Below are positions 1-64,000 of a stretch of 64,000 nucleotides of DNA, piece after piece. The stretch comes from an uncultured Verrucomicrobiae bacterium (GTDB lineage: Bacteria; Verrucomicrobiota; Verrucomicrobiia; Opitutales; JABDGR01). Each line of letters opens with the position of its first letter. Position 1 is the stretch's first letter. Made by a program: the position numbers and the translations under genes. The stretch is from contig CAVXVB010000009.1 of the NCBI GenBank assembly GCA_963765205.1, forward strand, positions 608,001 to 672,000, given 5' to 3'. The notes under the pieces were generated by a model. It ran no database searches, was not told where the DNA came from, and worked only from the letters and a program-made list of their open reading frames with translations.

Positions 1-657
1 GTAGGCCAGAAAATCATCAGTGTAGAGATTTGAGCCAAATTCGACATTGGCCTTAATATGGCCTTGAACCGTGGTCTTTTGGACATCGTTGGCTACGATG
101 GCGCGGATTTCCCCATTTCGTTGCACCGCGCCCAAAATAGGGGCCTTGGTGAGCGTATTACGGCCCTGTGTGCCTTTTACACGCTTGCTGGCGTGCTTGT
201 TCTTCTCTTTGCCGCCAATGTAGGTCTCATCGGCTTCCACCGTGCCAGAGAGCTTGCTTCCCCCGAAGCTGCCTTGTTTCATAGCTTCCCTAATCCGGTG
301 ATCCATAAACCAGCCCGTCTTTTGCGTAACCCCGACCTGTTGGGCAAGCTGGACAGAGGAAATGCCCTTGCGGGAGGTTGAAAGCAGGTAGAGGGCAATA
401 AACCACTTTTGCAGGGGTAGCTTGCTCTCCCCGAACACTGTTCCGGTCTTAATGGTGAAGTCCTGTTTACAGTTCGCGCAACGATACCGCTTACCGTCCT
501 TAAATAGGTGAATTTTCTTGCCGTTACAATGAGGGCAATACTCGCCATTGCGGAACCTGATAGCTGCAAAGTGCTTACGGCACGCTTCATCGTCCTTAAA
601 GTGAGCAAGGAATTCGGCCAGCGTGTCGAAGTGGAAATCTAGTGGGTTAGTATTCAT
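1..657 (-). CDS. IS1595-family (ISXO2-like DDE) transposase, N-terminal part; runs off the window
   Basis: Not in the ORF track. Manual minus-strand translation from ATG 657 is open to base 1: MNTNPLDFHFDTLAEFLAHFKDDEACRKHFAAIRFRNGEYCPHC...YRCANC...KGISSVQLAQQVGVTQKTGWFMDHRIREAM...VEADETYIGG...NLYTDD. This shows the Zn ribbon, HTH and catalytic D motifs typical of IS1595. Confidence 0.95.
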   Translation of the reverse strand, partial: MNTNPLDFHFDTLAEFLAHFKDDEACRKHFAAIRFRNGEYCPHCNGKKIHLFKDGKRYRCANCKQDFTIKTGTVFGESKLPLQKWFIALYLLSTSRKGISSVQLAQQVGVTQKTGWFMDHRIREAMKQGSFGGSKLSGTVEADETYIGGKEKNKHASKRVKGTQGRNTLTKAPILGAVQRNGEIRAIVANDVQKTTVQGHIKANVEFGSNLYTDDFLAY

Positions 658-666
658 TCTGGCATC

Positions 667-694
667 AGCTTACCCCAAAATATGGGGTTGTCAA
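667..694 (-). promoter_or_regulatory. Putative sigma70 promoter of the transposase with an operator-like palindrome in the spacer
   Basis: Minus strand TTGACA-N16-TAAGCT just upstream of ATG 657. The spacer is the inverted repeat ACCCCA-N5-TGGGGT (672-688). Confidence 0.55.
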
Positions 695-717
695 GTGCCA
701 AAATGAAGATTTTTGAC

Positions 718-921
718 CTATTTTGTCCCTTTTGCCAACTCCATTAGGCGGTCAGGTTCGCTAACAGGCGGATGCCCTTGCCCTGCCCAGTGCTCAATAA
801 TCATGGCAGCATAACGGCTAGGAGTGAATCCAAGCGATTTTGCCCGGCCTTCAATATGCCGGGCCAACGGAGAAGATAATACCACCCCAAACTGCTTCTT
901 GTTTTTACCGATTTTGCCCAT
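718..921 (-). CDS. Small putative ribbon-helix-helix-like DNA-binding protein (IS cargo)
   Basis: 67 aa with a basic N-terminal strand (KKQFGVVL) followed by two helices (ARHIEGRAKSLG / PSRYAAMIIEHW). Confidence 0.5.
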   Translation of the reverse strand: MGKIGKNKKQFGVVLSSPLARHIEGRAKSLGFTPSRYAAMIIEHWAGQGHPPVSEPDRLMELAKGTK

Positions 922-969
922 GCTCCCAAAACTGACAGGGGCCGATTATTTAGCACGAAAAAGCTTGCA

Positions 970-992
970 TAACTGTAAAGTCTCTACAGTTA
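970..992. promoter_or_regulatory. Operator-like inverted repeat between the divergent regulator and PEP-CTERM genes
   Basis: TAACTGTA-N7-TACAGTTA, perfect 8-bp arms, ending 13 bp before ATG 1006. Confidence 0.5.
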
Positions 993-1005
993 CATGATTT
1001 AACTT

Positions 1006-1743
1006 ATGAAAACTATACTATCTTTCGTTATCGTTTTCTTGTTATTGCTCGCCCATGTCCAAGGCCAACAGGTCTTGCTGTTTGATAATTTCAACGGGAC
1101 ATCTATCAATTCCGCCGTTTGGAATGTTTCTTTGCCTTTCGGTGGTTCGTCGGCAGTAGAAGGAGGCGGAAATTTGACCATACAAGACAGGGCGACGGTA
1201 TATTCAGTCCAAAATTTTAATACCCCTTACAACATAACAGGTAATTTCATACTGAATAGCCCCGGCGCAACAAACGAAGAGGAACAATTTGCTGTTTATT
1301 TCGAGTCAAATTTTTCCATTTATTCTCCACTATCGGGGTATGCAGTTCCTACTGGTGTCATGGTGGATTTTCAGGCGACTGGGAACCCTGACAGTTTAAC
1401 CATTCAACAATTTGACAGTAATAATCAGCCCGCTTCTGGAATTCTTGCCGAAACAAATTATACCTTAAATGACGGAACTCCTTATAATTTTGACATAAAC
1501 GTGAATGGCTCACTCATAAATGTTTACGTCAATGACTCTCTTATCCTTTCGGGAACTAGTTCTATTTCCACCGGCAATCAAATCGGTTTTGAGGATGGGA
1601 TATTTGCCGGGGATTCCACCAGTATAAGCGGCGTAGAAGTATCCAATGTGCCAGAACCCTCGGTTTATGGGTTGATTTTTGGACTTGCTGGATTGGGGAT
1701 AAGTATGAGATTAAAAAGAAAAAACTATCTTAAACATCAATAA
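1006..1743 (+). CDS. PEP-CTERM exosortase-target surface protein with a beta-rich (lectin/ConA-like) body
   Basis: Signal peptide, N/S/T/G-rich body, then C-terminal VPEPS + hydrophobic helix + basic tail (RLKRK). Confidence 0.9.
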   Translation: MKTILSFVIVFLLLLAHVQGQQVLLFDNFNGTSINSAVWNVSLPFGGSSAVEGGGNLTIQDRATVYSVQNFNTPYNITGNFILNSPGATNEEEQFAVYFESNFSIYSPLSGYAVPTGVMVDFQATGNPDSLTIQQFDSNNQPASGILAETNYTLNDGTPYNFDINVNGSLINVYVNDSLILSGTSSISTGNQIGFEDGIFAGDSTSISGVEVSNVPEPSVYGLIFGLAGLGISMRLKRKNYLKHQ

Positions 1744-1752
1744 TCTCCCCAG

Positions 1753-2035
1753 ATGAAAAAGTCTCGTTACATTTGCGCAGATATTCAACTTTCCGACCGA
1801 TGCGTTTTCGTTTACGCTGGCCCTCGTATTCTTTCGGCTCTCGAAGAGATAAATCGTCTTGATCTTTATAAAGGAGTGAAGATTCTTGATCTATTAAGGG
1901 CCGTTTATATTCAGGGCCGTTTATATTCAGGGACAGAAAGACGGCGCTCATCTTGTTTTTGAGCGCATTGCTGTTTTAGAGAACTCCATTCCTCATCGGA
2001 ACCCCGGTGCGCCAAGGAAGCTAAAAAAATCATAG
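1753..2035 (+). pseudogene. Small hypothetical cargo gene frameshifted by a 16-bp tandem duplication
   Basis: AGGGCCGTTTATATTC is duplicated at 1897-1912 and 1913-1928. Removing one copy restores ...LLRAVYIQGQKDGAHLVFERIAVLENSIPHRNPGAPRKLKKS* (TAG 2033-2035). Confidence 0.6.
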
Positions 2036-2210
2036 AGTCGAAAAAGGGGTCTATGGATTTAGCGGGTAAGTGTTTTTTGAGTTTGTCGAGATTAGGCTTC
2101 ATGTTTTTTGACTATGGCTTGAAATGCCTGATTTTGGAGTCTAGGGTAACTTTGTATATAGTTCCCAAAAATTAATTGCTCCAGCGGGGAAAAGAAAGCA
2201 CGCTTCACGT

Positions 2211-3608
2211 GTGAGCGAAAACTTGGAAAATGTGCCTTTGCCCGCGGAGTTGGCGAACGTTGTCACTGACGTGGCGCAACGCGTGCGCGCGGCCGGGGGG
2301 CGGGCGGTGCTGGTGGGCGGCTGCGTCCGCGATGCCATCTTCGGGCAAACCGCCAAGGACGCGGACCTTGAGGTTTTCGGAGTCGCCCCGGCGGCACTGG
2401 AAAAACTCGTCGCGTCGTCCTATCCGGTCATCACCGTCGGCAAAAGCTTTGGCGTCCTGAAAATCCGCGGTCTTGAACTCGATATTTCGCTGCCGCGGCG
2501 CGAACAGCGCACCGGCCCGCTCCACACCGACTTTGCAGTGGACGCCGACCCCGCCATGTCGTTTCGCGACGCCGCCGCGCGGCGCGACTTCACCCTCAAC
2601 GCCATTTCGTGGGACCCGCTCACGCGCGAGGTGATTGACCCCTTCAACGGCGCGGCCGACTTGCGCGCGAAAATTTTGCGCCACACGACGGAACGCTTCG
2701 CCGAGGACCCGCTGCGCGTGCTCCGCGCCATGCAGCTCGTCGCGCGCTTTGAGCTGGAGGTCGCGCCGGAGACGATTGCACTGTGCTCGACCCTGACCAT
2801 GGACGGCATTTCCAGCGAGCGCGTGTTCGAGGAATGGCAGAAACTTTTGGTGAAAGGAAAAAAGCCCTCACACGGGTTGGAGTTTTTGCGCGCGTGCGGC
2901 TGGGTCAGATTCTTCCCGGAACTGGCCGCGCTCATCGGTTGCCCGCAGGATGCGAAATGGCATCCTGAAGGTGACGTATGGGTGCATACACTGCATTGCC
3001 TCGATGCCTTCGCCGCGCGGCGCACCGGCGATGCGTGGGAGGATTTGGTCGTGGGCCTCGCCGTGCTCTGCCACGACCTCGGCAAACCCGCGACCACGAC
3101 GCACGAGGCCGACGGCCACATCCGCTCGCTCGGCCACGAGGCCGCCGGTGAAGCGCCTTCGCTGGCGTTGCTCGCGCGGCTCACGCACCACAAGGAACTC
3201 ATCGAAAGCGTCCTCCCGCTCGTGCTCTGCCACATGCGCCCGCGCGAGTTGATGTTGAGCAAGGCTGGCGACAGCGCCATCCGCCGCCTCGCCAAAAAGG
3301 TCGGGCGCATTGACCGCCTCGCGCGCGTGGACGAGGCCGACCGCTGGGGCCGCCCGCCCCTCGCGGCCGACGAACCCGGCGGCGGCCACTGGCTCCTCGA
3401 ACGCGCGGCGAAACTCGAAGTCGCCAGCAATGTGCCCGCGCCGATTGTCCTGGGCCGCCACGTCATCGCCGCCGGTCTCACCCCCGGCCCGCGCTTCAAG
3501 GAAATCCTGAATGCCTGCTTCGAAGCGCAACTCGACGGAAAATTCACCGACCTCCCCGGCGGGGAAAAATTTCTGGCGGAGTTGCTTAAAGTTCAACCTA
3601 ATACTTAA
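2211..3608 (+). CDS. cca: CCA tRNA nucleotidyltransferase / polyA polymerase family protein with HD domain
   Basis: LVGGCVRD, DADLE, RRDFTLNA, EDPLRVLRA, HPEGDVWVHT and HDLGK motifs. Confidence 0.9.
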   Translation: MSENLENVPLPAELANVVTDVAQRVRAAGGRAVLVGGCVRDAIFGQTAKDADLEVFGVAPAALEKLVASSYPVITVGKSFGVLKIRGLELDISLPRREQRTGPLHTDFAVDADPAMSFRDAAARRDFTLNAISWDPLTREVIDPFNGAADLRAKILRHTTERFAEDPLRVLRAMQLVARFELEVAPETIALCSTLTMDGISSERVFEEWQKLLVKGKKPSHGLEFLRACGWVRFFPELAALIGCPQDAKWHPEGDVWVHTLHCLDAFAARRTGDAWEDLVVGLAVLCHDLGKPATTTHEADGHIRSLGHEAAGEAPSLALLARLTHHKELIESVLPLVLCHMRPRELMLSKAGDSAIRRLAKKVGRIDRLARVDEADRWGRPPLAADEPGGGHWLLERAAKLEVASNVPAPIVLGRHVIAAGLTPGPRFKEILNACFEAQLDGKFTDLPGGEKFLAELLKVQPNT

Positions 3609-4819
3609 AGATTTTCCACCGCATCCAAAATCGCCACCCCCACGCGGTCGGCGACGAGGCGGCCGGTGCGGGTCAGGCGGAGGATACCGCCGGATTTTTC
3701 TAGGAGGCCGTCGGCGACTAAATCATCCCACAGTGGGTCAAGCGCGGCGAAGTCGAAATCCGGGAATCGCTCCGCGAGCGCAGGTAAGTCCACGCCGCGG
3801 TTCAGGCGCAGGCCGAAGACGAGCGCGTCGGTGGCGAGCAGCGCCGGCGTGAGCGCCACGACATCCATGCGCTCGAGTTTTCCAGCGTCAACGCCTTTAA
3901 GCCAGCGCGCCAAGTCCGGCGGATTCGCGTGGCGCGAGCCTTGAAATTGCGAGGCCGCCGCCGGCCCGAGGCCGACCCATTCCGCCATCGCCCAGGTGTC
4001 CAGGTTATGCGCGCACTCGCGGACCGGCCTCGCATAATTGGATATTTCGTATTGGTGGAAGCCGGCCGCGTCGAGAAAGTCCCAGGTCGCTTCGTAAAGC
4101 GCGGCGTCCACCTCCACATCGGGGCGCACCTGTCCGCGCGCGAGCTTGAGCCACAAGGCCGTGTCCTCCTCAAACGTGAGGCAATACGTCGAGAGATGCG
4201 CGGGCGCCAGGCGCACGGCCTCGGCCAGGTCGGCCAGCCATTCCTGTTGCGTTTGCCCGGGCACGGCAAACATCAAATCGAGATTGAGATTGTCGAACCC
4301 GGCGGCGCGGATGAGGTCTACCGCGGCGTAAACCTGCGCGGGCGAATGCCGCCGGCCGAGCGCGGCCAGCGTGGCGGGGGCGAAACTTTGCACCCCGAGC
4401 GACAGGCGGTTCACCCCTAGGTCGCGCAGCGCCGCCAGTTTGTCCGCCTTAACTGAGGACGGGGCCAGTTCGACTGTCCATTCGTGCGGCGGCGCGCCGA
4501 GGTGCTCGAGCAGAACCTGGCCGAGGCGCGCCAAATCGCGGGCGGGGAGAATGCTGGGGGTGCCCCCACCCCAAAACATTGTGTCTGCTGCCCGGCCCGG
4601 GCTGGCCAGGGCCAGTTCGCGCTCAATGCCGGCGAGGAAGCGGTCCAAATCCTCGCGGTGGGGCGCTTCCTGATAAAAGGCGCAAAAGTCGCAGGTCGAG
4701 GCGCAAAAGGGGACATGGACGTAAATCCCCAGCGGTATTTGGTGCGCGTGGGGGGCGGTTGCGCGGGCCTCCAGGACGGATTTAGGCGCCGGGAATTGGG
4801 CGTGTAGTTTTGCTTGCAC
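3605..4819 (-). CDS. hemW: Radical SAM heme chaperone HemW (HemN-like)
   Basis: IYVHVPFCASTCDFC, GGGTPS, RLSLGVQSF and QYEISNYA motifs. Start trimmed to GTG 4819 because the longer ORF overlaps the divergent gene. Confidence 0.9.
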   Translation of the reverse strand: MQAKLHAQFPAPKSVLEARATAPHAHQIPLGIYVHVPFCASTCDFCAFYQEAPHREDLDRFLAGIERELALASPGRAADTMFWGGGTPSILPARDLARLGQVLLEHLGAPPHEWTVELAPSSVKADKLAALRDLGVNRLSLGVQSFAPATLAALGRRHSPAQVYAAVDLIRAAGFDNLNLDLMFAVPGQTQQEWLADLAEAVRLAPAHLSTYCLTFEEDTALWLKLARGQVRPDVEVDAALYEATWDFLDAAGFHQYEISNYARPVRECAHNLDTWAMAEWVGLGPAAASQFQGSRHANPPDLARWLKGVDAGKLERMDVVALTPALLATDALVFGLRLNRGVDLPALAERFPDFDFAALDPLWDDLVADGLLEKSGGILRLTRTGRLVADRVGVAILDAVENL

Positions 4820-4864
4820 GGGAAGGGCAGGCCGCAGTATTGTGTCAAATTCGTTGATTAACGC

Positions 4865-5920
4865 ATGAAAGCCAAGCTCTTCCTGTTCACCGCCGCGCTG
4901 GCCCTGGCCACCGCCTTTTCCGGGTGCAACAACCCGGTCATTAACGTCACGCTGCCCCAGGCCGCGGAAAACCAGTCGCGCATCTACACACTGTTCGTGA
5001 ACACGCGCATCAACAAGTATTCGATGGTGGACGGGTCGCTCCACGCCTTTGTCACCATCGAGGGCCAGGAACACGAGATGGCGCCCTCGCCCTACGGCGA
5101 CGATATTTTCCAGTATGACTACACCATGCCCGGCGACCGCGAGCAGGCCAAGTATTTCTTTACGATCCGTTACGATGAATTGGTGAACCAGCTCGTCAAA
5201 CACCGCGATATTGAGAGCCAGCTTTATACCCTCAACATCGTCAACCGTTACGTTTTGCAAATGGAGAACACCCGCGGGCCGGTGGGCGCGGTGGTGCCGG
5301 TGGTCGGCAATGGCTTTTCCCCGGCCGACACCGTCGTCATTGCCGGCAGCGCAGCCCCGACCTCAGTCGCCTCGGCCAACGCCCTGACTTTTGCGGTTCC
5401 TCCGCTGCCACCGGGTGATTATCCCGTCGAATGGCATTCGGGCACCGACGTATTTCAAATTGGCGCGTTCCATGTGGACATTTCGGCGCTGACCGTTTCG
5501 CCTGCCAGTGTCGAATTGGCTTCCGGCGATGCAACGTCGTTGACCATGGCGATGGGCGAACCGGCGCCAACGAGCGGCGTCACGCTCAAAATTCTTACCG
5601 ATGCTCCCGCCAGCGTGGTGATGCCGACGGAAGTACTTATTCCGGCTGGTCAAAAAAGTGTGACGGTAAAACTCTCCGGCGGTTCTCCGGGCGCGGGCAG
5701 CCTGCATATCGATGCGCCGGGTTTCAGCCAGGCGGTGGTGCCGATTAAAGTTAACGAAGCGCCCGCGCTGCCAGTGGTGACGCCCGCCCCCGTGGAGGAA
5801 GCGCCTGTCCCGGCAACACCCTCTCCGGCGGATACTGCTCCGACCCCGGCTCCGGTCGCCACGCCACCTGTTGCAACTCCGCCGAAAGACGTGCCCGCCG
5901 CGGCCGTAATTGGGAGTTAG
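4865..5920 (+). CDS. Lipoprotein with IPT/TIG-like Ig folds and a Pro-rich tail
   Basis: Lipobox FSGC; RGPVGAVVPVVGNGF is IPT-like; PA/PT-rich C-terminus. Confidence 0.7.
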   Translation: MKAKLFLFTAALALATAFSGCNNPVINVTLPQAAENQSRIYTLFVNTRINKYSMVDGSLHAFVTIEGQEHEMAPSPYGDDIFQYDYTMPGDREQAKYFFTIRYDELVNQLVKHRDIESQLYTLNIVNRYVLQMENTRGPVGAVVPVVGNGFSPADTVVIAGSAAPTSVASANALTFAVPPLPPGDYPVEWHSGTDVFQIGAFHVDISALTVSPASVELASGDATSLTMAMGEPAPTSGVTLKILTDAPASVVMPTEVLIPAGQKSVTVKLSGGSPGAGSLHIDAPGFSQAVVPIKVNEAPALPVVTPAPVEEAPVPATPSPADTAPTPAPVATPPVATPPKDVPAAAVIGS

Positions 5921-6165
5921 CATTAGACGAACCGTTGGCCCTTGGGTTCGGACAACTTAAGGTGGTGGAACGAGGAACGCTCCCATACCCAATCTAGGCG
6001 TCGTCATGATTGCCCCATTGCGCGGGGTCTGGCGTCTGTGGCGTAAAAGTTTTTGCAACTTGCATGGAAATGCACGGTTGAATGGTTCACACGCCTGGAG
6101 ATATTCATTCATTTATCAAACTTCTTTAATCGTGTCCTTTTAACCACAAATATATTCCCCTTGCT

Positions 6166-7677
6166 ATGAAAGTTCAGTCATTTAAGTCATTCATGCTCAT
6201 AGGCATATGCGTATGGGGTGCCACGGGTGCCTTGGCGTATTGGGCTGGCAAAGTACAAGGCTCACACGCGGTCCCGGCCACCAGTTCCCATACCAAGTCA
6301 ACGTCTGGAAAAACCATTCTGAATTTTAATTCAGCCGGCACGTCCACCAAGGATCCGGGTGCAATGGTGGACGTTGATCTCCTCAAGCTGAAGGGCAAGA
6401 TGAGCGCTGCTGATGTCGCCCGTTGGGCCGCCAGCCTGGACCCCAAGCAATACATGGACGAAATGAACAAGCTGCAAGCCTTGCCTGCCGGAGCCAAGCG
6501 CGACTCCATGCTGGCCGCTCTTTATGATGTCTGGGCTAAAACCGACCCGGTGGCCTTCCTCCAGTCTGGCTCGAAGATGACCAATCCATCCGCCCGCACC
6601 GCCGCTTTGTCGGACGCACTTAATTCCTGGGGCGCCAAGGATCCCCAAGCCGCCCTCGACTGGCTCAAGAACAATCCGGGTGCCACCACCGCGCTCAACA
6701 GCCAGGAATACTCGTCCATCATCAGCGGCTACGCCGCCACCAACCCGACCGATGCCCTTGCCATGGTCACGGGCATGGGTGAAGCCACGCCTGCCGACTT
6801 GGCCTTGAAACGGCAAGCCATGGCCGCCATGGTTGATGGCATGTCGCAGAACATTGTGGATGGCGACTTCAGCAGCATTTCCACCATGATCGATGGCTTG
6901 CCCGCTAATATGCAGAATAGCGCTTATAACCAGCTCCTGGCGGATTGGAGCACCAGTGCTCCGGCGACCGCCGCTCAATGGATTTCCTCTTTGGCCCCCC
7001 AATATCAAAACCGTTATGGGCAGACGCTCATCGCTTCCTGGGCGGCCACCGATCCGGCGGCGGCTGCCGCTTGGGCTTCGCAACAGGACGCGACCAGTGC
7101 TGCCAACGCCGCAGCCGGTCTCGGTGGCGGGCGTCGCGGTGGTGGCGGTGGCAACCTTCTCGCTTCAACCATTACTGACTGGGTCAGCGCCGGTGGCGTG
7201 ACAGATGCCGCAACCTATATCAATAATTTGCCTGCCGGGCCCGAAAAGGACACGTCCACGGCTTCCTTGGTGGGTGGAATGATGACGGACAATCCCTCTG
7301 TGGCCATGGCTTATGCCCAAACGATTACCGACCCCAACCTCCAGCTTCAGAGCATGGATAGCGTGGCGGGAACCTGGAGTCAGCAAGACCCGCAAGGTTT
7401 TCAGGCTTACTTAGCCACGCTGGACCCGGCTGCGGCCGCGCAATTGCAGCAAGCTTCGCAGCAATATGGCGGGGGTGGCGGCTTTGGTTTTGGTGCCGGC
7501 GGCGGTGGCGGCCCCGGCGGTGGTGGCCCTGGTGGTGGCGGTAATTTTGGCGGCGGCGGCCAGGCGGGCGGTCCTACGATTATTGGTGCTCCAGGTGGTG
7601 GCGGTCGCCGTGGTGGTGGTCGTCGCGGCGGTGGTGGTGGCGGCGGCGGTTTTGGTGGTGGTGGTGGGGGCGGTTAA
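6166..7677 (+). CDS. Membrane-anchored alpha-helical W-x-x-x-DP-x-AA repeat protein with Gly/Arg-rich tail
   Basis: N-terminal TM, about 8 repeats (WAKTDPVAF, WGAKDPQAA, WAATDPAAA, WSQQDPQGF), and a long poly-Gly C-terminus. Confidence 0.75.
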   Translation: MKVQSFKSFMLIGICVWGATGALAYWAGKVQGSHAVPATSSHTKSTSGKTILNFNSAGTSTKDPGAMVDVDLLKLKGKMSAADVARWAASLDPKQYMDEMNKLQALPAGAKRDSMLAALYDVWAKTDPVAFLQSGSKMTNPSARTAALSDALNSWGAKDPQAALDWLKNNPGATTALNSQEYSSIISGYAATNPTDALAMVTGMGEATPADLALKRQAMAAMVDGMSQNIVDGDFSSISTMIDGLPANMQNSAYNQLLADWSTSAPATAAQWISSLAPQYQNRYGQTLIASWAATDPAAAAAWASQQDATSAANAAAGLGGGRRGGGGGNLLASTITDWVSAGGVTDAATYINNLPAGPEKDTSTASLVGGMMTDNPSVAMAYAQTITDPNLQLQSMDSVAGTWSQQDPQGFQAYLATLDPAAAAQLQQASQQYGGGGGFGFGAGGGGGPGGGGPGGGGNFGGGGQAGGPTIIGAPGGGGRRGGGRRGGGGGGGGFGGGGGGG

Positions 7678-7699
7678 GCGCAAAGCAAAGTGGAAGCAC

Positions 7700-9398
7700 T
7701 CATGTGGCCCATTCAAAGGGTGTGTTCGCCTCGACTTCTTCAATCGTAGTCAAGCCAAGCAGGACTTTTTTCAACCCGTCATGACGGAGCGGCTGGTAGC
7801 CGGTGCGCTTGGCCGAGGCGGTCACGGCTTCGACCGAGCCACCGCGGGAAACAAGGTCCCGAATCTCTTCGGTGGCCACGACCAACTCGTGGAAGGCAAC
7901 GCGGCCTTTGTAGCCAGTGCGGCGGCAAATGTCGCAACCTTTCCCCATATAGAATGAGACCGCCAGGCCTTCGGTCTCGGTAAAATAACGCGCCAGGGTT
8001 TCCGGCGAAGCGACGTAGCTTTCCTTGCAACGCTCGCAAATGCGTGCCGCCAGCCGCTGGCCAAGCACCGCCAATACGGAAGGCGCCACCACATGGGGTT
8101 CGACGCCGATCTCCACCAGGCGGGTGAATGCTTGCGGCGCGTTATTGGTGTGCATGGTGGCGAAGACCAGGTGGCCCGTCAGCGCCGCCTCACTGGCGAT
8201 TTTCGCCGTTTCCGCGTCCCGAATTTCGCCCACCAGGATGACGTTCTGGATCCTGCCGCAACATCGCCCGTAACAGGAGTCCGAATTTCAAGTCAATGTG
8301 CGCGTTGACTTGTGCTTGGGTCAGTCCGGGCAGTTTCAGTTCGACCGGGTCTTCAATCGTGGAGACGTTGACATCCACGGAATTTACTTCCGCCAGCGCG
8401 GCATAGAGCGTCGTCGTTTTGCCCGACCCGGTCGGCCCGGTGACAAAGATGATGCCGTTGGCGGCCTGGATTACGCGCTGGAAGGGCTTGAGGATGCTTT
8501 GGGAGATCAGCATCTTGTCCAGCGTCATAAAGTCCTTCTTCGCCGTCGAGGCCAGCACGCGGACGACGCATTTTTCCCCTTCGATCGTGGGCAGCAAGCT
8601 CACCCGAAAATCCCCCTTGCGCGCGCCCAACTGGAGGGAAAAGCGCCCGTCTTGCGGGAAGCGACTCTGGCTGATGTTCAAATCGCACATCACCTTGAGG
8701 CGGCAAATGATGGGGCGGTGCAGGATTTTCGGAAAGCGCAGGATTTCCCGCAACCGCCCGTCAATGCGGTAGCGCACGCGGGTGTCGTTCTCCTGCGGTT
8801 CGAGGTGGATGTCGCTGGCGCGCTCGCGCAGGGCGAAATAAATCAGCGAGTCCACAATGCGGATGAGCGATTTCGATTCACTCAACTTTTCCAGCTCGGC
8901 CGGGCTGAGCTGGAGTGCGACCACCTCGCCGGTGTCCTCCAACTCCTTGACGATGGATTCGATGTCCTTCTCCGAGGAATAATGGACTTCGATGGCTTCA
9001 TTTATTTCGGAAGGCAGCGAGAACATCGGGCTGATCGGCAGCCCGGTGATGCCTTCCAGCCGCTTGCGCATGGCTGTGTTGAACGGGTCCGGCGTGGCCA
9101 CGGTCAGCACGCCCTCCAGCACATACAGGGGCAGCGTTTGTGACTTGCGCACGATCTCCGCGGGGATCAGGGCGATGGCTTCCGGTGTGATGACGGTGTT
9201 GAACGGATCAATATAGGCGACGCCGATGCACTCGCTCCAGAGGCGGCAGGCGACGGTGTGGGGCAGCAGGCCGGCGCCAATGACGGCCTCCAGCAAATCC
9301 GCGGTGTTCGCCCCATGTTTTTTGACCAGGCGGCCGAGATCCTTCTCCGCCATCATCGGATGTTTTTCGCGCAGCAAATCGGCAAAGGTTTTAGCCAT
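7700..9398 (-). pseudogene. GspE/PilB-family secretion/pilus ATPase with a single +1 frameshift (real or sequencing error)
   Basis: ASDIHLEP, Walker A GPTGSGKTT and TIEDPVE. LRQDP|(DVILV)GEIRD is split by an extra T at 8244-8245. Downstream frame has ALTGHLVFATMHTN and a Cys4 motif. Length 1699 = 3n+1. Confidence 0.85.
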
Positions 9399-9435
9399 GG
9401 GAAAAGGAGGATTCGCAGCCCGGCTGTGCGCTGAG

Positions 9436-9633
9436 TTATTGATCTTTGAGCGGTTTGCGCCGGGCGCGGGATTTAAAGATGGTGCGGATTTCGCTCTGAT
9501 CCACCAATTCAAGCCCGAGCACGGAGTCCCGCCGCTCCCACTCGACTTCGCGCAGCAATTCCTTGAGCGAATACCGGGCCTCCTTGAGCGGGGTGCCGGT
9601 GGGCGCGTCAGCGGCTGGCGGTTCGGAAGACAT
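9436..9633 (-). CDS. Small hypothetical protein (65 aa) co-oriented with the receiver and GspE genes
   Basis: MSSEPP...YSLKELLREVEWERRDSVLGLELVDQSEIRTIFKSRARRK fills the operon gap. Confidence 0.6.
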   Translation of the reverse strand: MSSEPPAADAPTGTPLKEARYSLKELLREVEWERRDSVLGLELVDQSEIRTIFKSRARRKPLKDQ

Positions 9634-9653
9634 CGGGGAGAAAGGCGAAAAAT

Positions 9654-10043
9654 TTATTCCACCGAAGCTTCGACCCAGGTGGCGCGGAGGGTGGCGAGGA
9701 TTTGGTCGCGGGGCGTATCCTTGCGGATGTAATTGAGCGCGCCCGCCGCGGCGCATTTTTCGACCATTTCGCGCGACGCCACCGCTGTCATCATCACGAC
9801 GCAAGCGGCGGGGTCCAGGGCGAGAATGCGTTCGAGGATGGCGAGGCCGTCTTCGCCGGGCAGGTTGAAATCGAGCAGCACCATTTCCGGCTCTTGATGC
9901 TGATACATCAGCAAGGCGTTGGGGCCGTCGCTGGCCTCCTTGATGTCGGTGGCCCCTGCTTCGGTGGCGATCAACCGCAGGTAGGCGCGAATATGAGGTT
10001 CGTCGTCAATGATTAAAAGCCGTTGGGGAAAGTCGGGCGCCAT
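9654..10043 (-). CDS. Single-domain (CheY-like) response regulator
   Basis: LLIIDDE, VLLDFNLPGEDG, VMMTA and YIRKD (KD where KP is usual). Confidence 0.9.
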   Translation of the reverse strand: MAPDFPQRLLIIDDEPHIRAYLRLIATEAGATDIKEASDGPNALLMYQHQEPEMVLLDFNLPGEDGLAILERILALDPAACVVMMTAVASREMVEKCAAAGALNYIRKDTPRDQILATLRATWVEASVE

Positions 10044-10112
10044 GACCCTCGCAGTTTGCGGCAAGGACTTCCGCTTGGCAAGCCTGCACCGCAGAGTTTG
10101 TGGCCCGTTCTA

Positions 10113-10194
10113 TTCACCGCCAAGGCGCGAAGCACGCGAAGGCCCGTTTTAGCGTCGAATGCTTCCTTTGCGCGCTTCGCGCCTTGGCGGTGAA
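10113..10194. repeat. Palindromic intergenic element (TTCACCGCCAAGGCGCGAAG ... CTTCGCGCCTTGGCGGTGAA)
   Basis: 20-bp perfect inverted arms; related copies at about 31173-31297 and 41365-41436. Confidence 0.85.
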
Positions 10195-10213
10195 AAAAGT
10201 CTGGCAACCCAAC

Positions 10214-10633
10214 TTAAGCCGCCACGCAGACCTGCAATTCCTGCTGCAATTGCGCGAGCAGATTGTAAAGGGCCTCACACCGTTGGCGCCAGCGTTCCGC
10301 TCCCAGGTCGTTGTAGCGGTATTCGACATCCTCGCCCAGTTCGCACAGCGTGGGCAGGCCCAGCATGCCGAGCGAGCCGCGGGCGTGGTGCGCCAGCCGG
10401 CGCAGGGTGGCGACGTTGCCCATGTCCACGGCCAGACGCAGGCGCGGCAGGCTGGTCGCCAGCAAGTCCAGGCACAGGTGGAAGACCTGCTGCTGGGTGT
10501 CGGGGTCATCGCCGATGTATTCGACGATCTTGTCCCGCTGCATCAGCGAGTCGGGTTCGGGGGCGCTGGGCACCGTGGCGGTGTGGGTCAGCCCCTGGAG
10601 GAAGAACGAAGGCGCGTAGGCGGTGGCATTCAT
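10214..10633 (-). CDS. Hpt (histidine phosphotransfer) domain protein
   Basis: LRRLAHHARGSLGMLGLPTLCELGEDVE matches the Hpt H-box. Start trimmed to ATG 10633. Confidence 0.8.
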   Translation of the reverse strand: MNATAYAPSFFLQGLTHTATVPSAPEPDSLMQRDKIVEYIGDDPDTQQQVFHLCLDLLATSLPRLRLAVDMGNVATLRRLAHHARGSLGMLGLPTLCELGEDVEYRYNDLGAERWRQRCEALYNLLAQLQQELQVCVAA

Positions 10634-10889
10634 GGCGAGGAGAGGTTTTGAGTGTTGGTCTGACGAGACTTGGTTTTGCTTCACTGTTGCCAGTATAGAG
10701 GCAGGCCATCTCTTCAGCCATCGGGCGAACCCTGTAGCCCCGCCTGCTATGATTGTGTAGCCAGGTAGGGGTGGGATGACGTAGCCCCACCCGGAAAAGG
10801 GGGGTATTCCTCCATTTTCGCCGCGTAGAACCCATTTTACCGTCCTGGGCCATCTGCTGGGCTTCAACCCTTTGCGGCCCAGTGTCCCT

Positions 10890-11654
10890 TCAATCGCTTG
10901 CACCGTTTCGCGCTTTGGCATCCTGATTTTGTTGCTGCACATAGGGCCGGAACATTGCGAGGAAATAGTTTGAGGTGTAAACCTTCCCTGCTTCCAGGCC
11001 CGGAACATTGGCGTAGCGTTGGGCCACCGGGACAATAAGGTCTTCACCCCTATCATCGGCTTTGAGCCAAATCGCCTGGAAGTAAATCGGGACCGCGCTC
11101 AACAATCTCGCCTCATACGACCTATCGCGCACCTGATCCGACGACGCCAATTGGTGCAGGATTTGCGCGGCCGCATCCTCCCCCGTCGGTGCGCCAATGC
11201 TGACCAGGCGCGTCTGGCCGTCGTCGCCGACTGTCACCACCGCACCGCCGACGATTGTGTCGCCCGACACGAGATCGTAGGCAAATCCGCTTTTATGCGC
11301 CGTTTCCAATCCGCCCCCCTCGGCAATTTGGCCGGGATCGAGGTGGAAAATCTCGTAGGCCGGCTTAGCCACCACAATATCGGGATCAATCGTAACTCCC
11401 TGTCTGGCGCCTTCCCGCACGAACTGATCTGACATACCCGGAAAATGATACATGGCGGCCGTCACGATGGCAACGCCGTTGGGAGGTTCAGGCCCAATTC
11501 GAATTCCGGTGGGATGCTCGTTTGTCATCTCGTGGCGTGGCCAGGCCACTTCCACATCACTGGACGTCACCGATGACGTGTTTGGCGCAAGCTGCGCGCA
11601 GCCGCCGCCCGCACCAACAACCAACCCCAACAGGATAACAGGGCGTAATTTCAT
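10890..11654 (-). CDS. Hypothetical lipoprotein
   Basis: Signal peptide ending GGGC; YEARLLSAVPIYFQAIWLK segment. Confidence 0.6.
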   Translation of the reverse strand: MKLRPVILLGLVVGAGGGCAQLAPNTSSVTSSDVEVAWPRHEMTNEHPTGIRIGPEPPNGVAIVTAAMYHFPGMSDQFVREGARQGVTIDPDIVVAKPAYEIFHLDPGQIAEGGGLETAHKSGFAYDLVSGDTIVGGAVVTVGDDGQTRLVSIGAPTGEDAAAQILHQLASSDQVRDRSYEARLLSAVPIYFQAIWLKADDRGEDLIVPVAQRYANVPGLEAGKVYTSNYFLAMFRPYVQQQNQDAKARNGASD

Positions 11655-11715
11655 GGCGGAATCCAACTTGGATGCCGCCTAATAATGCTCAATAGGCCGG
11701 CGGACGCAACCAGCA

Positions 11716-14700
11716 TTACGCAATGGCCGGTTTGCGCGCAATTGTCAGCGCGACCGCCAGCAAAAAGCCGAGAACCACGAGACCAACCCAGCCCGCCCAC
11801 ACCACGGGTTTCGCCGCCGGGCCGGCGGTGAGCTTCAGCGAGAGTTCCGCGTTCGGGTTTACCAGCAGCGATTGCGTGAATTCATAGACAGTGCCGCGTC
11901 CCGGCAGCGTGGCGTGGATGGCGACGGGATGGGGGAGGGTGTCGGCTTGCTGCATCACGAGGCTGTGCGCCAGCGCGGCGAGCACGTCGTTTTCCTCAGC
12001 GGCGTTCGCGCCGAGGATTTTGCGCGCCTGCTGGTCGGTGAAACTGAGCAATTCCGCTTGGGTGAGCACCGGGTTCGCCGCCGCCTGCGCATTGGGCGCC
12101 GCGCCGCCGCCGCTCCCCCCGTTTTGGTTCACCACCAAATTGTTGGAGTTGTTGAACAAATTCACGTCGTTGGCCAGGCCGACCATCGCCTGGGTCTCGC
12201 GCAAATTCTGCCATTGCACGCGCGCGTCCTCGTTGAAGGCCGAATCCTTTTGCGAGATTTGATACGCGCTGTTAAACAGCGAGCGCGCCTCCATCTGCTG
12301 GCCCTGCTGCAAAAGTTTGTTGCCCTGCGTCAGGAAATTTTCCGCCTCGGCGTTTTGCTGGTTCAGCCGGACGTTTTCATTCGTCACATAGTCCTCGAAG
12401 TTGGCCGGATTTTTCGCGGCCACGCCGGCGCCGGGGCCGGTCTGCTGCCAGGCGCCCGCCGTCCAATGGGAAATCTTCCACGTCTCCGGCAGGTAGAGCT
12501 GCCAGGTGATGTTTTGCAGCGGCAGGTCGAAGCGCGGCCCGGCCAATTCGGCTTCCTGCCACGCGCCGCCCGCCGGAGTGGTTTGCTGGTAGAGGAATTC
12601 CACGGTGGCGGCCTGGCTGGGCAGCGGATTCGGTTCGAGCGGCAGCAGGATTTCATCCGCGCCCTGGCTGCCCACACTCGGCGAGACGCCTTTGTCGTTG
12701 ACGAACGCGAACCAGAATTTGCTGCCTTGCGGCAGAGTGACCGCCAGGTTGCGCTCGTCGCCCGGAAAGAGGCTGACTGTCGCCTCGGTGAGCAACTGCC
12801 CGTCGGGCGCGACTAGCGAGCGCAGTTGCACGGATTCCACGCGCGCCGGCAGCACCTTGGCGGCTTCGTGGCGCACGACCTCGACCGGCAGCGTGAAGGC
12901 CGCCTCGACCGTGCGGAACGTCAGGCTCGGCGCGCTCCCGTCATATTCGCGGCGCAAGGTCGTGGGGACGGATTCCCAGTCGGTCGCTTGAAGCGCAGAC
13001 GGCGTGGCGGTGACGCGGGTCTCGAGCCGGCCGCGCGAGCGTAAGTCAATATAGCCGCGCTGCAAGTCCACGCCGAGCGCTTGCAAGCCGGCGATGGCGA
13101 GCTGGTTGTCCGCGCCCGCGGGCGGCAATTCGTAAGTGGCGGCGAGCGTGAGCGCGCCAATCGAGCGGCGTTGCAGGCGCACGAGCCACTGGCCGGGCTG
13201 GCCGTCCACCGGCACGGCATCGCTGACCTGCGCGCCCGTAATATGGACGCCCATCGCGTCGGAGGGCACTTGCAGGCGCAGCTCGCGCACGCCCGCGTTG
13301 TCAATTTGGTAGGCCAGATTCGCGCGCACTTCCGTCGAGCCTTCGCGCACGGTCACGTCCTGCAACACGTCGGCCTGGATGTGCGGCGCGACTTTTTCAA
13401 TGTCGAGGGCCAGCGTCCAGTCGCTTTGCAGCAGGCGAAAGACGAGCGCACCCGGCGTGTCAATCTGCAAGTCTTTCGGGTCCACTTGCGTCAGATTATC
13501 GCGGGTGCGAATTTGCGGGCGCAAGCCCAGTTCGGGCAAGAGCACGAGCTGGCCGGTGTGTTTGTCCGCTTCCGTGATATTCAAGCGCGGCGCAATCCAG
13601 TTTTGCTGCGCGGTCAAACCCGGCGCGCTCAACTGAATGTCGAACGACAGGTTGCCGAGGGTTTTGCCCTTGAGATTCAGCGTGACAATGTGATCCGCGC
13701 CGGTGCCGGTTTCCAGCGATTGGCTCAATTGGTTGCCACTGACGGTTTCGAGTTCGAAGCCGGCCGGCACCGGAAAGCTCAACTTGAAAATGCCCGCGCG
13801 GCTCACCGTGACGTTGAGGTGCGCCGCGAGCAGCACGCGGTCTTCGCCGAGCGAAAGACGCTGGAGGGAATCCACGCGCACGTCGGGCACCACGGCCAGC
13901 GCCTCCGCCTGCAACGACGGGTCGGCCGAGCCATAAGAATAGGCGTGGCGCACCGTGTCCGTGTCTCCGCTTGGTGCGGCGGCGCGGGCAATCGCAGCGG
14001 GAAAATCATCCAGGTTCACCGTGGCGAGATTGACGGGCGTGACGATACCCAGCTCGACTTCCGTGCCGGTGGCCAGCGCCAGCAAGCCGGTGTCCGTGGT
14101 CGCGCCGTCCAGCCGGATCGGCGTGAGCGATGCAGTGTAGGGCAGCGGCTTGGTCGAAGACTGAGAATGGATGACGACCTCGAAGGCGCTCGTGCGCGGG
14201 GGATCGAAGTAGGCGTGCAGCTTGTGCTGGTCGGGGTCGAAACGCCAGGAGGCCAGGCTGGCGGCGTCCACCTGTGAGATGGTCAAATTCGCGGGCACGC
14301 TGAACACGAGTTCCTTGATTTGGCCCTGCGCCAGGCGGATGTTGAGGTCGTGGAGTCCATCCACAATTCCCGCGGCGGGTGCGTAAAGCTGCCGCCAGTC
14401 CGCGTAATACTCGGGCTTTTCCGCGCTCAAATCGCGCGCCCGGGGCGCCCAGCGCACAATCGGCGCGGCGTTCGGCGCAAAATTGGCGGTGACGCGCGGG
14501 TGCCCGTCCGCGCCGGGCACGGTGCGCAGCGCCACGGCGTTGTCGGAGCTGGCGTCGAGGTCGGCCCGCGGCAGATCGAGCGTCAGTTCATTCACCAAGC
14601 CGCCGGGCGTCGGCAGCACGACGGCGGAAGCGCCGCCCGCAAAGTCCGACGCGCGCACTTCGTAGGAGTAGGAAACCTTAAAGGTTCCGGCCTCATTGGA

Positions 14701-17700
14701 GGTCAAAATATAATTATCCGTGCCGTTCGCAGAGCCTTGCGCGAGCGTGAGGTGGTTCGTGTCGCCCGTGAAGTTAGTCAGCACCGCCGGCGCCCAGAGC
14801 AGGGTGAGCTGGTTTCCTTTTTCCGCCCGCCAGGAGAGCACGGCTTGGATGCGCGCAAAACCGTCCTGCACCGTGCCGGTCTGGTTGATGGAGATGACCA
14901 AGCCGGGCGCAGGCGGTGTTGGCGCAATCGGAACCGCCGTGGCGGCTCGGGTCGTTGGCGCGGCGCCCAGCAAGAAAAATAGCACCACTGTGGCGACGAC
15001 GCCGGCGGCGGCGGGCACGGGCGGTGGGGTGGGCGCAGCCGGTTTTCCGCGCAGGCTCAACAATGCGCGGCCGGTGGCCCACGCCAGGGCGAGGGCAAGC
15101 GCGGCGCAGAACCATTCCGGGCCCAGCGGCAGGCCCAGCAAGCCGACGAGCACCAGCAGCCAAGCGCCGGCCCGCCACAAAATTCCCCGCTCCCTAATCC
15201 AGCCCAGCAGTGCCAGAATGAGGCCAGGCGCAAGGAGCCACGCCATCGGCTCGGCCTGGTTTTCCGGCGCAGTTTTAGGCGCGGGTTTATTCGTAATGGA
15301 AAAGGACAAGGCATGGTCGGCCTCGGTCACCGGAATGGACAAATGCACCCCGTGCTCGACACCGGGTTGGTCGGTGTCATGCGCCGCTCTCACGCCGAGT
15401 TGCGCCAGCAGCAGCACCCCCGCCAGCGCGAGCACGGCCCCCAGGCCGCTCCCCACAAATTTGATCAGCCGATTCCGACCGCGCACCCAGCGCAGCAGGA
15501 GCAATCCCGCCACCGCCAGCGCCACTCCGCCGAGAAAAGCCTGCTGGTGCGTCAATTGTGGCGCCGGTGGATTCCGCCATTTCAAGAGATACGGAACTAT
15601 CGGCGGCTGCGGCGTTGCAGTATTGCCCGCAATGACTTGGGCCAGCCAGCCCAGCCCGCTCAGGCGCGTCGTTTCCGCCACTGGCGCGCCAGTGGCCGCG
15701 CTCAACTGGTGGTCGTCATCGCCCGATAAATTCCAGTCCGTCACCAGCACCGGGGCATGGAGCGTCGGCGCGACCACCGTGACATGGCTGGCGTCTTTCG
15801 CCCCGGCGGTGTATTCCAAAGCGACCAGGAGTGGGACGTTCGGGTCGCCTTTGCGCGGCAGCGGCACCAGCAGCGCCTCGCCCCCCGCGCTTTTGTCCGC
15901 CACCGGCACCACGGTTTCGCCCGCGACCGTGATGTTCCACAGCGTCGCGCCGGCGGGCATCGTGAGTTGGAGAAAATCGTGCCCCTTGCTCTTCAACAGG
16001 TAGCGCGCGGTGGTGCGCACTTCGCCGGTCGCGGAAACATGCGTGTCGAGCGCGCCGATGTCCACCACCTGGTCCACCGTGCTCCCGGCGGCCAGCGGCA
16101 GCAATTGCAGCGTCGCCTCGAAGGGCCGCGCGGCATACTGGTAGCAGGCCAGGATCGGCGCGTCGCACAACAGCCGATATTCGGCGGGGATTTCCGCCGC
16201 TTCCAGGCGCGCGAGGCCGTCCGAGATTTTCACAGGCGCAATATTGAACGGGTAGCTGCTGGCCAGCAGCAGGTGGCCCTGCTCGGTCTGCACGTCGAGC
16301 GGCTGCAGGCCGGTGAAGGGCAGCGTGTCGCCCGTGGCTTTGAACGGCAGTTCGTAGGTCGCCAGCAGCGTATAGGCACCCGACACCGCGTGGTCGAGGT
16401 GGACTTCGTAAATGTCGCCGACCTGCGTCACATTGCGCTTGTAGGGGCCGGTAAACTCGACGTTGCGGTAGCCGCCGGTGTTTTGCAGGCGCAGCACGTC
16501 CACCGGCGCGCCCGCGATATTGTAATTAATGACGGTGCTGCCGAGCGCCAATTCCTGCCCGATGGAAAAGATGTGCAGCGCGTCGGCCTGCACACTGGCG
16601 GCCAGGCGCTCGACGCGCATGGTGGCGCTCCACGGCTCCTCCCGGTAACGCAACGCCGCCTGCAAGTTCTCCAGTTTGATCGGAAACGCCGCCGTCGCGT
16701 CTTCGAGGCCGTCCAGCACGCCCGGCGTCAGGCGCAGGCTGGCGTCGCTGGTGATGCCGACGAAGCCGCGCGCGCTCTTGAAGCCGGGGTCGTTCTTGGC
16801 GTCAATATACAAAGGCGGCACCACCCAATCCGCCGCGGCCGGCGCGTTGGCGGCGGGCGTGGCGTTGCGTTCGAGGCGCAGGCGCACGACCTGGCGGCCG
16901 ATGATGGGCTGGGCGAACACCAGGCGCAATTGCGCGCGCCCCTCGCCGGTGGCAGTCACAAAATGATCGGCGATATTTTGGTTGTCCGCCTGTAATCCCG
17001 CCACGGCCCAGTCCGCCGGGACGAGCAGGCTCAGTTCGCGCAGCGGCGCTTCGCGGATGTCGAGGTTCAGTTCCGCCTCGACGTAGGTGTCCGTCTCGCC
17101 GAGGTGGTAGGCGATGATGCTGTCCACCGTGAACTCCGGCAGCACGTTGTCTGCATTCACCGAATAAGTGTAGCCGGAATCGGCGAAACGGTAGGCGAAG
17201 GCCTGCGTGGACGCTGGCGCATTGGCCGGGCGCGCGACCGGGAATTGCTCGGGCGCGATTTGCGACAGCCCGGTCGCGTTCGCCACGTCGAGCCGCACCG
17301 TGCCTTCGTTCTGCACGCGCAGCAGGCCGCCGTAGCTCGACGCGCCGACGGGTGCGAGGCGCGGGGGCTTCGCCGTGGCGGGTAGTGCGGCCAGCGGCGC
17401 TTCCAGTTGCACCACCAGCGGGTAGTCGCCCGTCTGCGGCGCGTTCAGGTCCACCGACAAACGGCGCAGGCCGGCCGTCGCGCCGGGGGCGACATTCCAT
17501 TTCAAAATCGTATTGGCCGGACCATCCACGTGGGTGACTTCGCCGTCGCCCGTGACATCCAGGTCAATATGTTCCAGTTTGCCTTGCAGCACATGGAAGA
17601 CGATCTGGTCCATCTGGCGCAGGATGCCCGGCGCCACGGTGTCCACCACCGCGCCCGTCGCGGAAAAGAAAAGTTTGCCGGCGGTTTCCGGCGGCGCTTC

Positions 17701-18234
17701 CTTCCAGCGCAGCACGACGTGCCCCGCGCCCGGCAAATTCGCCGTGATGCGGCCGTTCGCGCGCACCGCTTGCGAGGCGTCGGGCAACTCGACCTTGGCG
17801 TCGTCCGGCCAGCCTTCGAGGACGATTTGGCGGATGTTGGCCGCAACGGGCGTGAAGTCCACCGTCTTCCAGCCGTCGCCTTCTTGCACGTTGGCGCGGA
17901 AGGGCAGGTCCACCGCCAGACGGCTCCACGTCCCGGACTTGAGCACGATGTCCCCGCCCCGCACGTCGAGCCACGTCGCGAGCGCGTCCGGCACGCTCGT
18001 CGGGCTGACGGGGCCGGCGAGCAACACGCGATCCTCGCCCGTTTTGCCGGCGGGCGGCGTGGCGACCGCGTGCAGCGTGAAGCCCACCTCGCCATTCGTG
18101 TAATGGCCGGTTAATACGAAATCACTCAAAGTGATGTTGGCCGAAGGCGCGGGGCCGGCCGGCGCGCTGGCGCAACTGCACAAACCAAGCAGAGCGAGCG
18201 CGGTCAGGAATCGTTGGCGGAGGGGGGTGTTCAT
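11716..18234 (-). CDS. Giant (2172 aa) envelope protein: two duplicated multi-domain beta-rich halves around a multi-TM segment
   Basis: N-terminal signal/lipobox-like LGLCSC, about 8 repeated ~175-aa modules, central hydrophobic helices, TPR-like helices and a C-terminal TM. Confidence 0.8.
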   Translation of the reverse strand: MNTPLRQRFLTALALLGLCSCASAPAGPAPSANITLSDFVLTGHYTNGEVGFTLHAVATPPAGKTGEDRVLLAGPVSPTSVPDALATWLDVRGGDIVLKSGTWSRLAVDLPFRANVQEGDGWKTVDFTPVAANIRQIVLEGWPDDAKVELPDASQAVRANGRITANLPGAGHVVLRWKEAPPETAGKLFFSATGAVVDTVAPGILRQMDQIVFHVLQGKLEHIDLDVTGDGEVTHVDGPANTILKWNVAPGATAGLRRLSVDLNAPQTGDYPLVVQLEAPLAALPATAKPPRLAPVGASSYGGLLRVQNEGTVRLDVANATGLSQIAPEQFPVARPANAPASTQAFAYRFADSGYTYSVNADNVLPEFTVDSIIAYHLGETDTYVEAELNLDIREAPLRELSLLVPADWAVAGLQADNQNIADHFVTATGEGRAQLRLVFAQPIIGRQVVRLRLERNATPAANAPAAADWVVPPLYIDAKNDPGFKSARGFVGITSDASLRLTPGVLDGLEDATAAFPIKLENLQAALRYREEPWSATMRVERLAASVQADALHIFSIGQELALGSTVINYNIAGAPVDVLRLQNTGGYRNVEFTGPYKRNVTQVGDIYEVHLDHAVSGAYTLLATYELPFKATGDTLPFTGLQPLDVQTEQGHLLLASSYPFNIAPVKISDGLARLEAAEIPAEYRLLCDAPILACYQYAARPFEATLQLLPLAAGSTVDQVVDIGALDTHVSATGEVRTTARYLLKSKGHDFLQLTMPAGATLWNITVAGETVVPVADKSAGGEALLVPLPRKGDPNVPLLVALEYTAGAKDASHVTVVAPTLHAPVLVTDWNLSGDDDHQLSAATGAPVAETTRLSGLGWLAQVIAGNTATPQPPIVPYLLKWRNPPAPQLTHQQAFLGGVALAVAGLLLLRWVRGRNRLIKFVGSGLGAVLALAGVLLLAQLGVRAAHDTDQPGVEHGVHLSIPVTEADHALSFSITNKPAPKTAPENQAEPMAWLLAPGLILALLGWIRERGILWRAGAWLLVLVGLLGLPLGPEWFCAALALALAWATGRALLSLRGKPAAPTPPPVPAAAGVVATVVLFFLLGAAPTTRAATAVPIAPTPPAPGLVISINQTGTVQDGFARIQAVLSWRAEKGNQLTLLWAPAVLTNFTGDTNHLTLAQGSANGTDNYILTSNEAGTFKVSYSYEVRASDFAGGASAVVLPTPGGLVNELTLDLPRADLDASSDNAVALRTVPGADGHPRVTANFAPNAAPIVRWAPRARDLSAEKPEYYADWRQLYAPAAGIVDGLHDLNIRLAQGQIKELVFSVPANLTISQVDAASLASWRFDPDQHKLHAYFDPPRTSAFEVVIHSQSSTKPLPYTASLTPIRLDGATTDTGLLALATGTEVELGIVTPVNLATVNLDDFPAAIARAAAPSGDTDTVRHAYSYGSADPSLQAEALAVVPDVRVDSLQRLSLGEDRVLLAAHLNVTVSRAGIFKLSFPVPAGFELETVSGNQLSQSLETGTGADHIVTLNLKGKTLGNLSFDIQLSAPGLTAQQNWIAPRLNITEADKHTGQLVLLPELGLRPQIRTRDNLTQVDPKDLQIDTPGALVFRLLQSDWTLALDIEKVAPHIQADVLQDVTVREGSTEVRANLAYQIDNAGVRELRLQVPSDAMGVHITGAQVSDAVPVDGQPGQWLVRLQRRSIGALTLAATYELPPAGADNQLAIAGLQALGVDLQRGYIDLRSRGRLETRVTATPSALQATDWESVPTTLRREYDGSAPSLTFRTVEAAFTLPVEVVRHEAAKVLPARVESVQLRSLVAPDGQLLTEATVSLFPGDERNLAVTLPQGSKFWFAFVNDKGVSPSVGSQGADEILLPLEPNPLPSQAATVEFLYQQTTPAGGAWQEAELAGPRFDLPLQNITWQLYLPETWKISHWTAGAWQQTGPGAGVAAKNPANFEDYVTNENVRLNQQNAEAENFLTQGNKLLQQGQQMEARSLFNSAYQISQKDSAFNEDARVQWQNLRETQAMVGLANDVNLFNNSNNLVVNQNGGSGGGAAPNAQAAANPVLTQAELLSFTDQQARKILGANAAEENDVLAALAHSLVMQQADTLPHPVAIHATLPGRGTVYEFTQSLLVNPNAELSLKLTAGPAAKPVVWAGWVGLVVLGFLLAVALTIARKPAIA

Positions 18235-18268
18235 AAATGGGGTGGGGATGGGTTGGGGTGAAATGTGG

Positions 18269-18352
18269 TAACGGCGGGTCGAGGACGCCCCGTCCTACCT
18301 GGTGATGCGCCATTTGAGCGTTTTAGGTAGGGCGGGGCGTCCTCGACGCGCC
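18269..18352. repeat. GTAG-type REP doublet in inverted orientation (REPIN-like)
   Basis: GGTAGGACGGGGCGTCCTCGACCCGCC on the minus strand and GGTAGGGCGGGGCGTCCTCGACGCGCC on the plus strand. Confidence 0.8.
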
Positions 18353-18418
18353 TTCTTTTGGATAAGGCGATTCTGAAGATACAAAAAATAAATTCATAAA
18401 TTTCATGTTCGATTTTTT

Positions 18419-21400
18419 TCAATTCCCACTCAGCGCCGACGCCGTCGTCAGCGCGTCCACCAGGCCCGCTGGGCGCGGATCGTTCGGAAACGCCTCGGGC
18501 ACGCCGCGCAGCAAATCAAGCAAACCGCGCGGCGAGGCGTCGCCGGCGAACGGGCTTTGCTGGAGGTATTCCGCAAAATACCCGGCCACCGCCGCCAGAC
18601 GCAGCGACGGCGTTGCCTGGTCGAACACCGGGGGCCGGCCGTTGTAGGGAATCTTCCAGGTCAGCTCGTGGAAATTGTTGGTGCCGGGGTCGCGGTAGCG
18701 CGCGCGCGCGGTGCCGATGGGGCCGGCCCCTTGCGGGTTGAGCACCAGGTTGTAGAGCGCCGTGCCCTGCTCGGCCGCCGCCAGCTCGCCCGCGCTCACG
18801 CTGTTGTCGCGGAACTGCGCCTGCGTCAGCCGCAAATTGTTATAACCCATCAGGCGGTAGGAGACCACGCGCTCCGGGTTGAACTCGATTTGCAGCTTCA
18901 CGTCCTGCGCGGCGGGTGTCAGCGCGCCGGCCAGCTTTTGCGCGAACGCCGCGTTCACGTCCGCCGGGCCGTTCAGGAAGGCGTAGCGCCCGTCGCTCTT
19001 GCGCGTGAGGGCTTCGAGCGTGCTGTCGTCGTAGCCATCCCAGCCCACACCGTAGGCGTCGAGCGCAATGCCCGCCGCGCGGTTTTCCTCGACGATGCCG
19101 GCGAGGGCCGCCGGGTCCAGTTCGCCGAGGTTGGCCGCGCCGTCGGTCAGCAGGATGACGCGGTTTTGCGCGTGCAGGTCAAAACTCTGGCGGGCGATGG
19201 CGTAGGCGGTCTTGAGCGCCTCCTCCATGTTCGTGCCGCCGTCGGGCACCAGTGTGTCCATAATGTTGACGATTTCGCCGAAGCGTTCGGCGGGCACGCT
19301 CACCGCGCGCACCTGCGGCGTGCGGGCGAAGGTGACGAGCGAGACCGTGTCGCCCGCGCGCAGCAGCCCGCCCAGCGCGCGGACGGCCGCGCGCAACGTC
19401 GCCACCCGGTCGGCCCGCGTCATCGAGCCGGAGCCGTCGAGGAGAATTGTCAGGCGCAGCGGCGTCGCCTGGTCGCGGCCCCCCGCTGCGGTCTGGTAGG
19501 ACACGCGCAGCAAGTCGCCGCCGGACTCAATCGGGTTTTGGCCCAAATCGTAATGGAAGGCGGCGGCCTCGCCGGTGCCCGGCGCGGGGTCGCGGTAAGA
19601 AAACGCGTTGAGGAATTCCTCCGTGCGCGTCGAAGACGGGTCGGGCCACCGGCGGTTCTGCAGCGCCGCCCACGCCAGTTGGTAGGAGGCGTCGCTGACA
19701 TTGAGCGCAAACGTCGAAAAGGCATTGTCGGCGGTGAAGATCGCCGGCGGAAATTTTACGACGTTCGGTGGGCGATTAATGGGCTGGTCGGTCGAAGCAT
19801 TAGCTTGCGTCACATTTCCGTTTTGAGCGAGCAGTTGCGAAGACGATTTCTCGGCGGCATTAACCGGTGGCGGCTGGGGAACTCCCGAAGCCGACAAAGG
19901 TATGCTTATGCTGTGGGTGCCTCCCACGACAGTTATGTTGGCGGTCGGCCCGATAAAGCTGTTGTTGCCCGTCAGCGTCAGTGTGCCGGAGCCTTGCTTG
20001 ATGATGCCGCCGACCCCTGCCAGCGCAGTGGACATGGTGACGTTGTTCCCGTTCGTGTCCAAGGTATTGAGGTCGCTCGTCGGGCTGCTGTTCAACGCCG
20101 GAAGAATCCCGGCAGTCCCAAATTGCACTTCGCCGCCCGAAATGGTCGTCCCCCCCGTGTAAGTATCATTGCCATTCAAAGCGAGCGTGCCGGCGCCAGC
20201 CTTGGTATAATTGCCCACGAAGGTGATCGCGCCGCCGATGGTCGGCGGGTTGGAGTTGACGTTGACTAGCCCGCCGATGTTGCCGGAGGCCGAAAGCCCC
20301 GCTGTAAATTGCTGATCACCGCCGGAGGAAGCGACTGTCCCGCCGGTCGTCTTGTTCAAGCCCACCGTTCCGCCGAGAATCGCGCTTGCGCTGTCACTCT
20401 CCATATCATTGGCGCTGCTGCTGGTCAGGATGCCCGTGGGCCCTCCGGCAATCGTGCCGCCAGTCAATTGTACTTCGCCAATCCTGTCATTAAAGGTGCC
20501 AGTGCTAAAGTTGCCGCCTGAGACGGTCGGGTTGGAGTTGGCCAAAACGCTTCCATTCGACCCCAATTGCAATGTCCCGGAACTGACGTTCAAAACCGGC
20601 ATGGCTGCGTTCCCGCCGCCGCTGAAATTGTCTGTCCCTGCAGTAACCGGCTCGTTCGGGCTTGCACTAGTATTATGGGACAAGGACAAGCTCCCTCCTT
20701 TTAAGTTAATTGCGCCGTTGAACGCACTCTGCGCGCCTTGGGTGAAGACCAAATTCGTCGTGTCCACGATGTTGCCGGCCAAGCCGTTCGTGCTCCCCGT
20801 CAGCGTCAGCGTGCCGCCGCTGACCGTCGTCGCGCCACCATAGGTATTCGACTCAGCCAGCGTCGCGTTCGCGTTGTCGCCCAGCGCCATATTTACATTT
20901 TGGGAGCGTGAATCAACGCCGCCATCAAATGCCACGGCTCCACCAACCTCGCCGCCGGGAGGCTGTCCTGCGATAACAGAAACGCCGCCACTGGGACTAC
21001 TTTGAACCACCGTACCCGACCGGTCTGTCTGGGCCGCCACCACCGCCAAAACCGCCACCACGCCCGCCGCGTCCTCCACCGATACCACCGCCACCCGCCC
21101 CACCGGCTGCCCCCGGCCCGCCCGCCAATGCGCCACCGCCACGGCGGACACCGCTGCCCGCCGCCCCGCCTCCTCCTCCGCGCCGGCCTCCGCCGGTGCC
21201 CCCCGCGCTCGCACTTGCACCCCCAGCAAAGCCTCCGCCAAGACCGCCGCCTTGGATAACCCGAGTAGGAGATGTCGAAAGCGGGGGTGGCGGAGGAGGG
21301 GGGGAGGCGGCGGTGGTAGCGGGGCAATGGGAGAGGATTGCGCCTCCAGCGCGGGTTCAGCCGCGGCTGGAGAAGACAATTCAAAACCCGCCGGCCCATT

Positions 21401-22450
21401 GGTCGTGGTCACCAGAGTGTCCACCACGTCAGTCGGTTCTTGGGCAATCGTAGCAAGGTCGCGGGCGGGAGATTCTGCTCGTGCCATTGTTTCCGGTGCC
21501 GCCGGGGCGGTCCAGTTGGCGGGGGCATAGGGTGAGGATGCAAGCAGGGATTGGATTGGCGTTTCGCCCGTCTCAACGATGACATCCTGGGCCAAGCCAG
21601 AATATCCCGTGCCCGCTGGCGCGGCGGCAGTCGGCGAGCCATTTTGCGCCGCGTCCTTAGCCACGGAGTCCACCAATTCCTGCGCGGACATCACTTGCGA
21701 GGTGATGAGTTTGTTCGCCATCTGTTGGCCCACGGCCAGGGTTCCCCCCGAGACAAATTCGCCCGCCAAGGCCACGGCTGGCGGGATCGGGGGGGAGGTG
21801 GCCGGCGGTATTATCCCGGGAGGGGGAGAAATGGAACGGGGGCGCGAAGCGGCAGGGGTATTGACCAGGGCCAAAGCGCCTTGGACGGAAGGCTTCGCAG
21901 GAGTAGCGCTCGGGGTATTCGCCGCGCCGGCCATTTCGCCTTGGTGTCCTCCGGGCAGGGCTTTGCTCATGCCCAAGGGAGAGGTCACTGTGTAAATCAC
22001 AGGAATCAGGACGGCCAGCAAAAGCAGCGCGGCCGCCGCCGCGAGGAAGAGGTTGCGATGGGCGCGGTAAAAGGCGGGAAAGCCGCGCGCGATTTTCTTA
22101 CGGGCAGGCGCCCCTTCGACAAGCTCAGGGCGGGTGGGCGGGTCGGCGGCGAACAGCTTGGCTAGGCGCGCGGCGCGGTCGGGGCTGAGGTGCTCGGGGA
22201 TGCCTTCAATAATCGGGAGCGCGGCGGCGGTGCGCTCGTCATCAAAAGTGTTTTTGAAGGCAAGCACTGCGGTTTCGATGTGGCGGTAGTGCGCGGCCAG
22301 CTCCGGGTCGGCGGCGAGGCGCGCGCGGAGCATCTCGGCCTCGAATTCCCCCGCCTCGCCGAGGGCCAGCGCGGCGAGGCGCGCCTCCAACTCCTCGCGC
22401 GGGCTGGGCGCGGAGGGCGGAAAACCATCGTTGGGTGGCAGCGGGTTCAT
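18419..22450 (-). CDS. Anti-sigma-like N-terminus + TM + autotransporter-associated beta-strand (PATR) repeats + YfbK-like vWA/DUF3520 fusion
   Basis: LEARLAALALGE...LAADPEL, then TM LFLAAAAALLLLAVLIPVI. Repeats TKAGAGTLALNGNDTYTGGTTISGG and IKQGSGTLTLTGNNSF. vWA motifs FSTFALNVSDASY, EEFLNAFSY, MIDAS DGSGS and LLTDGAAN. Confidence 0.85.
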   Translation of the reverse strand: MNPLPPNDGFPPSAPSPREELEARLAALALGEAGEFEAEMLRARLAADPELAAHYRHIETAVLAFKNTFDDERTAAALPIIEGIPEHLSPDRAARLAKLFAADPPTRPELVEGAPARKKIARGFPAFYRAHRNLFLAAAAALLLLAVLIPVIYTVTSPLGMSKALPGGHQGEMAGAANTPSATPAKPSVQGALALVNTPAASRPRSISPPPGIIPPATSPPIPPAVALAGEFVSGGTLAVGQQMANKLITSQVMSAQELVDSVAKDAAQNGSPTAAAPAGTGYSGLAQDVIVETGETPIQSLLASSPYAPANWTAPAAPETMARAESPARDLATIAQEPTDVVDTLVTTTNGPAGFELSSPAAAEPALEAQSSPIAPLPPPPPPLLRHPRFRHLLLGLSKAAVLAEALLGVQVRARGAPAEAGAEEEAGRRAAVSAVAVAHWRAGRGQPVGRVAVVSVEDAAGVVAVLAVVAAQTDRSGTVVQSSPSGGVSVIAGQPPGGEVGGAVAFDGGVDSRSQNVNMALGDNANATLAESNTYGGATTVSGGTLTLTGSTNGLAGNIVDTTNLVFTQGAQSAFNGAINLKGGSLSLSHNTSASPNEPVTAGTDNFSGGGNAAMPVLNVSSGTLQLGSNGSVLANSNPTVSGGNFSTGTFNDRIGEVQLTGGTIAGGPTGILTSSSANDMESDSASAILGGTVGLNKTTGGTVASSGGDQQFTAGLSASGNIGGLVNVNSNPPTIGGAITFVGNYTKAGAGTLALNGNDTYTGGTTISGGEVQFGTAGILPALNSSPTSDLNTLDTNGNNVTMSTALAGVGGIIKQGSGTLTLTGNNSFIGPTANITVVGGTHSISIPLSASGVPQPPPVNAAEKSSSQLLAQNGNVTQANASTDQPINRPPNVVKFPPAIFTADNAFSTFALNVSDASYQLAWAALQNRRWPDPSSTRTEEFLNAFSYRDPAPGTGEAAAFHYDLGQNPIESGGDLLRVSYQTAAGGRDQATPLRLTILLDGSGSMTRADRVATLRAAVRALGGLLRAGDTVSLVTFARTPQVRAVSVPAERFGEIVNIMDTLVPDGGTNMEEALKTAYAIARQSFDLHAQNRVILLTDGAANLGELDPAALAGIVEENRAAGIALDAYGVGWDGYDDSTLEALTRKSDGRYAFLNGPADVNAAFAQKLAGALTPAAQDVKLQIEFNPERVVSYRLMGYNNLRLTQAQFRDNSVSAGELAAAEQGTALYNLVLNPQGAGPIGTARARYRDPGTNNFHELTWKIPYNGRPPVFDQATPSLRLAAVAGYFAEYLQQSPFAGDASPRGLLDLLRGVPEAFPNDPRPAGLVDALTTASALSGN

Positions 22451-22467
22451 AGGGTTGTGAGTGTTAA

Positions 22468-22492
22468 GACGCGCGGGGCGGAAAAAAATTAG
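22468..22492 (-). promoter_or_regulatory. Putative ECF-sigma promoter before the vWA fusion gene
   Basis: Minus strand CTAA-N17-CGTC(TTAAC), the same motif and spacing as upstream of the sigma gene. Confidence 0.65.
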
Positions 22493-22538
22493 AGGGAAAA
22501 ATCGCAGGAAGGATTGGAGGAGTCGGTGGGCGGATTCT

Positions 22539-23144
22539 TCAACGCAGACCGGCGCGGGTGATTTCAGTGGCGAGGCTTTTTAAGGAATGGTGGAGGATAT
22601 AGCCGACGTGGCCAACCGTCAGCCCGGTGCGGGTGGCGATTTCCTTGTAGGACAATTCCTCATAAAATTTAAGGCGTACGACTTCGCCGGCGCGGGGGTC
22701 GAGACGGCGCAGGCGGTCGAAGACCAGACGGGCGAGGCCGGCGGCTTCGAGGCGCTCGACCTCGGCGTCGGGCAGCGGCGCGGGGTCGGCGAAGGCGGGA
22801 TTCTTGTCCGTCCGCAGGCGCGGGTCGCCGTCGTTGGCCGGGTCATGGGCGTCGAAGGAAATGGTTTTGCCGGCGGCGCGGAGGGTGGTGATGGCGAGGT
22901 TGTGAACGGTGCGGTAGAGCCAGGCGGAGGGGTCGCGCACTTCACCGGAATGCAGGCGCGGATGCAGGCGCAGAAAGGCTTCCTGCACACAGTCTTGCGC
23001 GGAGTCGCTGTGGCGGGTCAGGCGTATGGCGTAGGCGAGCAGGGGAGTCTCCAAGTCGCGAAAAAGCTCCTCCAGCCGGCGCGGGGGCGCGGGTTGAGCA
23101 ATGTCTCCCTTGGGTGGGGGGCAAATCTCCATGCGGGGTGGCAT
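22539..23144 (-). CDS. ECF-type sigma-70 factor
   Basis: Region 2 SAQDCVQEAFLRL...AWLYRTVHNLA and region 4 LSYKEIATRTGLTVGHVGYILHHSLK. Confidence 0.92.
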   Translation of the reverse strand: MPPRMEICPPPKGDIAQPAPPRRLEELFRDLETPLLAYAIRLTRHSDSAQDCVQEAFLRLHPRLHSGEVRDPSAWLYRTVHNLAITTLRAAGKTISFDAHDPANDGDPRLRTDKNPAFADPAPLPDAEVERLEAAGLARLVFDRLRRLDPRAGEVVRLKFYEELSYKEIATRTGLTVGHVGYILHHSLKSLATEITRAGLR

Positions 23145-23198
23145 CAAGGCCGGCGGCCCTTGCCAGGGACCGAGCGGGGATGGGTGCTTGGGGGTAAT

Positions 23199-23223
23199 GA
23201 CGGGGGCGGGGTGGGTTTCTTAG
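23199..23223 (-). promoter_or_regulatory. Putative autoregulatory ECF promoter of the sigma gene
   Basis: Minus strand CTAA(G)...CGTC(ATTAC), with 17 nt between CTAA and CGTC. Confidence 0.65.
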
Positions 23224-23242
23224 AAAATAAAGTAAAAGATTT

Positions 23243-24511
23243 TCAGGGGCTGGCGGAGGCGGGCGAGCTGAGCAGTCGTGGATCCATGCTGGAGGACGTG
23301 AGGAACACCAATTGCGAGAAGTAGAGGCGCACGGGGTAGAAGTCGGGCGCCCAGGTTTGGTGGATGGTGCGTTTTTGGCCGTCGGCGGAGATGCTCAACT
23401 CGGCGGTGCTCGGGTAGGGGGTGGACGACGCGGGCGGCTCGGCGGCGGTGAAAAATTTGTTGTCGGTTAGAAGTTTGCGCAACGCGACGATGAGTTCCGC
23501 ACTGAGTTGGAAATCGCGCTCGACGGACACGGTGCGTTTGAGAACAATGCGGGCCAGCCCGGCGCGGTCCAGAGTCACCGTGGCCTCGTCGTAAGCGGCG
23601 TGCGAACCCGGGTTTTCGTGATAGATGACTTCCGGGCAATTCGGGTCGGCGGCGGGCAGGGCGGGCGGCGGCTGGCCGGACAGGATGGCGGCCTGCGCTT
23701 CGAGGCGTGGGTGGTTGGCGGCGAACCATTTTTGCGCGTCGGCGAGGGTTTGCTGGTTTTTGACGGATGATTTGTCAAAGAAATATGAGGCGAGGTCGCG
23801 CAGGTCGGTGCTGGCGTCGCCTTGGCCGAGATTTTTTTCGAGAGCCAGCGCGGCGCGCGGGTCGCCACTGACGGCGAGCACGTGCGCCCAGAATTTGCGG
23901 TCGTCTGCGTTTTTCGCCTGCCGATACCAATCAAGCACCCGGGACACCGACCAGGGGCGGGAGAAACCGGCGAGTTTTTCCGTTTCATCGGCGGTCAGGC
24001 CGATCATGTCGCGCAAGTCCGCTTCGCCGAGACTTATATAACCATCGCCCAAATCGTAGAGTTGCTGGACGATGGGCGGTGGGTTGACCCGGTTGTATTG
24101 GGTAATCTGCACCGGGACGCCCACGTGGTGCGCGACAAGCACGCATTGCCGCATGGGAAAAGCCTCTTGCGTGGGCGGCAGCGCGGTGAGGATTTGCCGT
24201 AGCGCCGCGATTTTATCGACGTTGAGTTCGCCGGGGCTGGGGTGCTTGTTCACACGGGCGGCGTCATGGGTATCGCGCACGGTTTCGACCGAGCCGGTGC
24301 GGAGGTCAATGATCATGCGCCAGCCGATCTGTAGGTCATTGTTGGGAAACCATACGCAACGGATTTCGTCCGGCCTGCAATCCGCCAGGAAGAAGCGGAA
24401 ATACATTTCCATGGCGTAGTCCTGTTGGTAGATGGCGACGTTCTGCGCCGCCAGCGGCAAGGCGGAAGCCGCCAGCAGCAGTCCCAGCCAAAATACGCGA
24501 AATATTTTCAT
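23243..24511 (-). CDS. Secreted hypothetical protein
   Basis: Signal peptide MKIFRVFWLGLLLAASALPLAA; long ORF with host-like codon use. Confidence 0.65.
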   Translation of the reverse strand: MKIFRVFWLGLLLAASALPLAAQNVAIYQQDYAMEMYFRFFLADCRPDEIRCVWFPNNDLQIGWRMIIDLRTGSVETVRDTHDAARVNKHPSPGELNVDKIAALRQILTALPPTQEAFPMRQCVLVAHHVGVPVQITQYNRVNPPPIVQQLYDLGDGYISLGEADLRDMIGLTADETEKLAGFSRPWSVSRVLDWYRQAKNADDRKFWAHVLAVSGDPRAALALEKNLGQGDASTDLRDLASYFFDKSSVKNQQTLADAQKWFAANHPRLEAQAAILSGQPPPALPAADPNCPEVIYHENPGSHAAYDEATVTLDRAGLARIVLKRTVSVERDFQLSAELIVALRKLLTDNKFFTAAEPPASSTPYPSTAELSISADGQKRTIHQTWAPDFYPVRLYFSQLVFLTSSSMDPRLLSSPASASP

Positions 24512-24630
24512 CAGAATCGGCGGCGGGGAATCTTGCTTCCCACATAAACCCCGCTTACCGCCCAGTGTGGCGTGGAAAATGCAGCGCGCCAAGGGGATTT
24601 CCCGGCGCGGCTATGGCGGGCGGATTCTTT

Positions 24631-25545
24631 TTAACCCGCCATATTTTCCGGATATTCGCCCGCGTCGTGCAGCGCTTTCAGCGCGGCTTGCACGGCGGGC
24701 TTGTCCTCTTGATATGTGACGCCGCACCAGCGGGCGTTCGTTGTGAGCACGCGCGCACGCGCCTGACCGAGGGCGAGCAGTTGGCCGATCACGCCGGGTA
24801 GATAGCATTCTGTTTTCAAATCGGCGCCGCAGGTTTGCAGAAAGCGCGTGAATTGCGTTTCAAGTTGCGGGAAAATCGCGGGCGTCAGCGCCCAGCAGTT
24901 CATCGAAACCACGGTGTCGGCGGGAAAATACACGGGCGTGCCATCGGCCATTTTGCCCAGCGCGCCCCCGGCCGGGTCGGGTGCGAGCGCAGTTTGTTCC
25001 TCGATGGAGAGGAGGAAACCGCTGGCATCCGTGCGGCACACGCCGCGGGCCACCGTTCCGTGCGCGGAGAGCGTCGCGCCGAGCCGGTAGCCCACCAGTG
25101 CGTATTCAGGCGCATGCAACGGCGCGGCGCGCAGATAATCGGTGAGCTGGTGGAAGGCGTCCGCGCCGTAAAAATCGTCGGCATTGACGACCGCGAACGG
25201 TCCGTCCACCGCCTGGCGCGTGCACCAGACGGCGTGCGTCGTCCCCCAGGGTTTTTCGCGGCCGGGCGGCGGCGTGAAGCCGCCCGGCAACTCGCGCAGG
25301 TCCTGCATCACATAATCCACGGCGAGACCGGTCCGCGCAAGGGAAATCTGGGCGATTCGTGTGCGAAAGGCGTCGGCAAAATCGCGCCGGATGATGAAGA
25401 CGATTTTGCCAAAACCGGCGCGGTGCGCGTCGAAGATCGAGTAGTCGAGGATGGTCTGCCCCTGCGGCCCAAGCGGGTCCATTTGCTTGAGGCCGCCATA
25501 GCGGCTGCCCAGTCCGGCGGCGAGGATGACGAGGGTGGGGGGCAT
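24631..25545 (-). CDS. Sugar-phosphate nucleotidyltransferase family protein
   Basis: LVILAAGLGSRYGGLKQ, REKPWGT and NADDFYG motifs. Confidence 0.9.
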   Translation of the reverse strand: MPPTLVILAAGLGSRYGGLKQMDPLGPQGQTILDYSIFDAHRAGFGKIVFIIRRDFADAFRTRIAQISLARTGLAVDYVMQDLRELPGGFTPPPGREKPWGTTHAVWCTRQAVDGPFAVVNADDFYGADAFHQLTDYLRAAPLHAPEYALVGYRLGATLSAHGTVARGVCRTDASGFLLSIEEQTALAPDPAGGALGKMADGTPVYFPADTVVSMNCWALTPAIFPQLETQFTRFLQTCGADLKTECYLPGVIGQLLALGQARARVLTTNARWCGVTYQEDKPAVQAALKALHDAGEYPENMAG

Positions 25546-25559
25546 GGGGCAATGTAGAA

Positions 25560-25677
25560 TGAAAAATGGAAAATGGAAAATGGAAAAAGAAGATGAATGC
25601 TGAATAAACTCCTTGCTCCCCGCTCCCTGCTCCGCGCTCGACGCTTTTTCCATCTTCCATTTTCCATCTTCCATTCT
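25560..25677. repeat. Inverted heptamer arrays (AAAATGG)n / (CCATTTT or CCATCTT)n with an internal GCTCCC-type array
   Basis: Visible directly in the divergent intergenic region. Confidence 0.75.
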
Positions 25678-25689
25678 TATAACCATTTC

Positions 25690-26640
25690 ATGCGCGTGCA
25701 ATTGGAAGCCGTGGTCGAGGAACTCCGCCGTTGGCGGTCGGAGGGAACCACGCAAGTCTATGTCGGCGAGGAAACGCTTGCGCGCTTGCGCGCAGCAGTG
25801 GGGCGACGGTCGGACTCCGCGGCAGTCGCGCAGCCAGAACCGCTCTCTTTCACTCCTAAACCAACTATTGTTCCTGTTCTTCCCATTCCTCCCATTTCTC
25901 CCACACCCGCGCCACGCGCGCCAGCGGCTTCCGCTCCTGCAACCGGCCTGCGCTGGGATGGCAAACCCATTGAGCCGATTCCAGCACCCCCGGTCATCAA
26001 TTTACCGCCGGGATCGAAGATCGAGCAAATGAACTGGCTGCGCGAGCGCGTGCTGGCCTGCCCGGTGTGCAACGCCCATCTGCGGCCGGGGCGAAAGCTG
26101 GTCTTTGGCGTCGGCACGCCGGAGGCGGAGATATTTTTCTGCGGCGAAGGCCCGGGCGCGGAAGAGGAGCAGCAGGGCGAGCCGTTTGTCGGCCCGGCGG
26201 GACAGTTGCTGACCAAAATCATCCAGGCGATGGGCCTCACGCGCGACAAGGTTTACATCGCGAACGTGATGAAATGGCGGCCCGAAATTCCCACGGATTA
26301 CAACAACCGCGAGCCGACGCCGGAGGAGGTCGCCTTCAACCTGCCGTTTTTGCGCGCGCAATTGGCCATCGTGCAACCCAAGGTCATCGTCGCGCTGGGC
26401 AACACCGCGATCAACGCTCTGCTCGGGTCTGATCCCACCCGCAAGATGAAGGACATCCGCGGCCAATGGGCGGAGTTCGACGGCGTGCCGCTGATGTTCA
26501 CCTACCATCCATCGTATTTGCTGCGCAACTCGGCCCTCTCGTCCAAACGGCAAGTTTGGGTGGCGATGTTGGCCGTGATGGAGCGCGTCGGCCTGCCCAT
26601 CAGTGAAAAGCAGCGGGGGTTCTTTTTGGGGAAGGGATGA
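25690..26640 (+). CDS. Uracil-DNA glycosylase family 4 with an N-terminal extension
   Basis: [21 protein letters not shown] and TYHPSYLLR motifs. Confidence 0.9.
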
Positions 26641-26644
26641 AGAA

Positions 26645-26785
26645 GATGAAAGATGAAAGATGAAAGATGAAAGATGAAAGATGAAAGATGAAAGATGAAA
26701 GATGAAAGATGAAGGTGGAGCTTGGCAAAAAACATGAAAAGTCGAGTGGATTTTGCTTCATCCCTCATCCCTCATCCCTCATTCT
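26645..26785. repeat. (GATGAAA)x9-10 array followed by an inverted (TCATCCC)n array
   Basis: Nine perfect heptamers at 26645-26707 plus one variant; degenerate complementary array at 26757-26785. Confidence 0.9.
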
Positions 26786-26793
26786 TCCCACCC

Positions 26794-27954
26794 ATGCCTT
26801 TCAACTTCTCCACGCCACTTGACCGCCGGAACACCGGCAGCCTCAAATGGGACAAATATGCGGGCCGCGACATCCTGCCGCTCTGGGTCGCGGACATGGA
26901 TTTTTTGTCGCCCCCCGTAGTCATCGAGGCCCTGCGCGCGCGCGCGGAACACGGGATTTACGGCTACACCGCGCCGACTGACGAGGCCCGGCAAGCGGTC
27001 GTGGATTATTTGCGAGAGCGGTATTTTTATGACATTCAGCCCGAGTGGATTGTGTGGTCGCACGGGCTGGTGCCGGCGCTGAGCATCGCCTGCCGCGCGT
27101 ATGCCAAGGAAGGCGAGGGCGTGCTGGTTTGCACCCCCATTTACCCGCCGATGCTCTCCTGCCCGGTGAATATGGGGCGCAGGTTGATTCCCGTGCCGCT
27201 GAAACTGGCCGGCAAGCAATGGGAATTCGACTGGCCCGCGCTGGAAAAGGCCGTCGCGCCCGACACGCGGATTTTCATTTTATGCAGTCCGCACAATCCC
27301 GTGGGCCGGCTGTGGACGCGCGCGGAACTCGCGCAAGTCGCGCAATTTTGCGCGAAGCATAACCTCGTCCTTGTCTCTGACGAAATCCATTGCGACCTTG
27401 TGCTCGACGACGACGCGCGGCACACCGTCACGGCCTCCTTGGGGCCGGAAGTCGAGGCGCGCACCGTCACGCAAATGGCCGCGAGCAAGACGTATAATCT
27501 ACCGGGGCTGGCCTGCGCCTTCAGCGTTATCGCCGATCCGAAATTGCGCGCGGCCTTTGTGCGCGCAGCGCAGGGGTTGGTCACGGAAATCAATGCCTTC
27601 GGCTACGCAGGCACCATTGCTGCTTTCCGCCACGGCGAACCCTGGCGGCGCGAGCTGGTCGCCTATTTGCGCGGCAACCGCGATTTTATGTATGAGTTCA
27701 TCCAAACCCGCCTGCCGGAATTGAAGCTCGTCCCCATGCAGGCAACCTATCTGGCGTGGATTGACGCGCGCGCGCTGGGCGTCGAGAACCTTCAAAAGTT
27801 TTTCGAGGACGCGGGTGTGGGCCTTTCGCCCGGATTCATCTTTGGCGAAGCCGGGCGCGGTTTCGTGCGGCTGAATTTCGGCTGCCCCCGCGCCACCCTC
27901 GAAGAAGCCCTGCGACGCATGGAGCGGGCAGTGCGTAGCGGCCGGGAAAAGTGA
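26794..27954 (+). CDS. patB: PatB/MalY-family cystathionine beta-lyase (PLP)
   Basis: LPLWVADMDF, LCSPHNPVGR, SDEIHCD, SKTYNLPGL and RLNFGCP motifs. Confidence 0.9.
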   Translation: MPFNFSTPLDRRNTGSLKWDKYAGRDILPLWVADMDFLSPPVVIEALRARAEHGIYGYTAPTDEARQAVVDYLRERYFYDIQPEWIVWSHGLVPALSIACRAYAKEGEGVLVCTPIYPPMLSCPVNMGRRLIPVPLKLAGKQWEFDWPALEKAVAPDTRIFILCSPHNPVGRLWTRAELAQVAQFCAKHNLVLVSDEIHCDLVLDDDARHTVTASLGPEVEARTVTQMAASKTYNLPGLACAFSVIADPKLRAAFVRAAQGLVTEINAFGYAGTIAAFRHGEPWRRELVAYLRGNRDFMYEFIQTRLPELKLVPMQATYLAWIDARALGVENLQKFFEDAGVGLSPGFIFGEAGRGFVRLNFGCPRATLEEALRRMERAVRSGREK

Positions 27955-27982
27955 AGTGGTGCCATTGTCGAGGATTCGTTCC

Positions 27983-28750
27983 ATGGCCTCCGTCAATTAT
28001 TTTTCTTACCCAGCAGCGGCGGCGCGCTACGCCAAATTCCGGCCGTATTTTCATCCGCTCGCGATGGAACGCCTCGTGCGCTTCACGGGTTGCGCGCGGT
28101 TCGGCCACGCGCTGGATGTCGCCTGCGGCACCGGGCTTTCAACCCGGGCGATCGCCGAGGTGGCCGACCAGGTGACAGCGGTGGACAACTCCGCGCCCAT
28201 GCTGGCGCAGGCGCCCGTTTTGCCCAACGTCACCTACCAGCACGCCGCCGCCGAGGCCCTACCGTTTCCTGGGGAAGCATTCGACCTCATCGCCGTCGGC
28301 CTGGCCTTCCATTGGTTCGACCAGGACCAGTTCCTGCGCGAAGCCGCCCGCGTGCTGAAGCCGGGCGGTTGGCTGTTCATTTATAATAACATGTTCATGG
28401 GGGCGATGAGTGGCTGCCCGGAATTCAAAAAATGGGTGGATGAAGTTTATCTGGCGAAATACGTCACGCCGCCGCGCGTGCGTAAAAGAATTACCGTGGC
28501 CTCCGCGAACGCGTTCGGCTTCGAGTTGGCCGGGCGGGAAAATTTCCCGAACGAGGTGGTCATGACGCGCGAACAACTCGTCGGCTATTTTCTGTCCCAA
28601 AGCAATGTCATTGCTTTCGTCGAGCAGGGGAGCGAGGCGTTGGATGATGTGGCCGCGTGGCTGGACGAGGGCGTCGCACCCTTTTTCGAGCAGCCCACCC
28701 GCATCATGCAATTCGGCAGCGATGCCTGGTATCTGCGGAAGCAAGGATGA
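27983..28750 (+). CDS. Class I SAM-dependent methyltransferase
   Basis: LDVACGTG, AFHWFD and RVLKPGG motifs. Confidence 0.88.
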   Translation: MASVNYFSYPAAAARYAKFRPYFHPLAMERLVRFTGCARFGHALDVACGTGLSTRAIAEVADQVTAVDNSAPMLAQAPVLPNVTYQHAAAEALPFPGEAFDLIAVGLAFHWFDQDQFLREAARVLKPGGWLFIYNNMFMGAMSGCPEFKKWVDEVYLAKYVTPPRVRKRITVASANAFGFELAGRENFPNEVVMTREQLVGYFLSQSNVIAFVEQGSEALDDVAAWLDEGVAPFFEQPTRIMQFGSDAWYLRKQG

Positions 28751-28819
28751 GCGTGAAGCAGCAGCAATCCCTCCGGGTTTTAGCTTGCGGCGGGACGGCA
28801 GAATGAAGAAGCTCAGACC

Positions 28820-29251
28820 ATGGGTTATGCGCATGCCACGATCAGCTTGAAGAATCCGCGGGAGCCGTCGCTTGCGGCCGTCACGGTTGACGCGTTGGCG
28901 GACACCGGTTCGCTGCATCTTTGCATCCCCCGCCATCTGGCCATTCAATTGCATCTTGAGAAAATCTACGAGCGCGAGGTGACGACCGCCGACGGCCGCA
29001 AGCACTTGTGTTCCTACGTCGGGCCGCTGCAAGTCATTTTTGGGAATCGCGGGTGTTTTGGGGGCGCGATTATACTCGGCGACCAAGTCTTGCTGGGCGC
29101 CGTGCAGATGGAGGACATGGATTTGGTGGTGTCGCCGCCACGGCGCAAAGTCATTCCCAATCCGGATTCGCCCAACATCCCGACCGCCCTGGCCAAGGGT
29201 TTGCCGTCGGCGCGGCGCGGTGGGAAATCAAAACGGCGTTTGAAAAGGTAA
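28820..29251 (+). CDS. Clan AA aspartic protease (AF_0612-like)
   Basis: ALADTGS catalytic motif, VTTADGR and LLGAVQMEDMDLVV. Confidence 0.85.
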   Translation: MGYAHATISLKNPREPSLAAVTVDALADTGSLHLCIPRHLAIQLHLEKIYEREVTTADGRKHLCSYVGPLQVIFGNRGCFGGAIILGDQVLLGAVQMEDMDLVVSPPRRKVIPNPDSPNIPTALAKGLPSARRGGKSKRRLKR

Positions 29252-29406
29252 ATTGACACTGATGCGGCAGAGCGCCACAAAAGCGCATTAACGCCGAAAC
29301 AGGGGTGGAATGGTGGCTCGACGACGGCTTGGGGAATCGCCTGATTTTTCAGCGTGCCAGCGGCCATATTTTCTGTTCTAATCACCCTTTCTACACCGTT
29401 CCACCC

Positions 29407-29889
29407 ATGAATCCTGTCCTCAAATTGATGCTCGAAGGCGAGGCGCTTAGCACGGCCCAAATGGCCGAGGTGCTGCGCCTGGACACCGAGCAGGTCGAGC
29501 AGGAACTGGCGAATCTCAAGGCGCAGGGCGTGCTGCTGGGCTGGCGGCCGGTGCTCAATCCCGACTATCTTTCAGAAAACCAGGTGTTCGCGGTCATCGA
29601 GGTCAAGATCAGCCCCGAGCGCGAAGGCGGCTTCGACCGCCTGGCCATACGCATCGCGAAGTTCGAGCAGGTGCGTTCGTGCTATTTGATGTCCGGCGCG
29701 TATGACTTGATGGTCATTGTCAGCGCGCATAATTTGCGCGAGATCGCGGCGTTTGTGTTCGAGCGCCTGGCCACGTTGCACGGCGTGGTCTCGACGGCGA
29801 CGCACTTCATGCTGCGCGCGTACAAGGAGCAGGGCTACCTCCTCGCGCGCGAGCACGCCCCCGCCGACAAGCCCGCCGTCAGCGCGTGA
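29407..29889 (+). CDS. Lrp/AsnC family regulator (YugG-like)
   Basis: IEVKISPEREGGFDRLA, YLMSGAYDL and STATHF motifs; paired with the downstream aminotransferase. Confidence 0.88.
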   Translation: MNPVLKLMLEGEALSTAQMAEVLRLDTEQVEQELANLKAQGVLLGWRPVLNPDYLSENQVFAVIEVKISPEREGGFDRLAIRIAKFEQVRSCYLMSGAYDLMVIVSAHNLREIAAFVFERLATLHGVVSTATHFMLRAYKEQGYLLAREHAPADKPAVSA

Positions 29890-29989
29890 AGCGGGTGACC
29901 AATTGCGCATGGGCTGTTTCGGTGAACGCCCCTTTGCATTGGCCGCGGTTTGTTTTCATCCTTCATCCCTCATCTTTCATCCTTTGCCG

Positions 29990-31234
29990 ATGTCCGACTC
30001 TTCCCAGCGTTTCGTGGCCCGCCATGTGGCGACCCTGCCCCGCTCGGGCATCCGCGACTTTTTTGCCGTCGTCGCGCAGATGCCCGAGGCGATTTCGCTG
30101 GGCATTGGCGAGCCGGACTTCGTCACGCCCTGGCACATCCGCGAGGCGGCGATTTACGCGCTCGAACAGGGCAAGACGCACTACACCGACAACCGCGGCC
30201 TGATCGCGCTGCGCCGCGCTATCGCCGCCTATGTCGAAAAACATTTCCACCTCGAATACCGGCCCGAGGACGAAATTTTGACCACGGTCGGCGTCTCCGA
30301 GGCGCTCGACATCGCCCTGCGCGCGCTCGTCAACCCCGGCGACAAAGTGCTCTACCACGAGCCGTGCTACGTTTCGTATCATCCGAGCGTGACGCTCGTG
30401 CATGGCCAGGCCATTCCGGTGGCAACTTCCGCGCGCGACCAATTCGCGCTCGACCCGAACGCGTTGGCCGCCGCCTGGCAGCCGGGCTGCAAGGTGCTCG
30501 TGCTCAATTTTCCGACCAACCCCACCGGCGGTGTGGCCGACCGCCCGCGCCTCGAACGCATTGCGAAATTTGCCCAGGAGAAAGACCTCGTTGTGCTCAG
30601 CGACGAAATTTACGCCGAGCTGACTTTCGAGGGCGAGCACATCTCGATTGCCAGCCTGCCGGGGATGCGCGAGCGCACGGTGTTTTTGCACGGCTTGTCC
30701 AAGGCGTTTGCGATGACGGGCTTCCGCCTCGGCTATGCCTGCGGCCCGGCGGCGCTCATCGAGGCGATGATGAAAGTCCACCAGTATTGCATGATGTGCG
30801 CGCCGATCCTTTCGCAGGCTGCCGCCATCGAGGCCCTGCGCCACGGCTGGGACGACGTGTTGCGCATGCGCGACAAATACCACCAGCGGCGCGATTACAT
30901 CGTCGCGCGCTTCAACGAACTCGGACTGCCGTGCCATTTGCCGCGCGGAGCGTTTTACGCTTTTCCAAACGTGCAAAATTTCGGCCTGTCCTCGATGGAC
31001 TTTGCCACGCGTCTGCTGCATGAGCAGAAGGTCGCGGTTGTGCCGGGCACCGCCTTCGGGCCGGGCGGCGCGGGCTTTGTGCGCGCGAGTTTTTCCACCG
31101 GCTACGACCAACTCATCCAGGCCGGCGACCGCGTCGCCAAGTTTTTGGAGACGGTCGCGGGCGAAAAAGGCCTTCACCGCCAAGGCGCGAAGGACGACAA
31201 GGGTAAAAATCAACAATCGGCGGCGTTAGTCTAA
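29990..31234 (+). CDS. Class I/II PLP aminotransferase (YugH-like)
   Basis: SGIRDFF, GEPDFVTP, NFPTNPTG, SDEIYAEL and SKAFAMTGFRLGY motifs. Confidence 0.9.
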   Translation: MSDSSQRFVARHVATLPRSGIRDFFAVVAQMPEAISLGIGEPDFVTPWHIREAAIYALEQGKTHYTDNRGLIALRRAIAAYVEKHFHLEYRPEDEILTTVGVSEALDIALRALVNPGDKVLYHEPCYVSYHPSVTLVHGQAIPVATSARDQFALDPNALAAAWQPGCKVLVLNFPTNPTGGVADRPRLERIAKFAQEKDLVVLSDEIYAELTFEGEHISIASLPGMRERTVFLHGLSKAFAMTGFRLGYACGPAALIEAMMKVHQYCMMCAPILSQAAAIEALRHGWDDVLRMRDKYHQRRDYIVARFNELGLPCHLPRGAFYAFPNVQNFGLSSMDFATRLLHEQKVAVVPGTAFGPGGAGFVRASFSTGYDQLIQAGDRVAKFLETVAGEKGLHRQGAKDDKGKNQQSAALV

Positions 31235-31297
31235 GATGTCCGGGATCGTGCATTCATTTGCCCAATTTCTTGGCGATCTTTGCGTCTTAGCGGTGAA
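31173..31297. repeat. Second copy of the TTCACCGCCAAGGCGCGAAG palindromic element, overlapping the aminotransferase 3' end
   Basis: Left arm identical to the 10113 copy; degenerate right arm CTTTGCGTCTTAGCGGTGAA. Confidence 0.75.
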
Positions 31298-31302
31298 CCA
31301 AT

Positions 31303-32898
31303 ATGCCAACCATCACCCGCAGCGTGGCCCTCGTCGGCCGGCCCAACGTGGGCAAGAGCCGCCTCTTCAACCGTCTCGCGGGCCGGCGCATTTCCATCGT
31401 GCATGACCAGCCGGGTGTCACGCGCGATTTGATCACCGTCAACGTGCCGCCCGACCGTGGCGGGTATCTGCTGATGGACACGGGCGGCATCGGCCTGGCG
31501 CCGGGCATTTCCTCCGCCGCCATCGTCAAGGCCACCGAGGAGCAGGTGGATTTCGCGCTCGCGGCCGCCGGCCTCGTCTTGTTTGTCACCGACACGCACG
31601 CGGGCCTGACCGGCGGGGATGAGCGCATCGCCGAGCGGCTGCGCGCGTTTCGCAAGCCCACCATCCTCGTCGCCAACAAGGCCGACGACGCGCGGCGCGA
31701 AGCCGAGGCGCAGGCTGAATTCACCTCGCTGGGCTTCGGCGAAGTCGTTCCCGTTTCTGCCGAGCATGGGCACGGCGTCGAGGAATTGATGCAGCGAATT
31801 TCGCAGATTCTCGGCCCGCCGCCGGCGGAAGAGGCTCCGGACGCCGCCGCCGTGGAACGCATCAAGTTCGCCCTCATCGGCCGGCCCAACGTCGGCAAGT
31901 CCTCGCTCGGCAACGCACTCTTGAGCGACAAACGGTTGATCGTCAATGAAACCCCCGGCACGACGCGCGATACCATCGAGATCAATTTCGACTTTGCCGC
32001 GCCGGACGGCGGCCCGCCGTGGCCCTTCACTCTGCTCGACACCGCGGGCCTGCGACCCCGGCCGAGCGTCAAAACGCCGGTCGAATTCTTTTCCCAAAAC
32101 CGCTCGCGCGAAGCCATCGAGGAAAGCGATGTGGTCTTCCTCGTGCTTGACGCGCTCGAAGGCGTGACGAAGCAGGACAAGGTGCTCGCGGGCGATGTGT
32201 TGAAGGCCGGCAAGGGCCTCGTCATCGTCGTCAACAAATGGGACATCGCGCAGAAGCGTTTTGAGAAGGAGCCGCTGGAAGGTTACGCGAACGTGCACGA
32301 GTTTCGGAAGTCGTTTCAGCGGGCCGTCGAGCGCAACCTGTTTTTTATGCCGCTTTCGCCCGTGCTCTTCACCTCGGCGCATGAGGGCATCGGCGTGTCG
32401 GACATTTTGCGGGAGGCGCGCACGCTGTTTGCCACCATGAAGAAGAAGCTGCCCACCGGCGCGCTCAACCGCGTGCTCCAGGGCTTCCTGGAGGTGAACC
32501 CGCCCAAGTTCGTCGGCATGCGGCGCTTCAAATGTTACTACGCGGTGCAAGTCGCGCGGCACCCGTTTGTCTTCCGCCTCTATTGCAACCACGCAGAAAA
32601 GATGGACGAGGGTTATTCGCGCCATCTCGCCGCCGGCGTGCAAACCGCCTTCAAACTCAACGGCTGCCCGATCCGCTTCGAACTCGTCGGCAAACCCCCG
32701 CGCGCGGAAGGAACGAAGTTCACCACCAGATTCAACAACGCCGCGCGGCCCGGCAATTACCCCCACCAGCGCGACCAGACGGCGCGGTATGGGAAGTTCT
32801 CGCAGCGGAAGAAATTCAAGCACCAGGGCAAACCCTCCCCACCGGGTAGATTTCCTGCACAGGGGAAGATGCGCCTGCCGCGCATTGGGGAGGGTTAG
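31303..32898 (+). CDS. der: Ribosome biogenesis GTPase Der (EngA)
   Basis: Two GRPNVGKS P-loops, DTGG/DTAG and NKAD/NKWD motifs, KH-like tail. Confidence 0.97.
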   Translation: MPTITRSVALVGRPNVGKSRLFNRLAGRRISIVHDQPGVTRDLITVNVPPDRGGYLLMDTGGIGLAPGISSAAIVKATEEQVDFALAAAGLVLFVTDTHAGLTGGDERIAERLRAFRKPTILVANKADDARREAEAQAEFTSLGFGEVVPVSAEHGHGVEELMQRISQILGPPPAEEAPDAAAVERIKFALIGRPNVGKSSLGNALLSDKRLIVNETPGTTRDTIEINFDFAAPDGGPPWPFTLLDTAGLRPRPSVKTPVEFFSQNRSREAIEESDVVFLVLDALEGVTKQDKVLAGDVLKAGKGLVIVVNKWDIAQKRFEKEPLEGYANVHEFRKSFQRAVERNLFFMPLSPVLFTSAHEGIGVSDILREARTLFATMKKKLPTGALNRVLQGFLEVNPPKFVGMRRFKCYYAVQVARHPFVFRLYCNHAEKMDEGYSRHLAAGVQTAFKLNGCPIRFELVGKPPRAEGTKFTTRFNNAARPGNYPHQRDQTARYGKFSQRKKFKHQGKPSPPGRFPAQGKMRLPRIGEG

Positions 32899-32911
32899 GC
32901 TGTGCATCTTG

Positions 32912-32975
32912 TGGTAGGGACGGCTCTCCGAGCCGTCCGCGGATCCCGCTGAAGCGGGAGAGTGGCGTCCCTACC
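32912..32975. repeat. GTAG-type REP element
   Basis: GGTAGGGACGGCTCTCCGAGCCGTCC ... CGTCCCTACC inverted ends. Confidence 0.7.
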
Positions 32976-33062
32976 AAAATGCGCCGCAATCAGAAAAACA
33001 AAAATGTTTTTCATTGATGGGCAAGATGTTATGGAAGAAATGGCAAAAATTTGTTGCGGGGA

Positions 33063-33098
33063 ATCGAAAAACGATGTATATTTACTGATAAGCAGTAA
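33063..33098 (+). promoter_or_regulatory. Operator-like palindromes upstream of the DUF2975/HTH pair
   Basis: ATCG-N5-CGAT (33063-33075) and TTACTG-N5-CAGTAA (33082-33098). Confidence 0.5.
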
Positions 33099-33148
33099 TT
33101 AGTGGCTGTTTAATATTGAAAAACTGAACCCCAAAATACGGAGCCGCC

Positions 33149-33631
33149 ATGAGAAATTTTGAAAACAAAGAGAAAATCATGCGGAGGAGCGGAGATCTAT
33201 CAATTGTTTCCGCAGTGATGATGTTCTGGTCTGCATGCTTGGTTGCCACAGCCGCGCTAGCGCCCTTATACGGCGCAAGGCAAGGTTTTGGGTATAGACC
33301 CTTGGGTGCCTTGGGGTGTGTCATGGAGTTTATGATGTGGTGGAATATCTGGATTTTTTTCCGCCGACTGAAGAATGGCAACATCTTTGACGCACCCACG
33401 GTGGGGCGGCTGATGACCGCAGGCAAATGGAAATTGGCGGAGGTGATTATTTCGTGTGTAATGTGGGCGATATTCTCTTCGGACGGTTCGTATCCTTGGT
33501 GGTCGGGTCATCAAATATACGGCTATTTGGACCAGATCAGCAGATTATGGACGCCGCTGATGATTATTTTTGTAGCCTGGCTACTGCGTGAGGGGCAAAA
33601 CCTGGAGGAAGAACAGGAGCTGACCGTTTAA
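33149..33631 (+). CDS. DUF2975-like membrane protein
   Basis: Several TM helices, GNIFD, C-terminal LREGQNLEEEQELTV; adjacent to a YozG-like HTH gene. Confidence 0.75.
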   Translation: MRNFENKEKIMRRSGDLSIVSAVMMFWSACLVATAALAPLYGARQGFGYRPLGALGCVMEFMMWWNIWIFFRRLKNGNIFDAPTVGRLMTAGKWKLAEVIISCVMWAIFSSDGSYPWWSGHQIYGYLDQISRLWTPLMIIFVAWLLREGQNLEEEQELTV

Positions 33632-33632
33632 C

Positions 33633-33947
33633 ATGCAAATCATCGTCAACCTGGATGTGATGCTCGCGAAGCGGAAGCGGCGACTCAACGAGCTGTCGGA
33701 GTTTGTGGGCGTGTCGCCGCAAAATCTTTCGATCCTGAAAACGGGGAAGGCGCGGGCGGTAAGGTTTTCGACTCTGGCGGCGATTTGCCAATTCTTGGAA
33801 TGCCAGCCGGGGGATATTCTGGAGTATCGCGAGGAGGCGGTGGAAAACACCCCGAGGGACGTCGCCAGCGACGCCCCTACACCTGCTCAGGCGGAACCGA
33901 TCAGCATCCCGACGATGAAGACGAGCACGCCGCCGACCACGACTTGA
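33633..33947 (+). CDS. YozG-like Cro/C1 HTH regulator
   Basis: [13 protein letters not shown]...[18 protein letters not shown]...CQPGDILEY. Confidence 0.9.
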
Positions 33948-34846
33948 AAGGTGGCGGCGAGCAGTGGGGTGTCCATGTAGCGGTGGCGAATCCAGGCGAT
34001 TACGCCGAGTTCAACGGCAACAATCGCAATGGCCAGCCAGGTCGCGTAATAAAAATTGGCAATCAGGAAGGGCAGAGTGTGGCCGATGCCGCCGGCGGTC
34101 GTCATCAGGCCGCAGACCGTGCCGCGCAGCCAGGGCTTGCCGCGCCCGCTGAGTACGCCGTCATCCGACATCGCCTCGGCAAAACCCATGCTGATGCCCG
34201 CCCCGAGCGAGGCTGCCAGGCCGACGAGAAAGGCGTCCCGGCTGCTCTGCGTGGCAAACGCCGCAGCAAAGACCGGCGCGAGGGTCGAGACCGAGCCGTC
34301 CATCAGCCCGGCCAAACCCGGCTGGACGGTCTGCAAGACAAAGCGGCGCCGTTCGGAATCGGTTTCCTGCTGCCGGGCGCCCGAAGCCTTTTGCTGCTCA
34401 TCCATCGCCTCGGCGAGATGGTAATGCTTGTCCTCCTCCGCGGCCAGATCGCCGAGCAATTGGCGCACGGCGGCGTCCGTGGCTTGCGGCAGCGCGGCGC
34501 GGTAGAATTTGCGCGCTTCCTCCTCCATGGATTCGACTTCGTTGCGAATCATCGAGATGCTCAGAATTTTATTCAACCATAGCGGCTTGCGGGCGATAAA
34601 GCCCTTCACGTCGGAGCGGCGGATGAGCGGGATGTGCTCACCGAAGCGTGCGCGGTAGAGGTTGAGCAGGCGGGTGCGGTGGCCGTTCTCCTCGTCGCGC
34701 ATGGCCACGAGTGTTTTCGCCGTCTCGGGATAATCCTGGGCGACGCGCGCGGCCAGATCGGCGTAGATGCGGCCGTCCTCCTCTTCCGCCTGGATGGCGA
34801 GGGCGAGCAACTCCTGCGCGGTGAGGTCCTTGAAATTTTTGGCCAT
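33887..34846 (-). CDS. mbfA: Rubrerythrin-VIT1 fusion iron exporter MbfA
   Basis: N-terminal ferritin-like EExxH motifs; [20 protein letters not shown] domain. Confidence 0.9.
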
Positions 34847-34898
34847 AAAATCAGGTGATGATTATTTGGCTTCAGGAAAATTTGGGGGGAGGAATTTT

Positions 34899-34971
34899 AC
34901 CACGGATGGCACGGATAACACGGATTGATTCGATCGTTCATCATCCGTGCTATCCGTGTCATCCGTGGTTC
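34899..34971. repeat. Inverted nonamer palindrome (CACGGATxx)n
   Basis: ACCACGGATGGCACGGATAACACGGAT ... ATCCGTGCTATCCGTGTCATCCGTGGT; a half copy lies at 38348-38375. Confidence 0.8.
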
Positions 34972-34997
34972 TCCGATCTTTGCGGCTGGGCGCGGGA

Positions 34998-36818
34998 TCA
35001 CGCCACGCTGGCCAGTTGGCGGGACTCGCGCTTGCGGTCTTCGGGCTTGAGGAATTTTTTGCGCAGGCGAAGGCTTTTCGGCGTCGCCTCGACGTATTCG
35101 TCTCCCGCGATATACTCAATGGCGCGTTCGAGGGTCAGCTTGATGGGCGGAGTGAGCTGGATGCCCTTGCCTTCGCCTTTCGAGCGCACGTTGCTCAGGT
35201 GTTTTTCGCGCGTGGGGTTGATGGGCAGGTCGTCCGCGCGCGGATTCTCGCCGACGATCATGCCCATATACACATCCTCGCCGCTGGTGATGAAGAGCTT
35301 GCCGCGCTCCTGAATCTGGTCGAGTGCGTAGGAGGTGGCCACGCCGGTGTCAGTCGAAACGAGGGTGCCGGTGAGGCGCGAGGTGATTTCGCCCGCGAAC
35401 GGCTCATAGTCGAGGAAGAGGTGCGACATGACGCCGCGGCCATTGGTCAAATTCATCAAGTCAAACTCGAAGCCGATGAGGCCGCGCGTGGGGATGGTGG
35501 CCTCGATGGTCACGCTGTGCGGGTGGGTTTCCATCTGCGAGATCGCGCCTTTGCGCGAGGAGAGCACCTTCATGACGCTGCCGATGGTTTCCTCGGGCAC
35601 TTCGAGCCAGAGATTTTCAAACGGCTCCTTGAGCACGCCGTCTTCCGTCTTGGTGATGACGAGGGGGCGCGAGACGAGCACCTCGTAGCCCTCGCGGCGC
35701 ATTTGCTCGACGAGCACGGCGATCTGCATCGCGCCGCGGGCGGAGACGTAATACACGCCGGCGCGCTCCGATTCCTCGACGTGGATGCTGACGTTGCCCT
35801 TTTGCTCGCGGTCGAGGCGTTCACGAATCTGGCGGGAGGTAACGAGTTTACCCTCGCGCCCGACGAACGGGCCGTCGTTCACGGCGAATTCCATGCGGAT
35901 GGTGGGCGGGTCAATCTCGACGAAGGGCAGGGCGGGCTGGTCTTCCAGCGCGCAGAGCGTCTCGCCGATGTCCACGTCGGTGAAGCCGGCCAGGCCGACG
36001 ATGTTGCCGGCGACGCCGAGGGCGGAATCGTTGGTCTGGGTGCCGCTGTATTCGAAGACCTTGGTGATCTTGTTGCGCTCGCGGGTGCCGTTTTTGAGGA
36101 CGCGGAAAATCTGGTCGCCGGTGGTCACCTGGCCGCCGATGATTTTGCCGATGGCGATGCGGCCGACGTAGTCGTCCCACGCGATGTTCGACACGAGCAT
36201 GGTGAAGGGGGCGGATTCGTCCGCCTTGGGGGGGGGGATATAGGACAGAATGGTTTCAAGCAGGGGAATCATGTCCGTCGGCTTGTCGGTCAATTCGCGC
36301 ACGGCGTAGCCATCGCGGGCGCTGCCGTAGAGGAACGGCGCGTTGAACTGCTCTTCGGTCGCGTGCAATTCGAGAAAGAGTTCCAGCACCTGGTCGTGAA
36401 CCTTCTTGGGGTTGCTGTTTTCGCGGTCAATTTTGTTGATGAAGACGATGGGGCGCAGGCCGTGCTGGAGGGCTTTGCGCAACACGAAGCGCGTCTGCGC
36501 CTGGGGGCCGTCATAGGCGTCCACGACGAGCATGACGCCGTCCACCATTTTCATGACGCGCTCGACCTCGCCGCCGAAGTCCGCGTGGCCGGGGGTGTCC
36601 ACGATGTTGATGATTTTGTCGCGCCAGTGGACGGAGGTGTTCTTGGCCTTGATGGTGATGCCCTTTTCGCGCTCGAGGTCCATGCTGTCCATGACGCGCT
36701 CGGCGACGACCTGGTTGGCGCGGAAGGCGCCGCCCTGGCGGAGCAGTTGGTCCACGAGGGTGGTTTTGCCATGGTCCACGTGGGCGATGATGGCGAGATT
36801 GCGGATGTTCTGGGACAT
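34998..36818 (-). CDS. typA: Translational GTPase TypA/BipA
   Basis: [40 protein letters not shown] and FVGREGK motifs. Confidence 0.97.
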
Positions 36819-36934
36819 GGGTGCGGGCGCCGGGGTAGCCCCGGATTGGCGGGGCGAAAGTGCGCAAACGGTGAATCTGTCATGTTTTTTCGAGGAGGGC
36901 GAGAGGAAAGTGGGGGGAGGGGAGAAGAGGAGGG

Positions 36935-37230
36935 GCAGAGGGACAAAGGGACAGAGGCACAAAGGGGCGAAGGCATGAAGAAGCAAAGGGGGGGAGGGGG
37001 GGAGTGTGAAATGTGGAGTGTGGAGTGCGGAGTTCGGAATTTAGAATGGGGGGAGGGGGGGAGGGCCATGGCACGGGAGCACTGAGATACTGAGGCGCTT
37101 GGGGATGAGCATTGAGGATGAAATTTGCGGTGGTTGGGTGTTGAGGCAAGTATTATAACAGAAAACTCGGAAGGCGGTAGTGATGGGTTGGCTGCGTTGG
37201 GTAGGTTGGATGGGTTTGATGTGTTGGGAT
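36935..37230. repeat. Cluster of degenerate 7-9-mer arrays
   Basis: GGGACAAAGGGACAGAGGCACAAAGG; (GGAGTGT)n-like; (GGGTTGGAT)n-like. Confidence 0.55.
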
Positions 37231-37300
37231 ACTTTACTTCCATATGGATGCTCGACACTGCGACGGCCGGGGTTTATTTTTGGAGCGCTTCGCGTTCCTT

Positions 37301-38284
37301 ATGAAGACTACCCCCACCCAAAATCTTCCTGGCATTCGCCAGCGCGGCTGGGTGGCACGCGTTTTTCTATTTGCACTCGCTTGCAATTTTAGCCGCGGCC
37401 AGACCGGCGCGCCGGCCGCAACCTCGGCATCCGCTTCGCCCGCTGCGACGGCTTCCGCTCCGGCCACTGCGACTGTGCCCTTGGCAACGACTGCCCTGGT
37501 GCCGGTTCCGGCGCCACCGTTGACGGCCGCGCAGCAAGCTGTGCTCCAGGGCAAGTTCGCGGCTTTTGTGGCGCAGTTCGCGGCTGGCACGGGCATCAAG
37601 CTGGTGCCGATTCCCGCGGGCACGTTCCTGATGGGCAGCCCGGATGACGAGGCGGATCGCAACCTGGTCGAAGGCCCGCAGACGAAGGTGACGCTGACCA
37701 AGGATTTTTTTCTGGGCGCCACCGACGTGACGCAGGGCCAGTATGAGGCGGTGATGGGCCAGAATCCGAGCGGTTTCAAGGACGCCGGGAAAGACGCGCC
37801 GGTGGAGAATGTCTCGTGGGACGACGCGATGGCCTTCTGCCAGAAGCTGACCGCGCAGGAGCGCGCGGCCGGGCGGCTGCCGGAGGGTTACGTTTTCACG
37901 CTGCCGACGGAGGCGCAGTGGGAGTATGCGTGCCGGGCGGGGACGACCGGGCCGTTCGCGGGTGACCTCGACGCGATGGCTTGGTATGCCAAAAACAGCG
38001 GCGGCACGACGCACCCGGTGGGCCTGAAGAAGCCGAATGCGTGGGGGCTATACGACATGGAGGGCAACGTGATGCAGTGGTGCTACGATTGGTATGCGGT
38101 GAAGTATCATGGCGGGGAGGTGGCGGATCCGAAGGGACCGGTCGAAGGTTTCTACCGCGACGCGCGGGGCGGCCGGTGGAACGATCCGGCGGCGATGTGC
38201 CGTTCCGCGGCCCGCAGCGGCGCGTCGGAGGGCCGCGTGGACCATGTGATCGGCTTCCGCGTGGCGCTGAGCGCGGGGAAGTAG
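37301..38284 (+). CDS. Secreted formylglycine-generating enzyme (SUMF1/FGE-sulfatase) family protein
   Basis: IPAGTFLMGS, PVENVSWDDA, LPTEAQWEYACRAG, PNAWGLYDMEGNV and GFRV motifs. Confidence 0.92.
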   Translation: MKTTPTQNLPGIRQRGWVARVFLFALACNFSRGQTGAPAATSASASPAATASAPATATVPLATTALVPVPAPPLTAAQQAVLQGKFAAFVAQFAAGTGIKLVPIPAGTFLMGSPDDEADRNLVEGPQTKVTLTKDFFLGATDVTQGQYEAVMGQNPSGFKDAGKDAPVENVSWDDAMAFCQKLTAQERAAGRLPEGYVFTLPTEAQWEYACRAGTTGPFAGDLDAMAWYAKNSGGTTHPVGLKKPNAWGLYDMEGNVMQWCYDWYAVKYHGGEVADPKGPVEGFYRDARGGRWNDPAAMCRSAARSGASEGRVDHVIGFRVALSAGK

Positions 38285-38399
38285 GGGGCTGGCTTTGGTT
38301 TCAGGCGTCAACCCGGTGCGTATTATCTTGTTTCAAGGTTCAATTTGACCACGGATTACACGGACAGCACGGATGCAAGAAAAGGGCGTGCGCGGGGTG

Positions 38400-38502
38400 G
38401 TGCTGGCATCCCTCCAAGATGCATGGCTGTTGGTCGTGGTTTCCGGGGGTCTGCGCTACGCCCCGACCCCCGGCTAATTTCTGGCAACCCTCCGGGTTTG
38501 CC
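38400..38502. repeat. REP-like multi-hairpin element
   Basis: CTGGCATCCCTCCAAGATGC ... CCGGGGGTC-loop-GACCCCCGG ... CTGGCAACCCTCCGGGTT. Confidence 0.6.
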
Positions 38503-38503
38503 G

Positions 38504-39215
38504 GGCATTGACTCAGTTTGGATTTATGTAAACACCAAGCACCACACTTACCCCTCTCCAATGGCGGGCATTTTTATGTCTATCGGCAAACTTGCTAGAC
38601 CAACTATGGAAACCGAGGCTACCGTCGTTCCCGTCGGCGTTAGGAGCCAGTCTGAGCGTTGCTTATCTTCTTCTGTTGGGTGCTTGCCCTTACGCACTAA
38701 GAACGCTGTGGAAAGATATGTTTCTGCGCTTGCTTCATATTTTTCCAATGAAGAAGTGACGTGCTCAATATATGGACGTTCTGTGTAAATAATGCTTCCA
38801 CATTTTGCCAGTTCAGAAATTCCACTACCCACACTCCCAACAAATATAACTGCCAAAATAACATTGCCGACAATTGTGCTCTTTAACCAAACCTCAAAAT
38901 TATTCCAATAGCCCACTTTTTTGACGAAAGTTCGCCCATTAACTTGCAATGGGGGAAGTTGGTCGTTAGTCAATATCTCGAAGTCATCATTAGTAATTTC
39001 GGGATATTTTTTGCGGATTTCTTCTTTTGTTGGTACAATATTCATGCCGCCTTTTCTACCGCGATTTTGTAGAGCAACGCAATCACATCTTCCAATTCTC
39101 AAACGTGGTCGGTCAGTCCGGCTTGAATGGTCGTGGACATGTGCAACAAGTAATGAATCCGACAAAAATGACGGGTTGGCCTGCGATAGGCTTGGTGGTC
39201 TTTAGTGCAGAACCC
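38504..39215 (-). mobile_element. Degenerate IS1-like element remnant carrying a low-GC cargo gene
   Basis: Minus strand 39170-39042 reads HFCRIHYLLHMSTTIQAGLTDHV*ELEDVIALL, resembling the NFCRIH..TPAM.AG.TDHVW tail of IS1-like DDE transposases. End-like motif CAAACTGAGTCAATGCC at 38504-38520. Confidence 0.55.
38548..39045 (-). CDS. Low-GC hypothetical membrane protein (cargo)
   Basis: ATG overlaps the transposase-remnant stop (ATGA); one TM helix; AT-rich codons. Confidence 0.6.
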   Translation of the reverse strand: MNIVPTKEEIRKKYPEITNDDFEILTNDQLPPLQVNGRTFVKKVGYWNNFEVWLKSTIVGNVILAVIFVGSVGSGISELAKCGSIIYTERPYIEHVTSSLEKYEASAETYLSTAFLVRKGKHPTEEDKQRSDWLLTPTGTTVASVSIVGLASLPIDIKMPAIGEG

Positions 39216-39295
39216 CGCCCGCGTTTTGAGCTTCCTCCCCGGACTGCTTTTCCTTCATGCTTCCCGCTTCATCCTTCCTCCTTCTTCCCCTACTT

Positions 39296-40213
39296 ATGAT
39301 TAGCTCGACCAAATACCACGGTTGGAAAGCGCTTTCGCTTGATACGGGGCGCGTTAAACTGGTTGTCCCGCTGGACGTTGGGCCGCGGGTGATTTCATGT
39401 TCGCTGGATGGGGGGCCGAATTTGTTTGCGACGGTGGCGGGGGAATTGGGGAAGGGTGGCGAGCCGGATTGGAAAATTCGCGGGGGGCACCGGCTGTGGC
39501 ATGCGCCGGAGGTGCCGCCGCGCAATTACCAGCCGGATAATGGGCCGATCACGGTGGTCAAGCTGCCGGGCGGGAAGGGGTTGCGGGTTGAGCAGCCGGT
39601 CGAGGAAAAGACGGGGATTCGCAAATCGTTCACGATTGAGGCGCTGGGGGCGACGGATTTCAAGGTCACGCATGTCTTGAAAAACGAGAACATGTGGGCG
39701 GTCGAGTTGTCGCCGTGGGCGTTGACGGTGATGGGGCGCGAGAGTTACACGGCGATTCCGCTCAATCCGAAAATCCCGCATGGGCAGACGCTGGTGCCGG
39801 ATTACGCGCTGGTGCCGTGGACTTATACGGACTTCTCGGACCCGGTCTGGGACTGGCACCGCGATTACATCGGCATCCAGGTGGAGCGCGGCACGCAGCC
39901 GCAAAAGCTGGGGCTGACGAACTTCCCCGGCTGGGCGGCGAACTGGCAGGCGGGTGGGACGTTCGTGAAATACATTGCCGTCCACCCCGGCGCGGCGTAT
40001 CCCGACTTTGGGTGCGCGTTCGAGACGTTTGTGTGCGATTTCATGAACGAGCTGGAGTCGCTGGGGCCGCTCGGGAAAGTCGAGCCGGGCGCGACGGTGG
40101 CGCTGGTGGAATACTGGGGGCTGTTCGCGGGGTTGCCGAAGCCGGATACGGATGAGGTGTTCGCGAAGAAATTCCGGCCGGTGGTGGAAAAGTGGATTAA
40201 AAAACTTTCCTAG
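39296..40213 (+). CDS. Conserved hypothetical protein, possibly galactose-mutarotase-like fold
   Basis: LDVGPRVI, GGHRLWHAPE, YQPDN, YPDFGC and ELESLGPL motifs. Confidence 0.7.
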   Translation: MISSTKYHGWKALSLDTGRVKLVVPLDVGPRVISCSLDGGPNLFATVAGELGKGGEPDWKIRGGHRLWHAPEVPPRNYQPDNGPITVVKLPGGKGLRVEQPVEEKTGIRKSFTIEALGATDFKVTHVLKNENMWAVELSPWALTVMGRESYTAIPLNPKIPHGQTLVPDYALVPWTYTDFSDPVWDWHRDYIGIQVERGTQPQKLGLTNFPGWAANWQAGGTFVKYIAVHPGAAYPDFGCAFETFVCDFMNELESLGPLGKVEPGATVALVEYWGLFAGLPKPDTDEVFAKKFRPVVEKWIKKLS

Positions 40214-40352
40214 TTTTTTGGTTCTTTGTTCTTGGTTCTGGGTGCTTGGTTGGACAAATTATAACGACAACTTTTTCACTGTTTTTGAACAAACCAAGAA
40301 CCAAGAACGTGGAACCAAGAACCAAGAACGAAGAACCAAAAAACCAAAAACT
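40214..40352. repeat. Inverted heptamer arrays (TTGGTTC)n / (GAACCAA)n
   Basis: Visible directly between two co-oriented genes. Confidence 0.85.
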
Positions 40353-40356
40353 TGTT

Positions 40357-41337
40357 ATGCGCCTTGCTTTCTTTGGTTCCGATGCCATCGCCGTGCCGGC
40401 GTTGGAGTATTTGCAGTGGGCGGAGGGGGTCGAGCTGGCGGGGGTGATTTCGCAGCCAAACCGGCCGGCGGGGCGCGGGCGGCATTTGCACGCGAACGCG
40501 GTGGCGGCGTGGGCGGCGGTCAAGGGCGTGCCGCTCTTGCAGCCGGAAAGGCCGGGCGCGGAGGAGGCGGCGTGGTTGCGCGCGCACGGCGTGGAACTGG
40601 CCCTGGTGATGGCCTACGGGCATATTTTGCGGCGCGAGTTCCTCGAGGCTGCGCCGCGCGGGATGTGGAACCTGCACGCTTCGCTGTTGCCGCAGTATCG
40701 CGGGGCGTCGCCGGTCGAGGCGGCGTTGGCGGCGGGGGAAACGGTGACGGGGGTCACGCTGATGCGCATGGCGGTGAAAATGGACGCCGGGCCGGTCGCG
40801 GACGCGGAGCGCGTGCCGATTCTCCCGACGGACACGGGACCGATGCTGCGGGAGCGGCTGGCGCAGGCGTGCGGGCCGTTGCTGGCGCGCAACCTCAAGG
40901 CGCTGGGGGACGGCTCGATTCACACGACAGCGCAGGACGAGGCGCGCGCGACGTATACGCGCAAGTTTACCAAAGCGGACGCGCCGGTGGATTGGTCGGT
41001 GTCGGCGGTGGAACTGGAACGGCGCGTGCGGGCTTTCCAGGCCTGGCCGGGCACGCAATTCGCGCATGACGGCCACGTGATAAAAATCGGCGCGGCGGCG
41101 GCGTTGGCAAAAACGGCGACGGCGCCGCCGGGCGTGATTCTGCGCGCGCAGGCGGCGGGCGTGGACGTGGCGACTGGCGCGGGGGTTTTGCGGTTGTTGA
41201 TGTTGCAGCGGCCCGGCGGCCGGATGATGGAAGCGGCGGAATTTTTGCGGGGTTACCGTTTGGCGGTGGGGGAGTGCCTGCCGAGCCAGGCGGGGCGGCC
41301 ACTGGTGGCGGGTGCGCCGTTTGCAAAGGCGGGTTAG
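40357..41337 (+). CDS. fmt: Methionyl-tRNA formyltransferase
   Basis: SQPNRPAGRG, MAYGHIL, NLHASLLPQYRGASP and MDAGP motifs. Confidence 0.95.
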   Translation: MRLAFFGSDAIAVPALEYLQWAEGVELAGVISQPNRPAGRGRHLHANAVAAWAAVKGVPLLQPERPGAEEAAWLRAHGVELALVMAYGHILRREFLEAAPRGMWNLHASLLPQYRGASPVEAALAAGETVTGVTLMRMAVKMDAGPVADAERVPILPTDTGPMLRERLAQACGPLLARNLKALGDGSIHTTAQDEARATYTRKFTKADAPVDWSVSAVELERRVRAFQAWPGTQFAHDGHVIKIGAAAALAKTATAPPGVILRAQAAGVDVATGAGVLRLLMLQRPGGRMMEAAEFLRGYRLAVGECLPSQAGRPLVAGAPFAKAG

Positions 41338-41364
41338 GGTTTCGGCGAGGGCCCGTGGCTTATT

Positions 41365-41436
41365 TTCACCGCAAAGGCGCGAAGGCCGCAAAGAATGGAT
41401 TTTGCCAATGCCGCCAAACAACATCTTTGCGGTGAA
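41365..41436. repeat. Third, degenerate copy of the TTCACCGC palindromic element
   Basis: TTCACCGCAAAGGCGCGAAG ... CTTTGCGGTGAA. Confidence 0.7.
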
Positions 41437-41529
41437 TGGCCTTCGGGGATTTAACAGCACAACCCAAGCCGCTTTTTTTTGACAGGCGGCGGGGAAAGGG
41501 GATAATGCGGGTCAACCGCCCTCTTTGCC

Positions 41530-42213
41530 ATGAACATCTCCAAACCAATTATGGGGCTGCGCCACCTTCGTGTGGGCGGCATTTTTCTACTTTTGACCGC
41601 TGGCGTGCTGGTTTTGCGCGCGCAATCCGCCCCGCCGCCGGCGCCGGTGGCGACCGCGCCATCACTGGCGGGAATGAGCCAGGACGTGCAGGAACTGCAG
41701 CGCACGGTCAGCCAACTGAGCCTCCAGGTCGAGAACCTGACGCAGGAAAACGAGCGCCTTCAACAGCAAATTCCCTCGAAGCAGGACATCCAGGTGATGA
41801 TTCAGAACGCCATTGCGGAGAGCCGGGCGGACACCAAGAAAGACATTGACCAGGCCAAAGCCGATGTGAGCAAGGACATCCTTGCGGATGTTTCCCAGCA
41901 ACTCAAAGCCCTGGCGGAGGACACGGATGCGCAGTTAAAGAAACTGGCGGCGGCCATCGCCGAGAAGCCCGTGGCGACCCCAGTGGTCGCCATCCCACGC
42001 GCGCCGCTGCCGCCCAACACCCCGGTCAAAATCATCACGGTGCAACGCGGGGACTCGCTGGCGAAACTTGCCCAGCAATATAAAGTTTCGAAAAGCGACA
42101 TCCTGAGTGCGAACCCGCAGCTCAGCGACCCCAATAAATTGTATGAGGGCCAGCAATTGGGTATTCCGCTCAAGGACGGCGTGTCCGCCCAGCCCGCCGT
42201 GACCGGCAACTAA
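41530..42213 (+). CDS. Secreted coiled-coil + LysM protein
   Basis: Signal/TM, coiled coil, then TVQRGDSLAKLAQQYKVSKSDILSANP...LYEGQQLGIP. Confidence 0.88.
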   Translation: MNISKPIMGLRHLRVGGIFLLLTAGVLVLRAQSAPPPAPVATAPSLAGMSQDVQELQRTVSQLSLQVENLTQENERLQQQIPSKQDIQVMIQNAIAESRADTKKDIDQAKADVSKDILADVSQQLKALAEDTDAQLKKLAAAIAEKPVATPVVAIPRAPLPPNTPVKIITVQRGDSLAKLAQQYKVSKSDILSANPQLSDPNKLYEGQQLGIPLKDGVSAQPAVTGN

Positions 42214-42248
42214 TATTTTTTTCCATCGAGCACCCCACCCCCATCCCC

Positions 42249-43211
42249 ATGTCCATTACGAAAAACCGCCTTGGCCGTGGCTTGGGCAATTTGATTGCCG
42301 GCGGCAAAAGCGCCGCACCCACCAACCCGCCCGACGCGCCTCTGAGCGTCACGCCCGCACCCGCACCTGCACACACCGTCGCGCCGATAGCGGCTCCCCC
42401 GCCCGTCACGGGCCTGGCCGGCTATAGTGAAATTGCCATCGCGACGGTCGAGCCGAGCCGCCATCAGCCACGCCGGAGTTTTGACGAGGCGGCGTTGCGC
42501 GAATTGGCGGACAGCATCCGCTCGGAGGGCCTGTTGCAGCCCGTCGTCGTGCGCAAGGTCGGCGACAAATATCAATTGATTGCGGGCGAACGCCGGTGGC
42601 GCGCGTGCCAGTTGCTCGGGTTGAAGACGGTGACCGCGCGGGTGGTCGAGGCCAGCGACGCCTCGGCGGCGGTGATGACGATGATTGAAAATTTGCAGCG
42701 CGCGGATTTGAACCCGGTCGAGGAGGCGCTGGGGTATGCGAGCCTGATCCGCGACTTTGCGCTGACCCAGGAGGCCATCGCCGAGCGGGTGGGCAAGGCG
42801 CGCGCGACGATCACCAACGCGCTGCGCTTGCTCTCGCTCGAACGCGAGGTACAGGGCTACCTGGCCAAAGGGCTGTTGAGCACCGGCCACGCCAAGGTTT
42901 TGCTCGGCCTGGCGGACGAAGCTTCGCGCGCGCTGCTGGCCCGGCGGGCGATTGAAGACGGCTGGAGCGTGCGCGACCTTGAGCACCACGCGCGCCAGCA
43001 CAAACAGGACGCGACGAAGACGCGCCGCACCGGGCACAACGGCCCGGAGGCGGAATCCACGGCCATCCGCGATGTCGAAAAACGCCTGGCGGCCAAGCTG
43101 AACACGCGGGTTTCACTGAAGCACAGCCCGAAGCATGGGCGCATAGTGATTGAATATTTCGGCAACGAGGACTTGCAGCGGATTTTGGAGTTTTTGGGAG
43201 TGGGGGGGTGA
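42249..43211 (+). CDS. parB: ParB/Spo0J partition protein
   Basis: LGRGLG, QPRRSF, LIAGERRWRA, IENLQRADLNPVEEA and an HTH. Confidence 0.95.
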   Translation: MSITKNRLGRGLGNLIAGGKSAAPTNPPDAPLSVTPAPAPAHTVAPIAAPPPVTGLAGYSEIAIATVEPSRHQPRRSFDEAALRELADSIRSEGLLQPVVVRKVGDKYQLIAGERRWRACQLLGLKTVTARVVEASDASAAVMTMIENLQRADLNPVEEALGYASLIRDFALTQEAIAERVGKARATITNALRLLSLEREVQGYLAKGLLSTGHAKVLLGLADEASRALLARRAIEDGWSVRDLEHHARQHKQDATKTRRTGHNGPEAESTAIRDVEKRLAAKLNTRVSLKHSPKHGRIVIEYFGNEDLQRILEFLGVGG

Positions 43212-43222
43212 GGAAGTAGCGC

Positions 43223-43323
43223 GGAGTGCTGAACGCTGAATTCTGAATGCTGCCAAGCCAAGGGAATCAATCTAGCGCGAGAAGCAGTTCTGCTGCGCAA
43301 CATTCAGAATTCAGCATTCAGAA
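43223..43323. repeat. Inverted heptamer arrays (GCTGAAT-like / ATTCAGC-like)
   Basis: GTGCTGAACGCTGAATTCTGAATGCTG ... CATTCAGAATTCAGCATTCAG. Confidence 0.75.
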
Positions 43324-43404
43324 ACCAACACTTTTCTTGCTTGCCCGGCGGGGCGGGGAAGGGCAGACTGGGCGGTTTAACACTCACTTTTCAAGGCTAC
43401 TGCC

Positions 43405-43893
43405 ATGGTTAATATCCTGATTTCAATCGTAATGGTTGCATTACTCGTTGTCTGCTTGTTGATGGCCGTCATCATCCTGATGCAGAAGCCGAGCGCGAAT
43501 GCGGGGATGGGCGCGGCCCTCGGGGGCGGCGCGGCGGAGTCCGTCTTCGGCGGCGAAGCGGGGAACATGCTGCTCAAATACACGATCCGGATTGCGGTGG
43601 CATTTTTTGTGATGTCGTTCCTATTGTATATGGGCATTTTGTGGCACCACCGTGTGGCGCTGGCCAACAATGTGATGGCGCTGCCCACGATGGGCATCGC
43701 CAGCCCCGCCGCTCCAACGCCCGCGAGCCTGCCGGGGACGTCGGCCAAAACCACGGTGGCGGGTGCAGCAGCAACGTCAGTCAATTCGACGGCGGCGGGC
43801 GCGGCCAGTTCCGCGACGGCGGCGCCGGCCCTCCCTGCGCTGCCGGTAGCATCCACGAGTTCCACCGCCCCTTCGTCGGCTCCCGCAAAATGA
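43405..43893 (+). CDS. secG: Preprotein translocase subunit SecG with an Ala/Pro-rich tail
   Basis: ILMQKPSANAGMGAALGGGAAESVFG between two TM helices. Confidence 0.9.
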   Translation: MVNILISIVMVALLVVCLLMAVIILMQKPSANAGMGAALGGGAAESVFGGEAGNMLLKYTIRIAVAFFVMSFLLYMGILWHHRVALANNVMALPTMGIASPAAPTPASLPGTSAKTTVAGAAATSVNSTAAGAASSATAAPALPALPVASTSSTAPSSAPAK

Positions 43894-43981
43894 TTTTGGC
43901 CACGAGCGGCGAACCCCACGTATTTACCGGGAACCCGAATGGATGGTTCCCGCGTTTGCCCAAGTTATCGAGGATTGCGGC

Positions 43982-44869
43982 ATGAAAGGCTTTCTCAAAT
44001 TTACCGGCGGGTTGTTGGTCGCGTGGCTGGTTTGCGCGCCGTTGGGGCGGGCGCAGCCCCGCGAGAGCGAAAGTATCGTTTCCGCGCCGCCGGCCCCTTA
44101 CAGTGCTACGGATGCGTCCAAACGCCTCAATGATTTTCGCAGCCTGATGCAGATCGGCGATTTTTGCGTGAAATTTGATTTGCTGCATTTTCCGAAGCCG
44201 CCTGGCGAAGAGACGCGCTTTACCGGCATCGCCTGGAGCTCGTGGAATGACCAGGCCCACGCCCCCGTGTGGCGTTTTCGCCTGACCGCGCCGGCCGGGG
44301 AGGGTAAAGCGGCGCAGCCGGCGGTGTGGGAATGGCTCGTGCAAAACGGCGCGACACCACATATTTGGGTGCTGGCACCCGGCGCGGACACCGCGCGCGA
44401 GGTGCCGGCGGCCGAATGGCGCCAGCCACTGTTTGCCGGCACGGTTTACACGCCTTTCGATTTGCTAATGCCTTTTTTGTTTTGGAAGGGAGAATACAAA
44501 GGTACCGGCCGCGTCGAGGGCAGCGCGGTGGATCTTTACACGATGCAGCCGTCCACCGCCGAGTTGGCGGCCGGTGGAGGCCCGGTGCGCATTTCGATTG
44601 ACCGCGAGATGGGCTACCTCGCCCTCGCCGAGCAACTGGACGCGACAGGCGCGGTCGCGCGCACCTTTGACCTGCGGGATTTCGCCAAGGTGCAGGATCG
44701 CTGGATGGTCAAGACCTGCGAATTGCTCAACAAGGCGGGGCGGGATTACGATCGCTTTCAAGTGACCAGCGCGGCCATGAATCTCAAAATTGACCCGGAA
44801 ATTTTCAACCCCGCGCATTTAAGCATGCGCGCGCCCGAACCGCCGGCGCAGGCTTGGGCGAATTTTTGA
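43982..44869 (+). CDS. LolA-like outer-membrane lipoprotein-sorting protein
   Basis: Signal peptide, PLFAGTVYTPFDL, FAKVQDRWMVK and IDPEIFNP motifs. Confidence 0.65.
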   Translation: MKGFLKFTGGLLVAWLVCAPLGRAQPRESESIVSAPPAPYSATDASKRLNDFRSLMQIGDFCVKFDLLHFPKPPGEETRFTGIAWSSWNDQAHAPVWRFRLTAPAGEGKAAQPAVWEWLVQNGATPHIWVLAPGADTAREVPAAEWRQPLFAGTVYTPFDLLMPFLFWKGEYKGTGRVEGSAVDLYTMQPSTAELAAGGGPVRISIDREMGYLALAEQLDATGAVARTFDLRDFAKVQDRWMVKTCELLNKAGRDYDRFQVTSAAMNLKIDPEIFNPAHLSMRAPEPPAQAWANF

Positions 44870-44956
44870 TTGGACGCGGTTGGTTCGCCAAAAGTTGTTG
44901 CCAAGGCGGGTGATTTGGCAAGTATCGGCGTTCGCGCATTTCGCGCCATTCACTCC

Positions 44957-46183
44957 ATGCCACTCGGAACCACCGAACCCGGATTGTCCACCTGGGCGCG
45001 CCAGATCGCGCCGTCGCCGACTTTGGCCGTTGACGCCAAGGCCAAGGCGTTGCAGGCCGCGGGGAAGGATGTGTGCATTTTTGGCGCGGGGGAGCCAGAT
45101 TTTGACACGCCGGAATTCATCAAGGAGGCCTGCGCCAAGGCCTTGCATGAGGGGAAGACAAAATACATCGCCTCGGCCGGGCTGCCCGCCTTGCGCGCGG
45201 CCCTCGCGGCGGACTATCGCGCGCGCGGTTTTGGCGACGTGAAAGAGTCACAAGTCGTCGTCAGCCCCGGCGGAAAATTTTCCTGTTATCTGGCGATTTT
45301 GTCGGTGGTCTCGCCGGGTGAAGAAGTGATCATCCCCGCACCGTATTGGGTGAGCTATCCCGAAATGGTGAAGCTGGCCGGGGGCGTGCCGAAGTTTGTC
45401 TTTGCGGGCGACGAGACGGGTTTCCGCATCAGCCCGGCGCAACTGCGCGCGGCCCTGACGCCGAAAACGCGGCTCGTGATTTTGAACAGCCCCTCGAACC
45501 CGACCGGCGCGGTTTACCCCCGTGTAGAATTGGAGGCGCTGGTGCGTGTGTGCGTCGAGGCGGGCGTGTATGTGCTGTCCGACGAGATTTACGAGAAGCT
45601 GCTTTACGACGGCGTCACCCACGCCAGCCCGGCCACGTTCTCGCCCCAGGCGGTGAAGCTGACGCTGACGGCGTCGGGCTTCAGCAAGACGTATGCGATG
45701 ACCGGCTGGCGGCTGGGCACGCTGGTCGCGCCGCCGAAGATCGCCGCCGCCGCGGCGGATTTGCAAAGCCAGATGACGTCAAACGCAACGAGTTTCGCCC
45801 AGTTCGGCGCGCTGGCTGCATTGCAGCAGCCGGAAAAGGCGCGCGCGGCCGTCGAAGCGATGCGCCAGGTTTTTGACCGCCGCCGGCTGCTCCTTTGGGA
45901 GGGCCTGAACGCGCTGCCGGGCGTGCGCTGTTTCCGCTCGGAAGGCGCGTTTTATTTATTCCCGAACATCTCCGCGCTCGGGCTAAGCTCCGGCCAATTT
46001 GCGGACCAGTTGCTGGAGGAGGAACTGGTCGCGCTGGTGCCGGGCAATGCGTTTGGCGCGGACGATTACATGCGCCTGAGCTACGCCACGTCGGACGCCG
46101 TCATCATAAAAGGCCTCGAACGCCTCGGGCGTTTTTGCGCGCGGCTGGCGGAAGCGCGTCTGCCTGCGGCCGCCCGCGCGTAA
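44957..46183 (+). CDS. Aspartate aminotransferase-like class I PLP enzyme
   Basis: [30 protein letters not shown] and [12 protein letters not shown] motifs. Confidence 0.92.
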
Positions 46184-46246
46184 AACTGCGATACGATATC
46201 CTCGTTAGCCTTTTACAGCGATCTGAAAAAGCAATCCCACTTTCCC

Positions 46247-47110
46247 ATGGTTTACGAATACACAAAAGCTCAACCGATTACTCTGCGGGAGGCAGGGAAA
46301 GATGAAAGATGGCTGCAAGATTTGCTATCAAAAGATCCGTCTATTCTCGGGCTTGGCGATGTTGTGGTCATCCAACGAGAATGTTCGCAGCCAACGGGTG
46401 GCAGAATAGATTTGATCTTATCGGATAATGCCTCTGAGGAGGCCCTCCGCTACGAAGTTGAAGTCATGCTAGGAACTGTCGATGAGAGTCACATCATTCG
46501 AACTATCGAGTATTGGGACGTGGAACGGCGTCGATTCCCTTCCTATCAGCACCGAGCTGTTATTGTGGCAGAAGAAATCACCAATCGCTTCTTCAACGTC
46601 ATCAGCCTTTTAAATAAGGCGGTTCCCATAATCGCCATCCAACTCAATGCGTTTCTCATGTCAGATAAACTCTGCTTGAATTTTGTCAAAGTGTTGAATT
46701 TGGTGGATGAAGAAGAGGAGAATGCAGGTGAACAGACCGACCGAAAGTCTTGGGAAGCTAGAAGCAGTAAACAATCTATCGAAGTTATGGATGCCGTTAT
46801 TGCCCTTCTGCCAAAGGATGCGGGAGATGTCAGGATAAAATACAATCAGGAGCACATCGCCGTAGCGACTTCAGGGAAAAATTTTGCCTGGTTTATGCTT
46901 CGTAAAGGCATCCATGTGCTTTTGGAAGTAAGCACGGGAGAGCTTACGCGAGACGAGTTTATTTCTAAAATGAAAGCGCAGGGCATCGAGTGCGGTCAAA
47001 CACGTCATAGCACCATCTTGAAAATTTTTCTTAATATGAAGGAACTGGAGAACAATCGAGCCCTCATCCAAGGCGTATTGACTACGGCAGAAAAATTCTC
47101 AAGGGAGTGA
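46247..47110 (+). CDS. Low-GC PD-(D/E)xK-like (NucS/EndoMS-related) putative nuclease
   Basis: ERWLQD...DPSILGLG...GGRIDLIL...YEVEVMLG...HIIRTIEYW...[10 protein letters not shown]-rich relative to both flanks. Confidence 0.6.
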
Positions 47111-47159
47111 AGCCTGGCTTCCTTCTTGCTCACTATTTCCAACCATCAATACCTTCCAC

Positions 47160-48476
47160 ATGAGCTACCAGAACCTCGTGCCGCCCACCGGCGACCGCAT
47201 CACGATCAACGCCGGGAAGTTGTCCGTTCCGGACTGCCCCATCCTGCCCTACATCGAGGGCGATGGCACCGGGCCGGACATTTGGCGCGCGTCGCAACGC
47301 GTGTTCGACGCCGCAGTGGCCAAGGCTTACGGTGGGCAGCGGAAAATTTCGTGGTTCGAGGTTTACGCGGGCCAGAAGGCGTTCGACAAGTTTCAGAACT
47401 GGCTGCCGGACGACACGGTGGCGGCGTTCACGGACTACCTGGTCGGCATCAAGGGGCCGCTGACGACGCCGGTGGGCGGCGGCATCCGTTCGCTCAATGT
47501 CGCGCTGCGGCAGATGCTCGACCTTTACGTCTGTCTGCGCCCGGTGCAGTATTTCACGGGGGTGCCGTCGCCGGTGAAGCATCCGGAGAAGGTGGATATG
47601 GTGATTTTCCGCGAGAACACCGAGGACATCTACGCCGGCATCGAATACGTGGCCGGCTCGCCCGAGGCGCAGAAGCTGCTCGACTTCATCGCGAAGGAAT
47701 TTCCCAAGGACTTCAAAAAAATCCGCTTTGGCACCAAGCTGGCGGCGGAGGAATTTTGGAAACGGGTCGGCGCGGCGAATTTTCCCTGCGACGTGAAAGT
47801 GGGCCTTGGCATCAAGCCGGTGAGCTACAGCGGCAGCGTGCGTTTGATTCACACGGCGATCGGCTACGCGATCAAGTTCAAGCGCAAGAGCGTGACGCTG
47901 GTCCACAAGGGCAACATCATGAAGAACACCGAGGGTTCGTTCCGCGATTGGGGCTACCAGGTGGCGAAGGAATATTTCGGCGCGGTGGAAATTGACGCCG
48001 GCCCGTGGTGCAAAATCCCCGAGGGCAAACTCGGCGCGGGCCTCGTGATCAAGGACACGATCGCCGACATCACGCTCCAACAGGTGCTCACGCGCCCGGA
48101 AGATTTCGACGTGATTGCGACGCTGAACCTGAACGGCGATTACCTGAGCGACGCGCTGGCGGCGCAAGTGGGCGGCATCGGCATCGCGCCCGGCGGCAAC
48201 ATCAACTACATTAGCGGCCATGCGATCTTCGAGGCGACGCACGGCACCGCGCCGAAATACGCGAACAAGGACATGGTCAACCCCGGCTCGGTCGTGCTCA
48301 GCGGCGAAATGATGCTGCGCTACATGGGCTGGACGGAAGCCGCCGACTTGATTCTGAAAGGCCTGAACGGCGCGATTGGCGCGAAGCGCGTGACCTACGA
48401 CTTCGCGCGCCAGATGCAGGGCGCGACGGAGATCAAGTGTTCGGCATTCGGCACCGCGATTATTGAGCAGATGTAG
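47160..48476 (+). CDS. icd: NADP-dependent isocitrate dehydrogenase
   Basis: [42 protein letters not shown] and [10 protein letters not shown] motifs. Confidence 0.97.
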
Positions 48477-48773
48477 GCTATAACCCGAATTCAAAGGGGG
48501 CGGATGAGGGGACAATTCCACCCCTGCGCTTTTATTGCTTTTTTCGCAAGAGGAGGAAAGCGATGAAGGCCACCAGGCCGCAGAGCGCCGTGACGCCGAA
48601 AGCGGCGGGCCAGGTGGGACTCCCCCACAACACACCCGCACAAAAAAAGACGGTGACGAACACCATGCAGCCCAAGTTTTCGCGTTCGTCTTTGGCGTCC
48701 ACATAAGTTGGCCTCGGCACCTTTGCCCACCAGTTGCCGCGGCTGCACTTGGGTGGTTCTGGCGGGGTGCCTA

Positions 48774-49798
48774 GAGCATTTTCGATTTAGATAGACGCAT
48801 ATTGGGCATGACCAAAGAAGCCTTGGCAATGGGTGGAGGTGAAGGAGGCGAGGGCTGGAACCAAAGCGGTTTGGAGGTCCGTGAGGGTTCGTGCGGCGGC
48901 TTGCCGAAGATGGGCTTTGAGTTTGGCGAAGGCCTGTTCGATGGGGTTGAGATCGGGGCTATACGGCGGCAGATAGCGCACGCGGGCGCCGCGGGCGGCC
49001 AGCACCGCGGCGACGCTGGCCGTTTTGTGGGTGGCGAGGTTGTCGAGGATCACGGTGTCGCCCTCCCGCAATTCCGGGCCGAGCACTTGTTGGAGGTAGG
49101 CGGTGAACACGTCGGTGTCCACTGCGCCTTCGATCAGAAAAGGCGCAGTCACGGCGTCCACGCGCAACGCGGCGATAAAGGTGGAAGTGTGCCAGTGCCC
49201 GTGGGGCACGCGCCCGAGGCAACGCTGGCTGCGCGGGGCCCGCCCATACAGCCGCGCCATCTTGGTGTTCAAGCCGGTCTCGTCGATGAAGACCAACCGT
49301 CGGCTGTCCCAGCTGGGCTGATCCTGGCGCCACTGGTGCCGGGCCGCTTTAACGTCGGGTCGATCTTGCTCGGCGGCGCGCGTCGTTTTTTTTATAGCTC
49401 AAGCCCAGCCGCTCCAGCCGGTGCCACAGCGCGTTGAGGCCCAGCCGCACGCCGAGTTGCTCGCGGCAGCGCGTTTGCAGTTGCGCCAGCGTCAGGTCGG
49501 GCTGCGCCGCGATCCACGCCCGCACCTTGCGCTCATGCTCCGCCAGCCGGGAGCGGCGGCAGCCGCCGATTTGTTTCGGCCGGCAGTGGCCCCGGCGGCG
49601 GTATTGGTTCCAGAAGCGTTCGGCGCTGCTGCGGCTGACCCCAAAACGGCGGCAGACCTCGCCCGTGCCTTCCCCGGCTTCGCGCGCCCGCACGATGCGC
49701 TGGCGCAAATCTTCCGAGAGTGGTTTCATGGTGGTGGCCTCCTTTTCCACCATTATACACCGCTTTCAGCAATACGTCTATTTAAATCGAAAATGCTC
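48774..49798 (-). mobile_element. IS630-family insertion sequence
   Basis: Terminal inverted repeats GAGCATTTTCGATTTA(G/A)ATAGACG; duplicated TA at a CTAG target. Confidence 0.95.
48787..49729 (-). CDS. IS630 transposase, two ORFs joined by a +1 shift at an A8 run
   Basis: orfA HTH MKPLSEDLRQR...LSYKK; slippery T8 at 49386-49393; orfB LVFIDETG, LDNLATHK and LPPYSPDLNPIE. Confidence 0.92.
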
Positions 49799-49890
49799 TA
49801 GGTTGGGCGGCGGGGGTGGAGCGGGGTCGTCATTCATGGGAGGTATTTGGGCGAGCGTGGGCTAATTCGACAATACCAAGCAAGTGTTTT

Positions 49891-50130
49891 TCATTTCTGA
49901 CGCAAAATAAAGAAGCAAACCGATGTTGCCATGCCGCAGAGGGCCAGCACGCCGAAGGCGGCGGGCCAGGTGGGACTGAACTCCAACAACAGAAAGGAAA
50001 AAAGGGCGGTAAAGAGCGGCACGATGAAGGCGACCAGCGCAGGAAACGCCGCAGCGGCCAGCCTGCGCCGGGTGCATTCCTTTTCGAAGGCAAGGTCTTG
50101 GGCAAGATTTTGAGTGGGATTGTCATTCAT
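49891..50130 (-). CDS. Small membrane protein, paralog of the IS630-disrupted gene
   Basis: Shares the MND start and SPTWPAAFGV-x-ALCG...LR-x-K. Confidence 0.7.
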   Translation of the reverse strand: MNDNPTQNLAQDLAFEKECTRRRLAAAAFPALVAFIVPLFTALFSFLLLEFSPTWPAAFGVLALCGMATSVCFFILRQK

Positions 50131-50184
50131 GGCTGGTCCTGGGTAAAAGAGTTCTCTGCGAACATGGTTATAAGTGAAGAGGGC

Positions 50185-50295
50185 AAACGCTCAACTTTTA
50201 AGGCTTAACGTTTAACGCTCAATTAAGAAAACCTGTCTCCGGGGAATAAGGGGATGATAGGATTGGTCTCCAAAAACTTAAACGTTGAGCGCTTT
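50185..50295. repeat. Degenerate inverted heptamer arrays (AACGCTC-like)
   Basis: AAACGCTCAACTTTT...TTAACGTTTAACGCTCAA and AAACGTTGAGCG. Confidence 0.5.
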
Positions 50296-50312
50296 GGTAA
50301 ACTCATGAGCGG

Positions 50313-52820
50313 TCAGGGTGAGCCGTTCTGAAAGATGATGGACGGTTGCCCGGTGCCGCCGGGCAGGCTGGTGGGGTCGAGGGCCGAACCGGCAGCGCCG
50401 GCCTTGGGATTGGCGATCATCATGGTGGCACCGGAGTTGCCAAGCGAGATCGGGCCGCCGGTCTGGAAGGCTTGGTTGATGTTCGCGGTGATTTGATTTA
50501 TGCTGGAGCGCGACAGGGCATTATTATCCATGGCTTTTTGAATGGTGGCGCGTTGTTGGTCGGTGACAGGGGCGGTGGCGAGGGCGGCGGAGGCGGCGGT
50601 GGGGTCCACGCTCGACCAATCCAGGAGGCTGTTACGGACTTGGTTGTTGCGGCGGGTGATGTTGCCGATGCTGGAGGCCAGGCTGAAGGCGGTCGCGGGG
50701 TCGTAGGAGGACTGGGAGGCCACATAGCGGGCGACGGCGGCGTCGCGATCCTCACCTTCGGGGAGGGATTGCATCCAAGTGGCGAGAGCCTGGGGGTCTT
50801 GCTGGACCCAGTTGTTGGCGAGGCCGATGATGGCGCTCATGCGTGAGGAATCATCGCCAATGGTGAGGGCGGCTTGCGCGGCGCCGGCGGGGTCGGTGGT
50901 GCTCCAAGCACCAATGATGCTCGCAAGAGTGGCGCTGGTCTTGGAATTTTGATCCATGGCGTTGGCGTCGGCCCAGGCGGTCTGGGGGTCGGTGGTGGCC
51001 AGGCTGGTGAGGACGTTGCTGATGGCGCTGTCCTGGCCGGGGCCCGGGGGGAGGGCTTGCGCCCAGGCCATGGCGGCGGGCCCGTTGTTCATCGCCCAGG
51101 TCATGGCGACGCCGCCGATGGTCGCCGCCATGCTGGGGTCGTCGGCGAGGTTTTGGACGTAGGCGGCGGCGCTGGCGGGGTCCACGTTGGTCCAGGAGGT
51201 GATGACATTTTGCAAGTCTCGGTTTTTGATTTTGGCCGGGGTGTCGGTGGGCAGGTTTTGGACGAAATCCAGGGCGGCCTGGGTGTTCTGGGAAGCAAGG
51301 GCGGAGGCGAGACTGGTGCTGATATTGTCGCGTGAGGCGCCGGCGGGCATGTCATTGAAATAGCTGGCCGCGGTGGTGGGGTCGGCGGCGACCATTTGAT
51401 TGAGGACGGTGGCGAATACGGTGTCGTGCTCCTGGCCGGTGAGGTTGGTGTTGAGCCAGGTCATCGCGGCAGTGGGGTCGCCGGCGGCATATTGGGCCAG
51501 TACGGATTCATAGTCATTTTCGCGACGGATGCCTTCCGGCAACTGCGCGACGTAGGCAATGGCGGAGGCGGGATCGGTGGCGCTCAACTTGGAGAGGACG
51601 GTGCCGATGCTGTTGTCGAAGGCCGCGCCTTTGGCGTTTTGGGAGAGCCAAGTGAGCGCGGCGGCGGGGTCGGAGTCGCTCCAAGTGTTGGCCAGGTATT
51701 GCATGAGATTGTTGCGCTTGGTGCCCGGGGTCATGGTGGCCAGGTAACTGCTGGCGGTGATCGGATCCTGCTGGGCGAGGTTGCGGAAGGCCGCTTGCTG
51801 GGCCTGGGTTTGCTCCATGCCGGGCGGCAGGGCTTGCGCGGCTTGGAGGGCGGCGGCGGGGTCAACTTCGCCCCAGCCGTCGAAGACGCTTTGGGCGGCA
51901 GTGGTGCGATCCGCGCCGAGGGGCAGGCTTTGCATGGCCGCGAAGGCAGCGGCAGGGTCTTGCCGGGACCAGGTGGCGAACACGCTGCTATATAATTGGG
52001 TGGACTGCTGGCCGACAGGCAGGCCGCGCAAGACGCTGAGCGCTTGGGCGGGGTCGCTATCGGCCATGGTTTGGATGATGGTGCTCTGGATGGTGGTGCG
52101 CAGCCGGGCATTGTCTATTTGGCCCAGCGAGGCCAAAGCGGCGGCGGGGTCAACTTCGGCCCAGCTCGCGAAGACCGGGCGCAGGACGGTGTTGGCCATG
52201 CTGGCGGGGAGACTCTTGGCGGCGGCCACGGCGGCAGTCGGATCGCCTTGCGCCCAGACGGACAACACTTGCGCGATGGAGGCCGCGCGCAGCGAGGCGC
52301 GATCCAGTTTCAGCGCGGCGGCGAGCGCGGCGCGGGGGTCGGTGGCGGCCCACGCGGCAAAAACGTCGTTCATGATACTCTGATTGCCGGAGCGCATGGC
52401 GAGAGCGTAGGCGTAGGTGAGCGCGCCGTTGGGGTCGGCGTGGGCCAATTTGGTGATAGCCAATTCGTCCACTTGGGCGCGGATGAAGGCGTCCGGGCAA
52501 TTGGCGGCGAGGTCCATGAGGTGGCCCAATTCCGCGAGCGGCGTTTCTTCGACCAATTTGACGAGGGCGGCGATGCGGTCCACGCCCTTGTATTTTTTGA
52601 GGATGTCGGCAAGCGGATTCTTCGAGTCCCAGGCGAGGTTTTTGGGCACGGTCGAGGAGGGTGCCGTGTCTTTGGCCGGGTGATTGTTGGCGGCGATGGG
52701 GCGCGCGGGATGCGCGGCCGCGGCCGTATGGCCGGGCAGTGCCCAGTAACCAAGGCCCAGGCCGAGCAAGATGCCCGGCAGCGTCCAAACGAGTGCGGTG
52801 CGGAGAGGAGAAGTTTTCAT
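50313..52820 (-). CDS. Membrane-anchored alpha-solenoid protein with about 20 DP-x-AA repeats
   Basis: N-terminal TM; WAATDPRAA, WAQGDPTAA, WAEVDPAAA, WSRQDPAAA and others at roughly 31-35 aa period. Confidence 0.8.
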   Translation of the reverse strand: MKTSPLRTALVWTLPGILLGLGLGYWALPGHTAAAAHPARPIAANNHPAKDTAPSSTVPKNLAWDSKNPLADILKKYKGVDRIAALVKLVEETPLAELGHLMDLAANCPDAFIRAQVDELAITKLAHADPNGALTYAYALAMRSGNQSIMNDVFAAWAATDPRAALAAALKLDRASLRAASIAQVLSVWAQGDPTAAVAAAKSLPASMANTVLRPVFASWAEVDPAAALASLGQIDNARLRTTIQSTIIQTMADSDPAQALSVLRGLPVGQQSTQLYSSVFATWSRQDPAAAFAAMQSLPLGADRTTAAQSVFDGWGEVDPAAALQAAQALPPGMEQTQAQQAAFRNLAQQDPITASSYLATMTPGTKRNNLMQYLANTWSDSDPAAALTWLSQNAKGAAFDNSIGTVLSKLSATDPASAIAYVAQLPEGIRRENDYESVLAQYAAGDPTAAMTWLNTNLTGQEHDTVFATVLNQMVAADPTTAASYFNDMPAGASRDNISTSLASALASQNTQAALDFVQNLPTDTPAKIKNRDLQNVITSWTNVDPASAAAYVQNLADDPSMAATIGGVAMTWAMNNGPAAMAWAQALPPGPGQDSAISNVLTSLATTDPQTAWADANAMDQNSKTSATLASIIGAWSTTDPAGAAQAALTIGDDSSRMSAIIGLANNWVQQDPQALATWMQSLPEGEDRDAAVARYVASQSSYDPATAFSLASSIGNITRRNNQVRNSLLDWSSVDPTAASAALATAPVTDQQRATIQKAMDNNALSRSSINQITANINQAFQTGGPISLGNSGATMMIANPKAGAAGSALDPTSLPGGTGQPSIIFQNGSP

Positions 52821-53078
52821 AAGCGAAGGTGATTTTGTTAAAAAGACACCTGCCGGAACCGAAACCGAACAAGAAATTCTTTTTGGACGAGGGGAAAAAC
52901 GCACTGAAAGAAAAAATGATCCAGTTCGGACAAGGTCGCGCCGTCGGCGCATCCCCGGCCGGTGTTCACTTGCAAAACATTTTTTACAATTGCCAGCGGC
53001 AATCTGCTTGCGCCGAAGTTTGCAGTAATGGATAATGCTGCGCGTCGCCAGGTTTTACCCCATAAATTTTCTTGTCTT

Positions 53079-55718
53079 ATGAATCCGCGGCGATTTTTTG
53101 CGCTGTTTGTCGTTGGATCGACTCTGGCCATTCGCACGAATTGCGCCGCCGCGACGGAGAGTCCGCCCGCACCCGCCGCCAGTGACCTTGCGACCACGTG
53201 GCAAAAGCTCATTCAAATTGAGCAGGGCATCCATTATTTTGAAACCAACAACATCATCTCGAATCGCGGCGCGATTAGAACGTTTCCAGATAGCGAGGGA
53301 TTTTTGCTTTATAGTGGCGCGGACTTATATGACCAATATTGGCCGGAATCACTGGAGAAAGAGCATGACCAGCTAATTGCCAACTTGCGCGCCCTCGGTG
53401 CCCAACGGGACGCGCTCATCGCCTTGCTCACGGATGCCGACGCCAAGGTTCGCACCCTCGCGCTGGGCGCACTTTTCGAGCGCGAGGATGGGCGCGACTT
53501 GCCTGCTATCGCCTCCCTCGTTGGCGACCACGCGGTGACGTGGCCGCGTTTCAACCAGGTTGAGACAGGCCAGGGTGGCGGCCCGGGGCTGACCGCCGCG
53601 CCCCTGAGTCAGACAGTTGGTGAGGTCGCGCAAGCCATGCTGGCGGATTATTTTCGTGCTGCAAACCTGGATCCGAATTCTTATTCCGCGCCGAATCCGT
53701 CCGATGGTTCCCCGCGTCAGCCGCTGGATAATTCCGTGCCCTTTACCACCGCCTTTGCCAAATACTGGGCCGGACGCGAAAACCGGACCGAGTGTGCGAG
53801 CTGGTTTATTGTGAAAATGGAGCGAGCCTCGCGTCAAATCACGCCGATTGAGGCTGGCTACCGGGATGACATCCCCCAAGTCGTCGCCGACATCAACGCA
53901 CTGCCACAGCCGGAACGGGCGCTGACTATGCTCTACGTCTTCAACGAAGGCTGGTGGGTACGGGATGAAGATCGGTTGACCCCCGAGGGCAACATCCTCG
54001 TAGCGCTCAAACAACTCGGCCCGGTGGACACGCTGCGTTTCCTCCAGCGTCAGCGCCTGGCGGACGATCCTGATTTGCAATTTGGCGATTATGCGCATGA
54101 AACAAACCAACTGTTCGGCAGCATGGCCAACCTCATCCTGCGCAACGCGGTGGCGCTTTTGCCACCCACCGCGGCCGATGTGTTGCTGGCGTGCGAGCAG
54201 GCCGAACGCACCAAGCTGCCGGTGAGGGATCGGGAGGTTTCGCCTTGGTGGGCCGCCGCCGCCGCCGAGTTGACCGCGCCGACCGACCCCGCCCACAGCA
54301 GCGAAATTTTGCACGCGGCATTGGGGCGCTTTCCACCCGGCGCCGGCGAGATTGGCCAGGAAGAGGCCCAGAGTGTGCTCATTGAGGCATTGTGGAAAAT
54401 CCGGGGCGCCGCTGAAAGTGATTTTATCGTTAACTGGTTCTATGATTCATTGGCTCGCGCCACGGACGTTCGCAACGGACCGACGAGTCTCTTGCGTCTC
54501 GCGCATGCGGAAAACGCCGACCCGAAGGACTTGCTCGGGGCGCTCGTGGCGGATCAACGTTTTGAGCATACCGATTGGGAAGTTCTGCGGCAAATGATTG
54601 AGGTTGCCAACGGCACCCTCGGAGTGGTCTTGGTGGATCAGCGGGAAATTTACGATCATCAGCCGCGCTCCAATGCCGCTGATCAGGCCGCGACGCTGGC
54701 TGCGTGGCGCAATGACCTGCGCAAACAGTTCGATGTGCCGGAAAAGATGGCGCCCGTTGCGGCCCAGCCGCAAAAGATTCTGACCGCGCCGGATCGAACC
54801 ATCGCTCTGACCACCCCCGCGGCGCAGTTGGCGATTTCTCCCGACGGCGAATGGCTCGCCGTGCTCGGGGCGGCGCAAACCCGGCCCGCCGCGCAAATTA
54901 TTAACACCGTCACGGGCAACACCGTCTGGGCGGTGCCCGCGCCAGCCAACGCCGCGTGGTGGCAAGTCGTCTTCACGGCCAACCCAGCGGAGGTGCTTTT
55001 GATTAATTCCCGCAGCATGGCCAGCATGGGCAATATTGCCACACAAAACCTCACGCCGCGAAGCGGGCGCTTTTCTTCCGGGGTGACCGGCGTGTTTAAC
55101 CGCGCCGCCACGCGCTTGCTTGTCGCCAACAACAATGTCTTGGCTGATCATGACCTCGCGGACGGCAAAGTATTGTGGCAAGTCGCCGATCACTTCTTTG
55201 GCGCACCCAGCATCGCGCTGGCACCGGATGACATTCTGGCCGCCGCGGGGGGCGGTGCCCAATCTGAGAAAGTAGTCACGCTCTATGATGGGGTCAAAGG
55301 AACCAAACTGCGGGAAATCACCGACTTCGACGCGAAAGTCTGCGCGATGGGATTCGCAGGTGATGCGCATACCTTGGTTACAGCCACGGCCGGGAACGGC
55401 GTGCAAGTGTGGGATGCCACCACAGGCAAACTGGAACGCGAATTTGTTTACCCCGTGAAGGAAATTCAATTCGGGACGAGGCATTCGCCAATGGCGCTCT
55501 CTCCAGATGGGCGCTGGGTGGCCGTCATCGGCCTTCCAGCGCGCCCGATGCCGGCCGACAACGATGAATACCCGGTCGGAATCTTCGACTTGGCCACCGG
55601 TGAATTGCGCTGGGAAATACGCTCCATCGCGGGTGCAGCCATCATGGTTTTTTCGTCCGACAGCAGAACTCTCTACACCGCCGGTCCTACCATTCAGGTG
55701 TGGAAATTGGAGCCGTGA
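53079..55718 (+). CDS. Secreted protein with HEAT-like N-terminal region and C-terminal WD40 beta-propeller
   Basis: Signal peptide; LLTDADAKVRTLA; AISPDGEWLAV, VQVWDATTGK, ALSPDGRWVAV and IQVWKL. Confidence 0.7.
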   Translation: MNPRRFFALFVVGSTLAIRTNCAAATESPPAPAASDLATTWQKLIQIEQGIHYFETNNIISNRGAIRTFPDSEGFLLYSGADLYDQYWPESLEKEHDQLIANLRALGAQRDALIALLTDADAKVRTLALGALFEREDGRDLPAIASLVGDHAVTWPRFNQVETGQGGGPGLTAAPLSQTVGEVAQAMLADYFRAANLDPNSYSAPNPSDGSPRQPLDNSVPFTTAFAKYWAGRENRTECASWFIVKMERASRQITPIEAGYRDDIPQVVADINALPQPERALTMLYVFNEGWWVRDEDRLTPEGNILVALKQLGPVDTLRFLQRQRLADDPDLQFGDYAHETNQLFGSMANLILRNAVALLPPTAADVLLACEQAERTKLPVRDREVSPWWAAAAAELTAPTDPAHSSEILHAALGRFPPGAGEIGQEEAQSVLIEALWKIRGAAESDFIVNWFYDSLARATDVRNGPTSLLRLAHAENADPKDLLGALVADQRFEHTDWEVLRQMIEVANGTLGVVLVDQREIYDHQPRSNAADQAATLAAWRNDLRKQFDVPEKMAPVAAQPQKILTAPDRTIALTTPAAQLAISPDGEWLAVLGAAQTRPAAQIINTVTGNTVWAVPAPANAAWWQVVFTANPAEVLLINSRSMASMGNIATQNLTPRSGRFSSGVTGVFNRAATRLLVANNNVLADHDLADGKVLWQVADHFFGAPSIALAPDDILAAAGGGAQSEKVVTLYDGVKGTKLREITDFDAKVCAMGFAGDAHTLVTATAGNGVQVWDATTGKLEREFVYPVKEIQFGTRHSPMALSPDGRWVAVIGLPARPMPADNDEYPVGIFDLATGELRWEIRSIAGAAIMVFSSDSRTLYTAGPTIQVWKLEP

Positions 55719-55758
55719 TCTGAATCGTCCGTTTTGACGACCACACGCAGCACATTTT

Positions 55759-57900
55759 TCAAAACCCCAAAGGCAACTGCATGCCGAGTTCTTTGACGAG
55801 GAAGGCGTATTGATCGGCGAGTTCGGCGATCATTTTGTCCATGGGTTTGCCGCCGCCGTGGCCGGCGCGGGTTTCGATGCGGATGAGGATGGGCGCGGGG
55901 CCGGCTTGGTCTTTTTGCAACGTGGCGGCGAATTTGAAGCTGTGGGCGGGGACGACGCGGTCGTCGTGGTCGCCGGTGGTGATGAGGGTGGGCGGGTAGG
56001 TGGCGCCGGGGTGAATGTTGTGGAGGGGCGAGTAGGCATAGAGGGCCTTGAAGTCGTCGGCGTTGTCGTCGGGCGAGCCGTAGTCGCTCGTCCAAGCCCA
56101 GCCGATGGTGAATTTATTGAAGCGGAGCATGTCCATCACGCCGACGTCGGGGAGGGCAGCGCCGAAGAGGTCGGGCCGCTGGGTGAGGCAGGCGCCGATG
56201 AGCAGGCCGCCGTTGCTCGCGCCATTGATGGCGAGTTTGGGGGTCGCGGTGTAATGGTGGTCAATGAGCCATTGGGCGGCGGCGATGAAGTCGTCGAAGA
56301 CGTTTTGTTTTTTCAATTTCATGCCGGCCTGGTGCCAGCCCTCGCCGTATTCGCCGCCGCCGCGCAGATTGGGCATGGCATAGACGCCGCCCATTTCGAG
56401 CCAGACGAGGTTGGCGACGCTGAAATAGGGCGTGAGGTTGATGTCGAAGCCGCCGTAGCCGTAGAGGAGGGTGGGGTTCGTGCCGTCGAGTTTCAGGCCT
56501 TTTTTATAGGTGAGAAACATCGGCACACGGGTGCCGTCCTTGCTATTGTATAAGACCTGGATTGTTTCGTAGTTGGCGGGGTCGAAATCCACCTTGGGCT
56601 GGCGGAAGACGGCGCTGGTCGCGTCGGTGAGATCGAGGCGGTAGATCGTGCGCGGCGTGGTGAAGCTGGTGTAGGAATAAAAGGTTTCGGTGTCGGAGCG
56701 TTTGCCGGTGAAACCTTCGGCCGCGCCGAGGCCGGGCAGGGCGAGTTCGCGCTGCAAGCGGCCGTCGAGCGCGAAAATTTTGACTTCGCTGTGGGCGTCC
56801 TGGAGGTAGGTGCAGACGAAGGAATTGTTCAGCGTGGAGACGCCTTCAAGCGTGTTGGGCGCTTCGGGGATCAGCTCGCGCCAGTTCGCGCGCGCGGGTT
56901 GGGCGAGGTCAATGGCGATGATGCGCCCGCGCGGGGTGTTGAGGTTGGTCTGGAACCAGAAGACCGGGCCGTCGTTGTCAATGAAGGTGTAGGAGGCGTC
57001 GAAATCATCGAGGAGTGGCGTGACTTTCGCGCCGGGCAGGGTGAGGTCGAGATAATAGATGCGGTTGCGCTGGTCGGAGCCGGTGGAGACGTTGATGACG
57101 AGGTAACGGCCGTCGTCGGTGACGGTTTCGTCGAAGCCCCAGTCGTCGTGGTCGGGGCGTTCGTAAATTAATTGGTCGGCGGATTGGGGCGTGCCGAGTT
57201 GGTGGTAATAAATTTTTTGGAATTTATTGACGCCGGTGAGTTCGGCGTCGTTTTTGGGTTCGTCGAAACGGCTGTAATAGAGGCCCGTGCCGTCCTTGGT
57301 CCAGGTGGGGATGGCGAATTTGATCCATTGGAGGCGGTCGGGCAAATCCTGGCCGGTGCGCACGTCGCGGATTTTCCATTCCTGCCAATCGGAGCCGGCG
57401 GTGGAGAGGCCGTAGGCGAGCAGCGTGCCGTTGTCGCTGACGGACAAATCGGTGAGCGCGACGGTGCCGTCAGCGGAAAGTTTGTTGGGGTCGAGGAGCA
57501 GGGTTGGTTCGGCGGCGAGGTCGCTGAGGGTGTAGAGGACGCTTTGGTTTTGGAGGCCGTCGTTTTTATAAAAGAAGTAGCGGCCACCCTGTTTGAAAGG
57601 CACGCTGAAGCGCTCGTAGTTCCAGAGTTTGGTGAGGCGCTGGCGGATGGCGTCGCGGCCGGGGATTTTGTCGAGGAAGTTGAAGGTGACTTTGTTCTCG
57701 GCTTCGACCCAGGCCTTCGTCTCAGGCGAATTGTCGTCTTCGAGCCAGCGATAGGGGTCGGGGACGGCGACGCCGAAGTAAGTGTCCACCTGGTTGGTGG
57801 TGCGGGTCGCGGGGTAGGAGAGGGGCATGGCGGAATCGGCGCAGCCGGCAAGGAGGGCCAGGCACGCCGCGGGGAGGGTGCAACGCAAGGTGGGGCGCAT
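55759..57900 (-). CDS. Prolyl oligopeptidase (S9A), lipoprotein
   Basis: [19 protein letters not shown] nucleophile, DHDDRV and RAGHG motifs. Confidence 0.95.
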
Positions 57901-58086
57901 GACGACGAGAATGCAGAGTCCACGCGGGTGGTCAAAACATCGTGCAAGGGGGCGAAACTATTTTTTGGTCGAATGAGAATGGATGCGAAGAATGGGAGGA
58001 ATAGGCTGGATGGGCATGAGTGTAGCTAACCCTTAAGCCTGCCGGAATGGTGGCTTTCTGCGCCGCCTTCATTTCTTTTGGCCGGA

Positions 58087-60619
58087 TTATCGTTGCCAGA
58101 TGATCCGGGCGTCTTCGAGGGGGATGGCGACGCCGTCGCAATGCGGCATCAGGCGTGCGGTATAGTCACCCGGCGGGCGGGCGGCGGGCACGGTCGCGCT
58201 ATAAACGAAGCCGCCGGCGGTGCCGGCCAGCGGGTGAAGGCGCGTCATTTCCAGCCGCACGGGCGCGGCGCCATTGAGGCCGTTGGCATAAAGTTCGACA
58301 AGCACCGTGCCGGGGTCGAGGTCATTGAACAAGACTTGCACCGCAAAAATGTGCTGCCCGTCGCGCGTGGCAATATTCAAGTCACCGAAGCGAACGGCGC
58401 TCCACTTGCGCTCGATCTCGTGGTGCCAATCCACCATATTGCGGGCGGTGGTGCCTTTATTGGCCGCGCGGGCGCGGTAGGCGGAAGCGGCGGGGAGATA
58501 ATGCTGCTCGGTGTATTCACGCACGGTGCGGCTGGCGGCAAAACGGGGGGTGAGCCGGGCCATACTTTCGCGCATCCTCGCCACCCAGGCGATGGGGATG
58601 CCTTGGTTGTCACGGGTATAAAATTCCGGGACCACCTCATGTTCGAGCCGCTCATACAGCGCCTCGGCTTCGGCGGCGTCCCAAGCGGGATCGTCGCCAT
58701 GCTCCTGGCCGTCGCCCAAAGCCCAGCCGACTTCCGGCGCGTAGGCTTCCGCCCACCAGCCGTCGAGTTCGGAGAGGTTGAGGCCGCCGTTGACGAGCAC
58801 CTTCATGCCGCTGGTGCCGCTGGCTTCCCACGGGCGGCGGGGCGTGTTGACCCAGAACGTCCACGCCCTGCACCAATTGTTCGGCCAACAACATGTCGTA
58901 ATCAGCCAAAAAGATCACCGGCGGATTGGCGTCGGTGCGCCGGATAAAGCGCATCCAATCCTGAATCAAGGCTTGGCCTTCGTGGTCGGCCGGATGCGCC
59001 TTGCCGGCGATGATAAGCTGCGCGGGGTGTTGGGGATTTTTCAGAATGCGGAGCAGCCGCTCGGGGTCGCGCAACAGGAGGTTGGGTCGTTTGTAACTGG
59101 CAAAGCGGCGGGCGAAACCGAGGGTCAGCACGCCGGGTTCCAGCCGGGCTTTGATGCGGGCGGTGGCCTCGGGATCGAAACCGCGGGCCAACATTTGCCG
59201 GCCAACGCGCTCGCGGGAAAATTCGACAAGGATTTTGCGGCTGGTATTGCGGAGCGCCCACAGTTTTTCATTTGAGACCCGGCGGAAGTCCGGCTCGAGC
59301 GTGGTGGAGGTTTCGAGCCAGCGATCTTTGCCGCAGGCCTCCGTCCACAGATCGTCCGCCGCGGCGGAATCCCAGGTGGGCATATGCACGCCATTGGTGA
59401 CGTGGCCGACTGGGACTTCGCCGACCGGCCAGCGGGGAAAGAGCGGGGAAAAGATGTGCCGGCTGACCAGGCCGTGCAACTGGCTGACCCCATTAACTGT
59501 CCCACTGCCACGCATGGCCAAATACGCCATATTGAACGGTTCGCTCGCATCGTCAGGATTGCGGCGGCCGAGCGCCAGCAGTTCGCGCAGGGAAATGCCC
59601 AATTTGTCCTGCGCATAGTGGCCGAGATATTGTTCCAGCAAGGCCGGGGAAAAAAGGTCGAAGCCGGCGGGGACGGCGGTATGGGTGGTAAAGAGATTGC
59701 CGGCGCGCGTGGCCGCGAGGGCGACGACGAAAGACTGACCGCTCTCGGCCATGAAGCTCCGGGCGCGTTCGAGCAAGGCGAAGGCGGCATGGCCCTCGTT
59801 GAGGTGGCAGACCTCCGGCTTGACCCCGAGCGCAACCAGCAGGCGCCAACCGCCGATCCCGAGGAGCATTTCCTGCTTCAACCGTAATTCCGCGCCGCCG
59901 CCGTAAAGCTCGCTTGAGATTCCGCGATGTTCGGGAACGTTGGCGGCGTCGTTGGTGTCCAGCAGGTATAGTTTCACCCGGCCGACCTGGACCTGCCAGG
60001 CGCGCAGCCAGACGGAATAACCGGGCAGGACGATTTCCAAACGCAGCAAGTCCCCGTTGGGCTGGCGCACGGGGGTGACGGGCAATTGGCCGGGTTCGTT
60101 ATAAGGATAAAGGGCTTGTTGCGCGCCGTCGCGGTCAATCACCTGGCGAAAATAGCCCTGTTGGTAGAGCAACCCGACGCCGACTACCGGCACACCCAGG
60201 TCGCTGGCGGCTTTGAGCTGGTCGCCGGCCACATTGCCGAGGCCGCCCGAATAAATCGGCAGGGCCTCGCTCAGCATGAATTCCATGCAAAAATAGGCGA
60301 CGCAAGTGAGGGGCGATGGAGAATGCTTCTGCTGAAACCATGCGGGCGAGGTGGTCGCCTTCCGTTTGGCTTGGACGAGGCGGTCCAGCAATTGGCAGAA
60401 GTTAGGGTCGGCGAGGGCCTGGGCCAGTTTTTCGCGCGAGACGCATTCGAGCACGACATTGGGATGATAAGTGAGCGCCCAGAGTGCGGGGTCCAGCCGC
60501 CGCCACAATTCGTCCGCCCCGTGATTCCACGACCAGCGCAGATCGAGGGCCAGCTCGGCCAGCGCGTTGAGGCCCTGGGGCGGAAGGGGGGGAGAACTGC
60601 CGGGAGTGGATTCGCTCAT
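58087..60619 (-). pseudogene. glgP: Alpha-glucan (glycogen) phosphorylase with a single +1 frameshift (real or sequencing error)
   Basis: YSGGLG, LNEGH, FARRFASYKR and AGKAHP. GVDV|([18 protein letters not shown]) is split by an extra base at 58856-58857. Length 2533 = 3n+1. Confidence 0.88.
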
Positions 60620-60655
60620 ATAATTAATAATTAAAAAACATGATGGTATTGGCTT

Positions 60656-62311
60656 TTAAGTTGCCACGGGCGCGGCCAGCGTTGCGCTGACGATGGTCTG
60701 GGCTTCGGCCTGGATGCGGTGCAGGTGATCCGCGCCCAGGAAGCTCTCCGCATAAATTTTGTAGATATTCTCGGTGCCGGAGGGGCGGGCGGCGAACCAG
60801 CCGTTGGCCGTCGCCACTTTCAACCCGCCGAGGGGCGCGCCGTTGCCCGGCGCGTGGGTGAGGACAGTTTGAATTTTTTCCCCAGCCAGCTCGGTGAGTT
60901 TAACCTGCTGCGGCGAAAGCTTCGCCAGGAGTTTCTTTTGCTCCGGTGTGGCGGGCGCCTCGACGCGGTCGTAGACCGGGTCGCCCAATTCTTGCGTAAG
61001 TTGGCGGTAAAGTATGCCGGGGTCTTTGCCCGACCGGGCCAAGATTTCCGCCGCGAGCAGGCAGGGAATAAAGCCGTCCTTGTCCGTTGACCAAACGCTG
61101 CCATCGCGGCGGACAAAGGACGCGCCGGCGCTTTCCTCGCCGCCGAAGCCGAGGGAGCCGTCAAATAATCCCGGAGCGAACCATTTAAAGCCAACCGGGA
61201 CATCGAAGAGTTTCCGGCCCAGTTTCGCGGCAATGCGGTCTATCAACTGGCTGCTGACAACGGTTTTCCCAACTGCGGCAGCCTGGGGCCACTGGGGCCG
61301 GTTTTGAAAAAGATGGAAGATCGCGGCGCACAGGTAATGGTTGGGCGGGAGCAGTCCGGCGCTTTGTGTGACAATGCCGTGCCGGTCATGGTCGGGGTCG
61401 CAGGCGAAGGAGAGATCGAAGCGGTCCTTCATGGCGATTAAACTCTGCATGGCGTAGGACGACGAGGGGTCCATGCGAATCTGGCCATCCCAATCCACTG
61501 TCATGAAGCGGAAGGTGGCATCAACCACCGGGTTGACGACGGTGAGATTCAGGCCGTATTGCTCGCCGATGCGCCCCCAGTAATGGACGCCGGCGCCGCC
61601 AAGCGGGTCCACGCCCAAATTGAGTTTCGCGCCGCGGATGGCGTCGAGATCCACCACATTGCCGAGGTCGGGAATGTAAACGGAGAGATAATCGTGCCGG
61701 TGAGTGGTGGCGGCGGCGAGGGCCTTCGCCAGTGGCACGCGCAAGACGCCTTGGAGGCGCGCTTCAAGAAATTCATTGGCTTTCTTTTCGATCCAACTGG
61801 TCGCCACGGTGTCCGCCGGGCCGCCGTTGGTCGGGTTATACTTGAAGCCTCCATCGGGAGGCGGATTGTGCGAGGGTGTGACGACAATGCCATCGGCCGG
61901 GCCGGACATGCGGCCGCGATTGTAGGTCAGGATCGCATGGGAAATGACCGGGGTGGGCGTGTATTCGCCGCCGGCGGCGATCATGACCTCGACACCGTTG
62001 GCGGCGAGCACCTCGAGCGCGGTGGCGTGGGCGGGGATCGAGAGCGCATGGGTGTCGATGCCGAGAAAGAGCGGGCCGTCGGTGCCCTGCTGCTGGCGGT
62101 AGAGGCAGATGGCCTGGGTGATCGCGAGGATGTGGTCTTCATTGAAAGACCGGAGGAAGGCCGAGCCGCGGTGGCCGGAGGTGCCGAAGGACACGCGCTG
62201 GGCGGGCACCGCGGGGTCGGGGGATTCAGAGAAGTAGGCCGTGACGAGCTTCGCCACGTCCACGAGCATGTCCGGCGTGGCTGGTTTACCGGCGAGAGGG
62301 CTGATATTCAT
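60656..62311 (-). CDS. pgm: Phosphoglucomutase (alpha-D-glucose-1,6-bisphosphate dependent)
   Basis: FGTSGHRG, TPSHNPP, DPDHDRHG, GEESAG and ARPSGTE motifs. Confidence 0.96.
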   Translation of the reverse strand: MNISPLAGKPATPDMLVDVAKLVTAYFSESPDPAVPAQRVSFGTSGHRGSAFLRSFNEDHILAITQAICLYRQQQGTDGPLFLGIDTHALSIPAHATALEVLAANGVEVMIAAGGEYTPTPVISHAILTYNRGRMSGPADGIVVTPSHNPPPDGGFKYNPTNGGPADTVATSWIEKKANEFLEARLQGVLRVPLAKALAAATTHRHDYLSVYIPDLGNVVDLDAIRGAKLNLGVDPLGGAGVHYWGRIGEQYGLNLTVVNPVVDATFRFMTVDWDGQIRMDPSSSYAMQSLIAMKDRFDLSFACDPDHDRHGIVTQSAGLLPPNHYLCAAIFHLFQNRPQWPQAAAVGKTVVSSQLIDRIAAKLGRKLFDVPVGFKWFAPGLFDGSLGFGGEESAGASFVRRDGSVWSTDKDGFIPCLLAAEILARSGKDPGILYRQLTQELGDPVYDRVEAPATPEQKKLLAKLSPQQVKLTELAGEKIQTVLTHAPGNGAPLGGLKVATANGWFAARPSGTENIYKIYAESFLGADHLHRIQAEAQTIVSATLAAPVAT

Positions 62312-62493
62312 GATGGGTGCGGCAAGGTTTGCCACAGAATCCGCCCGTTTACCAGCCTAGGCGGCGGGAAAAATCTGCCCCAATATAAAACTTGGGCGGT
62401 CAGTTTGCCATGGGGTGTCCACCTCCATGGGGGTGGTTTTCGGCTGGAGTGGGAATTGCTTGCGCTAAGCACAACGCAACGATAACTCCCGAC

Positions 62494-63798
62494 ATGCGCA
62501 TTACTGATTTGCGGGTTCATTCGATTGCCATTGCCGATCCACCGTTGCGGAGTTCCTACGGTCTGCATGCGCCGTATGCGTTGCGCACGATTATCGAACT
62601 GGAGAGCGACGCGGGGGTCATTGGTATTGCCGAGACTTATGGGGGTGAGGCGCAGGTGAAGCAGATTGAGGCGCTGCGCGTGCAAATTATCGGCGCGAAT
62701 CCGTGCCGGTTGACGGGGTTTCTTTCGCCGCTGGTGGAGGGGGAGGGTGGGGGCGATGCGCGGTCGCAGACTTACCATGTGCCGGGGGAAAATCCGCTGG
62801 ATGCGAACACGCGCACGTTTGCCGCGATTGAGGTGGCCTGCCTGGATCTTGTCGGCAAGACGGTGGGGCAGCCGGTGTGCGATTTGATCGGCGGGCGGGT
62901 GCGCGACGAGGTGCCGTTTTCCGCGTATCCGTTCTACAAGCATCCGGGCGGCGGGGGCGAGGGCGCGGATGCGCGCGCGGATGAATATGGCGAGGCGCTG
63001 ACGCCGGCGGCGCTGGTGCGGCAGACGCAGCAGATGATTGCCCAATACGGATTTGGCTCGATCAAGTTCAAGGGCGGCGTGCTGGCGCCGGATTTGGAAA
63101 TCGAAACCATCCGGGAACTTTACCGCGCGCTCGGGCCGCAGGTGCCGCTGCGGATTGACCCGAACTCGGCGTGGACGGTGGAAACGTCGGTGCGCGTGGG
63201 GCGGGCGCTGGCGGTCGAACTCGGGCGGGGGGGTTACCTGGAAGACCCAACGGCGGGTTTGGATAACATGGCGGAAGTGCGCCGGCGGCTGTTGGCGGAG
63301 GGCATCGAGACGCCGCTGGCCAGCAATGTCGCCGTGACCTCGTTCGCGGATATTCCGCGGTCGGTGAAAATGGACGCGGTGCAAATTATTTTGTGCGATC
63401 ATCATTACTGGGGCGGGATACGGCAGGTGCAGCATTTGGCGCGGCTGGCGAAGACGTTCGGCCTCGGGCTTTCGATGCACTCGAACAGCCATCTGGGGGT
63501 GTCGTTGATGGCGATGGCGCACGTCGCGGCGGCGACGCCGCACCTGACCTACGCCTGCGACACGCATTATCCCTGGCAGTCGGCGCAGGACGAAGTGGTG
63601 CTCGGCGGGCGCATTCTAATTAAAAACGGTTGCGTGCGCATTCCCGACAAGCCGGGCCTGGGCGTGGAGCTGGATTATGACCAATTGGCGCGCGGACGCG
63701 AGCGTTACGCGAAATGTCCCTACCGCAAACGCGACGACGAACTGGAAATGCGCAAGCATGTGGACCCGGCTTGGAAACGGGTGTTGCCGCGGTGGTAG
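62494..63798 (+). CDS. Glucarate dehydratase-related enolase-superfamily enzyme
   Basis: KFKGGV, LRIDPN, YLEDP, SMHSNSHLG, DTHYPWQ and PGLGVELD motifs. Confidence 0.85.
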   Translation: MRITDLRVHSIAIADPPLRSSYGLHAPYALRTIIELESDAGVIGIAETYGGEAQVKQIEALRVQIIGANPCRLTGFLSPLVEGEGGGDARSQTYHVPGENPLDANTRTFAAIEVACLDLVGKTVGQPVCDLIGGRVRDEVPFSAYPFYKHPGGGGEGADARADEYGEALTPAALVRQTQQMIAQYGFGSIKFKGGVLAPDLEIETIRELYRALGPQVPLRIDPNSAWTVETSVRVGRALAVELGRGGYLEDPTAGLDNMAEVRRRLLAEGIETPLASNVAVTSFADIPRSVKMDAVQIILCDHHYWGGIRQVQHLARLAKTFGLGLSMHSNSHLGVSLMAMAHVAAATPHLTYACDTHYPWQSAQDEVVLGGRILIKNGCVRIPDKPGLGVELDYDQLARGRERYAKCPYRKRDDELEMRKHVDPAWKRVLPRW

Positions 63799-63826
63799 GG
63801 CTTCCCCACTTTTGCGGTAAAAATCC

Positions 63827-63854
63827 ACCACAAAAACCACAAAAACCACAAAAG
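63827..63854. repeat. Nonamer tandem repeat (ACCACAAAA)x3
   Basis: Visible directly downstream of the last gene. Confidence 0.7.
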
Positions 63855-64000
63855 TGGAATGAGGCTGCTGGATTCCCATCTGACGCACCCCCAGCCGGTA
63901 TTGTCTTAATTTCGATTGGGCGGGTTTTACAATTAGCTGGGGTTGGGCTAAGTTGCCTCATTGTGGCGTGGGCTTATAATAGGGCAGAATCTTTTATCGC

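Follow-up and report, generated by a model that had tools for sequence, protein, structure and literature searches.

The window, a stretch of 64,000 nucleotides, carries three co-oriented genes on its minus strand, and a check of its open reading frames found all three as a sequence-only reading had described them: an ECF sigma factor, a protein of 1343 residues and a giant protein of 2172 residues (Table 1). The sigma factor has Sigma-70 regions 2 and 4 (Pfam) without region 3 in about 200 residues, the combination that defines an ECF sigma factor, and TIGR02937, above its cut-off, agrees; judged from its relatives, its start is more likely the ATG at 23132.

Table 1. Features of the three-gene locus, in window coordinates
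Feature	Position	Strand	Basis or detail
Predicted ECF promoter of the operon	23199..23224	-	-35 TCTAAGAAA; CTAA to -10 CGTC, 17 nt
ECF sigma factor, ECF226/ECF289-like	22539..23147	-	Pfam Sigma70_r2 and r4, TIGR02937
Second, local promoter-like site preceding the anti-sigma gene	22468..22493	-	score 23.0
1343-aa anti-sigma/tether/YfbK-type vWA protein	18419..22450	-	
Anti-sigma domain on the cytoplasmic side, zf-HC2/ASD-like, having lost its zinc ligands in the source protein	22121..22450	-	conserved alignment
Single TM helix of the anti-sigma	21986..22051	-	hydropathy 2.95; near residues 134-155
Hypervariable low-complexity tether, PATR scraps like the genome's own giant repeat proteins	19784..21985	-	
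Gly-rich tract, probably out of frame (compensating frameshifts)	21020..21300	-	three-frame translation
YfbK-type head: vWF_A, VWA with MIDAS, YfbK_C	18419..19783	-	Pfam; DGSGS at 19438-19424
Inverted repeat between the anti-sigma and giant genes	18278..18347	-	23-nt arms
2172-aa giant: N-terminal signal peptide, two duplicated periplasmic halves, predicted inner-membrane	11716..18234	-	
N-half: chained beta-sandwich modules, Ribophorin I/M1-aminopeptidase N-domain fold	15715..18153	-	model pLDDT 87.1
Central bundle, about six membrane helices; the last signal-peptide-like, then an AxA site	14935..15540	-	averaged hydropathy and charges; AxA counts
C-half: same sandwich modules plus helical insert	11830..14907	-	model pLDDT 84.7
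TPR-like helical insert with near-invariant NEDARVQ (12234-12214), candidate vWA contact	11938..12399	-	invariant columns
C-terminal membrane anchor	11737..11805	-	

The three genes form a strictly linked, conserved unit across the Verrucomicrobiota, and the neighbourhood survey that the earlier reading had proposed, run within this phylum, finds the triad co-conserved. In an even draw of 151 Verrucomicrobiota genomes, a vWA gene lies directly upstream of the giant in 12/12 cases and the sigma gene is present at all 11 giant loci with enough DNA. Within a wider set the vWA gene precedes the giant at 64 of 79 loci; 14 of the 15 others stop at a contig edge, and locus L070 offers 1.2 kb of upstream DNA with no vWA match. 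The sigma gene is found at 52 of the 64 vWA-giant loci, the remaining 12 stopping inside the vWA gene. The sigma factor is 44-81% identical to 47 linked sigmas, and the closest relatives are titled Opitutales/Verrucomicrobiota. A fourth conserved gene was not found among the neighbour families of the loci: no relative of the 258-aa gene downstream was present at the loci, the 449-aa gene upstream has one in L001 only, and both were rejected as members of the unit.

The unit occurs also in a cultured species, Chthoniobacter flavus (L023). The intergenic region between the anti-sigma and giant genes folds with -62.8 kcal/mol (a value without shuffle control), and some copies similar to its inverted repeat lie in other parts of the genome, with further BLAST matches on C9 and C8.

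The 1343-residue protein

The N-terminus of this protein has no Pfam match in the source sequence, and a search of solved structures with the anti-sigma profile gave nothing significant as an anti-sigma factor (RsiW, E 0.37). Among its relatives, 27 of 40 aligned N-termini match zf-HC2 at E<=0.1, and the helical domain is conserved despite the loss of HxxxCxxC, a motif that the source protein lacks and that distant relatives, L085 and L088 among them, keep; the alignment bears out the anti-sigma-like N-terminus that had been proposed, together with its one membrane helix. A second hydrophobic stretch (residues 452-475) is probably an artefact, since it lies inside a misread tract. Residues about 385-475 of the reading frame (about 90 residues) probably represent a Gly-rich tract read in its shadow frame: in a three-frame translation the alternative frame reads as a Gly/Ala run, and L001, the closest relative, carries such a Gly-rich tract in the corresponding position. 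Public contigs (4 of 6 runs) leave 21017-21314 uncovered, so that an assembly error and real compensated frameshifts both fit.

At the C-terminus Pfam places vWF_A (905-981), VWA (1000-1158) and YfbK_C (DUF3520; 1176-1238), and the MIDAS ligands are intact (DGSGS at residue 1005, T at 1073, D at 1103), as had been read from the sequence; the T and D are invariant in an alignment of 58 relatives, as is DxSxS (58/58). The best solved relative of this head is ITIH4 (E 6e-16), with ITIH1 also among the best. In a quick tree of 29 giant-linked vWA domains and 22 from two-gene ECF-YfbK pairs, one branch with 100% SH-aLRT separates the two sets and the linked domains form a separate, long branch, which argues for the giant as a dedicated companion of the vWA protein, a role already suspected for it. 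The giant was absent from the flanks of all two-gene loci fetched (0/20), so that the vWA head can exist alone.

The tether between helix and head measures 251-1345 residues in 39 relatives. It is indeed of low complexity, but the description of it as simply Pro-rich was too narrow, for its composition is Gly/Ala/Pro/Ser/Thr-rich. Some of its pieces are up to 78-85% identical in DNA to repeats elsewhere in the genome, and one 48-bp stretch matches the orthologue in L001. The autotransporter-associated (PATR) repeats noticed earlier are present in the source tether (three in Pfam, the best at 749-776) but in only 9 of 40 tethers overall, as short scraps (5 above cut-off; close relatives included). 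No Pfam match at all was obtained for 26 of the 40, and other tethers hold varying scraps of envelope proteins, pieces of periplasmic proteins among them.

This layout recalls two groups of the ECF classification (PMC7826278, Casas-Pastor et al. 2021). Its description of ECF226, hosted by Acidobacteria, Planctomycetes and Verrucomicrobia, gives a putative anti-sigma factor at +1 with one transmembrane helix, DUF3520 and a von Willebrand domain; the present unit shares all of these, and a verrucomicrobial host as well. The same description has neither context nor promoter conserved beyond the anti-sigma factor, whereas the giant and the promoter are conserved here, a difference that extends the description and is no ground for ruling the group out. 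ECF289 is described with the same anti-sigma layout, with predicted autoregulation and as 100% Proteobacteria. Its promoter, CCCAAGGA (-35) and CGTCTxA (-10), partly resembles ours, whose -35 is mostly CTAAGAA and whose -10 is TGTC or CGTC; the present unit, however, is not proteobacterial, and no giant partner is listed in the ECF289 description. The catalogue itself queries whether such vWA proteins function as anti-sigma factors. The sigma and anti-sigma-vWA pair is therefore of a catalogued, experimentally uncharacterised type, and the earlier statement that no system of this architecture was known holds for the third gene, which these catalogue entries do not record, and not for the first two. 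A search of the literature that is open without subscription returned no study of the three-gene unit, and ECF226 and ECF289 only in the classification paper.

The giant protein

Pfam and NCBIfam searches of the giant gave no match. The internal duplication that had been noticed in it went undetected by BLASTP and was detected by profiles, which align residues 55-836 with 1130-1913, an offset of about 1080 residues, with an hhalign probability of up to 98.9%. The models suggest about ten modules in two halves with the fold of Ribophorin I (Ost1) and the M1 aminopeptidase N-domain (Z 10-13.5), a likeness of fold only. The N-half model reaches Z 13.5 with a subunit of OST-A and 12.8 with a second OST match, the OST superpositions having an rmsd near 22 A across two domains at 7-10% identity; chain 6s7o_E of the OST-A complex we take to be ribophorin I. 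With the LTA4H N-domain it reaches Z 12.4 (rmsd 3.8 over 162 residues), although the alignment with the M1 peptidases is confined to their N-terminal, non-catalytic ranges. ITIH1 residues 49-263 (Z 9.0, 23rd in the fold list) and GPI transamidase (Z 6.1) also match, the module fold being common to many unrelated proteins.

A sequence search of solved structures with the N-half gave no match, and the C-half gave nothing beyond weak TPR matches. All clusters returned by an ESM Atlas search were unnamed ones from Verrucomicrobiota, residues 335-700 of the N-half having no named match. The Foldseek matches of the C-half were OST subunits together with Ig-like chains of a generic kind. We claim no integrin homology: whole-half Foldseek TM-scores were 0.1-0.3, mostly with generic Ig-like chains that include integrin alpha legs. 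The alpha-2-macroglobulin identity suggested by a truncated label on relative P0035 was likewise rejected, as true alpha-2-macroglobulins match MG2/MG3 and the giant matches no such model; a 1607-aa protein of L112 resembles the giant in layout, yet does not match the C-half profile.

Both large proteins look anchored in the inner membrane, a predicted topology, and the models of the two halves of the giant contain no outer-membrane barrel. The helical insert is present in 230/230 full-length relatives and in 0/7 distant paralogues, a count that is partly circular, about half of the proteins having been found with a profile containing the insert; around the seven paralogue reading frames without it, the fetched DNA also shows no vWA gene as a neighbour. 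The family counts 1,400 clusters at E<=1e-30, fragments included.

Promoter and predicted targets

A promoter pattern precedes 56 of 61 sigma genes (shuffles: mean 1.6, maximum 5), and the operon's own promoter is the best-scoring site of the genome (32.4). The -35 is mostly CTAAGAA and the -10 TGTC or CGTC, with CCAA in 4 of the 56 sites; five distant loci (L083-L086, L088) are without a good match, and near the distant paralogue clusters L080-L082 no site scoring >12 was found. The promoter-like site before the anti-sigma gene recurs only in L001 and L004 (2/52 loci), and the giant gene is without a promoter of its own in 63/64 loci. The conserved promoter before the sigma gene is a new addition to the catalogued ECF type and predicts autoregulation of the operon. 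Some two-gene ECF-YfbK pairs have the same promoter (G099, 28.8; G117, 26.6), so that targets cannot be assigned to the sigma factor of the triad alone.

Among the 17 best sites of the source genome, 7 are followed by a signal-peptide reading frame, as against 0-2 for 12 column-shuffled matrices, and the predicted targets are enriched for secreted proteins, a DUF4139 gene included. Orthologues of the latter have an upstream site scoring at least 19 in 7/18 regions, or 5/16 without the two cases that prompted the idea; such sites also occur in genomes with the two-gene pair only and in G036, a genome without a YfbK_C match. Alpha-2-macroglobulin, for which a query found no match in the source genome, is a predicted target in some genomes: its genes are linked to the promoter in 4/9 cases, but beyond the discovery cases in only 1/6. 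Summed over 36 genomes, the exact pattern is not enriched (52 matches versus 120 for a reversed-pattern control). The predicted targets other than the giant are scattered and patchy among genomes.

A possible envelope-damage switch and its alternatives

ECF sigma factors are typically sequestered by anti-sigma factors and released by regulated proteolysis. We give about even odds to the operon being a self-amplifying envelope-damage switch, in which the membrane anti-sigma would hold the sigma factor inactive while its vWA head, on a long and variable tether, docks on the giant in the inner membrane; disturbance of this contact, or cutting of the tether, would free the sigma factor to transcribe its own operon and the genes of a few secreted proteins. 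We only infer that the vWA head touches the giant, with the NEDARVQ insert as the point of contact. The giant's module fold matches ITIH1 and the vWA head ITIH4 and ITIH1, so that the two folds occur elsewhere in one chain. The ITIHs, however, are secreted proteins of animals that combine the two parts in a single chain, whereas the unit comprises two membrane-anchored proteins and a sigma factor, and a shared fold demonstrates no function. Co-inheritance in a single operon would explain the linkage and the tree even without contact.

A less probable but serious possibility is that the giant is no more than the principal output of the operon, a scaffold that gives the envelope structure under an ordinary ECF226-type pair whose vWA domain senses something else and makes no contact with it. 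This would suit the position of the giant, promoterless and last in a predicted autoregulated operon, the occurrence of distant module paralogues in clusters of 2-3 genes with neither a sigma nor a vWA gene in the DNA fetched, and the LysM insert of some relatives, as expected of a wall-binding scaffold. It sits poorly with the separate long branch of the triad's vWA domains, with giants that always adjoin a vWA gene in the even draw while other targets are patchy, and with a helical insert limited, among the giants examined, to the linked ones.

We consider it unlikely that the unit senses protease attack in the manner of a split inter-alpha-inhibitor. Signal peptidase would here cut the giant polyprotein in two, and the resulting rods of VIT/Ribophorin-I-type modules, each anchored in the membrane, would clamp the vWA head through its MIDAS; the tether would be a bait, gathering pieces of secretins, capsule exporters and adhesins of the same cell as decoys, and enzymes attacking these proteins would cut it and free the sigma factor, which would induce alpha-2-macroglobulin and DUF4139 proteins. 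Somewhat more doubtful still is a Ribophorin-I/PIG-T-like platform that folds or modifies exported proteins, its load monitored by the anti-sigma. The best fold matches are OST subunits, GPI transamidase is among the others and the predicted targets are exported, but the OST superpositions are poor, the fold is widespread and no conserved catalytic partner lies nearby.

The sequence-only reading had instead proposed a trans-envelope system whose anti-sigma is also a sensor or adhesin; as an adhesin, the anti-sigma would cross the outer membrane to show its PATR repeats and vWA head at the surface. Adhesins with vWA domains are described (CglB), the source protein and its close relatives have PATR, and the tethers are long enough for the periplasm. 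This proposal now seems very improbable: neither Pfam nor NCBIfam finds an autotransporter barrel, the PATR scraps are few and other tethers contain pieces of periplasmic proteins, and in place of the signal peptide, continuous passenger and C-terminal barrel that together define an autotransporter adhesin the protein begins with an anti-sigma domain and a membrane helix. Least credible, and already largely refuted, is a TolA/TonB-like force transducer with a proton motor, as proposed for other PVC proteins with a like order of transmembrane helix, disordered linker and vWA head (PMC12204202), for SxxxH occurs in 0/54 membrane helices of relatives and His in two, the N-terminus is anti-sigma-like, and the unit has no motor genes, no SHLS motif and no conserved neighbour family besides its three genes, tolQ/tolR included.

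The giant belongs to a large family without a Pfam or NCBIfam model, and a fold familiar from eukaryotic OST, GPI transamidase and ITIH is predicted to recur in it as tandem bacterial modules. A conserved promoter, together with candidate targets and a partner dedicated to the unit, makes it testable in a cultured species whether such vWA proteins act as anti-sigma factors; and the tether as bait, if true, would be a new sensing principle for bacterial signalling.

The triad and its conservation

The three co-oriented genes described by the sequence-only reading are present, all of them on the minus strand. The first does encode an ECF sigma, with regions 2 and 4; the 1343-aa protein has the layout attributed to it (helical N-terminus, one membrane helix, low-complexity tether, three PATR matches and a YfbK-type vWA head with a full MIDAS); and the giant envelope protein is indeed duplicated, its halves aligning when shifted by about 1080 residues. 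The family-model search of the giant gave no family match. Because a Gly-rich run lies in another frame, and at the same place in the nearest relative, some 90 tether residues of the 1343-aa ORF are probably read out of frame; public contigs leave this place uncovered. Further apparent frameshifts in the assembly affect two predicted target genes and a T2SS/pilus ATPase gene, which is broken near 8233 and resumes in another frame. Two ORFs follow the giant, one with an Hpt domain and the other a 258-aa lipoprotein-like orphan for which no relative was found in the fetched loci; a 449-aa ORF without Pfam match is common only to locus L001 (56%).

Coordinates of the triad and of associated loci (window positions unless a locus or a contig of the source genome, G000, is named)
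Feature	Position	Strand
ECF sigma gene	22539-23147	minus
1343-aa anti-sigma/tether/vWA gene	18419-22450	minus
Giant gene (2172 aa)	11716-18234	minus
Hpt-domain ORF	10214-11056	minus
258-aa orphan	10890-11666	minus
449-aa ORF	23243-24592	minus
T2SS/pilus ATPase gene	7700-9512	minus
Giant repeat proteins (ORFs 3703 and 3289 aa)	G000:C9:5800-26500, G000:C7:181000-199000	
Tandem secreted paralogues (L121)	G000:C8:155000-162300	
Multi-pass membrane protein	L112:3721-8544	minus
Clusters of very large genes	L080:2264-14309, L081:8933-19514, L082:1-11209	
Second ECF-YfbK pair	L084:3138-15394	
903-aa ORF and neighbours	L094:5866-10619	

A scan of species genomes gave at least 636 matching stretches, and the 79 best loci were retained, a choice that biases this set towards close relatives. 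Within these 79, a vWA gene lies upstream of the giant in 64; 14 of the remaining 15 stop at a contig edge, and locus L070 has 1.2 kb upstream of the giant without a vWA match. The sigma is present in 52 of the 64, the other 12 stopping inside the vWA gene. In 151 genomes drawn evenly across the phylum there were 12 strong giant matches, the source genome counted. The expected co-conservation held within this Verrucomicrobiota draw: the vWA gene was directly upstream in 12 of 12 (once across a 2.8-kb gap) and the sigma was found in all 11 loci with enough DNA. Since kin are not independent, these counts, like the other linkage figures given here, are descriptions rather than tests. No fourth gene family common to more than eight loci was found among the triad loci compared. 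Seven loci (L012, L022, L031, L043, L050, L075, L077) carry Verrucomicrobiota-type genes under Bifidobacterium/Bifidobacteriaceae or Chitinophaga titles and are probably mislabelled bins.

Two-gene pairs and the predicted regulon

YfbK_C was found in 37 of the 151 genomes. Flanks were examined for 20 of 34 high-scoring matches; a sigma lay upstream in 18 of these 20 and a giant in none. A quick tree covered 29 linked and 22 unlinked vWA heads; one branch with 100% SH-aLRT splits the two sets, and according to a tool warning long branches meet at it. Locus L084 has a second, two-gene ECF / zf-HC2-YfbK pair directly after the triad; in L094, a 903-aa ORF matching both the sigma and the vWA profiles adjoins another sigma and a short anti-sigma-vWA gene.

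The motif CTAAGAAA followed at fixed spacing by GTC lies upstream of 56 of 61 sigma genes, against a mean of 1.6 in shuffles; two of the 56 sites were poor picks. Some two-gene pairs have it as well, and a distant clade of sigma loci has no good match to it. The source genome has 17 sites scoring at least 14 (4-16 in five column-shuffled controls) and seven scoring at least 18 (0-3 in the same number of such controls); signal-peptide ORFs follow 7 of the 17, against 0-2 in 12 controls. One predicted target is a DUF4139 gene, with a site before 7 of 18 orthologues (5 of 16 when the discovery cases are set aside); for alpha-2-macroglobulin genes the figures are 4 of 9 and 1 of 6. Counting against these targets, exact promoter matches across 36 genomes were fewer than those of the reversed control, and the motif also occurs with two-gene pairs. 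The sigma regulon is thus a small, predicted one. In L121, of the source genome, two of a tandem set of paralogous secreted proteins (family unassigned) have the motif, and the first is apparently frameshifted.

The tether and the giant

The N-terminal domain of the 1343-aa protein is conserved among relatives, with a weak zf-HC2 match in 27 of 40 and a zinc motif that distant relatives retain. Among 39 relatives, tether length ranges from 251 to 1345 aa. Pfam matches are absent from 26 of 40 tethers, PATR scraps occur in 9, and secretin, TPR, Wzz, Poly_export, SLBB or P-domain pieces occur in one or two each; a secretin-like motif is found in 9 of 58. Five tethers, picked for carrying envelope-protein pieces, were compared with their own genomes only: one piece is 69% identical to two secretins across 375 residues, others reach 62% (a Wza-like exporter), 61% (a Wzc-like protein) and 53% (another exporter), and the fifth tether reaches only 34-35%. 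Scraps of the window tether have up to 78-85% DNA identity to repeats that occur in giant proteins of the same genome; this tether also has one 48-bp match in common with an orthologous one. Such own-genome identities indicate, at the level of sequence, that the tether acquires envelope-protein pieces repeatedly. These gains may be neutral accretion, since the comparison was confined to own-genome donors and the secretin N-terminal piece of the L023 tether recurs in a 1607-aa multi-pass membrane protein. Two giant repeat proteins of the source genome have repeats matching the tether scraps.

For each half of the giant the model is confident locally (pLDDT 87.1 and 84.7, pTM 0.47 and 0.48); beta-sandwiches are predicted to follow one another in a row, and the last module holds a helical insert. 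Compared with solved structures, the predicted N-half modules score highest against OST subunits, at Z 13.5 and 12.8, with an rmsd near 22 A when two domains are superposed. M1 aminopeptidase N-domains reach Z 10-12.4 (rmsd 3-4 A), and ITIH1 49-263, the range of its VIT region, reaches Z 9.0; ITIH4 is the best solved relative of the vWA head. From averaged hydropathy and charge, the protein is predicted to start with a signal peptide, to have some six helices in the centre and to end in a membrane anchor. Both halves are thus predicted to lie outside the cytoplasm, and a periplasmic location would suit the LysM inserts of some relatives. Of 224 relatives, 174 have an AxA-type site after the last central helix (110 when counted strictly; about residue 1097-1100 in the giant here), a frequency like that of true N-terminal signals (141 of 180, strict 87); controls were rarer (after helix 2, 119 of 224, strict 51; after shuffling, 142, strict 84), with a modest margin over the shuffle and a helix picker that at times took the wrong helix. 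Distant paralogues are encoded as separate genes roughly half as long, so this site may be left over from a fusion or may be genuinely cleaved. All of 230 full-length relatives carry the NEDARVQ insert (residues 1946-2099 here), a count that is circular in part; seven of seven distant paralogue ORFs lack it. In loci L080 to L082, two or three very large genes with giant-type modules lie clustered together; no sigma or vWA gene was found in their fetched flanks.

A candidate envelope switch

From general knowledge of ECF systems, the anti-sigma would sequester the sigma, which proteolysis would then free. The vWA head (residues 890-1343) would contact the giant, as suggested by how strictly their genes are linked, by the branch that sets the linked vWA heads apart, by the insert that occurs together with them and by the example of the ITIH proteins. 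It is possible, if somewhat doubtful to us, that the giant is instead an output only, the main rival. The adhesin role proposed for the vWA protein fails on the rarity of PATR scraps among tethers, and a force-transducer role, of the kind described in PMC12204202, fails its tests on membrane helix and gene neighbours.

PMC7826278 catalogues ECF226 and ECF289 with an anti-sigma of the present type, and for ECF226 gives neither context nor promoter as conserved beyond it. The earlier statement that no characterised system of this architecture is known is partly wrong for the sigma/anti-sigma-vWA pair, a catalogued type with a putative anti-sigma; of the three-gene unit no study was found in the literature searched. 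As the best reading, which we consider an even call, the triad would be an envelope switch that regulates itself, with the giant as partner of the vWA head in the periplasm.
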